A DNA stretch of 64,000 nt from Candidatus Heimdallarchaeota archaeon (GTDB taxonomy: Archaea > Asgardarchaeota > Heimdallarchaeia > Heimdallarchaeales > Heimdallarchaeaceae). The notes under the pieces are model-generated. The model was given only the letters and a program-made list of their open reading frames with translations, had not been told where the DNA came from and did not search any database. This document shows, one piece after another, positions 1-64,000 of this stretch. Location of the stretch: the NCBI GenBank assembly GCA_019057815.1, contig JAHLWR010000011.1, forward strand, positions 1 to 64,000, read 5' to 3'. Each line of letters begins with the position of its first letter. Within the stretch, counting starts at the first letter, position 1. Position numbers and translations under genes: made by a program.

Positions 1-88
1 ACAGGCTTCTTAACAGGAGGCTTCTTAGCAACAACAGGCTTCTTAACAGGAGGCTTCTTAGCAACAACAGGCTTCTTAACAGGAGGCT
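1..88. repeat. 33-bp coding tandem repeat (at least 2.7 copies) encoding KKPPVKKPVVA
   Basis: Unit acaggcttcttaacaggaggcttcttagcaaca at 1-33, 34-66, partial at 67-88. Confidence 0.95.
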
Positions 89-323
89 CTTCAACCTTAG
101 CTACTTTTGTTTTGGATACTTCCTTTTTAGCAGGTAAAGATATCATCGTTTTTGCATTATCAATCATTTTTCTTGCGGTAGCAGCGCCTATACCAGGAAG
201 TTGAGACAATTCCTCGGCAGTAGATTGTGAAATTTTTTCTATAGTGTTAAATCCATTATCTCTTAATGTTTCTGCGGCCTTTGGACCTACACCTACAATT
301 TGGTTAATATCATCGTTGCTCAT
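1..323 (-). CDS. Partial gene (runs off window): N-terminal helix-hairpin-helix domain followed by Lys/Pro/Val repeats; missing from ORF track
   Basis: Manual translation from ATG at 323: MSNDDINQIVGVGPKAAETLRDNGFNTIEKISQSTAEELSQLPGIGAATARKMIDNAK...EEPPVKKPVVAKKPPVKKPVVAKKPPVKKP; two GxG HhH motifs; AGGTG SD upstream. Confidence 0.85.
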   Translation of the reverse strand, partial: MSNDDINQIVGVGPKAAETLRDNGFNTIEKISQSTAEELSQLPGIGAATARKMIDNAKTMISLPAKKEVSKTKVAKVEEPPVKKPVVAKKPPVKKPVVAKKPPVKKP

Positions 324-434
324 TATTTACACCTAATTGACAGTCAAAAATGACTAAACTAGTTTTAAAAACCTTTGTTTCAATGTCCAAACAACGAATA
401 ACATTTAAAACTCTCTGCTTCATAAGGAGTACAG

Positions 435-1052
435 ATGAAGAAGAGAGTCCTTATAACAGGTTTCCCTCCATTTGGGAAATCAACGGTAAACTCCTCCATT
501 ATGGCATGTAATAATCTAAACAACCTAGCAATTCTTGATCTTGATATTATAGCTGCTGAGATACCCTTACATTACAAAGAAATTAAGAGTTCCATTGAAA
601 AGGCAGTAGAAGAAATTGAGCCATCTATTGTTATAGCAACAGGACAATCAAATCGTTCAAGAATATCTATTGAAAGAGTTGCAATCAATATTGCAGATGT
701 AAACAAAGTTGTTTATAATTGTGGTTCTAAACCTGCTGATGAGAGATTAATTGAAGATGGTTCAGCAGCTTTCTTTTCTACGTTACCAATTAAGAAAATT
801 AGAACAAATTTAGAGGTCCAGGGAATTCCGTGCGAGATATCCAACACAGCAGGAACTTTTGGGTGCAACCAAATTTTTTATTATTTAATGCATTATCTTA
901 AACATAATGAAAAATCAATTCCAGCTGGATTTATACACGTACCTTCCCTTCCAAAACAGGTTATTGGAAAACTGGTTCCATCAATGTCTATAGATTTAAT
1001 AACCAAATCACTAAAAATAGCTATTGAAACCACTATAATTGAATCAAGATGA
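435..1052 (+). CDS. pcp: Pyroglutamyl-peptidase I (C15)
   Basis: LITGFPPFG, ISIERVAIN (Glu), SNTAGTFGCN (Cys), GFIHVP (His). Confidence 0.95.
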   Translation: MKKRVLITGFPPFGKSTVNSSIMACNNLNNLAILDLDIIAAEIPLHYKEIKSSIEKAVEEIEPSIVIATGQSNRSRISIERVAINIADVNKVVYNCGSKPADERLIEDGSAAFFSTLPIKKIRTNLEVQGIPCEISNTAGTFGCNQIFYYLMHYLKHNEKSIPAGFIHVPSLPKQVIGKLVPSMSIDLITKSLKIAIETTIIESR

Positions 1053-1070
1053 GTAAATGGTGAGACATTA

Positions 1071-1484
1071 ATGAAAAAGTATCTTTTCTTAGCACTCAAA
1101 AAGGAAGAATTTCTTACAATGATAGACAGAATTACTCACGAGCGTCTTCATCTCAAGACAAAAAAAATTACAGATGATTCTATAACGATTGCTTGTCAGC
1201 TTGCATTGCCTATATCTACGATAACATTTCGCGTAAAGGAGGAAGAAAAAAACTTAAGAGTAACTAGAATCATCAGTTGGATTCCGTTTTTATGGACTTT
1301 AATTCCATTATTAATAATTTTAGAAGCTATTACATTTGGTTTCTCTTATATTTTTGAAGATATTTCAATTTGGTCTTATTTAATTGTGGGTTTTGTTTGG
1401 TTGCTGTTAACAACATTCCTAATTTATTACGTCTTTACTGAAGTTGAAGAAATTCTAAATAAATTATACAAAGTAGAGGTGTAA
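1071..1484 (+). CDS. Hypothetical membrane protein (2 TM)
   Basis: 137-aa ORF, two C-terminal hydrophobic segments, operon-like spacing. Confidence 0.7.
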   Translation: MKKYLFLALKKEEFLTMIDRITHERLHLKTKKITDDSITIACQLALPISTITFRVKEEEKNLRVTRIISWIPFLWTLIPLLIILEAITFGFSYIFEDISIWSYLIVGFVWLLLTTFLIYYVFTEVEEILNKLYKVEV

Positions 1485-1487
1485 CCA

Positions 1488-2345
1488 ACGAAAATAGATC
1501 TCCACACTCATTCTATTTTTTCCGATGGTAAACAAACACCTAGACAGTTGTTAGAAATGGCTGAGGAGAAAGAATTATCTCTTTTCTCAATTACGGATCA
1601 TGATACTATCGGAGGAGTTTTAGAGGTCAAGAAAAATTCTAAAGAATACTCATTCAAATTCCTTACTGGTATTGAGCTTTCTATTAATTATAAAAACAAG
1701 AAACTAGAAGTCTTAGGATACAATTTTGATGTAAAAAACTCTTTTATTGGAGAGAAACTTAAACAGTTACAACTGGAAAGAGAACACAGAATCCATCTAA
1801 TTCTGAAGAAATTGAATAATATTGGGATTAACCTGAAGATTGCAGATATTGAATTACACACAAATCAAACAAAAAGTCCTGGTAGAGTCCATATCGCAAG
1901 AACGCTTATTTCTAAGGGATTTGTGTCAACTGTTTCAGAAGCTTTTGATAAATACATAGGAAATGGAAAACCAGCATATGTAATGAGAAAAGCAATAAAA
2001 GCCACTGAAGCGATAGAATTAATACAAAATGCAGGAGGAATAGCAGTTCTACCTCATCCTTTAGTTTTTGAATCATTTAATTATGAAAATCTTAGAGAAA
2101 TATTAGATGATTTTGTAACTTGGGGGATGAAAGGAGTTGAAGTCTATTATGACTATAAAACAATGTTACCTGGTTTATCTAGTGAACGCATAAATAACGG
2201 AATAGAATTCTTAAAACGCTATTGTAAGAACAATAAATTGCTTCAAACTGGTGGTTCAGATTATCATGGAGATAAAGGTATTTTGGGTAATGTAAAAATC
2301 CCACAAAATGTAGTTGCTCAATTAATCAGTTATTTTTCAACTTGA
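1488..2345 (+). CDS. PHP-domain phosphoesterase (TrpH/YciV-like); true start lies upstream of the ORF-track start
   Basis: In-frame upstream extension KIDLHTHSIFSDG; ITDHD, GIELS, GRVHIA, LPHP, GGSDYHG; GAGGTG SD 6 nt before ACG 1488. Confidence 0.9.
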   Translation, partial: TKIDLHTHSIFSDGKQTPRQLLEMAEEKELSLFSITDHDTIGGVLEVKKNSKEYSFKFLTGIELSINYKNKKLEVLGYNFDVKNSFIGEKLKQLQLEREHRIHLILKKLNNIGINLKIADIELHTNQTKSPGRVHIARTLISKGFVSTVSEAFDKYIGNGKPAYVMRKAIKATEAIELIQNAGGIAVLPHPLVFESFNYENLREILDDFVTWGMKGVEVYYDYKTMLPGLSSERINNGIEFLKRYCKNNKLLQTGGSDYHGDKGILGNVKIPQNVVAQLISYFST

Positions 2346-2472
2346 ATTCTTCCATCACTTCTGTCCGAGGAACAACCATCATCACTTATTGTCAATGAAA
2401 GTAAGGTTTGTCTTATTCACATTGCTAATTAAGGGTAATTTTTGATATGATTCTTGAATATGAAGAAAAAGC

Positions 2473-3894
2473 TCATTCATTGATACGATTGATAACGGAA
2501 CTTAATAGTTTAAGCAAGTGATCCATGGTTTGTTTTCCGATATCTAGACTTTTTCCTGGCTCGTGAAAGAGTAAGTTTCTCTTAAATCTTATTTCATGTA
2601 ACAAAGATACTTCTTCACTGGAGAAAAAGCTGTTCTTTTCTAAAATATCAATTAATCGTAGAAAGTTAATCTCATCACCTAATGGTGTATCAGACATGTT
2701 GGCAGCAATTTTACGAAATATCGTTTCAAGTGTTCGATAAATTAAAAGGAATGAGAGAGTCTGTTCTTCACTTCTGATTTTACTCCATTTTACCAATTTT
2801 TCCTGAATATAATCAATGTCTGCTTTTATAGCTTTTTCCTCTGATAATGTCAATATTTGGCTTGAAAACATTCTAGCTAGTGGATCAAACAGAAATTGCT
2901 TCTCGATTTTAGTTTTCGTTTCCTCAGGAATTTGAATTTCTTCAAGAACTTCTTTGTAGAGTTTCCAAGCAATCGTTTTAGCCATTTCATCACGATAATA
3001 CCAGGAAATCGCTGAAACTAATTTAGACTGTAATAATTCTCTTTTTGCAGCTTCAATAGATCTCGCTAACTCTCTCTGAGTTCTTCTCACAAAGAGATTA
3101 CTAATTGGGAATTCAGCTATAGCTAATATCTGAGATAATCTCTTTTCTCTTTCTTCTTCTGGTTCATAATAAATTATTGGCAATATTTGTGGAATCAGAT
3201 TACAAATTTTCCTTGATGAAACAATAAACAAGTAAAGCGCGATTACAAGCAAAACTCCGAATATCAACGCAAAAACAACAATATTTGTACTGTTTGTTAT
3301 TTGATCTAGCTCTATGAAATCCAGAATTATGCTAGTTTTATTTAGAATTATGATTAATACTAGATTCAGTAATAAAACCAAAGAACTAACACCGCTAAAT
3401 AAAAATAAGGTTTCGTGATAAGTTAATAATCGTTCATTTGTAGATGTATGGTTCCTATCAATGAATTGTTCCCCATATAGATTTTCAGATTCTTTTAGAA
3501 GATTTGGAATTAATTTGTTTTTGATTTTCAACTTAATAAGCCTGTACTCCTCATCAGTTAATTTCAGTTCCATGTCCAATAATGGTACAGCTTTATCTTG
3601 GAGTAAGTATTTCCTAGGTTTTAAAAAGATATTATCTAAATTTGACAATATATTTTTTCGAATATGATGTCTAACTCCTCCTAAAAAGAAGATAGTTTTT
3701 GGAGCAATTAGGTAAAGAAATAAGGTCGGAATAATGAAGAAAACAAATAATGAAAGTATAGAATATTGATAATTCCCGGTTCTTAATCCAGTATAAACTA
3801 TGTAAACAAAAATTTCGATAAAAATGGGGAAAAACAGCCCGAAAATTGTTCGCATTAATAATGGTTTCAGGCTAGATTTGCTTTTAAAACTCAT
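2473..3894 (-). CDS. Multi-TM membrane protein with C-terminal HEPN-like domain
   Basis: About 4 TM helices; C-terminal helical domain with RNLLFH (Rx4H). Confidence 0.6.
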   Translation of the reverse strand: MSFKSKSSLKPLLMRTIFGLFFPIFIEIFVYIVYTGLRTGNYQYSILSLFVFFIIPTLFLYLIAPKTIFFLGGVRHHIRKNILSNLDNIFLKPRKYLLQDKAVPLLDMELKLTDEEYRLIKLKIKNKLIPNLLKESENLYGEQFIDRNHTSTNERLLTYHETLFLFSGVSSLVLLLNLVLIIILNKTSIILDFIELDQITNSTNIVVFALIFGVLLVIALYLFIVSSRKICNLIPQILPIIYYEPEEEREKRLSQILAIAEFPISNLFVRRTQRELARSIEAAKRELLQSKLVSAISWYYRDEMAKTIAWKLYKEVLEEIQIPEETKTKIEKQFLFDPLARMFSSQILTLSEEKAIKADIDYIQEKLVKWSKIRSEEQTLSFLLIYRTLETIFRKIAANMSDTPLGDEINFLRLIDILEKNSFFSSEEVSLLHEIRFKRNLLFHEPGKSLDIGKQTMDHLLKLLSSVINRINE

Positions 3895-3942
3895 AAGGAA
3901 GGATGAAAATACACACTTAAATGTCTAATGTTCTCTTACACT

Positions 3943-5016
3943 CTAGCTATATTCGATATTATCATTTATTAATTTTTCAAGAATAGTCATTTTCTCTTTC
4001 TCAAACCAATCTTTTTCTGATTCTTTCAATAAATCATATGTCGTTAAATCTTCAAGACATCGAATTCGAAGTTTTTCAAAACCATTCATGGCTAAGTATT
4101 CGGATTCTTCAAGCAAGTTCTTTCGAGCAAGATCAGTTATTTTTTCTATAGACCAATTTAAAGGAAAAGAATCGATTGCTTCTTTATTATCTAACAAGAA
4201 TAAAGTAATTTGGGAAGCAAGAAATTTATTTCCAGCTTTAGCGAATTTCTGACTTAAAATTAAGATTTGTTGAACTTTAAATGTTGATTTAATGACGTTT
4301 AACTTCTCAAGATCTTCAGTTAACGACCTTAATAGTGCGATGAGCTGAATAATATCTTGAATTTCTAAATCAAAGATGATTTTCTTTGGAAAATAGTCGA
4401 ATTGTTTACTAATCGAATAGTTATTGTTTACCATTGTGTTATTTTGATATCTCTTTATAAAGTCCTTAGAAGACATTTTTAGGAGAGAGAAATTTGGAGA
4501 TATTCTAAAGATATCATCAAGATTCTTTCTACCGCGTAGAATTAGTAATTGTAGAATAAACCGATTATACCATTTATCATAAAAAAAGATTGATGGAATT
4601 ATATTACCATTACATCCAATAAAAGTTGTTAAGGGTGAATCATAGTTGCATAAACACTTATACTTTTCAAAAGTAATGTCATATTCTAAATTCGTAAAAA
4701 GTATTCGATTGTTAGAACTCTCTTTCACCAATTGATCCATAGTTTTTAGGTTCAGAGTATAGTTATTAGGCAAAATCTTTATTTTAAAAGTTAAAATATT
4801 ATTTTCCTGAATAGTAGCAGATATTACTTTATATTCCCTTTTTGTCATTCCTATAACAATTTCACTACAGAACAGTTTTAGTTTTCTTACAGCATCTAGT
4901 ATTTTTTCTGTGTCCATACACCCCAAAATTACCCCTGTTACATTGTCATCTATGAACCGCTTTTTTCCTATTTCACTCGTAGTTTTCTTAAGCAAGCTAA
5001 TTAGGGAGTTGTGCAT
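3943..5016 (-). CDS. Hypothetical protein, possibly degenerate MobA-like N-domain
   Basis: VTGVILG resembles MobA GxILAGG but the motif is broken; follows mobB. Confidence 0.4.
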   Translation of the reverse strand: MHNSLISLLKKTTSEIGKKRFIDDNVTGVILGCMDTEKILDAVRKLKLFCSEIVIGMTKREYKVISATIQENNILTFKIKILPNNYTLNLKTMDQLVKESSNNRILFTNLEYDITFEKYKCLCNYDSPLTTFIGCNGNIIPSIFFYDKWYNRFILQLLILRGRKNLDDIFRISPNFSLLKMSSKDFIKRYQNNTMVNNNYSISKQFDYFPKKIIFDLEIQDIIQLIALLRSLTEDLEKLNVIKSTFKVQQILILSQKFAKAGNKFLASQITLFLLDNKEAIDSFPLNWSIEKITDLARKNLLEESEYLAMNGFEKLRIRCLEDLTTYDLLKESEKDWFEKEKMTILEKLINDNIEYS

Positions 5017-5025
5017 GTGTAACCC

Positions 5026-5553
5026 TTAAGAAGTTAAATATTTCACGATCTCTTTAACAAGTGTTTCCATTCCAAATACAATGGGGACAGATTTTTTCTC
5101 ACTCAATTCTTTTAATTGTTCATGATTATTATAATCTTTCTGAGAGCAATAAACTAGTAATAATTCATTTAAATTAAACTCGTTCAGGTTATGCACTTCA
5201 TCTGATTTCCATATGAGTACTTTTGGATACTCAGACATCTTAAAGCCTTCAATTAAAATTACATCATTTTTGCTTATCGAATCGATAGTTTCTATAATTT
5301 GTTGTAAACTATAATTTTGAGCAATTGTTATTTGAAGTGAATTATCGAAAAGACCAGCAGAAATTTTCGCGCCCGAATCTAAGTATTTACCTGTATCCTT
5401 CGAGTTCTCACGTTTTTTATAAGATTTAGCAGATTTAATTACAGCTACTTGGTACCCTATTTTCGTTAATTTAGCTAAAACTGTTTGAATAATTGTTGTT
5501 TTTCCAGTTTGGGAATAACCAACAACTTGCAGAATTTTGTTTTTCATGTGCAT
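5026..5553 (-). CDS. mobB: Molybdopterin-guanine dinucleotide biosynthesis protein B
   Basis: GYSQTGKT P-loop, VAVIK, DT..Y..SGA, ILIEGFK, PK. Confidence 0.85.
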   Translation of the reverse strand: MHMKNKILQVVGYSQTGKTTIIQTVLAKLTKIGYQVAVIKSAKSYKKRENSKDTGKYLDSGAKISAGLFDNSLQITIAQNYSLQQIIETIDSISKNDVILIEGFKMSEYPKVLIWKSDEVHNLNEFNLNELLLVYCSQKDYNNHEQLKELSEKKSVPIVFGMETLVKEIVKYLTS

Positions 5554-5596
5554 TCCATTTGTTCTACAAATTAGTTAAGAAGTAAATGAAGAATAA

Positions 5597-7093
5597 TTAT
5601 TCTACTAATTCCTTAGCAGAATCTATAATCATTTTAGCATTCGCAGGTCCGATTCCTTTTATTTTACTCAATTTCTCTAGAGATATTGCAGCTATTTTTT
5701 CAACTGTATTATACCCAGATTCTCTTAATAGCATAGCTTTTCTAGAACCTACACCCTTGATATTCGTAATTGGTATCTTGGGTTCGTCACTAGTTATTAT
5801 AATAGGTTCTTCTTCTGGGAATTCCTCAGCTTCTGATTCTTCCATTGGTTTCTTCTTAATATCCTTTTTGCGGTAAGGTTTTATTGGTAAAGGTATAGGA
5901 GCAGATACAATACGAGACGATTTTGGTTTAATAATTCTCAATGGTTTAAGCGGGCTATTGGAATCTTCAGATTCTTCTTTCTCTTCTATCAAGTATTCAC
6001 TAGGCTTGACTAGTTGATCTTCTTGAACTACCTTATCTTTATGTTCTCTAATATAATCACTGGGTTTGATTAGACTTTCTTGAGGAAGTGACTTACTTTC
6101 TTGAGGAAGTGACTTACTTTCTTGAGGAAGTGACTTACTTTCTTGAGGAAGTGACTTACTTTCAACCTTTTGAGTTATTTTACTAGGTCTACCTAACCGA
6201 CCATGTTGTACTACCTCATCTTTGTGTTCTTTAATATAATCACTGGGTTTGATTAAGCTATCTTCTGGAGGTTTATGTTCAAAATCTTCTTTCTTAGTTA
6301 CAATTTGTCCAGTATCAAGCCTCTGTTTCTCAATTAAGCCCTTTGAACCTGTAGGAGAACTAATGATATCTTCAACAGTGATTTTAACTTGGGAAGAAAT
6401 TGGTTTTTGTAGTGTTGTTGAAACTTGTACAGTGCTTTTACCTTTGAAATCTACAGTTTCTCTTTCTTTCAAGTATTCACTAGGTTTAAGTAAAGAATCT
6501 CTGTGAGGAATTGTTTTTTGCTTGAATAATTCACTAGGTTTAACTAGAGTATCTTCTAAAGGTTTCTTGAGTTTTTGAGTTTGTATTGTGAGGGCTCGCT
6601 CTTTCTCTTCTTTAGTTGCTACGATGGGTTTTTCAATTTTCATTACTTCCTTTTGAGCACTTGAAGATGGAAAATCTCTAGTTTCGGATTCGTATGGTTT
6701 TCCTAATGGCATCTGAATTACTTTTGTTTCTCGTATTTCATATCCTGTTGATTCCAAAGAAGATCCTTTACCTACAGATCTTGTAGCTTCCAATATTTGA
6801 TAAAATGTTACTTCTTTCATGCCAAGATCTTCAAAACATTCAGATAACCAATTTGCATATCTATGCACATTAACTTGTGTACCCAATTTTTTCTCCCAGA
6901 AGCTAATAATAACTCTAGATAAGAGATTAAAAGATTCAAACTTATGGGTTTCAACAACATGTTTTCCTTCAAATAGTTCAATTTCACCGCGCATGTCTTC
7001 CTTAAATTCTAAATCTTGTATTTTAACGGATATTCCATATTGAGAACTACCAATCAGATTCCTCCTTCTTGAAAAATGTGACATGATTATCAT
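5597..7093 (-). CDS. Low-complexity repeat protein with C-terminal HhH domain
   Basis: Repeated LxKPS(D/E) motifs, SLPQESK tandem, C-terminal IKGVG...IKGIG HhH pair. Confidence 0.8.
   Translation of the reverse strand: MIIMSHFSRRRNLIGSSQYGISVKIQDLEFKEDMRGEIELFEGKHVVETHKFESFNLLSRVIISFWEKKLGTQVNVHRYANWLSECFEDLGMKEVTFYQILEATRSVGKGSSLESTGYEIRETKVIQMPLGKPYESETRDFPSSSAQKEVMKIEKPIVATKEEKERALTIQTQKLKKPLEDTLVKPSELFKQKTIPHRDSLLKPSEYLKERETVDFKGKSTVQVSTTLQKPISSQVKITVEDIISSPTGSKGLIEKQRLDTGQIVTKKEDFEHKPPEDSLIKPSDYIKEHKDEVVQHGRLGRPSKITQKVESKSLPQESKSLPQESKSLPQESKSLPQESLIKPSDYIREHKDKVVQEDQLVKPSEYLIEEKEESEDSNSPLKPLRIIKPKSSRIVSAPIPLPIKPYRKKDIKKKPMEESEAEEFPEEEPIIITSDEPKIPITNIKGVGSRKAMLLRESGYNTVEKIAAISLEKLSKIKGIGPANAKMIIDSAKELVE
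6074..6163. repeat. 21-bp coding tandem repeat x4.3 (ESKSLPQ)
   Basis: actttcttgaggaagtgactt at 6074, 6095, 6116, 6137, plus partial at 6158. Confidence 0.95.
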
Positions 7094-7164
7094 TTAATAC
7101 AAATTCAAACTGATTAAAAAGGTTTTACTAATAAGGGAAAAGAAAAAGAAAAATAGAAGAGATA

Positions 7165-8667
7165 TCATTCAGATGGGGAGGATTCAGTTTTTTGCCCATA
7201 AACTGATCTATCTTCTTTATTATAGGTTTCTATGACTCTCTCCTTGACTCTTGAAATGCTTTTTTCAATATCCCCTGAGATTCTAGTTTTTCTATCAGCA
7301 TGCCCTCTGAATGGATCAGCTATGTAGAAGAATAGAATTGTTTTGTAGGCTGTAGATATTGGTCGTAGAATTGCCGTTGTAGGTAGATATCCAAAGAAGA
7401 AACAGAGTGCTGCAATTACAAGGGAGAATATAAGAACAGAACTTGATTCAGTTATACCAAATTGACCTGCTAACCAATAATAACCTAGGAAGTATCCACC
7501 AACCGCAAAGACACCAAAAGTCATCATGGTAAATAGCCCTTTGGCTATACTTACACCAGTTTTTCCAATAATTATATCAGCAGCGGATTCAACGGCTAAA
7601 TTAGAAGAACGACCCATACTTCGTATGAAACCTTGCTTTTCAACAACTATAATTGTTAAAGTATAGTAATTGAGGAATTTAAGTATAGCATAGAGGAATT
7701 TCACTACTATGATTAGTATGAAGAAGATGATGTAGAGTGCTTTTTTAGCAATTTTCCAGAATTTGAAAAACATTGAAGATTCTTTGATTTTCTTAGCAGC
7801 AAAGTATTGTATGATTTTTATCAAGGTGTCAAAGAATGCCATGAACATTCCAAATAAGATAATACTACCTTTAACTTTCCAGATTTCTTTTAAAGCATAT
7901 TTTATTGATGCATCTTTATAGTTGTTCCAGCGCTTAAATATGCAAATATTGATTGCGTCACTGAAGTAGAGCATAGTATGGTGAATAGTTACATATGCAA
8001 AAATTATAAGGAAGAAAACGAGGTAAGCAACCCATCTTGAGGTGTATTCTAATACCAAATCAAGATTGGAACCTGCATATATAGCTGTAGCTACTCCTGT
8101 TACTGTAGTAATTATCGAAATTACTGCGAAAATTAATACAGGAAACAATGTACCTTTATGTTCATTAACAGCTTCTGTACTCATTTCGAAAAGTTTAGCA
8201 CCTAGAACGATTCTACGAGATAGAAGTAGAACAATTATACCAATCAAAGCTCCAGGAATTAGTATTGTCAAACCAATCCATAATTCCATATTTGTTCCAA
8301 CAATAACATAGATACCTGCACCGATTAGTAGTGCCGTTACACCAAAAATCACACCTGTAACTAGTTCTGCTCCAATATAACTCATAAGCCAAACTTCGAG
8401 ATAGGCGATCAAAATGCCTATTACAAAAAGGACAACAGCTACTAGAACAATCCACCAAATACAATCTTCTACAAATGAATATCCTTCACCGATTTTGTCA
8501 GTTACCCAATTAGTAAGATTGGGATGTTTTACAAGAAGTTGATAAATAGCATAAAAACCAAAAGCATATGCTGCAATAACAACTAGAAACCACACATAAA
8601 AGATGAGACCAAAGTCTCTTACTTTGGCTTCTTCTGTATTTGTCATATCTAAAGAATTGATACTCAA
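7165..8667 (-). CDS. Choline transporter-like (CTL/SLC44/Pns1) family membrane protein
   Basis: About 10 TM; RRIVLGAKLFEMSTEAV, KGSIILFG, KFLNYYTLTIIVVEKQGFIRS resemble CTL family blocks. Confidence 0.65.
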   Translation of the reverse strand: MSINSLDMTNTEEAKVRDFGLIFYVWFLVVIAAYAFGFYAIYQLLVKHPNLTNWVTDKIGEGYSFVEDCIWWIVLVAVVLFVIGILIAYLEVWLMSYIGAELVTGVIFGVTALLIGAGIYVIVGTNMELWIGLTILIPGALIGIIVLLLSRRIVLGAKLFEMSTEAVNEHKGTLFPVLIFAVISIITTVTGVATAIYAGSNLDLVLEYTSRWVAYLVFFLIIFAYVTIHHTMLYFSDAINICIFKRWNNYKDASIKYALKEIWKVKGSIILFGMFMAFFDTLIKIIQYFAAKKIKESSMFFKFWKIAKKALYIIFFILIIVVKFLYAILKFLNYYTLTIIVVEKQGFIRSMGRSSNLAVESAADIIIGKTGVSIAKGLFTMMTFGVFAVGGYFLGYYWLAGQFGITESSSVLIFSLVIAALCFFFGYLPTTAILRPISTAYKTILFFYIADPFRGHADRKTRISGDIEKSISRVKERVIETYNKEDRSVYGQKTESSPSE

Positions 8668-8687
8668 CTAAAAAAGTTTTTCTACAA

Positions 8688-8803
8688 TTTCTCTCCACAC
8701 AAAATTCTATTCAGAAAACTTAAGAAACTATTCAAAAAGAAATAAAATGTGAATAAGAAGTTAACAATAGTCTGTCACACAGTTTTGGATGATAAATTCT
8801 TCT
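8688..8803 (+). repeat. 116-bp direct repeat, copy 1: promoter region + truncated 5' end of the PfkB gene
   Basis: Matches 9942-10057 (offset 1254); first 69 nt identical; encodes MNKKLTIVCHTVLDDKFF, then diverges and stops. Confidence 0.9.
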
Positions 8804-9094
8804 TCTCCTCAAGTGTGAAAGTTTCCTACTTTATATACTACATATAAGGTTTATAAGTGAGAAAGAAAGTTCATAAAATCTTAGAGAGAAAGAATAAGAA
8901 AAAAGAAGATGATTAAAATGAGTGTTACAATAACAGGAAAGAGAATAGATGGAACTGAATTTTTAAAAAAATATTTGGTATCAAGTTTAAACTATCCATA
9001 ATTAACCTTTTATCGTAATTAACCTAATAAAAGAAAGAGGTATAGAAAAGGAATACGTGATTTTCTAAAAATCATCTGAGCACGTTTTAGATTT

Positions 9095-9754
9095 TTAATA
9101 AACATTTGCTCTTTTCCTCCTTACAACAAAAATTGCGCATAAAATTAAGCCAATAACTACAAATTGGGTTGTGAATGCTAAGCTTATTTCTGGAAGTGTT
9201 TGATTTGTAAAGCTAGGATAAGTTATATTTATAGCACCAGCAATGATTTGAATAGTTGTAAGTAATTCTTCAGCTGGTTTACCTGCTCCATATTTAGAAG
9301 CAGTATTGATGGGTCTCCCGAGCGTATAATTGCCATCTGGAAGTTGAGATAATCCCGATTGATTAATATAAAACGTGATAACTTCATATTCTGTAGTTAT
9401 ACTTGGTGGATAGGTAAAATCTGTAAATAAATTCAAGCACATTGATATAGGTGACATTTCCAAGGATTGATTAACAAATGATGCATTAATACAAACTTTA
9501 GGATAACAATCTGCACACTCAACTACTGTTTGATTTTCATCATCTCTATTTAAAATCTCTACTGTTACATTGATGCCAAATAGAGTAGTATTGGGTTTGT
9601 TGCTCTCTGGACCAGTAATTACAGATATTTCTGTGATCTCTGAAATTCTCGAAGCTATAATTGGTCCATCTCCAGTAACTGATAGCACCCTAGGGAAAAT
9701 AAGTGTAGAAATTATTAATGTTATAACCAAGAATTTACTAAATTTTTTGTCCAT
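9095..9754 (-). CDS. Secreted/surface protein with C-terminal TM anchor
   Basis: Signal peptide, many N-x-S/T sequons, C-terminal TM + RRKR. Confidence 0.75.
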   Translation of the reverse strand: MDKKFSKFLVITLIISTLIFPRVLSVTGDGPIIASRISEITEISVITGPESNKPNTTLFGINVTVEILNRDDENQTVVECADCYPKVCINASFVNQSLEMSPISMCLNLFTDFTYPPSITTEYEVITFYINQSGLSQLPDGNYTLGRPINTASKYGAGKPAEELLTTIQIIAGAINITYPSFTNQTLPEISLAFTTQFVVIGLILCAIFVVRRKRANVY

Positions 9755-9941
9755 AACTTTTTTCCTCCTTATTCTATAATCTAGCAGTTAATCTTTGATT
9801 ATTTATATGAGCAACAACACATATAACTATTTAGACTACTAATCTCCTCTCCGTATACGCTTTACCACAAGCTAAGTGCATCCACATAACCGTAACCCAT
9901 CATTTTAAACTGTTACCAAGGTGTGTTTAGTTAACAACAAC

Positions 9942-10057
9942 TTTCTCTCCACACAAAATTCTATTCAGAAAACTTAAGAAACTATTCAAAAAGAAATAAA
10001 ATGTGAATAATAAATTAACAATAGTTGGTCACACAGTTTTAGATGATAAGTTCTTCT
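9942..10057 (+). repeat. 116-bp direct repeat, copy 2 (intact PfkB upstream region and 5' end)
   Basis: Matches 8688-8803. Confidence 0.9.
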
Positions 10058-10911
10058 ACTACGAAAATCAAGTGAAGAAAATAGAGAATCAGCTAGGAGG
10101 ACCATGTGCATATGCGTCTGTAGCTTTATCCGCTTTATCAGTTGAGACGCAATGTCTCACATCTGTAGGAAAAAAATTTCCTCAAAATTACTTTGAATTA
10201 CTCTTCGAATCTAAAAATGTAGTTTTTCATTTCTTATCATCAGAAGAGACAACTCGATTTATTCACGAGATTTATCCATTGGAAAGAAAGATGAAATTAA
10301 TTTCTGAAGCAGATAAATTAGATGAGTTTGTTACATTTTTCAAGCCTACAGAAGCTTGTTTAATCTCTCCTGTCTTTCGTGAAATTTCACTTGAGGGAAT
10401 ACAATGGATAAGAAAAAACTATCGTCTTGTAGCTTTAGATATACAGGGTTTGATGAGATCTACTCAATCCGATGGTAGTATAACCATAGATTATGATAAA
10501 AAAATTCTGAAAGGAATAATTGAATTAGCTGATTTCACTAAATATTCTAAAAGAGAGGCTAGCCATTTCACAGGTAAGGATTCGTTTGTTGAAATCATGA
10601 ATGATTTACCACAGAACAATATTCAGATTGTAACAGATGGAATGGAAGGCCTATACTATTCCAATAATGGGGAATTCTTTCAATTAAGAACAACTAAGGT
10701 AGAAGAAGTAGACCCTACTGGAGCAGGTGATGTTTTAATGACAGGTTTCTTAACACGATTCATTGAAACAAGAGATTTTGAATTCTCATTATCGTATGGT
10801 ATGGCCCTAGCTGCAGAAAAAGTAACTTATAGTGGGATTAAACCACTACCAGATAAGGACTATGATGAAATTGCCAAAAACATACTGGAAACAAAAGTTG
10901 AGATTAAGTAA
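10003..10911 (+). CDS. PfkB-family carbohydrate kinase
   Basis: GH..LD, LGGP, VTDG..G, VDPTGAGD. Confidence 0.9.
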   Translation: MNNKLTIVGHTVLDDKFFYYENQVKKIENQLGGPCAYASVALSALSVETQCLTSVGKKFPQNYFELLFESKNVVFHFLSSEETTRFIHEIYPLERKMKLISEADKLDEFVTFFKPTEACLISPVFREISLEGIQWIRKNYRLVALDIQGLMRSTQSDGSITIDYDKKILKGIIELADFTKYSKREASHFTGKDSFVEIMNDLPQNNIQIVTDGMEGLYYSNNGEFFQLRTTKVEEVDPTGAGDVLMTGFLTRFIETRDFEFSLSYGMALAAEKVTYSGIKPLPDKDYDEIAKNILETKVEIK

Positions 10912-11530
10912 ATTCTAGTAATTTTCTATTTTTTAAACAGTCTGTAAGAATTAATTCATAGTCAAGTTTTTCTTCTTCTATGAGAACACTTTCTATTCTT
11001 GCATTTGTTATTGGGTGCTTTGGACCTAATATATCACAAATTTCAGGTAGTGTCGATATTTCATAAGTTCCTATTTCTTTAGAAACATTGATGATTTCAT
11101 TTTTATCAAAAGTAATCAAAGGTTTTAAAACCCTGAATTCTGTTGCTTCTTCAATAGCTGATATGTTTGCTAAGGTTTGACTCGATACTTGCCCAAGGCT
11201 CTCTCCTGTGGCAATGAATTGAATATTTTCGATTTTCGCTATACTCCCAGCAAGTTTTAACATTAAACGCTTCATTAAGATAAAGAAATAGGAATGTTTT
11301 GCTGTATCAACCATCTTTTGAAGAGCATCAGCAATATCTATAACATACATTTTCTCCCATGCTAACATTTTTGATAGTTCAACACATTTGTTTATTGATT
11401 CTTCTCCCGCAAAATCCGTGCTGGACAAATGTAACGGAATGATAGAATAACCTTTCTTCTGAAGTAAATATCCAGCAACAGCGCTATCGAACCCACCACT
11501 TAGGAGTAGAATCACACAGGGATTTTTCAT
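10904..11530 (-). CDS. ThiI-like PP-loop sulfurtransferase, catalytic domain only (no THUMP)
   Basis: LLSGGFDS, ATGESLGQVSSQTLAN, PLITFDKNEII..SKEIGTY. Confidence 0.85.
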   Translation of the reverse strand: MKNPCVILLLSGGFDSAVAGYLLQKKGYSIIPLHLSSTDFAGEESINKCVELSKMLAWEKMYVIDIADALQKMVDTAKHSYFFILMKRLMLKLAGSIAKIENIQFIATGESLGQVSSQTLANISAIEEATEFRVLKPLITFDKNEIINVSKEIGTYEISTLPEICDILGPKHPITNARIESVLIEEEKLDYELILTDCLKNRKLLEFT

Positions 11531-11609
11531 TACTCCACCTTTTATTCAAGTGTTATTAAGCTTTGTTTTTGAAAAAAATTCATTAACACTATCGTATAAT
11601 ACAGTTGTG

Positions 11610-12065
11610 ATGAAGATTATTGAGTTTAAAATTGATATGTATGAAGAAGTTTACATACTCTGGAAAAAAACTGAACTAAGTTTAGTATCCTCAGATACAA
11701 AAGAAGAAGTTGAAAGAATCGTTAAACTTCATCCAGAGCTGTTTTTAGTAGGGATAAAAGGACAAAAAATCTTAGCGGTCGTTATTGGTGCTTTTGATGG
11801 ACGAAGAGGATATGTTCATCACTTATCTGTTGACCCAAACTATCAAAAACAAGGTCTTGGCAAAATAATGATGGAAGAACTTCACTCAAGATTCAAGAAA
11901 ATGAAAGTTCATAAAGTTCATCTTTTTGTGGAAGCAGAAAATATGGGTGTTATTGATTTTTATAAAAAAATTGGATGGCTTATTCGATCTGATTTAGTTA
12001 TGATGAGCTATGTCCCAGATACTAAACTCTATAAAGTAAAGAAATTCAAAAAACTAGAAAAGTGA
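11610..12065 (+). CDS. GNAT acetyltransferase (YpeA-like)
   Basis: FDGRRGYVHHLSVDPNYQKQGLG, N..VIDFYKKIG; ATG 11610 is a likelier start than 11550. Confidence 0.9.
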   Translation: MKIIEFKIDMYEEVYILWKKTELSLVSSDTKEEVERIVKLHPELFLVGIKGQKILAVVIGAFDGRRGYVHHLSVDPNYQKQGLGKIMMEELHSRFKKMKVHKVHLFVEAENMGVIDFYKKIGWLIRSDLVMMSYVPDTKLYKVKKFKKLEK

Positions 12066-12103
12066 TCAAATACTGACTTTCTAAATTTAGTTAATGTTAG
12101 ATA

Positions 12104-12874
12104 TCAGACAGGAGCTATCTCAATGTTCAATAAATCTAACAAATCACCCATTTCTTTAACTTCGTCGATAGTGATAATCCTTAATGCACTTCTAAATCTA
12201 CTTGAATTGAATTCAGAGGCAATTTTATAAATCTCTCTTCTTCTCCAAATATCCAGTGATGGGTTATAGAACAGGATATTCATTTTATTCTTTATAAAAT
12301 CACATATAAAATATATATCTGCATATTCTATTTTCTTTCCAATAAGTTCTTTCATAGTTCCATCAGGATTTACAGTGAAAATTCTTGGGATATTACCTTG
12401 TAACATATCAACCATTTTAGTTAAAACCTTCTTGATTGAAACCGCGTTAATTTTATCTTCTTTGTTTAACCCTCTAGCTACCATCGCGAAATAGGGTTCT
12501 ATCAAACCATAACTGTCTAAAACTTCTCTTACTGCAGAACCTTCAAATATTAGATATGCAACACACAGTCTATATCCAGCTTCTTGGATTCTTTCATCTG
12601 TTGAACTTGTTATTTCTGTTTCAAAAGGTATAGCTATAGCTTTTAAATTCTCCATCTCAGGTACAGGAATTGGACCTAACATTTTAGGGTTTTTAGAACC
12701 ATCAACACGACCTTTTGCATCTTGGTTCATCTCTACCAAAGTCATTCCACTCATGACTAATGTTAGAGCTTTAGCTTCATCTATTGTCGAATTATTAAAT
12801 AATATTTCTGGACCGTAATCCTTGAACATGCTGAAAATCATTTTCGGTTCTTTTGAAATATTGGGATTTATCAT
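12104..12874 (-). CDS. uDENN/longin-like + gelsolin-like domain protein
   Basis: N-terminal FSMFKDYGPEILF; C-terminal IFTVNPDG...IYFICD..KNKMNIL...RRR...ASEF...IITIDE resembles Asgard gelsolin-type domains. Confidence 0.5.
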   Translation of the reverse strand: MINPNISKEPKMIFSMFKDYGPEILFNNSTIDEAKALTLVMSGMTLVEMNQDAKGRVDGSKNPKMLGPIPVPEMENLKAIAIPFETEITSSTDERIQEAGYRLCVAYLIFEGSAVREVLDSYGLIEPYFAMVARGLNKEDKINAVSIKKVLTKMVDMLQGNIPRIFTVNPDGTMKELIGKKIEYADIYFICDFIKNKMNILFYNPSLDIWRRREIYKIASEFNSSRFRSALRIITIDEVKEMGDLLDLLNIEIAPV

Positions 12875-12877
12875 TTT

Positions 12878-13885
12878 CTATTTCTCCTCATAACTTTCAC
12901 TATCAGTAATTGGTTGTTGATCCAATAATAAAGCTATTTCTGGTATTTTACTTAATATCTGGAATTTCAATTGTTTTGGCATCTCTTTAGTTGGATCTCT
13001 TTTCTTTTCTTCAATAAAAGCTTCTAATATTTCTTCTGCAAGAGATTGGGCTTTAGATTCACTATCATTTCTCTCTACAAAGAGAACTACACTATAACCG
13101 GATAATTTTCTAATTATAAGTTTAAATGCACCTAGTTTTATTACATCCATAACAGAAGAAGATTCGAAGATTGTTGAAGCCATGATATTTAGTGCACTGA
13201 TTAAACCACCTAATAATGTACTATCATGTTCTTCAATAGAAGTATCAAATGTATAATCAAAAACAGGAACACCGCCTTCTTGTAGAACAATTACTCGTTT
13301 TGGAGTAACTTCTTCCCTTAAGGGAGTTCGACCAGTTATCCTTGAAATCATCCAGTCAAAAGCTGTATAGAAGTTTTCTCCTGTTAAAACACTAACTGGA
13401 TATATGGAAACAGAGCGGTTTATATCCTCCATTATGACCTGAAACGCGGGATCCTGTAATAAATCAGGAAATGATACTGCGTCAGGCAAGTCAATTTTAT
13501 TCGCTAGAAACAAGATTGGCGTTGATTGAGGAATTTTATCCAACAGACTAAAAATATATTCAAAAGATAATTCGATATGACGTTGAGATTGTATATCCAA
13601 AACGAAAACTACACCATCTATTTCTCTTAAAATATCTTGAAAATAGGGACTCTCACGAGTTGTTTCTTCATCAGCTTCTAACACCGAAATAATAGATTTC
13701 CCGTAAGCAACATTGAGATAACAGGTTAATTGGGGAGGATTATCCTCATCTACAGTTCCATAGATTAAACGATTAACAACAGTTGACTTCCCTGTTTTCT
13801 CTAACCCTAATATAGCTACTTGAGCAATTCTATCCTCTTTAGACTTAATCAACTTATCTCGGATAAATGAAAGATAACTGCTCAA
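12878..13885 (-). CDS. Arf-like small GTPase (degenerate G2/G3) with C-terminal longin-like domain
   Basis: GLEKTGKST, NKID, SVLTG; DxxG replaced by EADE; C-terminal GVPVFDY...LLGGLISAL. Confidence 0.8.
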   Translation of the reverse strand: MSSYLSFIRDKLIKSKEDRIAQVAILGLEKTGKSTVVNRLIYGTVDEDNPPQLTCYLNVAYGKSIISVLEADEETTRESPYFQDILREIDGVVFVLDIQSQRHIELSFEYIFSLLDKIPQSTPILFLANKIDLPDAVSFPDLLQDPAFQVIMEDINRSVSIYPVSVLTGENFYTAFDWMISRITGRTPLREEVTPKRVIVLQEGGVPVFDYTFDTSIEEHDSTLLGGLISALNIMASTIFESSSVMDVIKLGAFKLIIRKLSGYSVVLFVERNDSESKAQSLAEEILEAFIEEKKRDPTKEMPKQLKFQILSKIPEIALLLDQQPITDSESYEEK

Positions 13886-14898
13886 CCACTGTAACCTCCT
13901 TCTACTTCTAGAGGAAACTTACTAAGAAAAACTTTTTCCAAATCTTGATCTACTTCTAGGGGGTTTCTACTAAGATACTCCAAAATACGTATTTGTATTT
14001 GTTGAGCTCGTGTTACAGGATCTATTGGATCAATCATTACAGAGAGACAATAAGCTCCTCTTTTTACATGACTAACATGTTTTTTGTAGAGGCCTTCAAG
14101 TTTTACTGATTGAATGCTATCTTTTGCTTCTATTGCAAAAAGTTTTGTCAGTTCTTTTAATTTTTTATAGTCATTTGCGATTATCGCTTGCGCGTTAGGA
14201 TTGCCAAAAATTGCTTCAGAAACAATTTTTCCTTCAATATCAGATAAAACAGATGCACCTATATTTACTTTCCATTGGGTAGATCCACAAAGAACATTAA
14301 CCATCCAATCCCAAGCTTCATAGACACCTTGTCCTGTGAGTGCAGAGATTTTCTTCACATTAAATGGACGAAGATTTCTAAGGAATTTATCTAATTCAAA
14401 CTCCATATTTATTTCAGATAGATCTTTAGAATCAGACAGATCACCTTTATTAGCTAAGAATAAAACAGGGCTACTTGGTTTTGCAAAATTTATGTAATGC
14501 CAAAATGTTTGTTTTGATTCTTGAAAACGAGCAATATCAGCAGAATCAACAAGATACATAACACCATCTGCTCTCTCAATGAACTTCTTCCAAAGACTTA
14601 ATCTAAAAGGTTGGTGACCACCTAAATCAAAACAAGTAAAATTCAAATCTCTATACTGGTAGGATTCGATATTTACACCGTAAGTAGGTCTAACAACTAT
14701 GTCATCTTTTTTTAGTAGTTTTTTAACAAGTGACGTTTTGCCTGCTCTCTCTAAACCCAGTAGTGCTATACTAAACTTTGTTCTCCCAACTTCTGGATTA
14801 TAAGATTCATCACGTTTAGGTGATGGCCCTCTACTATCCAGTTTTTCTCTTTTTTTCTTTTCTTGTAGGATTCGCTTTCGAAATTCGTAGAAGGACAT
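13882..14898 (-). CDS. Arf/Sar1-like small GTPase with C-terminal longin/roadblock-like domain
   Basis: GLERAGKT, PTYG, DLGGHQ, NKGD, SALTGQG. Confidence 0.9.
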   Translation of the reverse strand: MSFYEFRKRILQEKKKREKLDSRGPSPKRDESYNPEVGRTKFSIALLGLERAGKTSLVKKLLKKDDIVVRPTYGVNIESYQYRDLNFTCFDLGGHQPFRLSLWKKFIERADGVMYLVDSADIARFQESKQTFWHYINFAKPSSPVLFLANKGDLSDSKDLSEINMEFELDKFLRNLRPFNVKKISALTGQGVYEAWDWMVNVLCGSTQWKVNIGASVLSDIEGKIVSEAIFGNPNAQAIIANDYKKLKELTKLFAIEAKDSIQSVKLEGLYKKHVSHVKRGAYCLSVMIDPIDPVTRAQQIQIRILEYLSRNPLEVDQDLEKVFLSKFPLEVEGGYSG

Positions 14899-15077
14899 TG
14901 ATTCACCTTGTTAGTTTATTGGGTTCATCTCTTTAATTAGGTAATTATGAACTAATACTAGTTATATTAACTGTAAGTATTTTAACGTTTTCGCTAGTCT
15001 CTTCTTCGCAAGAGAGTATTAAAAAATACATAATCAGCGTATATAAAAGTTGAGTTAGTTTATCCAAATAGTGGTTT

Positions 15078-15896
15078 TCAATATTCTCTAACTAAATACA
15101 AAGCAATTGTCAAAATACCTAGAAGAAGGCATATCAAAGCAAAGTTATATTTTTTAGCTACATACAAGAAAAATTCTATTGTTATATAACCTACTATCGC
15201 TGCTACAAGCACAGCGAGTAAAAGCTGCCACCACTCAACAGGTATAATGGAATCACCATCAATCAATGTTTTTAGCAAAGTAAGTAAAAATCCTCCCAAG
15301 ACAGCTGGAATACTCATCAGAAAACTACCTTTTATAGCATCCTTTTTTTCAACAGACATCAAAAGGAGACCACTCATCGTTATTCCAGATCTACTAATCC
15401 CAGGAATAATCGAAAATCCTTGAAGCAACCCACTTGCAACCATCTTTTTCTTACTCATCTCATCTATTTTATTTCCTTCACTAATCTTTTTTCTAGAAAT
15501 ATACAAAAAGACAGCTGTAATTAGCAACGCTATCCCTATCACAAGCATAACATATTCTCCAATTGCGGGAGAATCAATGAAATAATCAACTAAGAAGTAA
15601 CATGGAACACCGATAATGATCGTCCCAATTGTACTTAAAACTAAAAACAATCTCCATTTGATTATCTCTTCATCTTTAATTTTGGGATTAACATAAATCC
15701 ACAATTCTTTACGATATTTCACAATAACTGCAATTAACGTCCCTAGATGTAACCATAATGAAATAGTAAAAGCAACATCTGCTTCTAACTTAAGGAATTC
15801 AGTTAATAAAGAAACAGTTTGACCACTAGAACTAACAGGTAACCATTCCAACATCCCTTGTAATACAGCAAAGGCAAGAATTATCCATAGAAGCAT
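15078..15896 (-). CDS. uppP: Undecaprenyl-diphosphate phosphatase (BacA family)
   Basis: QGMLEWLPVSSSG, HLGT, PGISRSG, SFLMSIPA. Confidence 0.9.
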   Translation of the reverse strand: MLLWIILAFAVLQGMLEWLPVSSSGQTVSLLTEFLKLEADVAFTISLWLHLGTLIAVIVKYRKELWIYVNPKIKDEEIIKWRLFLVLSTIGTIIIGVPCYFLVDYFIDSPAIGEYVMLVIGIALLITAVFLYISRKKISEGNKIDEMSKKKMVASGLLQGFSIIPGISRSGITMSGLLLMSVEKKDAIKGSFLMSIPAVLGGFLLTLLKTLIDGDSIIPVEWWQLLLAVLVAAIVGYITIEFFLYVAKKYNFALICLLLGILTIALYLVREY

Positions 15897-15967
15897 ACAT
15901 CACCACTAATAATGTAGGATATTAAAAATTTGTTAATAAAAGAAAAAAAATCATTCTTTAATTTTAT

Positions 15968-16156
15968 CAAAAACGTCGTCAGAAGTCGTCTTCTTTTAAA
16001 TGTAAGATGAACGACAACATGTCCATCCTTTTTCTTTCGATAACACAAAAAGGTAAAAACTTATTATATATGTAATTGTGTGACTCACCCTTGAAGAATA
16101 GCGGTTATCTAATCGTTCACTCTGAAGCCACTTCCTTTAGGTAAGGGAGTGATCAT
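15968..16156 (+). mobile_element. Non-autonomous IS200/IS605-family derivative (MITE-like)
   Basis: TTTAT at 15963-67; left-end-like cagaagtcgtc...gatgaacgac at 15980-16015; right-end-like gaagccacttcctttaggtaagggagtgatcat ending at 16156, similar to the ends of the tnpB element. Confidence 0.6.
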
Positions 16157-16587
16157 TCTTGCTGAATCCTCCATCTGATATAATGTTCCAATTTTTCCCC
16201 TGATTTTACAATTTCTTCGTCTTCTTCTATTTGTTCTACTATATTTTCTGTTTCGATTTTCAGAATCCATCCTTCACCATAAGGATCTGAGTTGATTAAG
16301 GAAGGATTTGTTGATAGTTTGTCATTTTTCAAGATAATTTTCCCTGCTATTGGAGCTTTAATTTGGCCTATCCACTTACCACTCTCATATGTACCCACAA
16401 TCTGATTTTTCTTAACTCTCTTTCCAATAGGCATTATCCTAACAAATTCTATTTCTCCTGCATTCTTTGATACATATTCATCGACACCGATTTTTAATAT
16501 ATTATCTAAAACTTCTATCCAAATATGACCTGGTTCCCTTAACATATAGTACAAATTATCAGGAAAATAATAATCTTTTATCTTCAT
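16153..16587 (-). CDS. gcvH: Glycine cleavage H-like lipoyl carrier protein
   Basis: HIWI, GV.EY, YESGKW (lipoyl Lys), APIAG, NSDPYGEGW. Confidence 0.85.
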   Translation of the reverse strand: MKIKDYYFPDNLYYMLREPGHIWIEVLDNILKIGVDEYVSKNAGEIEFVRIMPIGKRVKKNQIVGTYESGKWIGQIKAPIAGKIILKNDKLSTNPSLINSDPYGEGWILKIETENIVEQIEEDEEIVKSGEKLEHYIRWRIQQE

Positions 16588-17996
16588 CCAAACACTTCAC
16601 TTGCTAGTTTTAAAGCTATCTTTAATTTCATAAGGGGAAAGATTTTCAGTCGGGGTGATATCACCTTTCCTGGATTACAGATTTTTTTGGGGTCTATGCT
16701 CTTCTTATACGCTTTGTAACTTAATAGTTGTTCATTTCCATAAATATGTTTGTAGTAACCAGAAAACCACAATCCTGTTGTATACGGGTATCCCATAAAT
16801 TTAACTGCCTTTTTCATTATCTTGTAAAACTTCATGAAAAGCATGGCTGTTTTGATACTACTGATTTCGTCTTTTTCTTTAATAAAAAAGAGAAGACTCA
16901 GTTTTTCTGGTGATATCATCGTTCCTTCTATTTGTATTTGATTATTGAAGAAAGCTTCTATCTTTTTGATGTACTTATCACTCTTGTCTATAGGGATAAC
17001 CGCTTCCCCAAACAGAAAGGTTTTTGTGTTTTTCAACAAGGAGAAAGTTCTGAATCTATGCTCCCATATATTCTTTATATATCTGTCATCTAATATTTGC
17101 CCTTTATTTTCTCTTATTGTTTGATTGAAATTAGCATAAAATTCTAATTCTTCTTCTTTGTAGTTTACTTCCTTTGATACGATAACTAAGTATCTTTCTG
17201 GTAATGTGTAATCAGATGTTGAGTTTAGAAGTGCAACTTGTTTTGGATTCATAACCCAAACAGAGAATATATCTAAATTATTCATGGATTTTAGTCCTAC
17301 AACCAATTCTTTGGCAGAATCATATGTACAAGCCTTATAACTTAAAGGTGTGTTAAATTTAACCCTTAACTTCAATTTTGTTATTATTCCTAAGGTTCCT
17401 TGAGAACCAGCAAATAGAGATAATTTGTCTTCATCTGAAAAGTTTTTTATCTCTCCTGTTGGTAGTACCACTTCTATTTCCTTAACTTGGTCTAAAGAAC
17501 CACCATATTTCAAAGCCCCAATACCAGAACCATCTTGTGCAAACCACCCTCCAATAGTACCAGAGTACAAGCTAGAAGGATATGAACAAAGAGAAAAACC
17601 TTGCATATTTAAAGAGCGTTGCAAATCAGAAAAAACATAAGGAGAAGAAACAGTAACAGATAAATCTCCAGGGTCAACAGAAAATTCCTGTTTTAAACCT
17701 TTTAAATCGACCACAACTCCTTTCTTATATGGTAAACATCCTCCAAAGCCTGAAGTTCCACCTATTCTTGGGGTTATAGGTATTTTTTCATCATTAGCAA
17801 TCTGAAAAACTTTAACTATATCATCTATTTCTTTTATTAATACAACACCATCAGGAATGTTGCTTACAACTAGTTTAGTTATTGATGGGAGAGCTACTAT
17901 ATCTCTTGAATATAATAATCGCATTATTATAGAATCTTGAAAATTTTTTCCGAAGGCTCTAGAAAATTTTGATCTAGCTATTGTTTTAAGTGTCAT
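16584..17996 (-). CDS. FAD-linked oxidoreductase (GlcD/D-lactate dehydrogenase-like)
   Basis: PRIGGTSGFGG, TIGGW, GSQGTLGIITK, DPKKICNPGK. Confidence 0.85.
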   Translation of the reverse strand: MTLKTIARSKFSRAFGKNFQDSIIMRLLYSRDIVALPSITKLVVSNIPDGVVLIKEIDDIVKVFQIANDEKIPITPRIGGTSGFGGCLPYKKGVVVDLKGLKQEFSVDPGDLSVTVSSPYVFSDLQRSLNMQGFSLCSYPSSLYSGTIGGWFAQDGSGIGALKYGGSLDQVKEIEVVLPTGEIKNFSDEDKLSLFAGSQGTLGIITKLKLRVKFNTPLSYKACTYDSAKELVVGLKSMNNLDIFSVWVMNPKQVALLNSTSDYTLPERYLVIVSKEVNYKEEELEFYANFNQTIRENKGQILDDRYIKNIWEHRFRTFSLLKNTKTFLFGEAVIPIDKSDKYIKKIEAFFNNQIQIEGTMISPEKLSLLFFIKEKDEISSIKTAMLFMKFYKIMKKAVKFMGYPYTTGLWFSGYYKHIYGNEQLLSYKAYKKSIDPKKICNPGKVISPRLKIFPLMKLKIALKLASEVFG

Positions 17997-19168
17997 TTCT
18001 TCACTTCCATTGACATTTTTACTAGTTCAACTAAATCCAATACTTTAATTCCAAGCTTTTTCTCCTTAACACCTTGTTGAATTGTATCTACACACAATGG
18101 GCAACAACTTACAACTATATCAGCTTCAGTATATTCTATTTCAGAAACTAGTTTGGCGTTAACCTCACTGACTAACTCGGGATTATTTATTTTTAGTAAC
18201 CCTCCTCCCCCACAGCACAGAGCTTCATCCCTATTAGAAGGCAGTTCTTCATATCTTACATTAGGAAATTTCTTTAGTATAGATCGTGGAGCTTCACTTA
18301 AATCACAATGCCTGACTAACTCACAAGGATCTTTGTATGTTATTTTCTCATCAATAGTATTCAAGAGTTTAATTTTCTTCTTATCAATCAGATCATCTAT
18401 TAGCTCAGATGCATGAACTACTTCGATGTCCCAGTCATCACCTAATATTTTAGGATAAACAATTTTGAAAGATCTATAACATCCTGCGCAAGTTGTAACT
18501 ATTTTTTTTACTCCTAGTTTCTTAAGTTCTTCACAATTATGTTTAGCAAAAGATGTTCCTACAGTGTACCCCCCTCCTAAAAAGATTGGAGCACCACAAC
18601 ACCATTCTTCATCACCAAGTACAGTAAAGTTGACTCTAGCTTTTCTTAGGATTTTTACCATACTTTCTGCTATACCTGCCATCTTCCCAGAATAAGAAGC
18701 TTGACAACCTATGAAAAATGCTACTGGAGCTTTTCGTTTTATTCTGCGAGAGAGATTGATTCCACTCATTTCTGCCCAATCTAGACGATCATTGTGAGGT
18801 AAACCAAAAATATTGTGTGTTGCTTTAACTTTATCAAATATTGAAAGCAAGTCACTACTCCATCGTCCTCTTCTAAAAGCTTCTTGTCTAATTTGTTCCC
18901 ATACTTGTAGAAGAGGAAGATCTACAATGCAGATATTTTCACAGGCTTTGCACATCGTACAAGAGAATATCGCATCAAAGAGTGATTTTGAAACATCTTT
19001 TGTATATTTTTCATCAAAATACATTTTTATCTGTTCTAGAATACCTCTAGGATGATTGGATTCCCAATTTAATTCTTTGAAAGTAGGACATACAGAGCAA
19101 TATCCGCAATATACACATTTCTGAGCTATTTCCAAAATGTCAACTTCATGTAAATGTGCAGAATTCAT
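17993..19168 (-). CDS. Fe-S oxidoreductase, GlcF/HdrD-like (2x[4Fe-4S] + CCG domains)
   Basis: CVYCGYCSVCP, CTMCKACENIC, WCCG, YKDPC, LCCGGGG. Confidence 0.9.
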   Translation of the reverse strand: MNSAHLHEVDILEIAQKCVYCGYCSVCPTFKELNWESNHPRGILEQIKMYFDEKYTKDVSKSLFDAIFSCTMCKACENICIVDLPLLQVWEQIRQEAFRRGRWSSDLLSIFDKVKATHNIFGLPHNDRLDWAEMSGINLSRRIKRKAPVAFFIGCQASYSGKMAGIAESMVKILRKARVNFTVLGDEEWCCGAPIFLGGGYTVGTSFAKHNCEELKKLGVKKIVTTCAGCYRSFKIVYPKILGDDWDIEVVHASELIDDLIDKKKIKLLNTIDEKITYKDPCELVRHCDLSEAPRSILKKFPNVRYEELPSNRDEALCCGGGGLLKINNPELVSEVNAKLVSEIEYTEADIVVSCCPLCVDTIQQGVKEKKLGIKVLDLVELVKMSMEVKK

Positions 19169-19240
19169 TACAACAACCTATTACTCTTTTTCATCTCTTT
19201 AATGTTTTGTGGTGAAAATATGAAGAAGGAAAAAATTGTT

Positions 19241-19849
19241 CTAAGGTTTATATCTATTAAATACAAAAAAGTGCAGTTTTTTCTTAATAACTGTTGAAAT
19301 GACAAAATTTTTTCTAACTGTTGTAGCGAGTCTTCCAGCTCTAACAAGCTCAATAGGATTAATTTTACCTTCACTCTCAATAATTTGAACTAGATATGGA
19401 CTATGTTCTAGACCTGGTCCTTTTGTATAAACACTGAAATCTACACCGAATTTCAGACCTGGTCGTACAACATAACCTAGATCTTTCAAATGTTTGTAAA
19501 CCTTCATTTTACTATCAAAGTTCAAGTACTGAGCACGACAACGTTCTAGAAAATGCTCTTTCTTTAGAACCTTTTCGTTTTCATCTAAAACTTTTAATTT
19601 TTTCTTTTCTATTAAATATGAAGCTTCAAAAAATGAAATTTCCGAAGGATCGCGAAATTCATCCTCTGACTTAGGTTTTCTAACACCAAGAGGTTTTCCT
19701 ATAAAGCCATTACTATATAGTTTCTGACCTTTGGAAATATCCCAGACAATTATTCTACTCCCGACAAACTGGGCTGTGAATTTCTCTTTCATTATAATGT
19801 TTTTTCTCTCAAATAATTTAACTTTATCGAATCTTGTTAAGATACACAC
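19241..19849 (-). CDS. endA: tRNA-splicing endonuclease
   Basis: GLKFGVDFSVY (Tyr), GPGLEHSPY (His), RLATTVRK (Lys); start may be ATG about 19792. Confidence 0.9.
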   Translation of the reverse strand: MCILTRFDKVKLFERKNIIMKEKFTAQFVGSRIIVWDISKGQKLYSNGFIGKPLGVRKPKSEDEFRDPSEISFFEASYLIEKKKLKVLDENEKVLKKEHFLERCRAQYLNFDSKMKVYKHLKDLGYVVRPGLKFGVDFSVYTKGPGLEHSPYLVQIIESEGKINPIELVRAGRLATTVRKNFVISTVIKKKLHFFVFNRYKP

Positions 19850-19887
19850 ACATTAAATTAAAATAGTACAAATTCTTAAACAAAATT

Positions 19888-21294
19888 ATGATTATTTCTA
19901 CTGGTAATGTAGAGCTGGATCAAATGATAGATGGAGGGCTAAGAACAAAATACTGCTATGCAATTAAAGGAACGGCAGGAGCGGGAAAAACGGTATTATC
20001 TCTCTTCATTGCTTTGGGAGTATTAAAGCAAGATATCCCTGTGCTCTTTATCAGTACCGAAGTAGAGTCTGATAGACTGATCGATTACACAAAATCATTC
20101 GAAATCGATATCTCCCCCTATCTTGAAAATAGTATGTTGCGAATAGAGAAAATGACATTAAAGCCAACTGGAGTTAGTTTAGTTCAAACAGGAAAATTTG
20201 ATCTTTCAGCTATAATTGCAAGGACAAAACATATAATTGAATCTATTGGAGCCAAAGTTATAATTTTTGATTCAATTTCAGCTTTCATTGCAGATTTTGA
20301 ACATGAAAAAACAGCTAGAAGCAAGTTTATGGACTTTATTAAGGAAATAACCAATTTGGATACAACATTGATTCTAACATCCGAAATAAGAGAAGGTGAA
20401 GATAAAGCAACTCTAGAAGAATTTCTTGTAGATGGTGTGATAAAAATAAGGACAGATATGCAAAATCAGCAACTCGTTAAATATATCTCCGTTCCAAAAC
20501 TTCGCTCAGCCAAACCTGCAAAAGTTGAAAATACTCTGATAATTGATAAAACAGGATTTACTATCCTTGAAGCGGAGTCGTTACCACTGGTAAAAATAGA
20601 AGGAGAAACACTGGGAATAAAAAGACTCGATGAACTTCTTGGAGGAGGATTCCCTTCTGGTAGTGTAGTTCTCATAGAAAATAACGGAGAAATTGACTAT
20701 TTCCCTCTTTTCTTAAGTACTCTCTATCATTCCTTACATCAAAATAAGGGAGTAATTATACACTCAAATGTACAAATGTACTCCACAAAAATTTTGGAAG
20801 GTTTAACAAATGCAGGGTGTGATATAACCAAATATCTGAACAAGGGAAGTTTAGTTTTTATCGATAAATTCAACCGCTCTGTGACGAGTACTGAAGCAAG
20901 AGAGATTAGTCAACTTCTAAACACTGATGATATGATATCAGTAACTGTTGAACTAATGGAAGCTTTTGAAGGTACAAATCAGAAAGTTACACTGTTTGGT
21001 GACCTTACAGACGATGTTAACATTTTATCAGAAAGTGATTTTTTACGGCTTTTTGCGTTACAATCATTTAATATCAAAGAAAGAGGAGCTATATCTTTCT
21101 CGTTTATCAATTTTAATGCCATAAGTAGAGAAATACTTGCTAGATTAAGAAATACTGCAGATGTAATAATTAGATTCTCAAAATCAGATTATAGTAAACA
21201 TATCGAGTGCATAAAAAGTAGTACAGGAGCAACTTTCTTACCTAAAGTAGTGAAATATAAACAAAAATATCCACTTATTGAAATATTAGATTAA
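19888..21294 (+). CDS. Two-domain KaiC/RAD55-like ATPase; second domain has a degenerate P-loop
   Basis: STGNVELDQM, GTAGAGKT, FDSI, EEFLVDGVI, KLR; second repeat LGIKRLDELLGGGFP with ENNGEIDY in the Walker A position. Confidence 0.9.
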   Translation: MIISTGNVELDQMIDGGLRTKYCYAIKGTAGAGKTVLSLFIALGVLKQDIPVLFISTEVESDRLIDYTKSFEIDISPYLENSMLRIEKMTLKPTGVSLVQTGKFDLSAIIARTKHIIESIGAKVIIFDSISAFIADFEHEKTARSKFMDFIKEITNLDTTLILTSEIREGEDKATLEEFLVDGVIKIRTDMQNQQLVKYISVPKLRSAKPAKVENTLIIDKTGFTILEAESLPLVKIEGETLGIKRLDELLGGGFPSGSVVLIENNGEIDYFPLFLSTLYHSLHQNKGVIIHSNVQMYSTKILEGLTNAGCDITKYLNKGSLVFIDKFNRSVTSTEAREISQLLNTDDMISVTVELMEAFEGTNQKVTLFGDLTDDVNILSESDFLRLFALQSFNIKERGAISFSFINFNAISREILARLRNTADVIIRFSKSDYSKHIECIKSSTGATFLPKVVKYKQKYPLIEILD

Positions 21295-21309
21295 GGAGGT
21301 CTAAGAAAA

Positions 21310-21570
21310 ATTAAAGTCATCTTCTTTACAGGTCCAAGTTGTGGTTGGTGCATATATGTTAAGGATATTCTAATAAATATTATCTCCGAATGTAGCAATC
21401 TTGATTTAGAAATTGTAGACATTTCAAAGGATATAGAAAAAGCATTCGAATATGATGTTATAGCTTTACCAACGATTATACTGCCAAATAGTCAAAGAAT
21501 TATTGGTGCAGCAGATGAAGCATTATTACGAGAACAGATAAAACACTTCTGCATAAAAGAGGAAAATTGA
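21310..21570 (+). CDS. Thioredoxin/KaiB-like fold protein (CGWC); missed by ORF track because it has no ATG/GTG/TTG
   Basis: Open frame 21295-21570: KIKVIFFTGPSCGWCIYVKDIL...LEIVDISKDIEKAFEYDVIALPTIILPNSQRIIGAADEALL; GGAGGT SD at 21295-21300; candidate ATT start at 21310. Confidence 0.85.
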   Translation: MKVIFFTGPSCGWCIYVKDILINIISECSNLDLEIVDISKDIEKAFEYDVIALPTIILPNSQRIIGAADEALLREQIKHFCIKEEN

Positions 21571-21613
21571 AAAAACTCATAATTAATGATCTAACAAAAA
21601 AGGGATAATTTGC

Positions 21614-23386
21614 TTACTTTTTTTTATGAAAATAAGTAAGACTTGCCAAACCTATTAGCGATAACATTAGAATGTAAAATGTGTTAGAAGAAGCGATTAA
21701 TGTAAAATCATAACCAGCTTTTTCCATGTATTCTCGAGCTAGTTCTAAATCATATTTGAAATATTCTAGCTTGTTATCGTATCCAACACATGCATCAGGC
21801 ATTGGGCTTACACCAGGAACACCTATACCTCGCAAATATTCTTCTACTATCTCTTCTTTCGGAATCGCATGGCTTATAGCTTTACGAATATGTTTTGCAG
21901 CTTCAGCTGTTCCTTTAGGTGTTAACTCCCCTGTTCCTATAATTGGATGTTTTAAGTTTATGATTACTTCACGTATTGCTGGAATCTTTGCAATAACACT
22001 TTGTACATATGAGTTATAATCATCTTGATTATTATAGGGAAAGTAATAATAATCCATAATATCTATATTTCCACTATTAATAGCTGCTATTGCGCTATCA
22101 AGGTTGGGTATGACTTTAATAGTCATTTGCTTCAATTCTGGTTGTCTTTTATGCCAATAGGGATTAGGTATCATGGTTAAATTGTTTCTCTGTTCATCGA
22201 ATGTATCTATCATGAATGGCCCACAAGCAGTGACAAGTGTTTCTCCCACATTTTCTGTGAATGGAAGCTCATAAAAAACTGAATCTTCATAAAGATCAAC
22301 TAGTGGTTCTACAATTGATTTGTCTATAATACCATAACTCATTGCTTCTAGAGCACGGAAATGTTTTTCTTTGAAATTAAATTGAATAGTAGTGTCATCA
22401 AAAATGACAATGGAGTCATTATTTTCAAAGAATTTCTCTAAGAAAGCACACTTTTTTGAATTAAGATTATCATCCATATAGAGCTCATAACTATACTTTA
22501 CATCTTCTGCTAACACCTGTTCGCCATTACTAAACTTTGCATTAGAATCGATAGTAACATTATATTGTTTACCATCATCACTTACATTATAACTTGAAGC
22601 AATGGAAGTTTCAAAGAAATGAGAGTTCTGTACTCTTTGGAATAAACCTCTATAAACATTATGCATCCAAAGATCACCAATATGACGATCTTGTGTAATT
22701 ATATTGTATTCATCTATTTCAATGGGAGTTGCAATAATTATCTCTTGATCGTCTGTATCATTCCAAAACTCTGAGAGATATTGGTTAGAAGCCAATAATT
22801 CGTAATCGACTCCAGTTATATTAACTCTAGTATTGATTATTACCCTATCATACAGAACTACAATTGAAGGTAGTTCCTCATATAGTATCGATTGAAGTTG
22901 TTTACTTAGTTCAATCCTTTTATCGTAATCTAGTTCTGAAGTATATTGCTCTAAAATAGAATCGTAAGTACTGTTACTGAATTGATAGATATTATCTCCA
23001 TTTGGTGGTAAACCAGCAGTATCAAAAAGTCCCCTTGGATCCCAGTCAAGGCTCCATAGCCAACCACAAAAGAAGATATCAAAACCTCCTTGTTCATAAG
23101 TTGGAATGTAGTCATAATAACCGGGCTCTCCTACAGGGTAATACCATGTTCTAGGCATAATAATATTCCAATTAGTGTAGTCGCGATAACTGATATTTAT
23201 GCCAATCTTAGGTAACTGATTTTCTACTGTAAGTACCCAGTAATTGGCAATAGGAGCAGATTGAGGAGATAAAAGGTTAACAGAAAAAAGTATTGGAACT
23301 GCATCCTCAGTTTCCGCATTAGAAAAAACTAGTGATAGGAGAAAAATAAATGCGATTACTACTGTTATCGCCCTTTTCATATACAA
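21614..23386 (-). CDS. Family-5 ABC substrate-binding protein, circularly permuted, C-terminal TM anchor
   Basis: SDDGKQY...KFSNGE.VLAEDVKYS lies mid-protein; QLPKIGI...KRIEL..QLQ.IL.EELP lies N-terminal. Confidence 0.85.
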   Translation of the reverse strand: MYMKRAITVVIAFIFLLSLVFSNAETEDAVPILFSVNLLSPQSAPIANYWVLTVENQLPKIGINISYRDYTNWNIIMPRTWYYPVGEPGYYDYIPTYEQGGFDIFFCGWLWSLDWDPRGLFDTAGLPPNGDNIYQFSNSTYDSILEQYTSELDYDKRIELSKQLQSILYEELPSIVVLYDRVIINTRVNITGVDYELLASNQYLSEFWNDTDDQEIIIATPIEIDEYNIITQDRHIGDLWMHNVYRGLFQRVQNSHFFETSIASSYNVSDDGKQYNVTIDSNAKFSNGEQVLAEDVKYSYELYMDDNLNSKKCAFLEKFFENNDSIVIFDDTTIQFNFKEKHFRALEAMSYGIIDKSIVEPLVDLYEDSVFYELPFTENVGETLVTACGPFMIDTFDEQRNNLTMIPNPYWHKRQPELKQMTIKVIPNLDSAIAAINSGNIDIMDYYYFPYNNQDDYNSYVQSVIAKIPAIREVIINLKHPIIGTGELTPKGTAEAAKHIRKAISHAIPKEEIVEEYLRGIGVPGVSPMPDACVGYDNKLEYFKYDLELAREYMEKAGYDFTLIASSNTFYILMLSLIGLASLTYFHKKK

Positions 23387-23706
23387 AACCTTCCTTATAG
23401 TTTATTTCTTAAAATACTAATAAATATTCCGTTAAACATGGTCTGAAAAAAGAATTTCTTTAGAAAAATAATATCAAAACAGCATGTTTTTATTATCCAA
23501 TTAGAGAAAATTCATTCCTCTTTGCATCTTAATGAAAATGGGTCACCCTTCTAATAATGTGCCCCTTATTGAAAGAGGACTTCTAGTCAATCGAAAGAAC
23601 ATAAGTAAGTAATGTATCTTCTAATAAGAAGACCTTAATGCAAACTTAACAGCTTTGATTAAAGCATGTTTTCGAATAGTTTTTTAGAATGAATTAGTAG
23701 TTAGTT

Positions 23707-24333
23707 ATGATGGTTCTTCCTTCTCTTATTACCAATTCATTTTTTCTTGGATATTTGGCTGTTTATATAATTACACATATTCCTTTTGATATTGTAATGT
23801 TAGCTAATCGTGGTAAAGCATCCTATCCTAGACCTAGCTTTAAAACATTTTTTGAAACGTTTGCAGTAATAGTTCCAACCTTAATTTTTTGGTTGTTTCT
23901 ATTCATAAACCCTATAATTTTCTTCAATTCTGGAAAAGACTATGCATCATTAGAAATAAGCTCTTCAACATGGGAGTGGATCATTCGAGTGATTGGTTTT
24001 GTACTATTATCTGTAGGACTATTAATTGGATGTTTAGGGCGAATAGGAAGGGGAGCATATTTAACTAGAAACGAATCTAAACTGGCCACAAACTGGGGTC
24101 ATGCAATAGTTAGACATCCTTCTTACTTTATGTATATAACATGCTTCATTGGTTTACCTTTGGCTAGTTTATCTCCATATCTTCTGATTTTACTAATCGG
24201 TATACCAGGCTACATACTGACCACAATCCATGAAGAAAAAGTCCTCAAAGAAGCGTTTGGTAATGAATTTACGAAATATAAGGAAAAAGTTGGGATGTTA
24301 TTCCCGAAAATAGGATGTAGATTAGGAAAATAG
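23707..24333 (+). CDS. Isoprenylcysteine carboxylmethyltransferase/PEMT-family membrane protein
   Basis: VRHPSY, EEKVL..AFG.EF..YK.KV. Confidence 0.85.
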   Translation: MMVLPSLITNSFFLGYLAVYIITHIPFDIVMLANRGKASYPRPSFKTFFETFAVIVPTLIFWLFLFINPIIFFNSGKDYASLEISSSTWEWIIRVIGFVLLSVGLLIGCLGRIGRGAYLTRNESKLATNWGHAIVRHPSYFMYITCFIGLPLASLSPYLLILLIGIPGYILTTIHEEKVLKEAFGNEFTKYKEKVGMLFPKIGCRLGK

Positions 24334-24337
24334 AAAA

Positions 24338-25510
24338 CTATTTTAGTTTTTCAACACTTCCAAAATCTCTGTAAAGTGAAAATTCTTCGAGTATACTATT
24401 ATCATTTTCAGATAAATCATTCGTTACTATTCTTGCAATCAGTTCTCCAAGACCAGGTCCCAACATATACCCTTGACCGCACAAACCTACGGCATTGATA
24501 TAACCATCAATATCTTTTACTTTTCCAACTATTGGTGAGCCATCTGGAGTCATTGGATATAATCCCCTCCAAGTTCTCCTCATCTTAAGGTGCTTTGTTT
24601 TTGGGATTAATAGAACGATTCTTTCTGCAACTTGGGGTAAAAAGACTGATGTGTCTCGTTCATCTTTTCCTGGGATTATTGGATCAGGTGTCAAGCAGAG
24701 GATGAATTTACCTTCAGCATTTTGATAAAAATAGAAATTGCTTGTTCCTCTTCCTTGTCGCAGGTCAACAACTAGTGGTTCAATAAATTTCTTGACAGGT
24801 TCACTGATTCCAGATTCATGTGAGTCAGGGAATATAGGCAATTCTAGACCAACAAGAGCACCTATCTCTTTCGCATTAGCGCCTGCTGCATTAACTATAC
24901 ATCTAGTTTCATATTCATTTTTTGTTGTTATCACTTTGCTAACTTTGTTATTCTCTAGTCTAATTTCTATAACACTTTCATTAAAGAGATATTTTACCCC
25001 ATATTCTTTCGATTTGCGATAAAAAGCATTTATTGACAAAAGAGGAGAAGCATTACCATCTTCTGGAGAATAAGTTCCTCCTCGTAGACCTTCTTCTGCA
25101 ATGCCTGGGACAAGTTCAACTATTCTGTCTTTATCAACCCAGCTAATATTCAACTCAGCTTCTCTTTGTATTACTAGGTTATCTTTCATCAGTTTCTCAA
25201 GTTCTTCTGTATAGGCAACAAATACATATCCTCCTGAAAACCATTCAATATCATCACCATATTTCTCTTTCCAAGTTGAAAAGATTTCTATGGATCTACT
25301 GCATAATCGTATTTTAGCTGGAGCTGTATGAGTTGCTCTAATACCACCAATAGCTTTTTTGTTTTGTCCTTGTCCTACTGAAGAAAGTTCTTCTATTACT
25401 CCTACCTCTACTCCTTTTTGTGCTAAAGCTAAAGCTATTGGAACTCCAATACTTCCTGCACCAATTATAATTACATCGTAATTTCTACTCATTTTATTCA
25501 TCCTCCTCAT
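24338..25510 (-). CDS. FAD-dependent oxidoreductase, sarcosine oxidase/proline dehydrogenase beta-like
   Basis: IIGAGSIG, VNAAG, W.GLYPMTPDGSPIVG, GQGYMLGP. Confidence 0.9.
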   Translation of the reverse strand: MRRMNKMSRNYDVIIIGAGSIGVPIALALAQKGVEVGVIEELSSVGQGQNKKAIGGIRATHTAPAKIRLCSRSIEIFSTWKEKYGDDIEWFSGGYVFVAYTEELEKLMKDNLVIQREAELNISWVDKDRIVELVPGIAEEGLRGGTYSPEDGNASPLLSINAFYRKSKEYGVKYLFNESVIEIRLENNKVSKVITTKNEYETRCIVNAAGANAKEIGALVGLELPIFPDSHESGISEPVKKFIEPLVVDLRQGRGTSNFYFYQNAEGKFILCLTPDPIIPGKDERDTSVFLPQVAERIVLLIPKTKHLKMRRTWRGLYPMTPDGSPIVGKVKDIDGYINAVGLCGQGYMLGPGLGELIARIVTNDLSENDNSILEEFSLYRDFGSVEKLK

Positions 25511-27590
25511 TGGAACAAAGGAAATGCTTCAGTGGTACTTCCATAAACAAAGGTCTTAGTGTAAATGAAGTGTATTCATCTCTACTTACACCTTCTTCTC
25601 TAAATATTCTATCAATTAGAGCAGTGCAAGTTTTAGCTCCGCAAGCTCCCATCCCTGCTCTGGTTAGTGCTTTGATTTCATTAGCATCCCTAACTCCTTC
25701 CTTAATTAGTACTCTAATTTCTTTAGCAGTTACTCTTTCACATCGACAGATTATTGCTTCATCAGGAATAACTCCTTCATAGAGCTCAATAGGTGTAATT
25801 TTTTCTGTTTGCTCTTTTTTGAAAGATATAGCTTCTGTAGCTATTTCTTTTGGAAGTTGAATAGTTACCAATTGTGTTTTTGGGAAATTTCCAAGTATTC
25901 GAGTCCTCACAACCTTATACGTTCCTAGATCATTTTCTTCTTTATCAACTACTAATATTTCTTCTCCTTCTTCCACTCTTTGCTCAAAAATTTCAGTGGG
26001 AATAGTAACTTTTGGATTATTTGAATCTTCTCTATAATCGACTAAAGTAATAGCTAAACCTGGGCATATTGCAACACATTTAGCGCAACCTATACATTCT
26101 ACTGCATCTTGTTTATGATATTCTGGTAACCCAAGTAATCCTCCTTTAGGAATTACTATTAGATCATTAGGACACACAGAAATACATGGGTTACAAGGTA
26201 TCTCTTGATTACAATGAATTACTGGGTAAATTTCTTCAAAAACGTGGGGTTTTTCTCTCTTAATCACTAGACCAGGTTTGCTTTTGAGGACATTGGATTT
26301 TTCTATCCATTCAACTGGAACTGTTTCTTCTGTTAGTCCTAAAGATATGGCTATTTCCATTCCTCTTATTTTTCCGCTAAACATAGCTGATGAAGCTTCT
26401 GCTATTTCATGTGCGTCACCAGCTGCCCACACTTCCATTTCAGATTCTTTCGCTTTAATATAGAATTCATCCACAGGATCTAGTCCTATAGCTATCAAAA
26501 TTGTATCTACTTTGAAAGTGCGTTCAGTTCCTTTGATAAGTTTGAAATTTTCATCTATTTTCCCAATAGTAACAGAATCAACATGATCTCCCCCATGAGC
26601 AGCAACAATTGTGTGACTTGTATATATTGGAACGCCAAGTCGCCTTAGTTTATCTTCATGAACTTTATATGCTCCACATTTAGGTAAAGCTTCAACCAAA
26701 CCTATTACCTCAATCCCAGCTTGTATCGCATGATAACCAGCGATAATACCTACATTTCCCCCACCAACTATGAAAATCTTGTCACTAGATTTAATCAAAT
26801 CTCTATTCACAAGAGTTTGAAACGCTCCAGCTCCATATACTCCAGGCAGAGTATTTCCTGGAAAAGCTAACATTTTCTCCCTTGCACCGGTAGCAACGAG
26901 TAATTTTTTCGGTTTAATTAAAACATACTTCTCTTCTTTCAGAACACCAACATACTTGTCAGAAAAGACCGAAATAGCTGGACTAGAAAGCCATACTTCA
27001 ATATTTGGTTTTAAATTTATTTGTTTTTCTAAAAGAGCAGCTATTTCAATCCCTCTAGTACCAGCAAACGAATCTTTCACAGAACCAAAGAACTTGTGAG
27101 TTTGTAGGAGGAGCTTACCACCTAGTCTATCTTTATCATCAATAAGTAAAACTTTAGCACCGTAGTCAGCTAAGGTCAAAGCTGCTTGCAATCCAGATGG
27201 TCCAGCACCTATAATTAACACATCGACTTTGATTTCAGGGGTTTTGATTACTTTAATTATTTTATTATCTTCAGGTAAACTTGGAGCTCCAACCAACGGT
27301 TCTACTATCATCCCCCTCTCTACTGATGTCATACAAGATTTAACTGCTATACCATTCACTAACACTGTACATTGAGCACATTGCCCATTAGCACAAAATA
27401 TACCTTGAGGGCTATTATCTCTTTGGTGATAAGAGAAAATCTCTATACCGTTAGCTATTAATGCTGAAGAAAGCATCTCACCCCTTTTAGCTTCATACTT
27501 TTTGCCTTCAAAATAGAAATGGATTATCTCAGATACAACATTTTCTAGTATTGGATGATTTATTATTCTTTTTTGTTCGTTAAAACTCAT
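25494..27590 (-). CDS. Sarcosine oxidase/proline dehydrogenase alpha-like, with fused ferredoxin and BFD-like 2Fe-2S domains
   Basis: FCANGQCAQC, GAGPSG, ATGARE, CNPCISVCP, CIGCAKCVAICP, CRCERV, GMGACGAKTC. Confidence 0.9.
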   Translation of the reverse strand: MSFNEQKRIINHPILENVVSEIIHFYFEGKKYEAKRGEMLSSALIANGIEIFSYHQRDNSPQGIFCANGQCAQCTVLVNGIAVKSCMTSVERGMIVEPLVGAPSLPEDNKIIKVIKTPEIKVDVLIIGAGPSGLQAALTLADYGAKVLLIDDKDRLGGKLLLQTHKFFGSVKDSFAGTRGIEIAALLEKQINLKPNIEVWLSSPAISVFSDKYVGVLKEEKYVLIKPKKLLVATGAREKMLAFPGNTLPGVYGAGAFQTLVNRDLIKSSDKIFIVGGGNVGIIAGYHAIQAGIEVIGLVEALPKCGAYKVHEDKLRRLGVPIYTSHTIVAAHGGDHVDSVTIGKIDENFKLIKGTERTFKVDTILIAIGLDPVDEFYIKAKESEMEVWAAGDAHEIAEASSAMFSGKIRGMEIAISLGLTEETVPVEWIEKSNVLKSKPGLVIKREKPHVFEEIYPVIHCNQEIPCNPCISVCPNDLIVIPKGGLLGLPEYHKQDAVECIGCAKCVAICPGLAITLVDYREDSNNPKVTIPTEIFEQRVEEGEEILVVDKEENDLGTYKVVRTRILGNFPKTQLVTIQLPKEIATEAISFKKEQTEKITPIELYEGVIPDEAIICRCERVTAKEIRVLIKEGVRDANEIKALTRAGMGACGAKTCTALIDRIFREEGVSRDEYTSFTLRPLFMEVPLKHFLCSNEEDE

Positions 27591-27683
27591 ACTCTCACCG
27601 AGATTTCAGAAGATAATCAACATCTCTTGTGTAAATGAGTTACTATTAAAATTTTACTTTAACCTTTTTGAAAGAAGAAGGTT

Positions 27684-30644
27684 TTAAAAGAATTCTTGCT
27701 TCTTTCGTACAGTCCATTTGTATGTTTCTAAAGCTATTATTGGGAAAATTATAACTATAATAAGAATCAACCAATCAATAATACCCAGAGGTAGAAGTTC
27801 CAAATTTACACTTAAAGTATTAGTAAGTAAGTGTTGGAGAGGAGTGATATACATTACAATTAGAAAACCCAGAGGAACAACAATAACAAAGAAAATTACC
27901 AACCAATTGAAATCCTCTTTTAAGGATTTAAAGAGTGACTTGTTAAATCTACGAAAACTTAAAACCATAAAGCTCTCTGTGAAAATCAAAATAGTAAGAA
28001 ACATCGTGCGTGCTTTAGCATGATTCAAAGTCTTAGAATCAAGAATATTCCCACTATCAAGTTGAAGGGTAGGTGCAATGCCACTCAAATTGTAATCCGA
28101 TACTTTGATAACACCATTAATAGCCAATAAGTAAATCAAACCAGCACTAAAAGCTAAAGAAAGAGCGACAACAATAAGAGCACCAATATAGCGCCTATTG
28201 AATATCTCTTCGTTATCCCTGGGAGGACAATCCATTATCTCATCAGCTATCTTATCAAACACTATTGCCATCGGCGGTAAAGCATGAGCTGTTGTAAAGA
28301 TTATAACTCTCTGGAAATTATTCAATAATGCGAAATTGAGTATAAATGAGCCTGTAAAGTAGATTATTGCTTCTGCTATATTTAGAGTAATAAAGAAAAA
28401 TATCATTAACCTAATTTTTTCAAAGAGTCCTCTTCCTTCCCTAATCCCTCTAATTGTGCTACCAAAACTATCGTCGGATATAACTACATCACTGGCTTGC
28501 TTAGCTACATCAGTACCAGTTATTCCCATTGCAATACCTACATCGGAAATAGCAAGGGCAAGAGCATCATTCACACCATCACCAGTCATAGCAATAATCT
28601 TATCTTGAGCTTGATATTTTTCAATGATTACTTGTTTATGTTGAGGAGATACTCTTGCAAAAACTCTTGCATTATAGAAATCTTCATCGTTTATTTTTTC
28701 TATTTGGCTTCCTTCTATAGCTCCTTCTTTTCCTTTGATTATATCTATGTTTGTAGCAATTGCCTTTGCAGTTAGTACAGAATCTCCTGTAATCATTATT
28801 GGTGTTACACCAGCTTTATAACATTCTCCTACTGATTCTTTTGTTCCGTAACGTGGAGGATCGAGCATGCACACAAAACCATTATAGACAAGCTCTTTTT
28901 CAATTTCGTTTCTCTTCATCTCTTTCACTGAAGAATCATCTATATTCTTATGCGCTAACGAAATCACACGATAACCCATTCCTGCAAATGCATTTATGTA
29001 ATCTAAAACTTTTTTCTTCGCATTCTCTGAAAACTCCCGATTAGACACACCTATATGTGTACATAAAGGTAGAACTGTTTCAGAAGCCCCCTTACAGAAT
29101 AAAACATTTTGATTTTTATTTTTTTTAAAAAGACAGCTCATTCTTTTTATTGTTGAGTCAAAGGGATATTCAATTAATGGTTTGTATTGTTCTTTTTTCT
29201 CATTCTCATTCAAACCAGATTTATTAAATAACGCTAAAAAAGCACCATCAGTAGGATCACCAGTAGTTCTCCAAGAAACTTGGTGGAAGGGTTCAAAGAC
29301 TTCTTCCACAATTAAATGAGCGTCATTATTAAGCAATCCACCTATCAAAAGATTTTCTAGATTCGAATCAGCATAAAAAGGGGTGATAGAATCAGGAATA
29401 TAATCAATATTTACTGTTAGAGAAGGTTCTGGGTCTATAGGAAAGATTGATCCTTTGTTGCTATATCCTAAACCACTAACACCAAATAATTCTTCAGTAT
29501 CCCATATACGCTGAATAGTCTGTTGATTAGAAGTAATAGTTCCAGTTTTATCTGTACAAAGTATTGAGCAGCGTCCTAGAGTTTCAATCGCTGATAAATT
29601 GCGTATGATTATCCTCTCTTTTGCCATTGATAGTACTCCAGTCAGCAGAATTATTGTAGTAAGTAGAGGGATAGTTATTGGCATTATTGCCATACTAGTA
29701 GTTATGCTTATTACTATATCATTTAGAACTAGATCGGTATTAGTAATCGTCCCTTGTGTTGCATGTATAATTATTTTATAAGTCACTGAGAGTATTAAAT
29801 AGATTATTACTGTTATACCCAACCATTTTGCTAACCTATTGACTTTGTTTCTAATAGGAATATCACTAGATCCTATAACTTCCAATTCAGAAGATAATTT
29901 ACCTAATTCTGTTGATAGACCTGTATTTACTACGATAGCTAGAGCTTTTCCTGATTCAAGAAAAGTACCGAGATATAACATGTTAACTCGATCTGAAATT
30001 AAAGTGTCCTCTTCTAAAACAGCGCCTGGTTTCGATGTTTTTTCTACAGCTAAACTTTCTCCCGTTAATGATGATTCATTAACTAAGCAGTTGTAAGCTT
30101 CTACTATTCTTGAATCAGCTGGAACTCTGTCTCCAGCATCTAATTGAATTATATCTCCAGGGACTAGATAATCAGCTTTTATCGTTTCAACCATACCCTC
30201 GCGTATAAGAGTAGATGTTGGAGCGGATAATTTGTGTAGAGCATCAAGTTTAAACGTTGCTCTTACTTGTTGAACAACTGCAAAGGCAATATTGAAAACA
30301 ATAATACCAATCCACAGTGCTAGCTGAGACCAAGTAGATGGCACCCAGAAAGCTAGTATGAATAATATTATCGAAACTATAAGATAGATATTTATTAACC
30401 AATTGAAAAGTGGAGAAAAATAAATTTCCCAGATGTTTCCTTTAACTGGTGGAATATTATTTTCTCCATAAAGGTTTAATCTTCGCTCGACCTCATATTT
30501 TGACAAACCCAATTTCAAATCAGTTGCAAGTTCATCACATACTTCATCAAGCGTCTTTCTATGTGCTGGAAAGATTTTCTGTTGTTTCCTAATTTTTGCT
30601 TCCTTTCTTCCCATAGCACTCATCCTCAATAAGAATAATAACAA
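27684..30644 (-). CDS. P-type ATPase (P2A-like architecture, atypical ion-binding motifs)
   Basis: LTGES, DKTGT, KGA.E, DPPR, TGDGVND; M4 reads PITIP instead of PEGLP. Confidence 0.9.
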   Translation of the reverse strand: MLLFLLRMSAMGRKEAKIRKQQKIFPAHRKTLDEVCDELATDLKLGLSKYEVERRLNLYGENNIPPVKGNIWEIYFSPLFNWLINIYLIVSIILFILAFWVPSTWSQLALWIGIIVFNIAFAVVQQVRATFKLDALHKLSAPTSTLIREGMVETIKADYLVPGDIIQLDAGDRVPADSRIVEAYNCLVNESSLTGESLAVEKTSKPGAVLEEDTLISDRVNMLYLGTFLESGKALAIVVNTGLSTELGKLSSELEVIGSSDIPIRNKVNRLAKWLGITVIIYLILSVTYKIIIHATQGTITNTDLVLNDIVISITTSMAIMPITIPLLTTIILLTGVLSMAKERIIIRNLSAIETLGRCSILCTDKTGTITSNQQTIQRIWDTEELFGVSGLGYSNKGSIFPIDPEPSLTVNIDYIPDSITPFYADSNLENLLIGGLLNNDAHLIVEEVFEPFHQVSWRTTGDPTDGAFLALFNKSGLNENEKKEQYKPLIEYPFDSTIKRMSCLFKKNKNQNVLFCKGASETVLPLCTHIGVSNREFSENAKKKVLDYINAFAGMGYRVISLAHKNIDDSSVKEMKRNEIEKELVYNGFVCMLDPPRYGTKESVGECYKAGVTPIMITGDSVLTAKAIATNIDIIKGKEGAIEGSQIEKINDEDFYNARVFARVSPQHKQVIIEKYQAQDKIIAMTGDGVNDALALAISDVGIAMGITGTDVAKQASDVVISDDSFGSTIRGIREGRGLFEKIRLMIFFFITLNIAEAIIYFTGSFILNFALLNNFQRVIIFTTAHALPPMAIVFDKIADEIMDCPPRDNEEIFNRRYIGALIVVALSLAFSAGLIYLLAINGVIKVSDYNLSGIAPTLQLDSGNILDSKTLNHAKARTMFLTILIFTESFMVLSFRRFNKSLFKSLKEDFNWLVIFFVIVVPLGFLIVMYITPLQHLLTNTLSVNLELLPLGIIDWLILIIVIIFPIIALETYKWTVRKKQEFF

Positions 30645-30812
30645 ATAAGTGTGAGTTCATATTAAATTTATCTGTTTAAAAAGCGCTATTAATGTTATTT
30701 TTATTTTTTTCAGAACCAATTTAGTAAAAGAAGACAAATAGCAAAATTCAAAAAAGAAAGGAAGGTTTAAAATTCGTAAGAAGAATTTATTTACAAGAAA
30801 ACAGTTAAACGA

Positions 30813-31565
30813 GTGATAAAAATGTTCACAAGAGATGAGTACAAAGATTTAGCCGATGCTTTGACAAAGGATGTTAAGTCCAAATTAAGCGCAGAAGTAA
30901 AGAGTTTACTACTTGTAGGTAGTGTTGCAGCAAATGAACATATCAGTGGAGAATCGGATTGTGATTTCCTATTTATTTTAAACAAAAAAGTGACAAAAGG
31001 GGAAAAATACCTAAAAACACTTACAAAAATTGGTGAGATTGCAGCAAAATACTTAGAAGACCCTCTATACTCTTCATTAATTGACATTGAAATCATAGGA
31101 GAAGATGATTTTCCATCAGTTAATAAGAAATCTCTTTATTCGTGGACAAAAGCTTCAATGGTGAAAAATGGAAAAGCACTCATTGGGGATAATCCCTTGG
31201 AGAAATTGAAGATTGATAATGATAAGCTTAAAGCTGATGCTATTTGCATGGCAAGGGAATTTTACGAGCAAATGAAGGATTTAGTTCTCTATCCTCCAAC
31301 TGATGAGTACAGAGGACTTTATATGGTAGTAGATGCAGTTCTTGGTTGTGCATGTGCTTATCTTTATTTCAATGGTGAAACCAACTTTTATAGAAGCAAT
31401 GCTGTAATGGTTTTTGAAGAGAAATACAAAGACAAGTTAAATATTGAGGCACTCCAAATCAGCCAAAGATTAAGATTAGCAGCAAAAACTGTTGACACAA
31501 AAGACTTCATTCCTAAATCTTTAGAATTTTGCAGAAATGTAATAACTGAACTGATTAATAACTGA
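30813..31565 (+). CDS. Pol-beta-fold nucleotidyltransferase domain protein
   Basis: LVGS...SDCD and third Asp in IDIE. Confidence 0.75.
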   Translation: MIKMFTRDEYKDLADALTKDVKSKLSAEVKSLLLVGSVAANEHISGESDCDFLFILNKKVTKGEKYLKTLTKIGEIAAKYLEDPLYSSLIDIEIIGEDDFPSVNKKSLYSWTKASMVKNGKALIGDNPLEKLKIDNDKLKADAICMAREFYEQMKDLVLYPPTDEYRGLYMVVDAVLGCACAYLYFNGETNFYRSNAVMVFEEKYKDKLNIEALQISQRLRLAAKTVDTKDFIPKSLEFCRNVITELINN

Positions 31566-31574
31566 GGTTAAATC

Positions 31575-32231
31575 GTGTCTGTTAAAACAGGGATTGATAT
31601 TCTCGTTGAAGAAGTTGAAGGTTCTTTAATACTATTGATTGGAGAATCAGGTACAGCAAAAGAAGAACTTACATACAGATTCATAGAAGATGGTTTTGAA
31701 AAAGATGAAACAATTCTTATAGTTGTCTTTTCTCAATCTTCCACAGATTACATAAAAATACTTCAAGAAAAGATTCCAAAAACTGAAGAGTATCTAAAAA
31801 ATGAAAAGATAAATTTCATAGATGTTCATTCATTTCGCTCTTTACCAAAAGAAAAACCTCCTAATACGGTTCTTCTAGATAATGCAAATGACCTCTTAGC
31901 GTTGTCAGTAAATATCAATGATTTTTCACTGAAATATGAAAAACTTCGAATTGTTTTTGACCAATTCTCACTTCTGATGTTATATAACTCTCCAATTCAA
32001 GTACTAAATTTCATTCAAACTTTAGCTGCAAGAATTAGACAAAGGAATCAAGTAGCTATGATTGTACTTGATTTAGGCGTTATTGATAATCAAGTAGAGA
32101 GAACACTTCACACGATAGTTGATATAGTTGCTGAAACAAAAAGATCTGATGAACTTACGGAAGTTAATCAGCTAGTAAGAATAAAATTTGCTAAAAGCAA
32201 ATATGAACCTCGTTGGGTCCAAGTAGTATAA
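31575..32231 (+). CDS. Single-domain KaiC/RAD55-like ATPase, degenerate
   Basis: KTGID, GESGTAKE, IVFDQFS, VDIV. Confidence 0.75.
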   Translation: MSVKTGIDILVEEVEGSLILLIGESGTAKEELTYRFIEDGFEKDETILIVVFSQSSTDYIKILQEKIPKTEEYLKNEKINFIDVHSFRSLPKEKPPNTVLLDNANDLLALSVNINDFSLKYEKLRIVFDQFSLLMLYNSPIQVLNFIQTLAARIRQRNQVAMIVLDLGVIDNQVERTLHTIVDIVAETKRSDELTEVNQLVRIKFAKSKYEPRWVQVV

Positions 32232-32275
32232 ACTACCCCTACCTAAAGTAAAAGGGCTTCTGCTATGTTCATTAA
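32228..32275 (-). mobile_element. About 48-bp IS200/IS605 left-end/right-end hybrid (PATE-like remnant)
   Basis: Reverse strand ttaatgaacatagcagaagcccttttactttaggtaggggtagtttat shares acatagcagaa and actttaggt with the left end (40519-40546) and gtagtt(c/t)at with the right end (41858-41866) of the tnpB element. Confidence 0.75.
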
Positions 32276-32404
32276 ATAATACTTAACATTTTAATCTTAG
32301 AAATGATTGAAACAGTTTCTGTTTTTTTAAGCTGTAAAGGTCGTTTTAAACAAACACTAAAATTTAAATTGTTAATAATTAGGAAAAGAAAAGGAATCTA
32401 CGAA

Positions 32405-33424
32405 TTACTTTTTCTGATTTCGGATAACTGTAATTCCCATAAAGGTTAAACACAAAATTGACACAACTATTGAGATGGAAACATCTTGAGGTGGATTAAT
32501 TGGATTTTGAAGCGAGTATATACAATATTCAATCATAGAAATATAATCTAATACTTCGAAAGTACTATATTTTCCGGGAATAGGGGACATATTTGCAATT
32601 TTTGCACCTGTTTCTCGAGCTATAACATTTACATGGTCTGAACTGTGTTGGGGACTAGAAATTATTAAACTACAGTTCTCGCTTTCCATAAGTTTAATGA
32701 CATTATCTATATGTGCTTGCCCTGGTTCTCCTCCATCGTGAGATTCTATTACAGCAATACGTTCGATACCTAGTAGATCAAAAAGATAATAGAATGCAGG
32801 ATGGTTGACCACAACTTTTAAACCTTGAAATATTGCAGTTTTATTAGCGTAAATATCATCCATGAGGGTATTAATTTTTTCTTCAAATGCATTATAATTC
32901 TCAATAAATGAATCGCTATTTAATGGATCAAGCTCTATGAGTTTATCTTTTGTAACATTACCCATCTTCATCGCAACATTTGGATTCATCCAAACATGGG
33001 GGTTAATAGAACCATCAAGCAATGAATCAGCATATCCATCATCAATATTTGTTAAGTTGACGATTTTATCAGCCAAATTTGGATAATCAGCCACTAAAGG
33101 AGCTAACCATGGTTCTGCACCTGAAATCCCCATTGAAAATATTACATCACATTCGATCATATGGTTAATTTGCATTTGTGTGGGACCATCGAATGAATGT
33201 ATATCTGTTGAACTATCAACGATTGATTCAATATCCACATTATCTCCAACAATTTGCATAGCAATATCATATGGAATTGCTATCGTAGTCATTATATCCA
33301 AGGAAGATGTTTCTTGTGTGATTAATTTCTTAATGGGTAGCGAAATAACGTTTTCATTAACTACCATAGGCAAAATAAAGAAGCTTGAGATAATAATCCA
33401 TAATATAACTAATCTTTTCTTCAA
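32405..33424 (-). CDS. Zn/Mn ABC transporter substrate-binding protein (ZnuA/TroA family)
   Basis: DIHSF, NPHVWMNP, HPAFYY; C-terminal TM anchor. Confidence 0.9.
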   Translation of the reverse strand: MKKRLVILWIIISSFFILPMVVNENVISLPIKKLITQETSSLDIMTTIAIPYDIAMQIVGDNVDIESIVDSSTDIHSFDGPTQMQINHMIECDVIFSMGISGAEPWLAPLVADYPNLADKIVNLTNIDDGYADSLLDGSINPHVWMNPNVAMKMGNVTKDKLIELDPLNSDSFIENYNAFEEKINTLMDDIYANKTAIFQGLKVVVNHPAFYYLFDLLGIERIAVIESHDGGEPGQAHIDNVIKLMESENCSLIISSPQHSSDHVNVIARETGAKIANMSPIPGKYSTFEVLDYISMIEYCIYSLQNPINPPQDVSISIVVSILCLTFMGITVIRNQKK

Positions 33425-33500
33425 ACAAAGCTCACCTGTTAATGTTTTTCTTTTAGATAAAGCTGAATACTATCAGTATTTGAGTATAAATATATAAAGA

Positions 33501-33600
33501 TTACGTTATATCGTAATTTAATATATACTAAAAACTGTTTATTGATAGCAAAAAATGCGTCTTCAAACCGATTACTAAATTATTTTACGCCGTAACATAA
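33501..33600. promoter_or_regulatory. Two palindromic operators TTACG-N6-C(G/A)TAA in a divergent promoter
   Basis: 33501-33516 and 33585-33600, each just upstream of an oppositely oriented TATA box (33491-98 minus; about 33603-10 plus). Confidence 0.7.
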
Positions 33601-33639
33601 TATTTATAAGTATCATAAATATAAGTTCTTTGAATTCAA

Positions 33640-34065
33640 ATGGATTTACTAGAGCCAGGAACACTAGAATACAGTATTTTACAACAATTTCTTTTTCAAG
33701 AAGGAGGAATCAAACCTGGTAAAATTGCCAAACAGCTATGCAAAGAGCGAAGTACTATAAATAGTGCAATTGAACGAATGGGGAAGAAGGGCATTTTGAG
33801 GTGGGATAAATATAACGAGATTCGGCTTCTAAATAAAGGTAGAAATGAACTCAAGCACATCGAAACTCATCTTCATTTAATCGAGGTATTTCTAGTAGAC
33901 ACTTTGAGCATATCAACAAAGAAAGCATACAAAGAATCTCTTCGATTAGCTCCTCACTTTTCATGTGAATTAATCGAAAAAATATGTAACCAATATAATA
34001 AGCCAGAAGTATGTCCAAACAGAAGAATAATACCCCATCATCCTGCATGTCATTCGCATGATTGA
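33640..34065 (+). CDS. DtxR/MntR-family metal-dependent regulator
   Basis: wHTH, HLHLIEVFLVDTL, ESLRLAPH, CPNRRIIP. Confidence 0.85.
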   Translation: MDLLEPGTLEYSILQQFLFQEGGIKPGKIAKQLCKERSTINSAIERMGKKGILRWDKYNEIRLLNKGRNELKHIETHLHLIEVFLVDTLSISTKKAYKESLRLAPHFSCELIEKICNQYNKPEVCPNRRIIPHHPACHSHD

Positions 34066-34087
34066 GATTTAAAGGAGATGATTTAGA

Positions 34088-36028
34088 ATAACTACATTAA
34101 CAGATTTCTTTCAAGCATTAACTAAAAGTTATGTTCTTAGACCATTCTTGACAGCAATTATTATCGGTGTTGTCTGTGCAATTATTGGGGTTTTTATCAT
34201 TCTAAGAGGATTAGTTTTCTTTGGGAATGGCATTGCACATTCTGCGTTTGCAGGTGGAGCTTTAGCGATACTATTAAACTTACCTTCACCACTTCAACTA
34301 TTAGTGATTACAGGTTTTACAACTGCAACAGCAATAAGTATTGGATATGTAAATCAGAAAGCGAAAATTACAAATGAAACAGCAATAGGGATATTTTTTG
34401 CTTTTACAATGGCACTTGGAGTCATCTTTGTTAGTCTATATAAAACATATAACATTGCAATAAGCTCATTACTCTTTGGTAGTTTAGCATCAATAAGCAA
34501 TACTGAACTTATAACAAACTTGGTTTTAGCACTAATAATTATTAGTGTCGTTCTCATAATTAGAAGAGGATTATATTTTCTAACATTTGACGAAGAATTA
34601 GCCAAAGCAAATGGTATGGCTGTTAATTTCTTATCATATACATTTCTCATACTTACAGCATTGACAATTGTTATGTGTATTACAACAGTTGGAATTATCC
34701 TAGTAATGGCATATATCGTTACTCCAGCAGCAGCAGCATACCAGTTTACATACAAATTAAAAAGGATGATCATTTATTCAGTAATATTCGCCGTTATTGC
34801 TTCTTTTTTGGGTTTTATGATAGCATATTTACTCGATATTTCCGGAAGTGCAACAATAGCTATTGTTCTAACATTAATGTTTCTTATATCAATGCTAATC
34901 TCACCAAAACGACGATCAAGAAAAATAGGCGCAGATGTAACGCTTTGTATTAAGTGTGAAAAATTAGTAGAAGAGTCCGAGTGTAAATACTGCATTATTA
35001 GTGAAAATACTCGCATAAATGACAATTTAAAAGAACCATTGTTACCTAATCAAATCTTCAAAGATGATGAAAATAGAATAATAAAACAAGAGAAACTACA
35101 AGAAAATAATGTTTCAAATAAGGAGAGTAACCCCATTATAGATTTACGTGATATTTCAGTAGTTTTAGATAAGAATCTCATTATTGATGATATAAACTTA
35201 CAAATCAGAAAGGGGGAGTATATTGGTTTAATCGGTAAAAATGGATCTGGAAAGAGCACATTAATGAAAACAATATTAGGATTGATCAAACCAACAAAAG
35301 GTACTGTGAGAATTTTTGGTTTACCTATAGAAAAAAAACTTAGTAGAAGAATATCAATCAAAAAAATAATTTCTACATATACGAGAAAAAATACAAGGAA
35401 TAACATTTCTTTGAATATTTATGATCGTATTGGTTATGTTTCTCAAATGCATCTAATTCAGAGAGAATTTCCAGCTACAGTTCGCGATGTTGTTGCAATG
35501 GGATTGTACAAGAAGGGTAGCTCTTTAATAGTAAAAATGCTTAGGCTTTTGGTACTTATATTCCATTTTCCATTGGTTTTCTATGATACTGAAGGTTTTG
35601 TAAAGAAATTTAGAGGAAGAATCCAAAGCGTTAAGGATGTTAAAAAACATAGGAAAGATAATAATGAAAAAGTCTTAAACGCATTACATAAAGTCGGAAT
35701 GGGAACATTCCAGAATCGCCCAATAGGTCATCTTTCGGGGGGAGAACAGCAAAAAGTACTTGTAGCTCAATCTCTTGCTAGAAATCCAGAGATTTTACTT
35801 CTAGATGAACCTACAGCAGCTCTGGATTTTGTTATGGTGAAAAATTTCCTAGATCTGCTAAATACACTGAATAAGAAATATGGTCTAACATTGATTGTTA
35901 TCCAACACAACCTTGAGATGTTGCGACCTTTCTGTTCAAGATTGATTATGTTAAAAGGAATAATAGTTTATGATGGTTTACCAAACATTCCTAGAGCAGA
36001 TCAAGTATTAGAAACAGTATTCTCTTGA
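34088..36028 (+). CDS. Fused metal ABC permease + ATPase (ZnuB-ZnuC-like) with Cys-rich linker
   Basis: GNGIAHSAFAG, FDEELA, CIKC...CKYC, GKNGSGKST, LSGGEQQ, LLLDEP; frame open from ATA 34088 behind a GGAGATGA SD. Confidence 0.9.
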   Translation: MTTLTDFFQALTKSYVLRPFLTAIIIGVVCAIIGVFIILRGLVFFGNGIAHSAFAGGALAILLNLPSPLQLLVITGFTTATAISIGYVNQKAKITNETAIGIFFAFTMALGVIFVSLYKTYNIAISSLLFGSLASISNTELITNLVLALIIISVVLIIRRGLYFLTFDEELAKANGMAVNFLSYTFLILTALTIVMCITTVGIILVMAYIVTPAAAAYQFTYKLKRMIIYSVIFAVIASFLGFMIAYLLDISGSATIAIVLTLMFLISMLISPKRRSRKIGADVTLCIKCEKLVEESECKYCIISENTRINDNLKEPLLPNQIFKDDENRIIKQEKLQENNVSNKESNPIIDLRDISVVLDKNLIIDDINLQIRKGEYIGLIGKNGSGKSTLMKTILGLIKPTKGTVRIFGLPIEKKLSRRISIKKIISTYTRKNTRNNISLNIYDRIGYVSQMHLIQREFPATVRDVVAMGLYKKGSSLIVKMLRLLVLIFHFPLVFYDTEGFVKKFRGRIQSVKDVKKHRKDNNEKVLNALHKVGMGTFQNRPIGHLSGGEQQKVLVAQSLARNPEILLLDEPTAALDFVMVKNFLDLLNTLNKKYGLTLIVIQHNLEMLRPFCSRLIMLKGIIVYDGLPNIPRADQVLETVFS

Positions 36029-36185
36029 AAAATGCATTGTACATTCCAGTAAGTTTTTCTGTTCATTTATCATCTTTGAACAGAAAAAAAACAAAAATAA
36101 TACTAACTATATGTGTTTTCAAACAAAGTTTATAAGAAAAAACCAAATAGTTACACTAACGGAAATATGCAACTTGTGATTCAAA

Positions 36186-36482
36186 ATGTCAGATAAAAAA
36201 GATTTTCAAAATGACAGATCTACAATCTTCATAAGTAAAAAAGGCACAATGAATTACTGTTTAGTAGCTGTAACTATTTTCAACAAAGGAGCTGAGACAT
36301 GCCAGATTAGAGCAAGAGGAAGGTTGATCAGCAAAGCAGTAGATGTAGCAGAAATCACAACACGAAAATTTTTGCCTGAGATGTTAGAAATTGCAGAAGT
36401 TAAAATTGGTTCAGAAGAAGTAGAAAACGATGGTTTTAAAAAAAGCGTATCAACTATCGATATCACTCTTAAGAAAAAATAG
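36186..36482 (+). CDS. albA: DNA/RNA-binding protein Alba
   Basis: IFISKKGTMNY, RARGRLISKAVDVAEI, VSTIDITL. Confidence 0.95.
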   Translation: MSDKKDFQNDRSTIFISKKGTMNYCLVAVTIFNKGAETCQIRARGRLISKAVDVAEITTRKFLPEMLEIAEVKIGSEEVENDGFKKSVSTIDITLKKK

Positions 36483-36884
36483 AACAAGTAACTTGCTTCT
36501 TTCTAAGATGAATTTTTTAAGATGAAGTAACATAAACTTTAGCTGTATAGGTCAATGTTACGCTTTTTGAACGAATCAAAATACGAATAACTATACATTG
36601 ATTCGTTAAAGTGTTTGGGGTAATAGCTATCTTTAGACACCGCTAAATTAATAGCATTTTCAGTATATTCTAGTGTTACTTTTATCCCGTTTTCATTGAA
36701 TAGTTCTCTCTCTGTTTCCCAACATAGCGGGATTTGCATTCGGGTTGATTATGAAAAAAGGTTTTAAAGACATATATTTGTGCTAAATACTAGCTATTAA
36801 TAATTATTTATGTAAAAAGATTTTACGCTAAATATATTAACTTACATTTTTATATTAGAATACTATTTAGTGATAGTGATTACA

Positions 36885-37241
36885 ATGCAATGTCCTCAAT
36901 GCGGTACTGAAAATCCACAAGACGCAGCTTTCTGCCGTAAATGTGGAAGAAATATTGGCACCACTAGTCCTGAATCATCACAGCCCACAACTCTTGGTAC
37001 TCCCCCTCAACAAGAATATGCACAGCAACAATACGCTCCAACTCCAAGTAAAAGATTTGTTAGATGTTCAAATGATAGTACTATCGCTGGAGTGTGTTCT
37101 GGTTTCGCTAGATATGCAAATATCGATGTTTCCTCAACCAGAATAATAACGCTTTTGCTATTACTCTTTACAGCTTCAGGAATATTTTGGGTTTATCTTA
37201 TATTATGGATAATTTTACCAAAAGAACAATGTACAAACTAA
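36885..37241 (+). CDS. Zinc-ribbon + PspC domain protein
   Basis: CPQCG...FCRKCG; R...D..IAGVCSGFARY...YLILWIILP. Confidence 0.85.
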   Translation: MQCPQCGTENPQDAAFCRKCGRNIGTTSPESSQPTTLGTPPQQEYAQQQYAPTPSKRFVRCSNDSTIAGVCSGFARYANIDVSSTRIITLLLLLFTASGIFWVYLILWIILPKEQCTN

Positions 37242-37261
37242 AAAGTTTTGAAGCATTTTCT

Positions 37262-38071
37262 TTAGGAATTCTTTTCTTCTTTTTTATTTACAAAAAAATC
37301 TTCTAATTTACTTGACTTTGGTCTTTGAATAACAGGAAAAATCTCACTCCAAGGTACTTTTTTTATGCTCATACCATTTTTTTCCAAGTATTCTTGAACA
37401 TTTTTTGGAAAATTAGGTGCAACCATTATTGCTCTAATAATCTTTTTTTCTGTATCTTTAAAATACTCCACATAACGTTTTAACTGATGAGCATCAGCTG
37501 GAGATGCGTTTCTTTTTTTAACTTCAACAATTACTTCTCTCCCCTTTGTATCTCTTCCCTTAATATCGACTGGTCCAACTTTTGTTTGAAATTCCGTTTT
37601 AACGACTTTAAATCCTTCTTCAATTAATTCAGGGTGTGTAACAAGATACTTGACTAGATCAGATTCATCACCATAAATTTCGATTTCTGTTCCATCTAAA
37701 GCGTGCCAAAGTATAGAAGTGAATATTTGTTCAAACACGACTATTAATGTTTCACCCGTTTTTTTTCTACGTGTGAACATTTCTAAAGTTGAATCCTTTT
37801 CTGAAAAATGAATGGGGCCTGCATCAGGTTTTTGCCAATTCAGGGGTTTTACACCTTCAGGTCCGTGCATGATAATTGATAGATCTTTCTTTATCACTAA
37901 TAAGCGATCTCCACTTTCTAGTGTGGATTTTATTCTTCCATCAAAATAAGCTTTACATCTTCCAGCTATTATAATCATTTTATCTCCAACAGCTTTGTTT
38001 AGCCTATCTATGAGATTATTAATAGGTGATACTGGAAGATTTACAATATTACTGAGTTCCATCTGAACCAC
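37262..38071 (-). CDS. nucS: Mismatch endonuclease NucS/EndoMS
   Basis: YFDGRIKSTL, KPLNWQ, GPVDI, VEVK, QLKRY; ATG 38062 is a likely start. Confidence 0.95.
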   Translation of the reverse strand: MVQMELSNIVNLPVSPINNLIDRLNKAVGDKMIIIAGRCKAYFDGRIKSTLESGDRLLVIKKDLSIIMHGPEGVKPLNWQKPDAGPIHFSEKDSTLEMFTRRKKTGETLIVVFEQIFTSILWHALDGTEIEIYGDESDLVKYLVTHPELIEEGFKVVKTEFQTKVGPVDIKGRDTKGREVIVEVKKRNASPADAHQLKRYVEYFKDTEKKIIRAIMVAPNFPKNVQEYLEKNGMSIKKVPWSEIFPVIQRPKSSKLEDFFVNKKEEKNS

Positions 38072-38183
38072 GTTTTGAAGTCAACGATTTAAGATCCTTA
38101 ATGAAAGTGAATATACCTGAAATAAGCAGAGCTAGAGCTAACGTAAAAACTATTCCCAATCCTATCCACCCATAAACATCCAA
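38049..38183 (-). CDS. 44-aa single-TM small protein (not in ORF track)
   Basis: TTG start, MDVYGWIGLGIVFTLALALLISGIFTFIKDLKSLTSKRGSDGTQ; overlaps nucS start. Confidence 0.55.
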   Translation of the reverse strand: MDVYGWIGLGIVFTLALALLISGIFTFIKDLKSLTSKRGSDGTQ

Positions 38184-38344
38184 ATTAACATCAGTCTCCG
38201 TTTTTCATGTCTTTAACTGTTTATCGTTATCTCATATTTAAAATTGTTCTGTCAGAGAAAAATTTCAATTTACCTTTGTATTAAAACATACAAAAAACTA
38301 TAAACACTAAAATATCTGGTTAAAATATATGATAAAACAAACAA

Positions 38345-39154
38345 GTGAAAATTATGGTACTAATACCTGATATAATGTTGTATATTCAATTGGGAACTGT
38401 AATAGTTTGTCTTCTTTATGCTTCAGTTGTTGATATAATTAAAAGAGAAGTTTCTGATATTCCTTGGATTATAATGGCTTTAGAAGGTTTGATAACTACA
38501 ATTATCTTTCTGGTTTACTCTGAGAATAGGAAGTCAGAGTGGATAACAATTGCAATTAATCTAGGGTTAGGGATAATTATAGGTTTGACTTTATATTACA
38601 CAGGGATAATGGGAGGAGCTGATGCAAAAGCTCTTATGGCACTCTCAATAAACACAGCAATCTATCCTTTTAACTTCGAATTGACAAGTTATAGTGTATA
38701 TTCCTATTTACCTCCTATCTTTAACACGTTCTTCAATTGGTTACTTGTGATGATTATAATCTATCCAATACCTTTGTTAATCTACAATCTAATCCTTAAA
38801 ATCAAAGGTACCAATTTGTTTGAAGAAGTGCATGCTAATATGGCAGATAAAATTCTTATGCTTATATCTGGATATATCCTTCCTGTTGAAAAAGCTACAA
38901 AGAGAGTTGATATAGTCTACTCTGAAATCTACGATGACAAAAACGAAAAATGGAAACTAAAACACTTCATGGCTGTACAAGAAATCGAGGAGGAAGAGGA
39001 GTTTAAAAAACAAATCGAAGAAAAAGTAGAAAAAACAGAAAAGAAAAAGATATGGGTTAAAGTATTACCACCAGGAATTCTTTTTCTATTAATTGGATAT
39101 ATAATCAATATTTTAGTGGGTAACGTCTTCTTTGCGATATTGCTTCAATCCTAA
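38345..39154 (+). CDS. A24 prepilin/prearchaellin peptidase (FlaK/PibD-like)
   Basis: ASVVDIIKREVSD and GGADAK aspartates; C-terminal IWV...P. Confidence 0.9.
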   Translation: MKIMVLIPDIMLYIQLGTVIVCLLYASVVDIIKREVSDIPWIIMALEGLITTIIFLVYSENRKSEWITIAINLGLGIIIGLTLYYTGIMGGADAKALMALSINTAIYPFNFELTSYSVYSYLPPIFNTFFNWLLVMIIIYPIPLLIYNLILKIKGTNLFEEVHANMADKILMLISGYILPVEKATKRVDIVYSEIYDDKNEKWKLKHFMAVQEIEEEEEFKKQIEEKVEKTEKKKIWVKVLPPGILFLLIGYIINILVGNVFFAILLQS

Positions 39155-39176
39155 AAAGGAAAAAAATAAAGGAAAT

Positions 39177-40013
39177 TTAAGAAAGCTTGTTGAACTCTGA
39201 ATATGAGCTTTCTGAACAATCTTCCAAAACTTTGTCTATTTTTTTCTTGTAATTTCCAATTATGTAGTTTAAAACTTCATCATAGTCAACACTCAACCTG
39301 TAGCATCTTTTGAAAAAGGGCAATATACTTTTCAGATCTTTATGGAGAATGCGGACAGCTCTAGACAAAGCAATAAGATTGTTACCATAAGGCACAGCAT
39401 CTTTTAATGCAAAGTTTTTTGATTGTAGAAAATCAATTACATATATTTTGTCGTTGTAGAACATTAGATTATGTTCGCTGAAATCTCCATGCACCCACTG
39501 ACCTTGAAACATGTTATGGAGAATGTCAATAACTTGTTCTAGAATTTCATCAGAAGAGATAAGGGAATCTTTCTTAATATCGCTTAATAAGGGAGCAGGT
39601 CCATCAGCATCTCCAATAAGTTCCATTGAAAAACTATATGTCAACCTATTGTAAGGTTGAGGTACGGATAAGCCGAGTTTGAACATATCTAACGTTTTGT
39701 AATATTCAAGTTTAGCAAAATGAGAAATCACTTCATAGGGTGATGAACGAAATGTCTTGTTAATTGTTTCACGATGGGTTGTTCTATGAATTTTGTAACT
39801 TTTTACAGCAACTAGACGATTTTCATAATCTTTACCCCAGAAAACAAAAGCTTCTTTACCTTGCCCAATAACTTGATAAGCTTCTTTAATAAGCCCATTT
39901 TCAATGGCATCCTTGATTGCAATACTAGGAGTAAGTTCACCTATTGCTTCACCAGTTTCTCGATGATACCAATATTTCTCATTGAGCATTACAACACTTC
40001 CTAATAGATACAA
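39177..40013 (-). CDS. RIO-family Ser/Thr kinase
   Basis: GQGKEAFV, AVKSY, VHGDFSEHN, IDFLQ. Confidence 0.9.
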   Translation of the reverse strand: MYLLGSVVMLNEKYWYHRETGEAIGELTPSIAIKDAIENGLIKEAYQVIGQGKEAFVFWGKDYENRLVAVKSYKIHRTTHRETINKTFRSSPYEVISHFAKLEYYKTLDMFKLGLSVPQPYNRLTYSFSMELIGDADGPAPLLSDIKKDSLISSDEILEQVIDILHNMFQGQWVHGDFSEHNLMFYNDKIYVIDFLQSKNFALKDAVPYGNNLIALSRAVRILHKDLKSILPFFKRCYRLSVDYDEVLNYIIGNYKKKIDKVLEDCSESSYSEFNKLS

Positions 40014-40360
40014 GATTTAGATTTTTTAATACGAATCGAAATTTTATTTTAATCACATTCCAACTGAAGGAATCAACAAAACAAATGAAATTGGGGCTTT
40101 GTGAGAAAAAATAGATTCTAACTGAATCAATTGATAATGTAATAAGAAATGTTAGCGTTAACAATCAGTAGAACTGTTAAAAATCAACGTTATGTAAAGG
40201 TATCATAGTACAACCCAAATTTTTCCCAACAAATTCAATCGCGTTAACAATGTTACCAATCATTTGTTCTATGACACCTCCTACAGTTCTATTTTACAAT
40301 AAAGAGTGTTTATTATTTAAGATTAACTCTTTTAGTGAATAGGAATAAGTAATAAAAATT

Positions 40361-40436
40361 TGGTAGTCCCCAGGAGATTCGAACTCCTGTCCCGGGATTC
40401 AGAGTCCCAGATGTTTGACCACTACACTAGGGGACT
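40361..40436 (-). tRNA. tRNA-Gln(CTG), CCA encoded
   Basis: agtcccctagtgtagtggtcaaacatctgggactCTGaatcccgggacaggagttcgaatctcctggggactacca; A1-U72. Confidence 0.97.
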
Positions 40437-40512
40437 TTATTCGTTACTATATCTCCTCATTATTCATGTGTTTTTTAATTTTTCTTTAAAACAGCGGAAA
40501 ATAATATTTAAT

Positions 40513-41866
40513 CTTAATACATAGCAGAAATCCCCTAACTTTAGGTGGGGGATGAATGCGATAGAAACATCTATTCATCTATTACTCGTCTTTTTATAGT
40601 GAAAAAAGTACTAAGGAAATAAGGAAATGAACTGATGTTAACCTACAAAGTGCAACTGTACCCGAACAAACAGCAACAAGCAAAACTTGGTGAACAGTTG
40701 GATATTTGTAGAAAACTCTATAATAGACTACTAGAAGAGTGTAAGAAAGAACAAGAGAAGGGAGAAAAACTCACACAAATCAAAACTCAATCGTTTATAG
40801 TAGGGCTAAAAAATACTTCTATGCCCGAATTGAAAGGAGTACATTCTAAAGTTTTACAGATGGTCAACTACACTCTATGGACAAATATCAAGAGTCTATC
40901 CCAATTAAAAAAGAATGGGCATAAAATCGGTCACTTACGTTTTAAAGGAAAAGGATGGTACAAGACTATCAACTATAACCAGAGCGGTTTCAAGATAGAC
41001 GAAAACAAAAACAAACTAACCTTTTCTAAGATTGGGACTATCAATTGTAGAGGACTAAATAATAGAGTAAGAGAAAACAAAATTAAAGGGATAATACTCA
41101 AACGCACTCAAACGGGTAGATGGTTCGCGAATATACAAATAGAAAACTCTCCAGTAGTTCTTCCTAAAACCTCTAAAAGCGTAGGGATAGATGTAGGGAT
41201 AAATTCTTACGCAGTGGATTCGGATGGACGAGAGATAGAGAATCCTAAAAACATAGAAAGACAATTAAAGAAACTTAAAAATAAGCACAAATCTCTTAGT
41301 CGTAAAAAGCAAGGTTCAAAGAATTGGTTAAAAGCCAAATATCAGTTGGCTAAACTCTACACTAAAGCTGTTGACCAGCGTAAAGACTTCTTACATAAAG
41401 TCTCAAACTTTTATGTAGATAATTATGATATTATCTGTGTGGAAAACTTGAATATTAAAGGACTCACACAGAAAGGTAATAAGAAACACAAGCGGTCACG
41501 CACACTCCATCGTAACATTCTCGACGCTTCATGGGGAATATTCTTCAACTATTTATCTTATAAAGCTGTAAACGCTGATAAAGAACTAGTTAAAGTTCCA
41601 CCAAGAGGTACTACTCAAGAATGTTCCAGATGTGGAGAGATAGTTCCTAAGACATTAAATGATAGGACACACTCTTGTCCTTATTGCGACTTAGAGATAG
41701 ACCGCGACTATAACGCTTCAATAAACATTTTGAAGAGGGGTAAGGGATATGCCTCTTTACTTGTGGAGAACAGACCTCTAATCACTATCACTGCTTCTGC
41801 TTTCGTTAGTGGTCAAGTCTTTTCAATGAATCAAGAAACGCCTACCTTTAGGAAGGTGTAGTTCAT
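40513..41866 (+). mobile_element. IS200/IS605-family tnpB-only (IS1341-like) element; ends approximate
   Basis: Left hairpin atcccctaactttaggtgggggat (about 40530-53); right end gaaacgcctacctttaggaaggtgtagttcat; no tnpA. Confidence 0.85.
40635..41861 (+). CDS. tnpB: RNA-guided endonuclease TnpB
   Basis: YKVQLYP HTH, GIDVG, VENL, CSRC..CPYC, DRDYNA: RuvC D-E-D intact. Confidence 0.95.
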   Translation: MLTYKVQLYPNKQQQAKLGEQLDICRKLYNRLLEECKKEQEKGEKLTQIKTQSFIVGLKNTSMPELKGVHSKVLQMVNYTLWTNIKSLSQLKKNGHKIGHLRFKGKGWYKTINYNQSGFKIDENKNKLTFSKIGTINCRGLNNRVRENKIKGIILKRTQTGRWFANIQIENSPVVLPKTSKSVGIDVGINSYAVDSDGREIENPKNIERQLKKLKNKHKSLSRKKQGSKNWLKAKYQLAKLYTKAVDQRKDFLHKVSNFYVDNYDIICVENLNIKGLTQKGNKKHKRSRTLHRNILDASWGIFFNYLSYKAVNADKELVKVPPRGTTQECSRCGEIVPKTLNDRTHSCPYCDLEIDRDYNASINILKRGKGYASLLVENRPLITITASAFVSGQVFSMNQETPTFRKV

Positions 41867-42057
41867 TCTTCATAGATTACTCTTTGCATATAAACCTCAC
41901 AATCCGAGCAAACGAGAAAATCATAGGATTCTTTATCAAGGTAGTAGATAGTAAATTTCATCGGTTTACCACACTTTCCACACTTAATATCGGATGGCTG
42001 TTCCTCTATAAACACCAACTTTGTGACATCAACTGTAGGTTTAACATATCGAGACAT
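41863..42057 (-). CDS. Small zinc-finger protein
   Basis: CGKC...CSDC; GTGA SD. Confidence 0.65.
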   Translation of the reverse strand: MSRYVKPTVDVTKLVFIEEQPSDIKCGKCGKPMKFTIYYLDKESYDFLVCSDCEVYMQRVIYEE

Positions 42058-42242
42058 TACTAATCACACTTTTTTTATGAAAAAAACTAGTTATATAGTA
42101 CAAAAAATTTGTAGTTTTTATAGGTTTCGAATGTTATGCTTTTAAAATTCAAAAGTATCTATCTTGAACATAATAGTTTTTCAAATAATTTTACACAATT
42201 GAGAGCAAAATATATATACATCTTTATTTTTATCCCACAAGA

Positions 42243-42617
42243 ATGAGTGCTGAGAAATATAAACTGAAGTTTATCTTACCTAATATAGGGGAAGCAAGAG
42301 GAGAGTTAATACGAATTAAGGGACCACATCTCACTGAGAAGATCAATAGAGCTTTACCCATCACCTCTAGAGGTTTGAAGCGAGATGACATGTTTATAAT
42401 TCCCGTAAAAGTAATTTATGTTATTGAACGACCTACATATACCGGTAGGAGGGGAGACATATTATTCTCCTCAACTTCCAAAGCTATTATAATTCTATTG
42501 AAAGAAAAACGTTTTGACTTAAAAGTAGCAAATTTAGGTTCTATCACAAAAAACATTAAAATCTTTGATCAGCCTGCTGTCTCTTCTGGTGTAAGAATTG
42601 AGGTAATTAACGAATAG
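42243..42617 (+). CDS. Cyclophilin-like fold protein
   Basis: P.LTEKI..ALPI.SR, RGDI, LG.I pattern. Confidence 0.55.
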   Translation: MSAEKYKLKFILPNIGEARGELIRIKGPHLTEKINRALPITSRGLKRDDMFIIPVKVIYVIERPTYTGRRGDILFSSTSKAIIILLKEKRFDLKVANLGSITKNIKIFDQPAVSSGVRIEVINE

Positions 42618-42716
42618 TAAATTTTCTAGCTATTACATTTGATGATAAATAAAGCTTACAAAAACTCTTATAAACAGTTCTCATGTCATTAAATCAATAA
42701 CATGTAACGAGGAATC

Positions 42717-43067
42717 TTGATGAGTATTCGTGAAACCATAGGAGAAACTTTCAGTGCAATCAAAAAGGAATACAAGAAAGTCGACTCTGTAGACAAAACT
42801 TTAGATGTTATCTCTTTAACAGGGTTAGTTTTATTCTTCATATCCCTTTTCTCAGTATTTATTGGAAAAGATTTCAATTCTCTAAATATTCCTTTAATTC
42901 TCTATCCTTTAGGAATAGGAGGATTAGCTACTGCCTTGAGGATGAAGAAAAGAGATGATCCTGAAGATATTAGTTCTTTATTCAAAGAATGGTTAATAAT
43001 CACCAGTACATTTACAGCCATGATAATAGTTATATTAATTATTGCTTTAGTTCTTTATTTGAGCTAA
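42717..43067 (+). CDS. Hypothetical membrane protein (3 TM)
   Basis: Three hydrophobic segments. Confidence 0.7.
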   Translation: MMSIRETIGETFSAIKKEYKKVDSVDKTLDVISLTGLVLFFISLFSVFIGKDFNSLNIPLILYPLGIGGLATALRMKKRDDPEDISSLFKEWLIITSTFTAMIIVILIIALVLYLS

Positions 43068-43122
43068 AATCTTTTCTTTGTACCGTAGCAATTTTTTTAT
43101 ATTTCGAAACTAATAGGTAAAG

Positions 43123-44532
43123 ATGATGACCCAAGAAACACATAAAGTTTACACGCGTGTACTTAAATTCGGCTTAAAACTCGGCTTAAAAAGATTTATT
43201 GAAACAATAGCATTTGCTGTAACGATTTTCTCTATAACTTTAATTTATTTTTATTTCATAATATCCTCAGAACTATCACCAATTGGGAAATATGTCTTCT
43301 TTCCTCTCGGAGTGTTTACTGAGATAGTTTTGATATTGAGCTATCTGGATAATCATTACCAGATTAATGTTTTTGGAGAAAACGCTAATAAGCTCTTTTC
43401 GGGAATAGCTATTGCAGCTCTTTCAATAATAATAATGTACTCAACAATTCCAGGTCTATATGAAATCAAAGTAATTGAAGAAGGAAATATATCTTTGATT
43501 GTTCTATTTTTCCTATTAACCACTATTGAAACAGGATATTTTATATTCTCTATTCCGAGAGCAAATTTATCTGAAATGACATTCGGTCTTGAGCATCAAT
43601 TCAAGACGTTAGAAGAGAACCTTCAAAATAAAAAATTGAAAGAACTTCCATTAACAAAAGCAATCACTAAAGGGATAGAAGCGCTGAAAATCAGGATAAC
43701 GGAAGAAGGTCTATGGGGAGAGCTAGATTCTCTATATGAAACTGCAATAGTTTTAGAGCTCTTTCATTCGTTTGGTTATAAAGAAGATATGGAGTGGACT
43801 ATTCCTACAGCAGAAGGTAAAAAACCAATTAAATTGATGAAAGTAATTGACACTCTAAAAACGATAATTGAAACTTCAGAGACAATGGAGCTTTCTTACG
43901 AACAATACAAAATAATTCATTCTATAAGTCTTTATGATACTTCGGTTCTTTTTCCATATAAGCAACAAATTGATGAATTTCACGAAACAATCACAGAGGA
44001 AACAGAATGGGATTTTATAACAAAGTTGAATAGATTTACAGCATATTTACGTTCAAAAACTACTCCCTTGCACTTAATTATGTGTTATGTTGGTGATGAG
44101 ATCGGTAACATTAAGTTACTTGATAAATTAGCAAATATGTTTGCATCTAGTATAGAAATTGTCATCAAAAGAGGATATGCAAGATTTTCAACATCGCAAA
44201 CAGGTAAAACTCCTATTGAGATGTTTTCAAGATTGATGTTAGCATTATATGATATTAGAAGACCTCCTTTAAAAAGGATGCAATTTGTTCAAGCAGTAAG
44301 TGGACAACAGTTCATAGAAGGTTCTTGGGCCGGAAATATAGGAACAACGGGATATGTTATTAAAGCGTTAATACCAGGAGAAAATCCTGATTCATTAGTT
44401 CTTAAGAAAGCAGCTTTATATCTTACAGCTGTTCAAGATAAACAAGGTCTTTGGGGATCAAATATCGAAGAAACAGTGATAGCACTAAACGCCTTAAAAT
44501 CTTTGAAGGAATTAGCTGAACAAGAAGAATAA
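43123..44532 (+). CDS. 4-TM protein with prenyltransferase/terpene-cyclase-like helical repeat domain
   Basis: QW-like motifs EEGLWG, QFIEGSW, QDKQGLWG followed by T....AL helices. Confidence 0.55.
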   Translation: MMTQETHKVYTRVLKFGLKLGLKRFIETIAFAVTIFSITLIYFYFIISSELSPIGKYVFFPLGVFTEIVLILSYLDNHYQINVFGENANKLFSGIAIAALSIIIMYSTIPGLYEIKVIEEGNISLIVLFFLLTTIETGYFIFSIPRANLSEMTFGLEHQFKTLEENLQNKKLKELPLTKAITKGIEALKIRITEEGLWGELDSLYETAIVLELFHSFGYKEDMEWTIPTAEGKKPIKLMKVIDTLKTIIETSETMELSYEQYKIIHSISLYDTSVLFPYKQQIDEFHETITEETEWDFITKLNRFTAYLRSKTTPLHLIMCYVGDEIGNIKLLDKLANMFASSIEIVIKRGYARFSTSQTGKTPIEMFSRLMLALYDIRRPPLKRMQFVQAVSGQQFIEGSWAGNIGTTGYVIKALIPGENPDSLVLKKAALYLTAVQDKQGLWGSNIEETVIALNALKSLKELAEQEE

Positions 44533-44565
44533 GTGAACTACTTCTCCGTTTACAAAAAGAAAAGT

Positions 44566-44640
44566 TGGTAGTCCCGTGGAGACTCGAACTCCAGTCGCCG
44601 GGGTCAAAGCCCAGTATGATTGCCGCTACACTACGGGACT
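44566..44640 (-). tRNA. tRNA-Gln(TTG), CCA encoded
   Basis: agtcccgtagtgtagcggcaatcatactgggctTTGaccccggcgactggagttcgagtctccacgggactacca. Confidence 0.97.
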
Positions 44641-44750
44641 ATTGTTGTCGTCAAATTTCTTTGACAACAAATCATTTTACACTTTGGTTTTAAATTTTTC
44701 TTTTAAACTAAGAAGAAATCTATATTGTAACTAGTGATTACAGCACAGCA

Positions 44751-46712
44751 CTAGTATGCAATTTCATCCCGATTTATGACAGATTTTTTTACCCACGAAT
44801 CACGAAGTGTAATTATTCTATTGAAGACCAAGTTATCTTTACTTGAATCTACAATATCTATACAGAAATAGCCTAATCTTTCAAACTGGTAACGTGAACC
44901 GATATCTGCATTTTGTAGGAATGGTTCAACATAAGCACTGACAATTTCGAGGGAGTGAGGGTTCAAATAATCTGTAAAATCTTCTCCTTCTTCCAGTTCC
45001 ATTGGGTTCTCTTTTATGAAAAGACGATCAGACAATCTTACTTCAGCTTTAATTGCATCGATTGCAGAAATCCAATGGATTGTGCCTTTAATTTTTCGCT
45101 CAACAACAGATGAATCACCATTAGTTTCTGAATCGTAGCTACAATGGATTTCAGTAATTTCCCTTGTTTCATCATCCCTTAGAACTTTTTCACATCTGAT
45201 AATATATGCGTATTTTAGGCGAACATCTTTACCGAGAGTAAGTCTATAATAATCTTCTGGAGGATCTTCCATGAAGTCTTCTTGCTCGATGTAAAGTACT
45301 TTAGAGAATTTGATTTTTCTTGTTCCCATCTCCTTATTGCGCGGGTGATTAAGAATAGTAATTTCCTCAAATTCATCCTTTGGATAGTTAGTTATAACGA
45401 CCTTTAAAGGTCGTAGAACACTCATTACACGAGGGCATCTTTCGTCCAAATCTTCTCTAACGCAATTATCAAAAATTGATTGATCAATAATAGCTTCGCG
45501 CTTTGATACACCGATTTCTTTATAGAATTTTCGAATCGCATCTGCAGTAATTCCTCTTCTTCGTATACCCACTATTGTTGGCATCCGAAGATCATCCCAA
45601 CCATTGACATATCCTTCCTTTACTAATCGGATAATATTTCGTTTTCCTAGAACAGTGTAAGTAAAGTTTGATCTTGCAAATTCTATTTGTTGGGGCTTAA
45701 AGATGGGGTTCCCATTTTCATCATCTAATTGTTCCAAAAACCAATCATATATTTGACGATGGATTTCAAATTCCATTGTACAAATTGAATGCGTTATACC
45801 TTCTATTGAGTCTTCTAGACCATGAGCCCAATCATACATTGGATAAATACACCATTTATCACCTGTATTATGATGTTTTTTGTGAAGAATGCGATAAATA
45901 AGAGGATCGCGCATTAAAAGATTGGGAGATGCCATATCAATCTTTGCGCGTAAAACCTTTGAACCATCGGAAAATTCACCGTTTTTCATTCTTTCGAAAA
46001 GGTCTAGATTTTCCTCTATTGTCCTATCTCTAAAAGGGCTTTCTTTTCCTGGTTCGGTTATAGTTCCTCGATACTCTCTGATTTCGTCTACACTTAAGTC
46101 ATCAACATATGCTTTTCCTTTTTCTACTAGTTGTACAGCATATTCATAGAATTGATCAAAATAATCTGATGCATATAATAATCGATCCTCCCAATCTACA
46201 CCTAACCATTTTGCATCTTCAATCTGAGCTTTAACATATTCCACATCTTCAGTGGTAGGATTAGTATCATCAAAACGCCAGTTGAACTTGCCGTTATATT
46301 CTACTGCAATTCCATAGTTCAGAAGAATTGATTTCGCATGACCAATGTGCAAGTATCCGTTAGGTTCAGGAGGAAAACGGGTATGAACACGACCATTATA
46401 CTTGTTTGTCTTCATATCTTCATTGATAATTGCGCGTATAAAATCAGTACCTTCACCCAATTCACTTTCTTGCTTATCTTCTTTTAGCAATTCAGGATAT
46501 TTTTCTCGTGCAATTTGTTGAATTTCAGTGGTTGTTAGTGAACTAATTAAATTAATCGTCTCAACAACTGTCTCTTTTACAGTTTTTGCTTCTTTACGTA
46601 ATTCTGGATGAGCTGACATTATCATTCCCACTACTGGACCAACTTTAGCTGAACCATGGTCTAGAGTGTTCTGAACAACAAATTTTTCGCATATCCTTTC
46701 TACTGAAGTCAT
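44751..46712 (-). CDS. glnS: Glutaminyl-tRNA synthetase (bacterial-type body, archaeal GluRS-like N-terminal domain)
   Basis: [69 protein letters not shown]. Confidence 0.92.
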
Positions 46713-46782
46713 ACTAATGATTCGAAAGAGACAGAATATAATAAATTTTTAGTATTAAGTGAAAAAATGTGAGTGTATTTTC

Positions 46783-46961
46783 GTCCCGAAAAATTGAATT
46801 GAAACGTATTTTCCAAATACAAGATTATTTAACGTTTCAACGACTAATACACGTAAACAGAAAATCGCCTCTACATTTTTAGTACTTCTCAGATAATATT
46901 GTCTCGGGACAAAAACCTTTTTATACCCAATCACGTAAACTATTTTGTCCCGAGACGAAAT
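46783..46961. promoter_or_regulatory. Inverted-repeat operators bracketing a TATA box
   Basis: gtctcgggacaaaa 46901-14 and ttttgtcccgagac 46943-56 are perfect inverted repeats around tttttata; partial site gtcccgaaaa at 46783; cacgtaaac occurs twice. Confidence 0.75.
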
Positions 46962-46987
46962 AGTCGAGGAAAACAGAGGAGAAAAAC

Positions 46988-47506
46988 ATGAAAAAGCATG
47001 AAAAACTCAGAATAAATGCGAAAGAAGCCAAAAAACGTTCATTAGATTTAGGTTTAGTGATTGTTTACTTTGATCAAATTAAAGGACCAGTTATTCTAGT
47101 AAACCACTCCTCTTTGGATGAGCGTGAACTCTTTCATTTATCAGTTAATGGAACAAGTTCCATGATGAGTGGTGTGAATTATGGTCCAGAGGATACACAT
47201 CGTTTTCGAGGAATCTTTCCTGTCAATGACAGATCTTTTGCTTACTGCTTCGACTCACTCATAACTGTTGATCAAACAGAAAGGTGTTCTTATACACCAA
47301 TATTGCTATTTGTTGTTTTCCCATCTTCAGAGTTAAATTCTTTCGGATTGAATATTAAATCTGTTGAAATGCTTCTAACTAAGTACACTGTAAACAGAAT
47401 AGAACTTTCTCGATTCACTTCAAAATTTTGCGCTTCTGTATGTTTTTCAATTACGAAGGAATTCCAGAAACAGATTTCCGTACTGGGACAAAATTCAAAA
47501 CTATGA
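46988..47506 (+). CDS. uDENN/longin-like domain protein
   Basis: LVIVYFDQIKGPVIL (FD...GP motif); similar layout to N-terminus of 12104-12874. Confidence 0.55.
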   Translation: MKKHEKLRINAKEAKKRSLDLGLVIVYFDQIKGPVILVNHSSLDERELFHLSVNGTSSMMSGVNYGPEDTHRFRGIFPVNDRSFAYCFDSLITVDQTERCSYTPILLFVVFPSSELNSFGLNIKSVEMLLTKYTVNRIELSRFTSKFCASVCFSITKEFQKQISVLGQNSKL

Positions 47507-47522
47507 AAGATAAGGTGACACA

Positions 47523-48263
47523 ATGAATGATGAACACGAAACAAAAGGTCCAGGGAGACCCCGAAAATATGCAACATCAGCAGAGCGAAAACGAGCTTAT
47601 AGGGAGAGAAAAAAGGAGAGACTCGCTCAAATGCAAAAAGGTGTTGCAAGACTAGAGAAGAAGGTGAGTAAATTGGGTATAACTAAAGAAAGATCTGATA
47701 AGTTGGATTCTCTACTAAATGAAATCGAGACACCAATGGCTAAATTTGCACCTTCTGAAATCGCAGAAATGGAAAATGATGAACTCTTGGAATTGCGAGA
47801 CATCTTGAGACACTGGTTGCAGGATCATAGAGGGCTTGGAGGAATAGTGACTCAATTGAGCAATGCTATAATTCCAAGAGCGTATGCTTCCTTTGATCAA
47901 TTGGAGTTATTTGGTCCAAGACAAGAAGAAGAAGAAGGAGAGGTAAAATACATTCCCTCGATGGTCGAAACAGTGATAGACAAAAAACGTCAAAATGCAA
48001 GAGCATATTACTTTTCATCATCAAGTAACAGATATAGCAGTAGTAACCTTGCAGAACTATTCGAACAAATCACCTTGCTCTATCTTGTTGAAGCTGAGAT
48101 CGCTAAGAGACGAAGAGACAAAGTTGAAGATTTTGCTATCGTGCAGCTAGAGACTAGAATCAAGGAACTAGAATCACTGCTAGAGGATAGTGAAGAAGCT
48201 AAAACTGAACCTTACTATAGAGGGGGTGAATCAGGTGGAAAAAGAGGTGATATCAATGAGTAA
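47523..48263 (+). CDS. AT-hook + bZIP-like coiled-coil protein, paralog A
   Basis: GPGRPRK; AERKRAYRERKKERLAQMQKGVARLEKKV; second coiled coil LETRIKELESLL. Confidence 0.75.
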   Translation: MNDEHETKGPGRPRKYATSAERKRAYRERKKERLAQMQKGVARLEKKVSKLGITKERSDKLDSLLNEIETPMAKFAPSEIAEMENDELLELRDILRHWLQDHRGLGGIVTQLSNAIIPRAYASFDQLELFGPRQEEEEGEVKYIPSMVETVIDKKRQNARAYYFSSSSNRYSSSNLAELFEQITLLYLVEAEIAKRRRDKVEDFAIVQLETRIKELESLLEDSEEAKTEPYYRGGESGGKRGDINE

Positions 48264-49395
48264 GAAGAATTTAGAGTCAAAAGAAAATAAACTGAGAGGT
48301 AAACCAATCGTTCTTGAATTTGGTTCAGCATTTACAAGAATAGGATTTTCGAGTGAAGATGCACCTCGAATAGTTAAACCAACGATTGTAGGTTATAATG
48401 ATGTAGTATCAAAGAATGACAATCTTACATCGATTTTAACCGAAACTAACAAACAAGCGTTTGTTGGCATTGCAGCTATTGAGAAAAGGAAGGAACTCGA
48501 AATAGTATATCCAATTAAAAACAGAAAAATAAATGACATGCAAGCTCTTAAAGTTATGATCCAATACGCAATTGAGAGAGACTTATCAATTACACCCGAT
48601 TTGCATGCAGCAATCGTTATTCTTCCATATCCAATCAGTGAAGAGGAAAAAGAAGAAATTACTAAAATGCTTTTAGACGATCTAAATTTTCCTGGTGTAT
48701 ATGTTTCATCTAGTGAAAATATGCCCCTATACAGTATAGGAAGAACAACTGGTATAGTTGTTGATTCAGGATACGAAAAAACAGATATTATACCTATTTT
48801 AGATGGTAAAATCATCACTAAAGCTGTTAAAAGCTTAAACATAGGTGGATATCACGTTACAAACAAGCTTAGAGAATCTCTGAGAGAGCAAGATTTCACA
48901 TATACAGATGAGGAAGACAAATTCTTTGGAGCTGCAAGAAACATCAAAGAAAATCTATGCTATGTAGCTTTAAATGCGGATAAGGAAATAGAACTAGCTT
49001 CTAAAGTTTCAGGGATGAGAAAAATACACAAGCTTCCAAATGGGGAAAAATATATTGTTGAACTCCAACGTTTTTTGGCGACTGAGATCTTGTTTCAACC
49101 AGAGATGATTGATTTGAAAGAAAAACCATTGCATGAACAAATTATCGATTCGATTCAGTCTTGTGATACTAAAAACCAATCATCGTTGTGGTCTAATATT
49201 GTTATTGCAGGTGGAAATTCTATATTACCAGGATATCATGCTAGATTAAATCACGAACTAAAATCACTAGCACCTGAAAACGAAGATGTAAGAATATATT
49301 CTACACCATCAAACACTAGCTTTTCTTCATGGATAGGCGCAAGTATCCTTAGTTCTAGAATGGAGTTTAGTAAACATTGGATTACAAAAAAGTAA
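48256..49395 (+). CDS. Actin-family protein (divergent)
   Basis: IVLEFGS..TRIGF..ED.PR...PT.VG, YPIK, TGIVVDSG, IKE.LCYVA, LPNG, E.LFQP, IVIAGG, WIGASILS; SD GAGGTGA before ATG 48256. Confidence 0.95.
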   Translation: MSKKNLESKENKLRGKPIVLEFGSAFTRIGFSSEDAPRIVKPTIVGYNDVVSKNDNLTSILTETNKQAFVGIAAIEKRKELEIVYPIKNRKINDMQALKVMIQYAIERDLSITPDLHAAIVILPYPISEEEKEEITKMLLDDLNFPGVYVSSSENMPLYSIGRTTGIVVDSGYEKTDIIPILDGKIITKAVKSLNIGGYHVTNKLRESLREQDFTYTDEEDKFFGAARNIKENLCYVALNADKEIELASKVSGMRKIHKLPNGEKYIVELQRFLATEILFQPEMIDLKEKPLHEQIIDSIQSCDTKNQSSLWSNIVIAGGNSILPGYHARLNHELKSLAPENEDVRIYSTPSNTSFSSWIGASILSSRMEFSKHWITKK

Positions 49396-49409
49396 TGTCT
49401 AAAAATGTT

Positions 49410-49432
49410 CTTTTTTCTTTTTTTTCTTTTTC
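49410..49432 (+). terminator. T-rich archaeal terminator after actin-like gene
   Basis: ttttttcttttttttctttttc. Confidence 0.55.
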
Positions 49433-49650
49433 TCTTATACATTTATCGAAGTACTGCTCTCCTACATATGAGGTTCAAGGGACAGTAGGAGAACATTAAT
49501 TTCCAATAATACCTATACAATCAGATATATATTTTAAACATAAATGAAAAAGATTTTCTTAAGATTTGTAAAAAATCTGACTTTTTAGTTAATAATATAT
49601 AGAAAGAAAATTAATTTCTTTTGGCTTTACTTGGAAAAAAGCTATGTTTT

Positions 49651-52089
49651 TCAAACGGGTTCAGGAAGTGGATAAAAATCATATGATCCACTTGAACCAG
49701 CTATTTCATAGGATCCAACACCAATCCAGTCCACCCAATAGTTACCTTCTAGAGTAATAATGTCGTACCAGATGTTGTTGGTTCCTGCATCAAATGCTTG
49801 ACTATCACCATTCATATAATTATCTATGAAGTTATTATAGGATATTACATTGTTTGAAGAGTATTTATTAATTGAAAGAGCATACATTCTGCTATATAGG
49901 AAAGTGTTTCCTAATAAATTGCTATTAGATGAAAAATTCAGCTGTATCCCTGTTTCACAGTATAGCAATTGATTTTTCGAAATATTAGTTTTGAAACTAT
50001 CTTCTATTAACAAACCTACGAATGAACTATTTAGTATGCTATTGTCTTTTACAACCACATCTACGCAACCATATAGCATTGTTCCTACAACACTGAGTAG
50101 AATAGTATTATTAATAATTTCAATCGGTCCAAGCAGTTCTTCATACTTCTTAATTATCACTGAATTTTCAACTTTTGTTAACCAATAACTTGTATTGATG
50201 ACGATTCCAGAGTAAGTACTATTATAAATTAAGTTTTCAGAAACAGTAAGAAAAAAAGTAAAATAACAACGTATGCCACAACCATTATTATCTAAAGAAT
50301 TATACTTAATTGTCATAAATTTAGATTCTATTGAATGAATTCCAAAATTATTACAGTTGAAGATTTCATTTGTTGTTATATTAACTATCTCACAAAAAAT
50401 AACAAAAATCCCTTTTAAACAATTGAAAAAGTAGTTATCAGAAATAATGATTTGAGAACAAAATACCAAAGATAATCCATTAGAATTGATATTATTTAAA
50501 CTACAATTTGTTATGGTACAATTACAAGAATAATATAGAGCAATTCCGTCCTCAACACTCTCAATTTGCTGATTAAGTATTTTTATATCGGAACAATTAA
50601 AGAAAATTAGTTGACCATATTCATCTACAATTTCTTTATTTCTTACATTCTTGAAAAAACCTAAAGGTTTTTTGTTTACAGTATTATTGATAATTGTTGA
50701 GGTAGAAAATAGCAGCTCACTTTCATGACCAAAAAAACTAAGACCATTATTTATCAATTGGTTACTAATAAGGTTAAAGTTTGAGTTCAAATCAATTTTA
50801 ATCCCACTTCCATGATTATTAGAAACTACATTATCTATTACAGTTGCATTATCGAATCTCCAAAGTGAAATACCACTCCCATTATTTTTTTCAATTAAAT
50901 TATTTCTAATGTTTGTACAAGGGGATTCAATTGCACAAATTCCAAAACAATTTGAAGATATCATGTTATTTTCAATATTAGTTTTTTCAGAATCAAAAAT
51001 ACTAACCCCCTTATAAGTATTTGAAAGAGTGGAGTTTAGGATATCACAATTAGAACATGCTCTGAATTCAATAGCTGTGTAGCTATTATTGATCCTCTGA
51101 TTTACAATAGAAACATTAATACAATCAATTAGAAAAATTTGTCCATATTTATCAGAAAGCACTGAATTTTCGAGTTTAGTGAAGAATCCAAGTTTATACC
51201 CATTGATCCAATTATTATATACATTATAGTGTTCAAATCTACTATCAAAAAAATAATCAAGTTGAATACCTAAACCACAGAGAAGGTTATTAGAAATTGT
51301 TGTATTGGTTGAATCACGTATATATAATTTACCTTTATTATCACTATCTACAACATTTCCGTTTATAATAGAATTGGGTGACCATTCCATTGAAAGAAAG
51401 TATCGAGGGGAATCAACAAAAGTATTATTCTGAATTTCAACTTCTGCACTGAAACTAACACGAATATAGCTTTTACTAAATGAATTGTGAACAATCAAAG
51501 TAAAATCTGAACCCCTTAATTCAATTCCAATCATTAGTTCTCCAATTTTTTCCTCAAAAAAACAATTATTTTGTATTCTTACATTGTTTGAATCTTGGAC
51601 ATATATTCCCTGATATCCACAGTTATAGATTGAATTATTTGTGATATAGGCAGTATTTGGAGCTATATTTTTAATTGAAATACCAGTGGAACTAGCTTTT
51701 AATATACAATTTTGTATCACAAAATATGAAGCTATATCCATAATAAGAATGGCATCTCTTGCAGTTGTTGTAATATTAAAATACTCAATGATATAGGGAG
51801 AGTCTTTTGTACCTTTACCCTTGGATGTATAATTCTTGAAGTCAATTTCTCTTTTTATCACAATTGACTCAGTCGTATTTTCAAAGGATGGTTCAGTCAA
51901 ATCATCAGGATATGAATCGGATTGATCATTAATTAAGAAATAAATTCCTACTATACTTCCGCTAATAATAAATAAAGAAAAAAGTATGGATATCGACTTA
52001 AAAAAAGTTGAATTAATCTTTATTTGTTTCATAATATCACAATTGTGTATCACTTGTTTAGGTGTTGGAACACTTATAGGTATTTTCAT
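49651..52089 (-). CDS. Membrane-anchored parallel beta-helix (NosD/CASH) repeat protein
   Basis: N-terminal TM, GTKDSPYIIE, N.I.NN/GI repeats, EGNYW.DW. Confidence 0.85.
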   Translation of the reverse strand: MKIPISVPTPKQVIHNCDIMKQIKINSTFFKSISILFSLFIISGSIVGIYFLINDQSDSYPDDLTEPSFENTTESIVIKREIDFKNYTSKGKGTKDSPYIIEYFNITTTARDAILIMDIASYFVIQNCILKASSTGISIKNIAPNTAYITNNSIYNCGYQGIYVQDSNNVRIQNNCFFEEKIGELMIGIELRGSDFTLIVHNSFSKSYIRVSFSAEVEIQNNTFVDSPRYFLSMEWSPNSIINGNVVDSDNKGKLYIRDSTNTTISNNLLCGLGIQLDYFFDSRFEHYNVYNNWINGYKLGFFTKLENSVLSDKYGQIFLIDCINVSIVNQRINNSYTAIEFRACSNCDILNSTLSNTYKGVSIFDSEKTNIENNMISSNCFGICAIESPCTNIRNNLIEKNNGSGISLWRFDNATVIDNVVSNNHGSGIKIDLNSNFNLISNQLINNGLSFFGHESELLFSTSTIINNTVNKKPLGFFKNVRNKEIVDEYGQLIFFNCSDIKILNQQIESVEDGIALYYSCNCTITNCSLNNINSNGLSLVFCSQIIISDNYFFNCLKGIFVIFCEIVNITTNEIFNCNNFGIHSIESKFMTIKYNSLDNNGCGIRCYFTFFLTVSENLIYNSTYSGIVINTSYWLTKVENSVIIKKYEELLGPIEIINNTILLSVVGTMLYGCVDVVVKDNSILNSSFVGLLIEDSFKTNISKNQLLYCETGIQLNFSSNSNLLGNTFLYSRMYALSINKYSSNNVISYNNFIDNYMNGDSQAFDAGTNNIWYDIITLEGNYWVDWIGVGSYEIAGSSGSYDFYPLPEPV

Positions 52090-52300
52090 GTAGATAAGAC
52101 AACTGAATTATTCAAGAGGAAAAACGTTAATACTACTACTACTATGATTTCAGTAATTAACTTACTTTGTTCCGATAATTTGAATAACTGGCTTCTTTTA
52201 AGACGTTTATTTCAGCTTTAATATTGTTCCTTAAAAGAACATCTATTTTATACAATAAGTTTATATATACCTTTTAGTAAATGGTATGATTAGAGTATAG

Positions 52301-54043
52301 TTGAAGTTTCATAATCCGGTGAGAAATTTGAAGATAAAAGAAACCAAGACAAATAAAATCAAGAATAAATATTTGAAAAAACTCTCTTTAGAATTAATTA
52401 AAAGAGGTACTGCAAATGATCAAATAAAATCAATATTAGATGAAGTCTCGATTAGCATCGAAGACTATGTTTCAGAGTTTAAACCAAAAGATTTCAGTGA
52501 AATGATGGAAAAATTTGGTTCTCCTCAGAATTTCTGTGATAATAACTCAATTATTCGTTCACGTGAAGCATTAACAGGTCAAATAGTGTTTTTAGTACTG
52601 ACAACTCTTAGTCTTTTGGTAGTCCCTGTAATTGTGATAACAAGCATTTCGATTCGTATGGTACCTCATTCGCTTATTTTTGAGAGATCAGAGAAATTTT
52701 TTTTGGGAATAGAGGGAGCAAATAATGGTTATGGATTTTTGGGGATTATATTTGGTCTAAGTATTTACATATGGATGCTTTATCAATACTTCAAGGATAA
52801 ATTTTCACCTTACGATATAAGGGAGAATATTAAAATTATCATACTTTTATTATTCTGGTTTTTAGTGGTTTTCTACCTTTATCTAGTTATAAGGAATTAT
52901 ACCTTCTATCATGAAGTAATAGCTGATATGTGGAACCAAGATATGAAACTTATTGTTTTAGAAGGATTAATTAGATGGTTAGCTGCTGGAATTGTATTAC
53001 TTGTTATAACCATGCTTTATACTAACAAATACTATAGGTATTATCGCAAAAAGAATCGCAGAGAACAGAAAAAATTCCTAATAGACCAAGTGGGTGTATT
53101 GGTTATCGTTTTTGTTTTAACTAGTTTTATATCTCCTGGACCAAGTATTGGAGTATTAATTACTGCAATGGCAATTGGAACTATTTTAATAGGAAAAATT
53201 ACAGGAAAAACATGGATTTTAGGCATTCTCGCTTTGTTACTACATTTAGGAGCCTTAATAAATGACTTAGTTGCTATAGAAGATATAGTAAGCAATCGTT
53301 TTGATAGAACACGAATTATTTTTGGAATTAGAACGAGTAATACTGAAAACATCGTTTTTCCAGCTATCATAATATCATTGTGTCTTGTTATTATTTGGAC
53401 AATATTTTGTATTAGGGTTTTAAAGAGGGATAAGAGACAATTTTTACCCCGTTTCAACTTACAAAAAGGAAGGACAATGTTTGTTTCTATTTCTTTAGTC
53501 ACTTTGGCTCTTATTGCTGTTCTTGGTTCACAACCCCATTACACGTTAATTGCAGAGGATTATCATGTAGAAGTTTCAGAAACATATATTACAGCTGACC
53601 TATTTTACAAGATACCAGATAAAGGAAGATTATTCATATCATATTATACATCTATAGAAGACAGCGATCACAAACTAAGTGGTAGTTGGTTTCTTACTTG
53701 GAAGCTAGCTGGCGCCATTTTAACAACATTCAAAAGTGAAGGAAATTTCTCAAGTAAAACTGACCCTAGTTACTCAAATACAATATTCAATTACACTTTT
53801 TCAATTCACTACTTATCATTGAAAATAAATAATTCTGGAACTATTCATTATCAGTATAAGATTAGAATTGATAGTTTGACAGTTTTAATACCAGTTTTTC
53901 AAATTCAGTGGTCACCAATAGTACCATGGTTTAAAACTTGGAATGATGTTACCATATTCATTAGTACAATAGTACTCTTTTTCTTATCCTGGAATAAGAA
54001 GAGGAACATAATTTCACTGAACTCGAAAAAAGGAGATGCTTAA
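52301..54043 (+). CDS. HAAS-domain multi-TM membrane protein (PadR partner)
   Basis: YLKKL...EV...IED...FGSP N-terminus, about 9 TM; abuts PadR gene. Confidence 0.7.
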   Translation: MKFHNPVRNLKIKETKTNKIKNKYLKKLSLELIKRGTANDQIKSILDEVSISIEDYVSEFKPKDFSEMMEKFGSPQNFCDNNSIIRSREALTGQIVFLVLTTLSLLVVPVIVITSISIRMVPHSLIFERSEKFFLGIEGANNGYGFLGIIFGLSIYIWMLYQYFKDKFSPYDIRENIKIIILLLFWFLVVFYLYLVIRNYTFYHEVIADMWNQDMKLIVLEGLIRWLAAGIVLLVITMLYTNKYYRYYRKKNRREQKKFLIDQVGVLVIVFVLTSFISPGPSIGVLITAMAIGTILIGKITGKTWILGILALLLHLGALINDLVAIEDIVSNRFDRTRIIFGIRTSNTENIVFPAIIISLCLVIIWTIFCIRVLKRDKRQFLPRFNLQKGRTMFVSISLVTLALIAVLGSQPHYTLIAEDYHVEVSETYITADLFYKIPDKGRLFISYYTSIEDSDHKLSGSWFLTWKLAGAILTTFKSEGNFSSKTDPSYSNTIFNYTFSIHYLSLKINNSGTIHYQYKIRIDSLTVLIPVFQIQWSPIVPWFKTWNDVTIFISTIVLFFLSWNKKRNIISLNSKKGDA

Positions 54044-54412
54044 ATGCCAAGAGATGAGCATGAAGAAGAAGTCTTGTTGAAAAAATGGCGAGCGCAACTA
54101 TCTAGAGGGATCTTAGAATTCCTCGTGCTCATCCTCCTACAGAAAGAAAGACATGGTTGGGATATCTTGCAACTAGTTAGATCTTTATTACCTCCAACTG
54201 AACCCCCATTAGCAGATGGTACAATTTACAATATTCTAACTAGATTAAAAGAAAGAGAATTAGTATCGTCTAGAAGCAAAATCATAGAAGGAAGAATGAG
54301 AAGATATTATAAACTATCAAAAAAAGGTGAGGTATTATTAACTGAAATGATTAAAGATTGGAAGAGTGTGATAATTTCAATTTCTGAAGCTGAAGAAATA
54401 AGTAAAACATAA
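54044..54412 (+). CDS. PadR-family transcriptional regulator
   Basis: RGILE..VL..L, HGWDI, GTIY..L.RL, RRYY.LS..G. Confidence 0.92.
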   Translation: MPRDEHEEEVLLKKWRAQLSRGILEFLVLILLQKERHGWDILQLVRSLLPPTEPPLADGTIYNILTRLKERELVSSRSKIIEGRMRRYYKLSKKGEVLLTEMIKDWKSVIISISEAEEISKT

Positions 54413-54663
54413 AATTTTAGGAATAAGTGTACTTCTAATAATAATCAAAGAGTAAAAGAATGCTCTAAACTGCAGAAAAGAGCTAGTAAAAGACTACATT
54501 TGTGGGATATCATTCCAGAGTGAAGACGATATTACTTTACCTCATGAAGGTTTTTCAACTGATTTTCTATATCGTACTAAAGCCACCAACTTTGATGGCA
54601 TTAATAATTTCATTAGCACTTCTAACTCTTTTCCACAACACCATAAGCCAATTATAGAATATA

Positions 54664-54730
54664 GTAACGTTATGGTAATATTTATATATACTGAGGAGAA
54701 ATAATAACGTGACGAAATTAATTTCGTAAC
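54664..54730. promoter_or_regulatory. Palindromic operators bracketing a TATA box
   Basis: gtaacgttat 54664-73, TATA 54681-90, ataacgtgac 54704-13, 22-bp palindrome gtgacgaaattaatttcgtaac 54709-30 (1 mismatch). Confidence 0.75.
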
Positions 54731-54749
54731 CAACTAGTGTTGTGATAAT

Positions 54750-55649
54750 ATGACTGATAAGAAGAAGAAAGGACCTGGACGTCCCCGAAAACATGTTTCT
54801 TATGATGTGCCTAAAGACGAACTTGCTGCAGCTAGACAGAAAGCTTATCGTGCTCAGAAGAAAAAAAGAATTGTGGAAATCCAACGCAAGGTTGGACGAC
54901 TTGAACAGGAAGTAATAACTATGTCGAAAACTGATAAAAAAATATCGCCTGAAATGCAAGCAATACATGAAGATATTCAAGCTCCTTGGGTGAAATATAC
55001 AGAATCAGAGCTCATGGAAATGGATGATTCTCAGCTTGAACGAATAAGGGCTGTTTTAATAAATCGCTTAATGAATCCTTTTGGTAATCCGTTAACCCAA
55101 GCTTTAGAAAGGGTAATTATGCCCTCTGTTGATCGCGAATTTGATTCAAGAGGTTTAGACTTGAAGAAACCTCCCAAAGAAATAGCAGAAGAAGGGTTAT
55201 CTAAACCTGCAGAGGATGTGACACCAAAGACTGACATGCAAATAAGTCAGTATCTTGAGAGGCTTGAAGCTGAAGGTGTGGATATTTCATCTATTAAGGA
55301 TCATGTTGTTCCTTCATCAATGGAATATAGGAAAGAAGAATCACCTCTTCACTGGAAAAATGTAACAGTAGGGCACAGAATCCAGCCGCTATTTGATACT
55401 TTTCAACAGATGATTTTGCTGTATAATGTTGAAGCTGAATTATCTAGACGAAAACGAGAAATGGCATTGGATTCAGATGTTGAACAGCTCGAAAAACGTA
55501 TCGAAGAACTTGAGAAATCGCTTGTTGATGAAAGAACAAGAGAAGTAAAGAGAAGTTACGCAAGAAAGATGGAGGATTACGCAAGAAGAACGGAGAAAAA
55601 AGATATAATCAAGAAGTCTCCAAAAAAGAAGACTAAAGGTGGTGAATAA
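54750..55649 (+). CDS. AT-hook + bZIP-like coiled-coil protein, paralog B
   Basis: GPGRPRK; AARQKAYRAQKKKRIVEIQRKVGRLEQEV; F.Q..LLY.VEAE..RR.R...QLE.RI.ELE shared with paralog A. Confidence 0.75.
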   Translation: MTDKKKKGPGRPRKHVSYDVPKDELAAARQKAYRAQKKKRIVEIQRKVGRLEQEVITMSKTDKKISPEMQAIHEDIQAPWVKYTESELMEMDDSQLERIRAVLINRLMNPFGNPLTQALERVIMPSVDREFDSRGLDLKKPPKEIAEEGLSKPAEDVTPKTDMQISQYLERLEAEGVDISSIKDHVVPSSMEYRKEESPLHWKNVTVGHRIQPLFDTFQQMILLYNVEAELSRRKREMALDSDVEQLEKRIEELEKSLVDERTREVKRSYARKMEDYARRTEKKDIIKKSPKKKTKGGE

Positions 55650-55786
55650 ATGTCCGACGAAGTATACACCAAACCTATAGTCTTAGATAAACGGTACTGG
55701 CTTCACTAAAAACATTTTCGAAATTGTGGGAGACAAAGAAAGAATACCAAGAAATGGGTCCAAGTTCTGTATATAGGTGTATATAG
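55650..55786 (+). pseudogene. Internally deleted canonical Asgard actin gene
   Basis: MSDEVYTKPIVLD(+1 nt)NGTGFTKN fused to ASLKTFSKLWETKKEYQEMGPSSVYRCI-stop; T-rich terminator follows. Confidence 0.9.
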
Positions 55787-55838
55787 TTTTTTCTTTTTTT
55801 GTTTCTGAAATAAAATAAAAAAATAAAGAGAAAAAGAA

Positions 55839-57734
55839 TTACTTCTTCTTCTTTCGCTTAATTCTTAATCCTACATACATTACAGGCACAGCAAATAGAA
55901 TGTAATTTAATTCTCCATGATATTCAGAGATTATTATGATTAATGGTTCTTCAAGTGGATAAGTATCATTAGATCTTGCTGCACCATCAATTGTGTAATT
56001 TCCTAATTCACTCCAGTCTGACCAATAATTTCCTTCTAGAGTAATTGTGTCGTACCAGATGTTGTTTGTTCCTTCATCATATGCTTGACTTGAAGTTCCA
56101 CCATTTTCAGTGAAAGTGTTATGGTGAATAACGTTATTTGCTGAAGCAGAGTCCACATACAAAGCGTAAGCATAATTTGCATGAAAAATATTGTATGTTA
56201 CGTTTGTATTAGTACAACTATAGAGTATTGTTCCAGTAGCAGAACTACCTCCGGTACCAAAAGCTATTGAATTATTGGTTATGATTCCATAAGAAGTACC
56301 TTGAAATCTGCTATTATACCATGAATTTCCAAACAGAGTGTTATTTATAACTTTAAAATCTGTAACACTGTTGAGCAAATATATTCCAAATTGGTTATTA
56401 CTAGCAAAATTATCCTTAATTATTATATCATTGCTGGAAATTGCATAAATTCCACCGTAGTTTCTATTGTTACTACATGTATTGTTCTGTATGAAAATCG
56501 AAGAAGAATGTGTAAAATAGATACTTCCATAGTTATTCGCATTAAAGTCATTATTAGTTATATTAATCGAATTACAATATCGAAAAATTAAAGCTCTACT
56601 TGTATCCATAATATGAACATTCGATATACTAATGTTTGAACAATAAGCCATGATGATTTGTCCATAGAAGTCTCCAGAGATAGTTGCATCAATAAGATCT
56701 CTGAAAAATCCTAAAGGTTTGTCATTCACCGTGTTATTTTCAACATTTAGTTCATCATACACTGCTAAATCTCCTGGTGCGGAAATATCAAAACCATCTT
56801 TTGTTAATGTGTTGTTGACAATTATTGTTCGTGCAGCTAGTTCGTTGTTAATCCCTTCCCATCTGTTATAGTATAATGTATTATTGATTATGGAATTATC
56901 TGCTCCCCCTTGCAAATAGATTCCTCTACGACTATTATCATGAATGTAATTGAAATTTACAGTTGTATCAACAGAATACTTGATGTAAATTCCGTAATAT
57001 CCATTGCTGTAACATTCATTATCAATTACCTTACAATTATCTGCATTATCAACATAAATACCATATTGTGTATTGCCCCAACACATATTTTCAATCAATG
57101 TAGTATTAGCTGATTTAGTCCATATCCCGTGTTGTGTGTTAGAGTAGAACTTGTTCAAACTGAAAATTGAATGTGCTGACCCTTCAACATAAACCCCATT
57201 AGCTTGATATGCACAAGTGTTGTTTGTTACAATGGTATATGGTGAAAATTCTAAGAAAATCCCATCGGAATTATCGTTGCAGATATTTTCTGTGATATTT
57301 ACATAAGTAGTATCGCTGATTCTAATTCCATGCCCACTACCAGTACAAGTATTATTGTAAATCGTTGCTGTACCATCAGCAACATTGTCTATACAAATAC
57401 CACTGCCAAAAGCTTCTAATGTACAATTACGAATGGTAAAATATTTTGTTGTACCAGTAATATATATCCCATAATATTCAGTAGTCTCAATGTCATAATT
57501 TTCAATTATGTATGGTGATTCTGGTTCTCCTGTCCCCGAAGAACTATTTCCTGCTAAATCGTCATCATTAGTTATGTAAAGACGTTCATCTGAAGACAGA
57601 TTTTTATTTGGATAAAGATTAGCGCTAGAATCTTCAGCGGATATCTCAGTCAGAACTAATGTAATCGACGCAGTGCTAAGAAGAATCAAAATAATAATTA
57701 AAACTTTTAGATTTTTTTTAGTAATGTTTCTCAT
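55839..57734 (-). CDS. Secreted parallel beta-helix (NosD/CASH) repeat protein, paralog of 49651-52089
   Basis: GTGEPESPYIIE, NNTVNDKPLGFF, SQAYDEGTNNIWYD.ITLEGNYW; C-terminal TM + KRKKKK. Confidence 0.85.
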   Translation of the reverse strand: MRNITKKNLKVLIIILILLSTASITLVLTEISAEDSSANLYPNKNLSSDERLYITNDDDLAGNSSSGTGEPESPYIIENYDIETTEYYGIYITGTTKYFTIRNCTLEAFGSGICIDNVADGTATIYNNTCTGSGHGIRISDTTYVNITENICNDNSDGIFLEFSPYTIVTNNTCAYQANGVYVEGSAHSIFSLNKFYSNTQHGIWTKSANTTLIENMCWGNTQYGIYVDNADNCKVIDNECYSNGYYGIYIKYSVDTTVNFNYIHDNSRRGIYLQGGADNSIINNTLYYNRWEGINNELAARTIIVNNTLTKDGFDISAPGDLAVYDELNVENNTVNDKPLGFFRDLIDATISGDFYGQIIMAYCSNISISNVHIMDTSRALIFRYCNSINITNNDFNANNYGSIYFTHSSSIFIQNNTCSNNRNYGGIYAISSNDIIIKDNFASNNQFGIYLLNSVTDFKVINNTLFGNSWYNSRFQGTSYGIITNNSIAFGTGGSSATGTILYSCTNTNVTYNIFHANYAYALYVDSASANNVIHHNTFTENGGTSSQAYDEGTNNIWYDTITLEGNYWSDWSELGNYTIDGAARSNDTYPLEEPLIIIISEYHGELNYILFAVPVMYVGLRIKRKKKK

Positions 57735-57823
57735 AAAATCCCTATATAAAGAAAGTTATTTGAATATTTAATATTTTCCCGAGCAATACTCTAATTCTCT
57801 CCATTTACCATCAAGTGTAACCC

Positions 57824-58006
57824 ATGTCTGTTGAGTTAACAAATTTCAGAAAATTCAACAAATCTGAGAAAATGTCTAATTGGTTTACCTTTCACAAATT
57901 TTTCAAGGATTGGAAACCTGAGATAATAATAGAAACAATTTTTGAAGAACTCCCAGAAAATGAGATTAGAAAGAAAATTGATGAATTGGAAATTATCCTT
58001 ATATAG
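57824..58006 (+). CDS. Small hypothetical protein
   Basis: 60-aa ORF upstream of hydrolase; no motif recognised. Confidence 0.35.
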   Translation: MSVELTNFRKFNKSEKMSNWFTFHKFFKDWKPEIIIETIFEELPENEIRKKIDELEIILI

Positions 58007-58032
58007 ATGTAACTTCTCTATTTTCTGATAAT

Positions 58033-59583
58033 ATGGTAATTGTGGAATTCTCTGTTCCTGTACATATGCGGGATAATATAAAACTTTCAACAATTGTTAT
58101 AAAACCAGAAAAGAGTGGGCAATATCCTCTTTTTCTTTTACGCACTCCTTATAGCGCAAAGAAAATATTTACAACAGGTAAGATGGTATCAGAGCAGTTT
58201 AACTCTGTAATTGTTTTACAAGACTGCAGGGGGAGATATGATTCAGAAGGGGTATTCAGAGTTTGTGATGAAAAAGAAGATACATTGGATACAATAAGAT
58301 GGATAAAGCAACAAGAGTGGTTTAATGGCGAATTACATATTTTTGGTCCTTCTTATTTGGGGTATGTAGCATTACAAATATTGGATGAAGACATCAATAT
58401 TAAAACAATTTTCGCTCCAACAGTTCTCGGTAGTCTGAAAGATTCTATCTATCGAGGAAATGTCCTTCAATATCATTGGGCTCTCCCTTGGACAATAATG
58501 ACTTCAACAAGAGTCCAATCTTCTCTTACTTTAGTGAACGGAAAATGGCCTGAAGTTTACAAAGATGTTTATAAAAAAGATATTAGTCTTGCTGTTCATG
58601 ATTTAGGTTGGCCTGATCAAATTTGGAAATATTTTCTCACACCCTTAGATAATCCATCATGGGATAAACATGATCTTACATTTAATCAACCTACAGATAC
58701 TAGAATTTGTTTAATTGGGGCTTGGTTCGATTTCTTGCTAAATAGTACACTTAAAACCTACGAAGATTTACTTCAAGCAGGAGGAGAGAAGCCAGATTTG
58801 ATACTCGGACCATGGAGTCATAATGGTTACCTTGCAAGCCAAGCAGGCGTCGAGAGTTGGGAATTTGGGATTGAAGGAAAAAGTAACTTTCTTTTGGATA
58901 TGAAGGAGCTATTGGAAAGAGAAAGAAATAATGATTCACAGATAATTAAAGCGTTTATTCTTCGTGCTAATAAGTGGGTGAATTTAGATTCTTGGCCACC
59001 TAATTCCATAACAGAAAAAAAATTCTATTTAGATGTAAACCAAGAGCTTTCCGAGGAACCATCAAAGAAAGAATTTACTGAGCTTCCAATTGAAGTTGAT
59101 CTTGAGAATCCTGTTCCGACTCTTGGAGGTAATGTTTGGGAATCTTACCCTCCAATTGAACCAGGACCTGTTGACCAAAGTCCTCTGTTGGATAGAACAG
59201 ATATTTTGCAGTTTTACACCGAACCACTTGAACAAAGTTTTACTATTTTGGGGCCAATGTCTGTTGATCTTTGGATAAAAACAGATGTACCTGAAACTCA
59301 TTTCACTGCAAAACTAGTAGTAGTTGATGCTGAAAATGAGCATAAAATTTTTCAGGATGGCATTTTGCAAATAATAGGACCAACTGAAGCTTTTGTAAAA
59401 ATAACTATTGATTTATTAGCAACAGGGATTAAGATTTATAGGAATGAGAGAATAGGTTTAGAAATTAGTTGGTCTAACTTCCCAAAATTCGCTTTGCCCA
59501 ATCTTAACGGAAAAACAACTCAGAAGGTTTTGATATCAAGGAATAAAGAATCTATCTTGAAAATACCAATAATTAATTGGTAG
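58033..59583 (+). CDS. CocE/NonD-family hydrolase
   Basis: MRDNIKL, RTPY, QDCRGRYDSEG, GPSYLG, GAWFD, GPWSH, SNFP. Confidence 0.92.
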   Translation: MVIVEFSVPVHMRDNIKLSTIVIKPEKSGQYPLFLLRTPYSAKKIFTTGKMVSEQFNSVIVLQDCRGRYDSEGVFRVCDEKEDTLDTIRWIKQQEWFNGELHIFGPSYLGYVALQILDEDINIKTIFAPTVLGSLKDSIYRGNVLQYHWALPWTIMTSTRVQSSLTLVNGKWPEVYKDVYKKDISLAVHDLGWPDQIWKYFLTPLDNPSWDKHDLTFNQPTDTRICLIGAWFDFLLNSTLKTYEDLLQAGGEKPDLILGPWSHNGYLASQAGVESWEFGIEGKSNFLLDMKELLERERNNDSQIIKAFILRANKWVNLDSWPPNSITEKKFYLDVNQELSEEPSKKEFTELPIEVDLENPVPTLGGNVWESYPPIEPGPVDQSPLLDRTDILQFYTEPLEQSFTILGPMSVDLWIKTDVPETHFTAKLVVVDAENEHKIFQDGILQIIGPTEAFVKITIDLLATGIKIYRNERIGLEISWSNFPKFALPNLNGKTTQKVLISRNKESILKIPIINW

Positions 59584-59772
59584 ATTTACCTTCTTCTCTC
59601 TTACTTCATCAATTCAACAAGAATTCTTGATGATCCACTAAGAGTTTATTGGATAATTCAATAGGATTTTTCCAGTAAATTTTCTCTAGAACTTCTTTTG
59701 GCAAAGAAAAACCCATCGATTTTTGTGCTATATTAATACTCAATTATTATTAATAATAACGTAAAAACAGAT

Positions 59773-60831
59773 TTAATTTTCCTTTTTCTTCTTCATAATT
59801 GGATTTAGTAACCATAGAGCCCATATAAAAACACTGAAAATAAAGGGTGAAGTAGTTATTTCGGAGGTTGAAGATAATGAGAATTCGATTGTGTCCTCTA
59901 TGACTACATGTTCAAGATTGTTATCAAAAACTAATGTTTCAACTTTAATACCGTTCTCTGTCACTGTAATATTACAATAATGATATTCTGCAAAGTATTT
60001 ATCTTCTTCTTCAGCTTGATCTGTTTCAGTAGGAAAGTAAAGTGGGGCTCCTGCTCCTCCAGTTGTTATATGAGTAACTCCTTCTCTTGTTGTTCTGTAG
60101 TAGTAATGATCATGACCCGAGAAAACCAAATCAACTCCATACTCTATTAGAATGGGTTCTAGAACTTTTCTTATCTCTATTGCGTCATTAACTCGTCCTT
60201 CACTCCGAACAGAATAGCATGGACGATGGAACATAGCTACTGTAAAATCTTTGGAGTTAGCTTTTAGGTCATCAACAATCCAGTCTTCTTGCTCTAGAGT
60301 GAGCTCAAGAGAGCCTTCCCAATATTCATCAGTATTTATTATTATAAAATGTATTTGATTAAAATTAAAACTATAATATTTTTCATTTCCTGGCATTTCT
60401 ACGTTAGCTAAATAAGTTGCAAAATCCATCTCTCTTGGGCCATAAGAACCATCTGGAAGATTATAAGTGTACATCTCGTGATTCCCTACAGCATAATAAA
60501 ATTGTATGTTGTTTTGGATTGCTAAGTCTATATCTTCGTAATATTTATTCCAATCATCTTGTTCGCCGCCATTCTGAACCATATCTCCGCTATGTAATAT
60601 GAATTCTAGATTAGGATTGTTTTGAATTACACTTTCGGTTACGTTTCTTCTATAAATGTTTGTAGAATTTGGTTCCCAATTACGAGTATCTCCTAGAGCT
60701 ATGAAATACCAGGGATCAAAAGATTCATCTGCTGCGTTTATTACCCATGAGTTATTTTGGGTTAAAGTAAATAGAGAAGATAGCAAGAATAGGTAAAAAA
60801 GATAGAAAGTCACCATTTTTCTATGCATCAA
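59773..60831 (-). CDS. Secreted calcineurin-like metallophosphoesterase (purple acid phosphatase-like)
   Basis: GDTR, GDMV, GNHE, FHRP, GHDH; C-terminal TM. Confidence 0.92.
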   Translation of the reverse strand: MMHRKMVTFYLFYLFLLSSLFTLTQNNSWVINAADESFDPWYFIALGDTRNWEPNSTNIYRRNVTESVIQNNPNLEFILHSGDMVQNGGEQDDWNKYYEDIDLAIQNNIQFYYAVGNHEMYTYNLPDGSYGPREMDFATYLANVEMPGNEKYYSFNFNQIHFIIINTDEYWEGSLELTLEQEDWIVDDLKANSKDFTVAMFHRPCYSVRSEGRVNDAIEIRKVLEPILIEYGVDLVFSGHDHYYYRTTREGVTHITTGGAGAPLYFPTETDQAEEEDKYFAEYHYCNITVTENGIKVETLVFDNNLEHVVIEDTIEFSLSSTSEITTSPFIFSVFIWALWLLNPIMKKKKEN

Positions 60832-60990
60832 TATTTTCTCCTCAATGTTACATTTTACAAGTCAAGCAGTAAGATTTACATCTAAAAAGGTGTTGCTCAC
60901 AAATATAAAAGATATTTTCAACAAAATTTAAATAGCTTTTTTATCATAGAGAATATTTAGTTTAATATCTACAAACAAAGGAGGAATTTT

Positions 60991-61812
60991 ATGCAAAAAA
61001 AATCTATAATTATTATATCACTCTTGGTTATCTCATGTTTTACATCTTCTTACACAAGTGTTACAGCAATTAATGGTGAATTACTTGACTTTACCTTTTC
61101 TGATAAAGTATCAGTTGGGACGGAATTAAGTTGGCAGTTAACCAAATTTGATGTCTCTCCTGTTTCTGAAATAGAAAACTTTGAATGGGAAGTAACGACA
61201 GGTCACGCTTTGCAAGAAGGTGATTTATTCAAGATTGTTATCACTACTAATCCAGATACTCTGAACATAACAGACTTTGCAGAGATATTTTATACTAATT
61301 TAGAATGGGCTGAATTCTATATTAACGATGACTTACTCACCACCAACGCCACAGATGTGTCATGGGGAGGTTTTGGAGAAAGTAACTTAATAATGTTATA
61401 TATACTACCTGTAACCATTGAAAGCTCTATTGGTGGTGTAGAAAATACTTTTGAGGCTTTGAATGAAGAATTTGAAAGTTCTGAGTATAGTGATAGCTCA
61501 GGCAAATATGAAGTAACACTCAACGATAACAGTTTTGTAATCAAAGCTGAAGAACATGCTAGTGGGTCATTTGCTTTTGGTGGATCATTTTCTTATGATT
61601 CATATGTTGAAATTGCTTATGATACCACTTGGGGGATTTTATCCAAATTAGATATTGAATCAAAAATTAAAGAAGGTTCGGTAAGTACAAGAGCTCACTG
61701 GGTTCTCGAAAGCACTGTTGAAGGAGTAATAATACCTGCACCATTTAATTGGTTTTATGGGATGATAGGAATACTGATTCTAGGACTAGCATATGTGGCA
61801 AAAAGGAAGTAA
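60991..61812 (+). CDS. Secreted acidic protein with C-terminal TM anchor
   Basis: Signal peptide, GGAGG SD, APF..TM..KRK tail. Confidence 0.8.
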   Translation: MQKKSIIIISLLVISCFTSSYTSVTAINGELLDFTFSDKVSVGTELSWQLTKFDVSPVSEIENFEWEVTTGHALQEGDLFKIVITTNPDTLNITDFAEIFYTNLEWAEFYINDDLLTTNATDVSWGGFGESNLIMLYILPVTIESSIGGVENTFEALNEEFESSEYSDSSGKYEVTLNDNSFVIKAEEHASGSFAFGGSFSYDSYVEIAYDTTWGILSKLDIESKIKEGSVSTRAHWVLESTVEGVIIPAPFNWFYGMIGILILGLAYVAKRK

Positions 61813-61913
61813 AGTGAAATATTAACAAGCTCTTTTTTCTTTTTTTTTGTTAATATTAAAGGATGCAAGAGTAAAAGTTAAATTCGGTAGCGATATATTT
61901 AGAATGAGATATA

Positions 61914-62090
61914 ATGTCCGTGAAAAGACCAGATTCTTTTGTGTGTAATCAATGTGGTTTGAATTTTAATGATGAAGACAAGAAAGTTTTGAAAGAAATA
62001 GTAGATGGCATTTATGCTTCAAAAACCGTGTGTCCCAAATGTTTTTCAGCTGATATTCGAACTACCATTATTGGATCAAGTGAAGAGTAA
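61914..62090 (+). CDS. 58-aa zinc-ribbon protein (not in ORF track)
   Basis: MSVKRPDSFVCNQCG...VCPKCFSADIRTTIIGSSEE. Confidence 0.7.
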   Translation: MSVKRPDSFVCNQCGLNFNDEDKKVLKEIVDGIYASKTVCPKCFSADIRTTIIGSSEE

Positions 62091-62159
62091 CAAATTGTAT
62101 TACTAGGATAGTCTCACCATCTTACAGATTTTCTTTTTCTATAAATCAATCACTAGATT

Positions 62160-62351
62160 ATGCGTATCGGAACATCAGTCGATGAAATGAATATTGTTGA
62201 AGAGATGAATCTTGTTATTTCAAGGATGGATAGTCAGCTTCAAGGTCTAAACAAAGAATTAGATAAGATTCTAAAAGAGTACCCACGTTATTTGAGCAAA
62301 AAAACAAGCAACTTGTCTAAAGAGCTAAGAAAATATAAAAACGCCATATAA
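62160..62351 (+). CDS. Small helical hypothetical protein
   Basis: 63-aa amphipathic ORF. Confidence 0.4.
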   Translation: MRIGTSVDEMNIVEEMNLVISRMDSQLQGLNKELDKILKEYPRYLSKKTSNLSKELRKYKNAI

Positions 62352-62521
62352 TCCTAATCTAATACTCATTTATATGCTCTCTAACAAAGAATCATTTCGT
62401 AATCTATTTATTTTCTTTAGTTTAGTGGTAAATAGCTATTGACATCATTTTGTTTTGTTTACCTTCAATTCAAAGAAACAAGTTTATATTATCTAATGAA
62501 ATTGTTTTTTAAACCACTCTT

Positions 62522-63523
62522 GTGAATTTTATGAAGGAAGTAAAGATCCAGATTCCAACTGAAAAGATGGATGTTGTAGTAGAACTTTTTGATAAGCTTG
62601 GTATTAGAAGTTCAACTTTGATTCATGAAGAAAATGCGACGATAACTACAGTTGTGGAAACTAATCAAACTGCAACCTTGCTTGAAGAGTTGAAAGGTCT
62701 TGGTATTGGTGCTGTCTTTGGTAGTATTCATCTTTCTCCTGTAGATTTAGAAATTGATTCAACACCTGAAAAACTTGTGATTAAGAGCAGTAGTATAAGT
62801 ATCGATGAAATGGTTTTTACAATCAAGGGATTAGCTATTATTTCACCAACTTTTCTAGTATTATGTATAATAGCCGGAGCTCTAGCTTCTTTCGGACTGA
62901 TTTATGATAATGTAGTTATCATCATTGCAAGTATGATAATTGCTCCTTTACTTGGACCTATAGCTTTAGCTGTTATTGGTACAATGATTACGAAAAACAT
63001 CTATAGTAAACGTGCTTTTCTTGCGGAAGCAGTTGGTCTAGGAACATGTATTTTAATAGGAGCCTTGGTAGGTTTAGTGTTTTCAGGGAAGTTAACATCT
63101 ATACCTGAGGGTAGTCAGATTGGGATAAGAACAACTCCAGGAATAGGGGACATTGTTTTTGCAATTCTAAGCGGTTTGGCTGCTGGAATATTCATAGTTA
63201 GAGGAGAAAGTACGAATATAGTTGGTGTTGCAGTAGCTGCATCATTATGTCCTCCAGCAACAAATGTTGGAGTCCTTTTAAGTAATGAATACTGGACAGA
63301 AGCATTTGGTTCTATTATTCTTCTAGTTTTAAACGTAATAGCCATTTATTCAGCATGTGCGATTATTTTCTGGACATCTCAATCACTTGTACGAGGGGGG
63401 TCTGTATCAAAAAGACAATTCAGACAAATAAGTCGAAAATACATAGTGCGAATAACTTTAGCTGTTTTAAGTCTTGTCGCAATTATACTATTGATAATAT
63501 TTGTATATGAAATACCGGGTTAA
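62522..63523 (+). CDS. TIGR00341/DUF389-family membrane protein
   Basis: IIASMIIAPLLGP, RT.P, VGVAVAASLCPP, NVIAI. Confidence 0.9.
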   Translation: MNFMKEVKIQIPTEKMDVVVELFDKLGIRSSTLIHEENATITTVVETNQTATLLEELKGLGIGAVFGSIHLSPVDLEIDSTPEKLVIKSSSISIDEMVFTIKGLAIISPTFLVLCIIAGALASFGLIYDNVVIIIASMIIAPLLGPIALAVIGTMITKNIYSKRAFLAEAVGLGTCILIGALVGLVFSGKLTSIPEGSQIGIRTTPGIGDIVFAILSGLAAGIFIVRGESTNIVGVAVAASLCPPATNVGVLLSNEYWTEAFGSIILLVLNVIAIYSACAIIFWTSQSLVRGGSVSKRQFRQISRKYIVRITLAVLSLVAIILLIIFVYEIPG

Positions 63524-63635
63524 CAATTATTCCAAAGCAAATTTAACTTCTTCAGTTAAATCATTGAGTTCTGATTTTCTTGAATATAGAAGTAAAAAGT
63601 TTTTAAATGATTGTTCTTTTGTTTGCATACATAAA

Positions 63636-63810
63636 GGTGACATAAAGGATGGATCGTGAAATTCCGTTCAGAAAATAGTTTTTACGCTGTTAGTGAATAT
63701 TTGGTTAGTTTTGTCACCCTCCAACGAAGATTAGAAACACTTTTCTGTTATGACTTGAATATAGTATCAGCTTCAAATCTATATTCTCTATTCAAAACAG
63801 AAGGGTGTTC
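63636..63810 (+). ncRNA. Candidate structured 5' leader RNA
   Basis: Stems 63636-42/63712-18, 63736-49/63796-809, 63757-64/63779-86; TATA-like ttttaaat at about 63601. Confidence 0.45.
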
Positions 63811-63845
63811 TTACAAAGACTCTAAACATTTAGGAGGAGTATTCC

Positions 63846-64000
63846 ATGACTAATTCAAGTAAAAGCGAAATGAAGAAGGAGCTTAAGAAAACTTCTCAAG
63901 AGTTACATAAATTCTTGAAGCAACGAGATTTTTCCAGTTTTGAGAAGAAAATAGTAGATTATTGGTCAAAAAATGACATTTTTGCCAAGTTACGTGAGAA
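63846..64000 (+). CDS. Partial gene: N-terminus of a class Ia aminoacyl-tRNA synthetase, probably IleRS
   Basis: GGAGG SD; MTNSSKSEMKK...RDFSSFEKKIVDYWSKNDIFAKLRE resembles the IleRS/ValRS E..I..FW...IF block. Confidence 0.6.
   Translation, partial: MTNSSKSEMKKELKKTSQELHKFLKQRDFSSFEKKIVDYWSKNDIFAKLRE

Follow-up and report, generated by a model that had tools for sequence, protein, structure and literature searches.

A glnS gene next to tRNA-Gln genes in a Heimdallarchaeota genome

The window analyzed here is a stretch of 64,000 nucleotides of contig JAHLWR010000011.1, from the genome of a Candidatus Heimdallarchaeota archaeon. On its minus strand lies glnS (positions 44751..46712, including the stop codon), an open reading frame identified by TIGR00440 and Pfam matches as encoding a chimeric glutaminyl-tRNA synthetase (GlnRS) of 653 amino acids. 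The product begins with an N-terminal helical module (residues 1-78; 46479..46712, minus strand), assigned by profile search, BLASTP and AF2 modeling as a homologue of the 'YqeY' domain with which archaeal glutamyl-tRNA synthetase (GluRS) begins, followed by an acidic linker (residues 79-88; 46449..46478, minus strand) delimited by AF2 pLDDT values and orthologue alignment. Pfam recognizes the rest as a tRNA-synt_1c domain and two C-terminal domains, i.e. a class I catalytic domain with its HIGH and VLGKRN motifs (residues 109-423; 45444..46388, minus strand; PF00749, E 8e-101) and the beta-barrel anticodon-binding domains (residues 426-619; 44856..45437, minus strand; PF03950 and PF20974).

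Two tRNA-Gln genes follow on the same strand, at the positions given in the original prediction. The gene for tRNA-Gln(UUG) (44566..44640; ARAGORN, Rfam 57 bits) starts 110 nt downstream of the glnS stop codon, and that for tRNA-Gln(CUG) (40361..40436; ARAGORN and Rfam) lies 4.3 kb downstream. These are the only tRNA-Gln genes that ARAGORN detected in the 3.7-Mb genome. Both are of archaeal type (A1:U72, G2:C71, U3:A70, A73 and an encoded CCA end) and both carry A37.

The body of the protein is a bacterial-type GlnRS

The protein scores 702.6 bits with the NCBIfam GlnRS equivalog model TIGR00440 (cut-off 425.8) over the entire model (positions 1-524 of 524), the GlnRS part corresponding to residues 89-642. 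With the archaeal GluRS model TIGR00463, it reaches 383 bits, below the cut-off of 402, in an alignment that begins at residue 6. Among proteins of known structure, E. coli GlnRS (PDB 1GTR/1QTQ/1O0B) is colinear with the Heimdall enzyme over its full length (residues 87-642, 667 bits), and the scores for human and yeast GlnRS are 399 and 371 bits, respectively. The archaeal GluRS 3AII matches at 206 bits, aligned from residue 2. [quoted passage not shown]

Alignment with the E. coli enzyme, whose numbering we use, showed that R30, Y211, C229, Q255, R260 and K270 are all kept, including the four residues that select glutamine (R30, Y211, C229 and Q255). The motifs on which the identification as GlnRS had been based are indeed present: the protein has HSICTMEF, with Cys at the amino-acid-selecting position where the GluRS of the same genome (THIFRSIEF) has Arg. 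The HIGH motif is unchanged. The KMSKS equivalent is VLGKRN as opposed to VMSKRK in E. coli, with catalytic Lys270 retained. The atypical loop highlighted in the original prediction is thus real, but it is restricted to one small subclade, most orthologues having VLSKR[RN]. Other differences from E. coli GlnS are the 88 additional residues of N-terminal module and linker, the replacement of Leu136 by Ile and of Asp235 by Ile, and a six-residue insert (DDENGN) before Q255. The insert is found throughout the Heimdall clade and is absent from the nearest bacterial enzymes. At position 235 the Heimdall clade has V, I or N, and the nearest bacteria have A or D. In E. coli GlnRS, Asp235 reads the G3:C70 pair of the tRNA.

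These features suggest that the glnS product would charge tRNA-Gln with glutamine. The unusual KMSKS loop (Ser to Gly and the last Lys to Asn), the loss of Asp235 and the retention of gatD and gatE in the genome could also fit a GlnRS-like paralogue that has ceased to produce Gln-tRNA-Gln, being inactive, regulatory or specific for another amino acid or tRNA, with GluRS and GatDE as the sole route to this product. We consider this very unlikely. All the glutamine-binding residues, HIGH and Lys270 are kept, and the 703-bit score is far over the equivalog cut-off. Moreover, the catalytic domains of 12 Heimdall orthologues share 75% identity on average, and identity over the whole protein ranges between 62 and 95% across orthologues, which points to purifying selection. 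Lastly, the linkage of the gene to tRNA-Gln and the co-varying A37 described below are most simply explained by an active enzyme.

The N-terminal module is related to that of archaeal GluRS

The resemblance of the N-terminus to archaeal GluRS, also part of the original prediction, is borne out. Residues 1-108 match the N-terminus of the GluRS encoded by the same genome in BLASTP (29% identity, E 6e-8), colinear from residue 5. A profile built from residues 1-80 of 25 orthologues and searched against 1.84 billion proteins retrieved 551 proteins at E≤1e-3, with archaeal GluRS N-termini found down to E 1.4e-15. Nine of the ten matches scanned were archaeal-type GluRS or GluRS fragments aligned at the GluRS N-terminus, one of them, of 793 aa, being further extended at its N-terminus; the remaining match, of 293 aa, combines a GluRS N-terminal segment with an aminotransferase-like portion. 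Where cluster members were named, they came from Thermoprotei, Nitrososphaerota, Sulfolobales and Heimdallarchaeota. Judging from these similarities, the N-module is homologous to the archaeal GluRS N-terminus, far beyond chance.

The N-module is found in about 55 Heimdall orthologues of ~640 aa, where it is placed upstream of the DFIRxIINED helix; it is absent from the bacterial relatives (562 aa), which start at this helix. Modeled alone by AF2, it folds with a pLDDT of 91 into four main helices and a short C-terminal turn. In the full-length model the body is also confident, and pLDDT falls below 50 for residues 78-88, a segment whose length differs among orthologues. The linker between module and body is therefore predicted to be disordered.

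Which GluRS provided the module was addressed with the same profile. The N-domain of the resident GluRS scores 39.5 bits, compared to 73-78 bits for the best match, a GluRS of family f5 (families are designated by coded labels, f1 to f6, f1 being that of this genome); in the global library, scores likewise go up to 73 bits. By these scores, the N-module was not copied from the resident GluRS. Since the top score is found in the GluRS of another Heimdallarchaeia family, a native donor is plausible. The proposed graft of a native domain is thus upheld as to its archaeal GluRS homology, but not as to an origin in the cell's own GluRS. In a tree of the N-domain (86 columns), the GlnRS N-domains are placed beside those of Heimdall GluRS with a support of only 57/22. 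Comparing the divergence of the two parts from GluRS did not separate graft from common ancestry, as the figures are about proportional (31% identity for the N-domain and 36% for the catalytic domain).

Residues 1-85 of archaeal GluRS have been named a disordered YQEY domain (Nureki 2010, PMC2978374). For the N-module of GlnRS, similarities to YqeY proper are weak. Foldseek found nothing in the PDB at E≤0.001 with the N-module model. VIA-align superimposed it on B. subtilis YqeY (1NG6) with a Z score of 4.7 (47 residues, rmsd 1.8), a score shared by many unrelated helical folds. The YqeY and GatB-GatE tail domains of Pfam (PF02637 and PF09424) are unmatched in the protein, and hhalign gave E 0.004 at the tail motif of GatE, with a probability of 8% (control region, 0.65). 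These weak matches are consistent with a kinship to YqeY. With the N-terminal domains of eukaryotic GlnRS, there is no profile similarity by hhalign (E 0.13), the Pfam R1/R2 domains (PF04558 and PF04557) are unmatched in the protein, and the VIA-align score with the yeast domain (3TL4 residues 119-184; Z 4.7) is weak and lies among those of unrelated helical folds.

The gene belongs to its archaeal host

The genome is 95% complete and also encodes a separate, archaeal GluRS. As the body of the enzyme so resembles the GlnRS of many bacterial phyla (55-65% identity), we considered whether a bacterial gene might have been placed on a chimeric contig by an assembly or binning artefact, a possibility raised along with the original prediction. 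Several observations argue so strongly against this that we give it practically no weight. An archaeal-type domain is joined in frame to the bacterial-type body, the gene is flanked by archaeal-type tRNA-Gln genes and has an Asgard-type actin gene 1.5 kb away, GC content is uniform across the window, and the same architecture recurs in dozens of Heimdall genomes, closed single-contig ones included. The genome is that of an archaeon, and its contig is no chimera.

A search of 301 Asgard genomes detected a glnS gene in 40, all from three families of one class, Heimdallarchaeia, and including single-contig genomes. It is present in 20/28 genomes of f1 besides this one, in 12/22 of f5 and, at E≤1e-100, in 9/11 of f6, where two of the matches are partial and below the curated cut-off. 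The remaining three families of this order, and the other Asgard classes sampled among the 301 genomes, yielded none. The reading frames of f1 and f6 are long and include the N-domain. The f5 enzymes are shorter (about 580-600 aa) and have no N-domain, and one GlnRS labeled as Hodarchaeales has a polybasic extension in its place. A 2024 preprint mentions in passing a GlnRS beside cox genes in Hodarchaeales and Kariarchaeaceae, and according to a 2022 review (PMC9499178) GlnRS is missing from all archaea. Our literature search found no paper describing a chimeric GlnRS.

Phylogeny favors a bacterial origin of the body

For phylogenetic analysis, eukaryotic GlnRS sequences were gathered via a giant-virus homologue, and E. 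coli glnS was taken from its genome record. A FastTree analysis of 85 rows separated eukaryotes from prokaryotes (99) and placed a single Asgard clade (98) within the bacteria. The main tree (IQ-TREE PMSF, 41 rows, rooted on eukaryotes, 200 bootstrap trees) again showed the eukaryote/prokaryote split (100/100), with the glnS product on the prokaryote side. The Heimdall enzymes with the N-domain form a clade (100/100) that joins the Hod/Odin-labeled enzymes (97/89), and the Asgard enzymes as a whole are nested in a bacterial group (96/86). Bacteria were monophyletic in 0/200 bootstrap trees. However, the AU test of bacterial monophyly (lnL difference 20.9, p 0.19) did not reject a placement of Asgard outside bacteria. 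Import of GlnRS from bacteria into Heimdallarchaeia, as originally proposed, is thus favored by the nesting at bootstrap 96 but, given the AU p value, not proven.

A first FastTree, limited to the nearest bacteria and rooted with GluRS, had the Heimdall clade in a basal position. We reject this topology as a sampling and long-branch effect, after adding eukaryotic and divergent bacterial sequences. In a set of 56 rows containing the long branches of GluRS and viral sequences, the tree constrained to bacterial monophyly outscored the quick free one by 12 lnL. Together with the AU result and the proportional divergence of both parts from GluRS, these two trees are the kind of observation that would be made if the N-domain were ancestral, i.e. 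if GlnRS had arisen in the stem of Heimdallarchaeia and eukaryotes by duplication of an archaeal GluRS already equipped with it, Heimdall archaea having retained the domain and bacteria having subsequently received a copy from this lineage and lost the domain. We think this unlikely, because the more careful tree nests Asgard in bacteria and none of its bootstrap trees recovers bacterial monophyly. In addition, the sister Asgard clade lacks the domain, requiring several losses versus one gain. The module precedes an intact bacterial-type N-terminal helix and has no profile similarity to the eukaryotic N-terminal domain. The body is far closer to E. coli than to human GlnRS by bit score, and glnS is confined to three families of one Asgard class. 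The corollary that the Heimdall enzyme survives from the very line that first turned archaeal GluRS into GlnRS, with the ancestral N-domain still attached and bacterial GlnRS then coming from an Asgard rather than a eukaryotic donor, strikes us as improbable.

glnS is linked to tRNA-Gln genes with a distinctive base 37

The proximity of glnS and tRNA-Gln is conserved across relatives. We searched all 83 genomes of the class for a sequence pattern typical of A1:U72 tRNA 3′ ends and compared the matches with the coordinates of glnS. A tRNA-Gln-type gene, by which we mean a pattern match whose anticodon was checked in a subset of cases, lies ≤6 kb from glnS in 17/21 genomes of f1, ≤0.7 kb from it in 11/12 genomes of f5 and within about 4 kb in 4/9 of f6. 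In a bacterial control, a tRNA-Gln-type gene was found ≤3 kb from glnS at 7/59 loci.

Base 37 varies with the presence of the enzyme. Nine tRNA-Gln genes in six GlnRS-less genomes (f2, f3, f4 and one f5 genome) all have G37, while the glnS-linked tRNA-Gln genes carry A37, as do both isoacceptors in this genome. The correlation comes from a small sample, and a single gene departs from it: in an f2 genome where GlnRS was not found, a 1.5-kb contig carries an A37/G73 tRNA-Gln. A37 and G73 belong to the identity set of E. coli GlnRS. The relevant passages of an identity review confirm the acceptor stem, discriminator, 10-25 pair and anticodon; A37 is unnamed in those passages.

The f5 genomes with glnS contain two sets of tRNA-Gln genes. 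The first is dispersed and native, with G37 and A73, and mostly bears introns. The second is an intron-less pair linked to glnS, with A37 and G73. The idea that the linked tRNAs were imported together with the gene was rejected, as they share 81% identity with the native archaeal set, compared to 54-65% with bacterial tRNA-Gln, and keep A1:U72. These identities indicate that the pair arose by duplication. G73 also occurs natively in f2, a family without GlnRS, so that G73 alone is not diagnostic.

The indirect route is retained

A search of the genome for gatD, gatE and gltX, suggested with the original prediction, found all three functions: gatD and gatE are adjacent and both above their cut-offs, and the separate archaeal GluRS has been described above. 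No gatB was found in the genome. The retention of gatD and gatE indicates that GlnRS was added to the indirect route and did not replace GatDE; with GluRS also kept, both routes may serve the same two tRNAs.

gatE is present in 78/83 genomes of the class. A tree of 21 GatE sequences resolves two paralogue clades (split support 100), with family-model scores of 533-649 bits for type a and 320-440 bits for type b. The f1 family, including this genome, has only type b. We rejected the possibility that this divergent GatDE serves asparagine, since an AsnRS is present in the genome (370 bits vs. a cut-off of 343). Type b GatE retains 86/95 of the columns invariant in type a, with the changes clustered in the C-terminal tail, and by this measure probably still works as an amidotransferase.

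Discussion

We propose, with a probability of about 0.7, that glnS encodes a working bacterial-type GlnRS, likely a bacterial import, that was refitted with a GluRS-type N-module for use on archaeal tRNA-Gln. Most likely, an ancestor of several Heimdallarchaeia families acquired the GlnRS body from bacteria. In f1 and f6, the 80-residue helical module would then have been set in front of the complete bacterial N-terminus, on a flexible acidic linker. The module could act as an extra tRNA-binding handle, compensating for bacterial identity elements that are missing from archaeal tRNA-Gln (G73, U1:A72 and G3:C70). Adaptation may have occurred on both sides. In the enzyme, the reader of G3:C70 would have been lost in the presence of tRNAs with U3:A70; in the tRNA, A37 in the glnS-linked genes, compared to G37 in GlnRS-less relatives, would be the corresponding change. 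glnS would meanwhile have been held together with its tRNA substrates in the genome, and the direct route and the indirect one, via GluRS and a divergent GatDE, may operate side by side. The comparisons made here show the domain homologies, the conserved residues, the gene linkage, the tRNA features and the phyletic distribution; from these we infer that the enzyme charges tRNA-Gln, what the N-domain does, which way the gene was transferred and how work is shared with GatDE.

The proposed handle has parallels in other GlnRS enzymes. Like the Heimdall protein, Deinococcus radiodurans GlnRS (PDB 2HZ7) consists of a GlnRS body fused to a module of the YqeY/GatB-tail kind, from the tRNA-binding repertoire of the indirect pathway. 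This C-terminal YqeY domain has been proposed to aid tRNA-Gln binding (Deniziak et al. 2007, PMC1865053). The Deinococcus module is C-terminal and 215 aa long, whereas that of the Heimdall enzyme is N-terminal, of about 80 aa and apparently derived from archaeal GluRS. A C-terminal YqeY domain is absent from the Heimdall protein, which ends 11 residues past the GlnRS body; its match to NF011291 covers model positions 9-560 of 769. Eukaryotic GlnRS (yeast, PDB 3TL4/4H3S; Grant et al. 2012, PMC3333875) likewise has an appended N-terminal helical domain, which in that case is GatB-like and binds tRNA, but the Heimdall body groups with bacteria. By analogy with these two enzymes, the N-module may perform a comparable task. 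Its homologue in non-discriminating archaeal GluRS (M. thermautotrophicus, PDB 3AII; PMC2978374), an N-domain of ~80 residues, is attached to a body from which that of the Heimdall enzyme differs in its low identity, its score below the TIGR00463 cut-off and its Cys in place of Arg. Compared to E. coli GlnS, finally, the setting is different: an archaeal host, with tRNA-Gln bearing A1:U72, A73 and U3:A70.

The closest archaeal relatives of eukaryotes carry a GlnRS, contrary to reviews as late as 2022 (PMC9499178), and, if this reading is correct, would have found two ways past the barrier to its use: in f1, a GluRS-derived helper domain together with a changed tRNA base 37, and in f5, an additional, dedicated pair of tRNA-Gln genes having A37 and G73. 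The old barrier hypothesis would thereby become directly testable at the bench. The Heimdall enzyme would also be the third GlnRS to have acquired a YqeY-like tRNA handle independently, and its host would offer a natural system in which the direct and indirect glutamine routes occur together in one archaeal cell.

Genes and motifs around glnS

The two tRNA-Gln genes, tRNA-Gln(UUG) and tRNA-Gln(CUG), are spaced 4 kb apart here, compared with about 0.3-5 kb in relatives. An IS605-type OrfB/TnpB gene (40635-41861, forward strand), with HTH, OrfB_IS605 and Cas12f-like TNB domains, is positioned between tRNA-Gln(CUG) and glnS and may be the reason for this gap. At 1.5 kb from glnS is an actin-family gene (48190-49395, forward strand; PF00022, 262 bits), an Asgard signature.

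The intergenic region upstream of glnS holds several repeats and motifs (46901-46956 and 46849-46940). Two 14-nt arms, GTCTCGGGACAAAA and TTTTGTCCCGAGAC, form a perfect inverted repeat around a spacer of 28 nt. The region also contains a third copy of TCGGGAC and the directly repeated sequence GTTTACGTG. At 25-34 nt ahead of the glnS ATG is a TATA-like TTTATTATAT, a distance that leaves scant space for a leader. No obvious cognate-codon mini-ORF was seen in this intergenic region.

tRNA-Gln sets and GlnRS sequences in other genomes

The sister family f5, which has a GlnRS lacking the N-domain, maintains two complete tRNA-Gln sets (loci L179-L192, read in the f5 genomes G208, G256, G136, G250, G241 and G097). 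The native set carries G37 and A73, with introns in most. The other set immediately adjoins glnS and is a pair of genes that lack introns and carry A37 and G73. Reading of the sequences in G097, one of the two glnS-lacking f5 genomes checked, gave the native set only; in G280, also an f5 genome lacking glnS, a search of the tRNAs with the G73 pattern returned no match. A tRNA-Gln(UUG) with A37 and G73 is also present on the 1564-nt contig 116 of genome G160 (locus L206), a genome in which glnS was not found. Either a glnS cassette is missing from the assembly or this contig is foreign.

Some GlnRS database proteins (P0112, P0032 and P0065) bear labels such as Methanosarcinales, Bathyarchaeia and Odinarchaeota. 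The first of these clusters with Anaerolineae, the second falls within the Heimdall clade, and the third has a Hodarchaeales sequence as its sister; mis-binning may have occurred, or further transfers.

GluRS and GatE

Within f1, the family of this genome, GluRS is unusually divergent (GluRS genes of the class, loci L243-L286): identity between genera is 56-61%, and one f1 genus has a GluRS just 40% identical. Two different GluRS types occur in f5, one of them with a GlnRS-like PPEPSGYLHIGH motif.

GatE, a subunit of the GatDE of the indirect Gln-tRNA route, forms two paralogue clades in Heimdallarchaeia (loci L003 and L223-L242); the GatE-related locus of this genome lies outside the window, on contig 9 (5407-8650). 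Type a is the usual type in families without GlnRS, and both types are found together in one Heimdallarchaeia family. The divergent type b, whose changes are concentrated in the C-terminal tRNA-sensing tail, is the sole GatE type in f1.

Follow-up and report, generated by a model that had tools for sequence, protein, structure and literature searches.

Archaeal repressors such as Lrp, TrmB and the MDR1-type regulators generally act by occupying promoter DNA at the BRE/TATA region and at the transcription start. All described examples of such repressors carry, to our knowledge, helix-turn-helix, winged-helix or ribbon-helix-helix domains, and the archaeal regulators described to date have bacterial-type DNA-binding folds. 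The bZIP factors are seen as an innovation of eukaryotes, and we found no description of a basic-helix/zipper DNA-binding module in archaea in the searchable literature. Two further systems join an actin homolog to partner proteins. In ParMRC, a type II partition system, an actin-fold protein (the filament-forming ParM) and a DNA binder (the adaptor ParR) share one operon, and on plasmid R1 the centromere parC overlaps the promoter. In the crenactin 'arcade' cluster, an archaeal actin homolog is encoded beside coiled-coil partners; arcadins are not known to bind DNA site-specifically.

We analyzed a stretch of 64,000 nucleotides (the window) from Candidatus Heimdallarchaeota archaeon, in which two paralogous genes, X1 and X2, precede an actin gene and an actin remnant, respectively. 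Like the archaeal repressors, X appears to be the regulator encoded first in its regulated unit, with one candidate operator immediately 5′ of the TATA box and a second covering the expected transcription start; its DNA-binding module, however, is a predicted basic helix/zipper. With the crenactin cluster the locus shares the pairing of actin and coiled-coil protein, but we found no sequence relation and the lineage differs.

Two paralogs and their actins

Both open reading frames of a regulator pair proposed in a preliminary description of this DNA exist: X1 (47523-48263, forward strand) codes for 246 amino acids and X2 (54750-55649, forward strand), its long-form paralog, for 299. They align over their full length with 31% identity (E 4e-27), which bears out their paralogy. 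As described there, each has ..GPGRPRK.. at its start, with a basic stretch and then heptads behind it. The N-terminal 50 residues of the family comprise a GRP AT-hook core, then a helix with the basic stretch (..AERKKAYRERKK) and a short zipper; G, R, A, Y and K of this motif are invariant, and X2 has an 8-residue insert between AT-hook and basic helix. AlphaFold2 predicts a single continuous helix for residues 19-69 of X1 and a long C-terminal helix over residues 173-228; between the zipper and the second, C-terminal coiled coil, the family has a helical middle part. The dN/dS values against the sister genome are 0.26 for X1 and 0.30 for X2.

The X family is limited to Heimdallarchaeia and was previously unannotated and undescribed. 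It comprises 102 clusters, every one labeled 'hypothetical', whose names point to Heimdallarchaeota, Heimdallarchaeaceae, Hodarchaeales or Asgard with the exception of three otherwise labeled bins. Members are present in 36 of 400 Asgard genomes, which fall into three families within a single class. A clade with 95% support unites X1 with the long forms, and a conserved insert (..MPSVD.EFD.R.., TPKT..EY..) is common to the X proteins linked to an actin and missing from the short forms. X2 is the positional ortholog of those X genes in the sister genus that are linked to an actin.

The overlap claimed between X1 and an actin gene at 48256 is present as the 8-nt sequence ATGAGTAA, and the downstream gene, A1 (48256-49395, forward strand), belongs to the true actin family. 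A1 matches Pfam Actin (PF00022) with 262.8 bits (E 5e-78; cut-off 27) over profile positions 5-395 of 410. It is only 38-39% identical to the housekeeping actin and occupies a separate long branch in the tree. Its phosphate loops read EFGSA and DSGYEKTD in place of the canonical DNGSG and DxGDG, the positions of Gln137 and His161 are altered, so that canonical nucleotide-binding and catalytic residues are lost, and the C-terminal 14 residues are missing. As judged from its sequence, A1 is divergent to an Arp-like degree. Its dN/dS against the sister genome is 0.23, and an overlapping X1-like/A1-like pair was also found on one metagenome contig.

The junction TAA-ATG behind X2 (55647-55652) is likewise present. 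However, the canonical actin expected there is no gene: positions 55650-55786 (forward strand) hold a 137-bp pseudogene remnant of an X-linked accessory actin, actin-2, so that the duplicated regulator-actin cassette is not intact in its second copy. The remnant starts with about 13 actin codons (21 in the sister genome, which is without one extra A) and ends with the last 31 actin codons in another frame (Pfam Actin positions 379-407); about 1 kb is absent compared with the intact gene. An intact actin frame of about 375 codons was ruled out here, as only these 13-21 N-terminal and 31 C-terminal codons remain, in different frames. The junction lies within TCACTAAAAAC (55703-55713), and actin-2 was destroyed in this genus by slippage-type deletion across a pair of 11-nt direct repeats; the same remnant occurs in the sister genome (L011:3985-4120). 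Its signature SDE..TKP.VLDNG agrees with the X-linked actins and not with the housekeeping actin. Actin-2 is a faster-evolving paralog of the housekeeping actin, to which it is 81-84% identical.

The linkage to actin was expected to recur in other genomes. This is the case for the long-form subfamily, since 10 related genomes carry an intact accessory actin gene behind the X2 ortholog, but it is not universal: short-form X genes are never actin-linked in the relatives examined. The X-linked actins form a single clade (100% support), and the locus is chromosomal with conserved synteny. The accessory actin was lost at least five times with X retained, at least four of them beyond the remnant described here, and X stayed under purifying selection even after loss of its actin cargo.

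Palindromes around the TATA boxes of X genes

The orf172-X1-A1 operon has a TATA box, TTTTTATA (46918-46925, forward strand), assigned from the archaeal promoter consensus and bracketed by a pair of 14-bp palindromes with the core GTCYCGRGAC. Candidate operator O1 (TTGTCTCGGGACAA, 46899-46912) occupies the BRE position and ends 5 bp 5′ of the TATA box, while candidate operator O2 (TTGTCCCGAGACGA, 46945-46958) lies about 23 bp 3′ of it, over the expected transcription start. The operator flanks are TT and AAAA, A/T-rich as for putative AT-hook targets. The sequence YGTCYCGRGACR has two copies in the whole 3.7 Mb genome, both at this TATA box, and no more near-consensus sites were found elsewhere in that genome. 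Between the operators and X1 lies the orphan gene orf172 (46988-47506, forward strand), which is missing in the sister genome, where the same promoter directly adjoins X1. A search for sequence homologs of orf172 found none; it is possibly longin/uDENN-like, and its language-model neighbors, which include NPR2/folliculin/DENND11-type clusters, give a lead only.

At X2, the TATA box TTTATATATA (54681-54690, forward strand), also assigned from the consensus, has candidate operator O1′ on its 5′ side (GTAACGTTAT, 54664-54673), a degenerate copy of the GTAACGTTAC type. Candidate operator O2′ (54704-54727), weaker than O1 and O2, consists of ATAACGTGAC overlapping the 16-bp perfect palindrome ACGAAATTAATTTCGT. 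In the sister genome, GTAACGTTAT and a perfect GTAACGTTAC surround the TATA box of the X2 ortholog.

This layout is conserved. The O1 site also lies upstream of all long-form relatives, and the order O1-TATA-O2 with an O1-O2 spacing of 46-47 bp is found in 14 of 15 sister-genus long-form promoters as well as at X1; the placement of the TATA box between both operators is kept in 15 related promoters. Palindromic GT-N6-AC sites numbered 38 in the promoters versus 2.2 in shuffled sequences. Three related genomes have the operator palindrome confined to the X promoter, and it is absent from two closed genomes without X. Short-form X genes show the same promoter architecture without an actin. In every subfamily the palindromes stay with the X gene even where the genomic context differs, and they vary along with the basic region of X: where its position 5 is Lys, Gln or Ser, the operators are of the GTC, GTA or GTG type, respectively, so that the inner operator bases co-vary with the protein in a sample of few, mutually non-independent clades. 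Three further out-of-sample promoters, retrieved later as a check, all fit this co-variation.

Likeness of the N-terminal module to Yap-type bZIPs

The resemblance to Yap-type bZIPs (Yap/Pap1) that had been proposed was reproduced by profile searches, yet under the curated thresholds. An N-terminal X profile searched against PDB ranked Yap-type bZIPs at the top (7aw7_D, E 1.6e-4; Pap1, 1gd2, E 0.0088). Among 39 X members, Pfam bZIP_1 (PF00170) matched 18, with a best E of 1.6e-4 and at the expected place, and bZIP_2 (PF07716) matched 8. None of the matches in these 39 members reached the curated bZIP threshold of Pfam (one reported score was 14.5 bits versus a cut-off of 27.6 bits), and the Pfam search gave no bZIP match at E ≤ 0.1 in X1 or X2 themselves. 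The matches are marginal and interspersed with generic coiled-coil matches. For the AT-hook, G and R are invariant in the family, P nearly so, with R/K flanking; Pfam AT_hook (PF02178) matched 6 of the 39 members (best E 1.1e-3).

Several features are common to X and Yap/Pap1. A basic stretch of the type ..A-[YF]-R-x-R-K.. is predicted to pass directly into the heptad zipper in one helix, and the first zipper Leu of X stands at position 19 from the Asn position, the canonical distance. Zipper positions 19, 23 and 26 are L/I/V/M in 100% of 35 aligned members, which is the canonical bZIP register. Position 5 is Gln in some subfamilies, as in Yap, and the presumed targets of X are 10-bp palindromes with CG or ACGT centers. 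The invariant bZIP Asn had been called absent; this holds for X1 (Ser) and X2 (Ala) but not across the family, where 15 of 35 members (43%) have Asn at position 1, 10 have Asp and 3 have Ser.

Other features set X apart. Position 4 is Arg in 34 of the 35 members, where bZIPs have Ala; position 8, Phe in Yap, is Tyr in every member; and 25 members have Arg at position 9. The signature N-x2-A-A-x2-[CS]-R (Asn 1, Ala 4, Arg 9) is not found in the family as represented by these 35 members. The AlphaFold2 model has a continuous basic-zipper helix, though the conserved heptads number only about 2.5. Unlike Yap/Pap1, X carries an AT-hook core ahead of the module and a helical body of 150-250 residues with a second coiled coil after it, and X heads a prokaryotic operon that it appears to regulate itself. 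Furthermore, sister-genus long forms have an insert of 10-11 residues separating the basic stretch from the zipper, which counts against bZIP geometry because the rigid bZIP fork should not tolerate it. Taken at the level of sequence, homology to eukaryotic bZIPs is below threshold and not established, and the likeness is suggestive. We consider it quite unlikely that the module is a true homolog of Yap-type bZIPs together with a physical or regulatory coupling of the long forms to actin, as a tether between site and filament or as a sensor of actin state.

Proposed autoregulation and its alternatives

We think it likely that X is a dimeric, bZIP-like autoregulator of the accessory-actin operon. 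An X dimer would bind 10-bp CG-centered palindromes with A/T flanks, presumably with a bZIP-like geometry. Candidate sites flank the TATA box of the operon that encodes X, the first covering the BRE and the second the transcription start, and binding there would repress the operon. The second gene of the long-form operon is the accessory actin, A1 behind X1 and formerly actin-2 behind X2. That X is a dimeric DNA binder autoregulating an actin operon had been suggested in the preliminary description, and the idea is well supported, if indirectly, by the unique operators, the conserved layout and the co-variation.

Alternatively, X could be part of a ParMRC-like module, in which the unique palindrome pair would be its centromere-like binding site and it would hold filaments of the co-encoded actin through the long-form middle insert or the C-terminal tail, thereby positioning or moving the chromosomal locus; in a variant, X would be an MRTF-like sensor that reads the actin state and feeds back on transcription. 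We regard this as unlikely, and it can coexist with autoregulation, as for ParR at parC. As in ParMRC, a putative DNA binder and an actin-fold protein are translationally coupled in a single operon, and the candidate sites overlap and flank the promoter of that operon and have no further copies in the replicon, an arrangement in which the DNA binder would autoregulate. The insert shared by the actin-linked X proteins and missing from short forms also fits, and the persistence of X under purifying selection without cargo and with no other detectable targets hints at a non-transcriptional function. Since X is kept without its cargo and the genome holds no further near-consensus sites, X must do more than autoregulate an actin. 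However, the promoters of short forms are built in the same way with no actin in the operon, and the repeated loss of actin-2 with X retained means that X does not need actin-2. In contrast to ParMRC, X is not of the ribbon-helix-helix type, the two genes stand in reverse order, a true actin (for actin-2, with 81-84% identity to the housekeeping actin) would be the filament protein, and the syntenic locus is chromosomal and not on a plasmid, with two palindromes and no iteron array. Pfam profile searches recognized no known actin-binding motif in X.

It is very unlikely that the bZIP likeness and the actin adjacency are both incidental, X being a coiled-coil protein with a basic N-terminus (nucleoid-associated or structural), the palindromes being bound by a different regulator and the actin reflecting inherited synteny. 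The adjacency, confined to one genus and one sister genus and of single origin, does count as one event and not as recurrences; fold searches with X gave no match, and the marginal bZIP matches stand amid generic coiled-coil ones. An unrelated regulator is disfavored because it would not predict the co-variation, and the palindromes follow X of all subfamilies into different contexts and are absent in genomes without it. Autoregulation by X remains the reading that we prefer.

Heimdallarchaeia are central in the debates on eukaryote origin, and a family found only in this class joins an AT-hook core to a basic helix and zipper that keep the bZIP register, and its predicted operators come with it. 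Because of this, whether the likeness reflects homology or convergence is a question that bench work can address with a single small protein and two short DNA sites. If X were a true homolog of Yap-type bZIPs, bZIP DNA binding would have originated before eukaryotes. It is also evident from the locus that, in addition to a near-invariant housekeeping actin, these archaea maintain extra actin paralogs, which they regulate separately (by the predicted operators) and have discarded repeatedly, a turnover that bears on the pre-eukaryotic diversification of the actin family.

Two candidate regulator genes, their neighbours and a collapsed actin

The genes X1 (47523-48263, forward strand, 246 aa) and X2 (54750-55649, forward strand, 299 aa) encode proteins in which an AT-hook core is followed by a bZIP-like basic helix and zipper. 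They are paralogs, as the preliminary description had proposed: the two proteins align over their full length at 31% identity (E 4e-27). Neither reached any family in Pfam, NCBIfam and PADLOC searches. The overlap of X1 with an actin gene was likewise confirmed, the start ATG of A1 (48256-49395, forward strand, 379 aa) lying within the final codons of X1 (ATGAGTAA) and A1 being a clear member of the actin family (Pfam Actin, 262.8 bits). The phosphate loops of A1 are altered (EFGSA, DSGYEKTD) and its C-terminal 14 residues are missing; despite its altered loops the gene is still under purifying selection (dN/dS 0.23), as are X1 (0.26) and X2 (0.30). The dS of X2 against the sister genome is 0.38, two to five times the value for its neighbours, and only in this genome does X2 carry eight inserted residues (..VSYDVPKD..) that separate the AT-hook core from the basic helix (residues 15-24).

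An orphan open reading frame, orf172 (46988-47506, forward strand), separates X1 from its promoter, an arrangement peculiar to this genome. In the sister genome orf172 is missing and the same promoter stands directly 5′ of X1, which indicates that orf172 is a recent insertion behind the downstream candidate operator. No sequence homolog was found among 5.8 billion proteins; its language-model neighbours included Asgard hypothetical proteins and the longin-type clusters of NPR2, folliculin and DENND11. Just upstream of X2, a multi-pass membrane protein (580 aa) and a directly abutting PadR-family regulator (52301-54412) form a pair kept in the sister genome. Behind each cassette lies a convergent gene for a NosD/right-handed beta-helix surface protein (49651-52089 and 55839-57734, both on the reverse strand), the second of which is deleted in the sister genome except for its 3′ end. 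Because the genome contains 192 stretches that match this hugely expanded family, the adjacency is probably without meaning. A three-gene segmental duplication including these neighbours was rejected, given the well over 100 genome matches of the family and an identity of only ~29% between the two.

The preliminary description had also coupled X2 to a canonical actin, and this was not borne out. Between X2 and a T-rich stretch, beyond which the convergent gene lies, there are only 137 bases (55650-55786). Their first frame reads MSDEVYTKPIVLD and then a stop, another frame encodes the final 31 actin residues, ending ..YRCI, and the Pfam Actin match is confined to model positions 379-407. The short N-terminal reading and the 31 C-terminal residues in a different frame rule out an intact gene. 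An assembly artefact is excluded by the sister genome, which has the same remnant minus one extra A; in that copy actin codons 1-21 (to ..GTGFTKN) keep the reading frame, and the C-terminal portion falls out of it. The 11-mer TCACTAAAAAC occurs at both ends of intact relatives of the lost actin, encoding F-T-K-N close to the N-terminus and S-L-K-T close to the C-terminus, and the junction of the remnant falls exactly inside this repeat (55703-55713). The remnant is therefore the product of a microhomology deletion of ~1 kb that is older than the split of the two genomes. Two features identify it as a former X-linked actin: the signature SDE..TKP.VLDNG at its N-terminus, and a DNA identity of 78-89% to five of the six X-linked actin genes, 65% to the sixth and 68% to the housekeeping gene. 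A simple move of this actin from X2 to contig C38, where the housekeeping copy lies, was also considered and rejected; wherever an X-linked actin is present, the genome encodes a housekeeping actin besides it, so the remnant represents a lost second paralog.

Range of the X family and its linkage to actin

Exhaustive phmmer searching with X1 gave 30 representative clusters, and a profile search extended the family (X) to 102 clusters at 90% identity, all annotated as hypothetical. Except for three labelled differently, the named clusters come from Heimdallarchaeota, Heimdallarchaeaceae, Hodarchaeales or Asgard bins. In a survey of 400 Asgard genomes, 36 carried X, and these belong to just three families within a single class. 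Two closed genomes from a neighbouring genus lack it. The proteins fall into short (~200 aa) and long (~300 aa) forms. All share the motif GRPRKY-x-T-x-AERKKAYRERKK followed by the zipper, the segment TPSE[IL]..M....L, and the C-terminal QQ..LLYL.EAE...R.R then LE.RI.ELE; the long forms carry in addition a conserved insert missing from the short ones. AlphaFold2 models are all-helical, with a single unbroken helix at the N-terminus and a very long one at the C-terminus, and for such elongated helical models Foldseek against the PDB and an ESM Atlas shape search gave noise only. The N-terminus matches function-unknown PHROGs families at E 4e-4 to 1e-2, too weakly to be relied on, and its first 60 residues found no match by tblastn in phage and plasmid collections, which low-complexity masking may explain. 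In a further family of the class (f7), short-form genes account for as many as six matched stretches in a genome, and some of them lie within a few kilobases of one another (G087:C13:12356-18930, G085:C345:134-3689; L043, L016), and these clusters also hold N-terminal-only fragments of 50-75 codons.

The linkage to actin predicted for homologs elsewhere was found in part. In 10 genomes of the sister genus, a full-length actin gene begins within a few tens of bases after an X2-type long form. In five more genomes of that genus the actin is missing from an otherwise matching neighbourhood (X, two small ORFs, DUF389), and the short-form genes are monocistronic and unlinked to actin. The genomes carrying an X-linked actin have a second actin elsewhere. 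In the actin tree these elsewhere copies, including that on contig C38 of this genome, are nearly invariant (96% identity across genera). The X-linked copies share 81-84% identity with the housekeeping actin and group apart from it on longer branches, in a clade supported at 100%. A third, very long branch unites A1 with its 96%-identical ortholog of the sister genome and a metagenomic relative. In the X tree, X1-type proteins and long forms make up one clade (95%) nested among the short forms, and the actin-less long forms are scattered inside it. Taken together, the two trees and the neighbourhood data indicate that the linkage arose once and was retained through deep divergence in two cassette types, the X-linked actin having been lost at least five times.

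Some features of the actin genes were noted in passing. The housekeeping gene (L004:1483-2619, contig C38:239293-240429) starts with TTG and has no in-frame ATG before the DNG loop, which is also true of the majority of sister-genus X-linked actins; in some relatives the same codon is ATG. A third actin-fold gene encoding ~490 aa (contig C27:38500-39738, L006) has an N-terminal extension, is 29% identical to the housekeeping actin and has orthologs of ~490-525 aa across the family. On a metagenome contig (L052:1-324), the 3′ end of an actin gene of a different type precedes a pair resembling X1 and A1, resulting in the order actin - operators - X - actin.

The bZIP-like region and the candidate operators

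A profile of 58 N-terminal positions was compared with 177,635 PDB sequences. The resemblance to Yap-type bZIPs put forward in the preliminary description was upheld by the ranking, the top two matches being of this type (7aw7 chain D, E 1.6e-4; Pap1, 0.0088), followed by CREB, GCN4 and AP-1 among designed coiled coils. Pfam was less favourable: bZIP_1 matched 18 of 39 members and bZIP_2 eight of 39, at the boundary of basic region and zipper, with a best E of 1.6e-4, but the sole printed score (14.5 bits) is well under the cut-off of 27.6 bits. With the residue opposite the bZIP Asn taken as position 1, 15 of 35 members have Asn there, and positions 19, 23 and 26 are hydrophobic in all 35, which is the canonical bZIP spacing. 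The family differs from bZIPs in having Arg where these conserve Ala (position 4), in its short conserved zipper and in the 10-11 residues inserted behind the basic stretch in the long forms of the sister genus. A literature search on bZIP or AT-hook proteins in Asgard archaea found nothing relevant. Weighing these likenesses and differences, we consider that X probably works like a bZIP, whether through homology or convergence.

The upstream regions of 29 X-family genes were aligned by eye and by script and revealed a shared grammar. In front of orf172, two palindromic candidate operators, O1 (TTGTCTCGGGACAA, 46899-46912) and O2 (TTGTCCCGAGACGA, 46945-46958), flank a TATA box (46918-46925). 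Their common 12-mer YGTCYCGRGACR occurs in the 3.7 Mb genome at these two sites only (0.04 matches expected per window), in three genomes of the sister genus solely in front of the X-actin operon, and nowhere in two closed genomes without X. The same O1-TATA-O2 arrangement, with a spacing of 46-47 bp, precedes all but one of the sister-genus long forms, and these promoters contain 38 palindromic GT-N6-AC sites, compared with 2.2 in shuffles. Judged by the known layout of archaeal promoters, O1 covers the BRE and O2 the expected start site, positions that are typical for repression. A 9-mer, CACGTAAAC, is duplicated in this promoter (46850-46858 and 46932-46940), one copy lying between the TATA box and O2, where the sister genome reads AGCGTAAAC.

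The inner bases of the candidate operators vary by subfamily and track a single residue of the basic stretch (position 5): Lys goes with GTC..GAC, Gln with GTA..TAC, X2 included, and Ser with GTG..CAC. All three promoters fetched later as a test fitted this pattern, one of the Gln type (GTATTAATAC) and two of the Lys type (GACTCGGGAC). The co-varying position aligns with the Yap-specific Gln, which reportedly contacts bases in the Pap1-DNA structure. The X2 candidate sites read GTAACGTTAT/C, both degenerate in one half-site; the sister genome retains a perfect GTAACGTTAC.

Near-consensus operators are no commoner in the genome than a reversed control pattern, none precedes the gene for the housekeeping actin or the Arp-like gene, and no other target sites of X were found. 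X persists under selection after the loss of its actin cargo, and the short forms have no cargo at all. X may have weaker targets; alternatively, the conserved middle and C-terminal portions of the protein may serve some other function. For the long forms, with their conserved insert absent from the short forms, a putative contact with actin is an obvious candidate.

Follow-up and report, generated by a model that had tools for sequence, protein, structure and literature searches.

The window, a 64,000-nt stretch of contig JAHLWR010000011.1 from a Candidatus Heimdallarchaeota archaeon, contains two related genes, which we call paralog A and paralog B. Paralog A is followed by an intact, divergent actin gene, and the two constitute an older sister cassette. 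Directly after the stop codon of paralog B, on the same strand, lie 137 nt (55650–55786) in which actin codons 1–21 are fused to the last 28 actin codons and a stop codon. This relic is separated by a short spacer from a convergent gene for a beta-helix protein, which bounds it on the downstream side (Table 1).

Table 1. Features around the actin relic, with the intact actin genes of the genome (window positions unless a contig is named)
Feature	Position	Strand	Description
Paralog A	47523–48263	+	~30% identical to paralog B; followed by the divergent actin (cassette 47523–49395)
Divergent actin	48262–49395	+	directly after paralog A; 38% identical to the main actin
Paralog B	54750–55649	+	299 aa; GPGRPRK motif, basic region, coiled coils
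Former actin ribosome-binding site and spacer	55635–55649	+	AAAGGTGG...TAA; now the last codons and stop of paralog B
Actin codons 1–13	55650–55688	+	MSDEVYTKPIVLD; ATG at 55650; first frame, soon reaching a stop
Run of three A	55689–55691	+	one A inserted, causing a frameshift; extra A not in G001
Phosphate-1 loop codons	55690–55713	+	NGTGFTKN; second frame
Deletion junction 14-mer	55700–55713	+	GCTTCACTAAAAAC; assignable to both flanks; one copy of the former direct repeat kept
Actin C-terminal codons	55714–55786	+	(T)FSKLWETKKEYQEMGPSSVYRCI and TAG stop (55784–55786); third frame
T-rich then A-rich spacer	55787–55838	.	former actin 3' end, shared with the convergent beta-helix gene; 98% identical to G001
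Beta-helix protein gene	55839–57734	-	right-handed beta-helix (NosD-like), 631 aa; convergent, bounds the relic
Main actin	contig C38: 239293–240426		intact; 378 aa
Third, longer actin homologue	contig C27: 38491–39963 (L003)		open frame of ~490 codons

Anatomy of the relic and its surroundings

Actin sequence is spread over three reading frames of the relic. The first frame is left at the extra A, the second carries the phosphate-1 loop codons, and the third, followed from 55700 to the stop codon, reads ASLKTFSKLWETKKEYQEMGPSSVYRCI. The segment preceding the ATG could be aligned by eye with the GACCAAAGGAGGCATCTAG-TTG that precedes intact orthologs. A search of the whole genome with the Pfam Actin model (PF00022) matched positions 55691–55777 to model positions 379–407 of 410 (E = 1.1e-4), with a score of 22.3 bits that lies under the curated cut-off of 27, as expected for a fragment of 29 residues. 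Using the genome's main actin as query, tblastn gave 74% identity over residues 348–378 (E ~1e-10, in a small database). A preliminary description of this DNA had reported the bases and their readings at this position and had assigned them to the N- and C-terminal ends of an actin; all of these bases and readings are present, and both searches indicate more than a chance resemblance. A complete actin ATPase fold comprises four subdomains and ~375 residues; since only 21 + 28 codons are left here and 1001 nt are absent, we class the relic as a pseudogene and not as an actin.

We compared the locus with that of another species of the genus, represented by the metagenome-assembled genome (MAG) 'Ca. 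Heimdallarchaeota archaeon 8H_bin2' (BPTO01000036.1; hereafter G001). The layout is the same and so is the junction, GGCTTCACTAAAAACATTTTCGAAATTGTGG, but the extra A is lacking: where the window has GAT AAA CGG, G001 has GAT AAC GGT (GATAACGG). Thus the D-N-G-x-G phosphate-1 loop is in frame in G001 as LDNGTGFTKN, whereas the extra A splits it in the window. DNA identity around the locus is 89–93%, and six substitutions fall inside the relic. Because the junction is common to both species and the relic carries these substitutions, the deletion predates their split; because G001 is without the extra A, the insertion is real and specific to this genome.

Intact orthologs of the lost actin likewise have T-runs after them, and the spacer behind the relic may be an oligo-T archaeal terminator that now serves paralog B. 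Beyond the spacer the two species differ, as window positions 55883–57793 are missing from G001, which retains only the last ~14 beta-helix codons, joined to the equivalent of 57794 onward. At this junction (~17627–17634 of G001 contig C36, L035) there are a few unmatched bases, and a search for microhomology at the ends of the 1.9-kb indel in G001 gave no clear repeat. Elsewhere in the window (40635–41861) we noted a 408-aa ORF with a C-terminal CxxC...CxxC that by eye looks similar to TnpB/OrfB proteins, which are transposon-associated.

Identity of the lost gene and its pairing with paralog B

Genome-wide, the Pfam Actin model matched three intact actins and the relic, and no other actin fragment. 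Relocation of the missing middle to another part of the genome was rejected on this basis. The main actin has the N-terminus MEEVISNKP (MEEVISNKPLVID) and contains TKNGFAGEDQPRSVF; the peptide of a Lokiactin-specific antibody is SKNGFAGEDQPRSVF, Lokiactin being the conserved actin of Asgard archaea (PMC9834061). We also considered the divergent actin as the source of the relic and rejected it, since it has EFGSA instead of DNGTG and is without the EY.E.GP..YRCI tail. Paired cysteines (..CGKS.., ..CDICSG..) occur in an N-terminal extension of the third actin homologue, which may thus be an actin-like domain with a zinc ribbon attached.

In the sister genus g3, an ortholog of paralog B is followed on the same strand by an intact actin in nine genomes or loci, with the actin either 26–80 nt downstream or overlapping; the relic, starting directly after the paralog B stop, occupies the orthologous position. 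The linked g3 actins are preceded by a strong AAAGGAGG ribosome-binding site, and those with a 26–80-nt gap have a TTG start followed by SDELHTKP ((TTG)-SDELHTKPLVLD). They encode proteins of 378 aa that match the actin family in full and are 81–83% identical to the main actin of this genome, and the g3 genomes also have a main actin, 95–96% identical to the one here. Phylogenetic analysis groups the paralog-B-linked actins in a single clade (SH-aLRT 93) next to the main actins of the family. The best structure match of an intact ortholog is PDB 9wc4, 'HC1 actin' (E = 2e-188), eukaryotic actins following at ~1e-156. Two near-canonical Lokiactin-type actins are observed in several Heimdall-group genomes (g3; L038–L045 versus L060–L062).

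The remaining ends of the relic were compared with both groups of actins. Its start, ATG-SDEVYTKP behind AAAGGTGG, fits the linked genes and not the main actin, both in the first residues, which follow the diagnostic pattern M-S-D-E-(L/V)-(H/Y)-T-K-P, and in the SD-like sequence. At the DNA level, too, the N-terminal part is closer to the linked genes, sharing up to 39/42 nt with them (in the G010 ortholog, over KP..TKN) versus at most 33/42 with main actins. The C-terminal part is uninformative on orthology, with a mean identity of 67% to linked and 69% to main actins (range 64–73%). The lost gene is a second, faster-evolving Lokiactin-type paralog, seen in genera g1 and g3, and not the canonical actin of the organism. 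Since the relic is found in this genus and the intact pair in g3, paralog B should already have been paired with an actin before the two genera separated, and the actin-less state would be secondary, as judged from gene distribution. The preliminary description had concluded that paralog B was once coupled to a canonical actin; the actins downstream in nine g3 genomes uphold the coupling, but the coupled gene was the second paralog.

A Pfam search with paralogs A and B gave nothing above the cut-off. Paralog B has orthologs of 80% identity in G001 and of 38–44% identity at 15 loci of g3, and among the 40 relatives searched with these queries the family was found only in genera g1 and g3. Two motifs, the basic stretch KAYR..KK and MPS.D.EFD.R, are invariant in its members, which also have GPGRPRK in their N-terminal part and a coiled coil in their C-terminal part. 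The tail of paralog B in the window (..KTKGGE; 55626–55649) is translated from what in the sister genus, as seen by comparison with L006, is the actin ribosome-binding site and spacer; paralog B of G001 stops seven codons earlier, at a TAG.

Other lineages have lost the linked actin independently, and by other routes. On the metagenome contig Ga0114921_10022399 (L069; 550–1023), the actin after paralog B has two in-frame stops and a deletion from ~codon 128 to ~100 nt beyond the former stop. The linked actin is wholly absent from four g3 loci (L010, L012, L016 and L020) and from metagenome contig L068, homology break-points having been determined for L010, L016, L020 and L068. The ORF next to paralog B at these five loci is small, conserved and zinc-ribbon-like (..RPDAFICNNCG..TKTVCPEC..), and in intact loci (L013, L014, L060 and L021) it comes after the actin. 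No actin was found downstream of paralog B at g3 loci L008 and L018. A stretch of the L068 spacer behind paralog B resembled a frame-shifted actin tail by eye and was considered as a second relic; this was not upheld, because when the spacer was aligned locally, as DNA, with the relic and with an intact gene, the matches all scored low and fell elsewhere in the spacer.

Paralog B is under purifying selection after the loss of its actin (dN/dS = 0.30 between this genome and G001), and the actin has also gone from several sister-genus lineages, as described above. We entertain only tentatively, as a rather doubtful possibility, that paralog B and its own Lokiactin-type actin were a functionally meaningful, operon-like pair, an arrangement seen twice in the genome, of which the relic would be the fossil. 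If so, paralog B would now act with the main actin or independently of actin, and it could be an Asgard actin-linked DNA-binding regulator, its motif being AT-hook-like, or a new kind of actin-binding factor.

Size, register and origin of the deletion

The sites corresponding to the two readings of the junction 14-mer, GFTKN and (A/S/G)SLKT, start exactly 1001 nt apart in 10/10 intact actins compared, namely the nine paralog-B-linked actins and the main actin. The preliminary estimate of a deletion of about 1 kb can thus be sharpened to 1001 nt in the register of the relic. Without its extra A the relic has 136 nt, and 136 + 1001 = 1137 nt, or 378 codons and a stop, which is exactly the length of the intact gene. 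Since 1001 = 3n + 2, the tail is expected one frame over from the head, and G001 shows precisely this +1 frame change. One 1001-bp deletion and one 1-bp insertion explain every base of the relic.

The bases at the junction can be assigned to both flanks, with one repeat copy retained: taken as the 5' site the 14-mer encodes (G)FTKN, taken as the 3' site ASLKT, in differing frames, and it occurs a single time in the 3.7-Mb genome. We looked for the repeat at both sites of intact orthologs, a check that the preliminary description had suggested, and the outcome was graded. In the G021 ortholog, TCACTAAAAAC stands at each of the two sites, GFTKN and SLKT, giving 11 nt exact and 12/14 in register, and this is the longest direct repeat within that gene. 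The two sites match at 10/14 positions in G018 and G010, and at 6–7/14 in six others. From the junction and these living orthologs we conclude that the deletion was probably guided by a direct repeat of ~11–14 nt, the ancestral length being extrapolated from present-day genes. The proposal of a microhomology-mediated deletion in the preliminary description is accordingly supported by the junction register, the 1001-nt spacing and the G021 repeat; its figure of 14 nt stands insofar as the 14-mer reads as both sites, but it is an upper bound for the microhomology, the maximum possible, and not a measured value.

Alternatively, the gene may have been lost without guidance by a long repeat, through non-homologous joining or in several steps with little or no microhomology, so that the double reading of the 14-mer would be coincidental. 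In G018 and G021 the intact orthologs spell the N-site GGC TTC ACT AAA AAC, as in the 14-mer, and this on its own reads ASLKT one frame over; the double reading is therefore partly a property of the N-site alone, and the low match between the two sites in 6/9 orthologs points the same way. However, the tail of the relic begins exactly in register with its own SLKT codons, the single register-keeping position among ~1000, and the total restores exactly 1137 nt. By our own enumeration, moreover, only 2/128 synonymous spellings of GFTKN are readable as (A/G)SLKT one frame over, the C-site of G021 matches over 11 nt, and a blunt join would be expected to share <1 base by chance. On this balance we consider an unguided loss improbable, and retain the repeat-guided deletion as the preferred reading.

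The genome is a metagenome-assembled draft in 48 contigs, and a full-length gene collapsed at a short repeat during assembly would leave a similar join. Against this, the MAG of the other species was assembled independently and has the identical junction along with its own surrounding substitutions, and the Logan contig SRR14803094_16883 is identical to the window base for base over 5591 nt, junction and extra A included, although it may stem from the reads used to assemble this genome. The tail has also decayed in a manner unlike an intact gene, with E replacing the conserved V in LWVTKK and with 64–69% DNA identity to intact orthologs versus a mean of 82% among those orthologs. A 14-nt repeat is also shorter than the k-mers with which assemblers usually work. 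A 31-mer across the junction had 0 matches in metagenome contigs and, in genome contigs, matched only G001. Assembly collapse is excluded by the G001 junction and the Logan contig, and we assign it a practically negligible chance.

We consider it very likely, with a probability of roughly 0.9, that the relic is a dead 378-codon Lokiactin-type paralog, lost by one 1001-bp repeat-guided deletion and later given an additional A. The actin paralog would have stood directly after paralog B, on the same strand and with its own ribosome-binding site, in the ancestor that this genus shares with its sister genus. As the two peptide motifs can be encoded, one frame apart, by almost identical bases, the gene would have carried a direct repeat of 11–14 nt. 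We infer that, in the ancestor of this genus, a single 1001-bp deletion joined the G-F-T-K-N codons to the (A/S)-S-L-K-T codons, with replication slippage or microhomology-mediated end joining (MMEJ) as the presumed enzymology, taking out the sequence between the copies and leaving one of them. Because 1001 = 3n + 2, the tail would have been out of frame and the gene dead at once; later, in this genome alone, one A would have been gained in the short A-run. The main actin, intact on another contig, may have made the paralog dispensable, in which case this was an ordinary gene loss.

Persistence of the relic and relation to known systems

The relic is 95.6% identical to its counterpart in G001, above paralog B (85.4%) and the upstream spacer (86.6%). 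No substitution separates the two species in its first 63 nt, all six lying in the C-terminal part, and neither the SD-like sequence nor the start codon has been lost; the N-terminal part is as close to the g3 orthologs as these are to one another, while the C-terminal part is more decayed. These features could suggest that the relic has been retained for a function, either as a translationally coupled short ORF after paralog B or as a 3' element or terminator context. Indeed, Poisson estimates set against dS, which for neighbouring genes is 0.07–0.38 between this genome and G001, hinted at functional constraint. An empirical test on the 18-kb alignment of the two genomes shows nothing unusual, however: 35% of 137-nt segments and 6% of 63-nt segments are at least as conserved as the relic. 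The short ORF at the relic encodes 19 aa here versus 41 aa in G001, and the peptides differ after codon 13 through the extra A; nor is the stop-start coupling conserved, since paralog B ends 21 nt before the ATG in G001. An Rfam search at E up to 1 placed no family on the relic, its lone, chance-level match lying outside, and the RNA fold has a z-score of only -1.3. A function of the relic is unsupported, with no significant evidence for it, and would seem to us very improbable.

The main value of the relic, read as the remnant of a deleted actin paralog, is as synteny evidence that ties the paralog A/B family to actin genes in this Heimdall-group family. Paralog B, which matches no Pfam family, was ancestrally paired with a Lokiactin-type actin, and this supports treating the paralog A/B family as actin-associated. 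Annotation based on ORFs missed the relic, and a comparison of gene content would score the locus as 'no actin'. Some Heimdall-group lineages had two near-canonical actins, the second of which was lost repeatedly by different routes, and the view that Lokiactin is strictly single and highly constrained needs qualifying accordingly.

Pseudogenes do not usually last long in prokaryotic genomes. Like unitary and paralog pseudogenes in other prokaryotes, the relic has a working homologue, gross damage (a 1001-bp deletion and a 1-bp insertion) and an intact syntenic ortholog, and with a working paralog elsewhere in the genome its parent gene was redundant. It differs in having persisted across speciation, over the dS range given above. 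The relic is an ordinary paralog pseudogene, if an unusually clean one.

Of the Lokiactin-type Asgard actin (PMC9834061) the relic has retained the DNGTG phosphate-1 loop and, at the C-terminus, SLKTF..LW..KKEY.E.GP..VYRCI, but with 333 codons missing, most of the ATPase fold among them, it is unable to make actin. Its parent gene, moreover, was a lineage-restricted second copy (g1, g3) and not the universally conserved Lokiactin.

With regard to mechanism, deletions between short direct repeats may arise by slippage or by MMEJ, the latter shown in the archaeon Haloferax volcanii (PMC5435918, PMC12281630), where MMEJ microhomologies are >2 and <50 nt and where the machinery, known from Haloferax genetics only, comprises Mre11-Rad50, Fen1, PolB and ligase (PMC12281630). 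The event at the relic differs in that it is reconstructed by comparing sequences of an uncultured Heimdall-group archaeon, with slippage and MMEJ indistinguishable, and in that the repeat stems from two unrelated motifs of one protein, one frame apart. It resembles such deletions in the single repeat copy at the junction, in the loss of the intervening sequence and in a repeat of 11–14 nt that falls inside the >2 to <50 nt range. The event is of a familiar kind, and the relic offers a natural case of such repeat-associated deletion from an Asgard archaeon not in culture.
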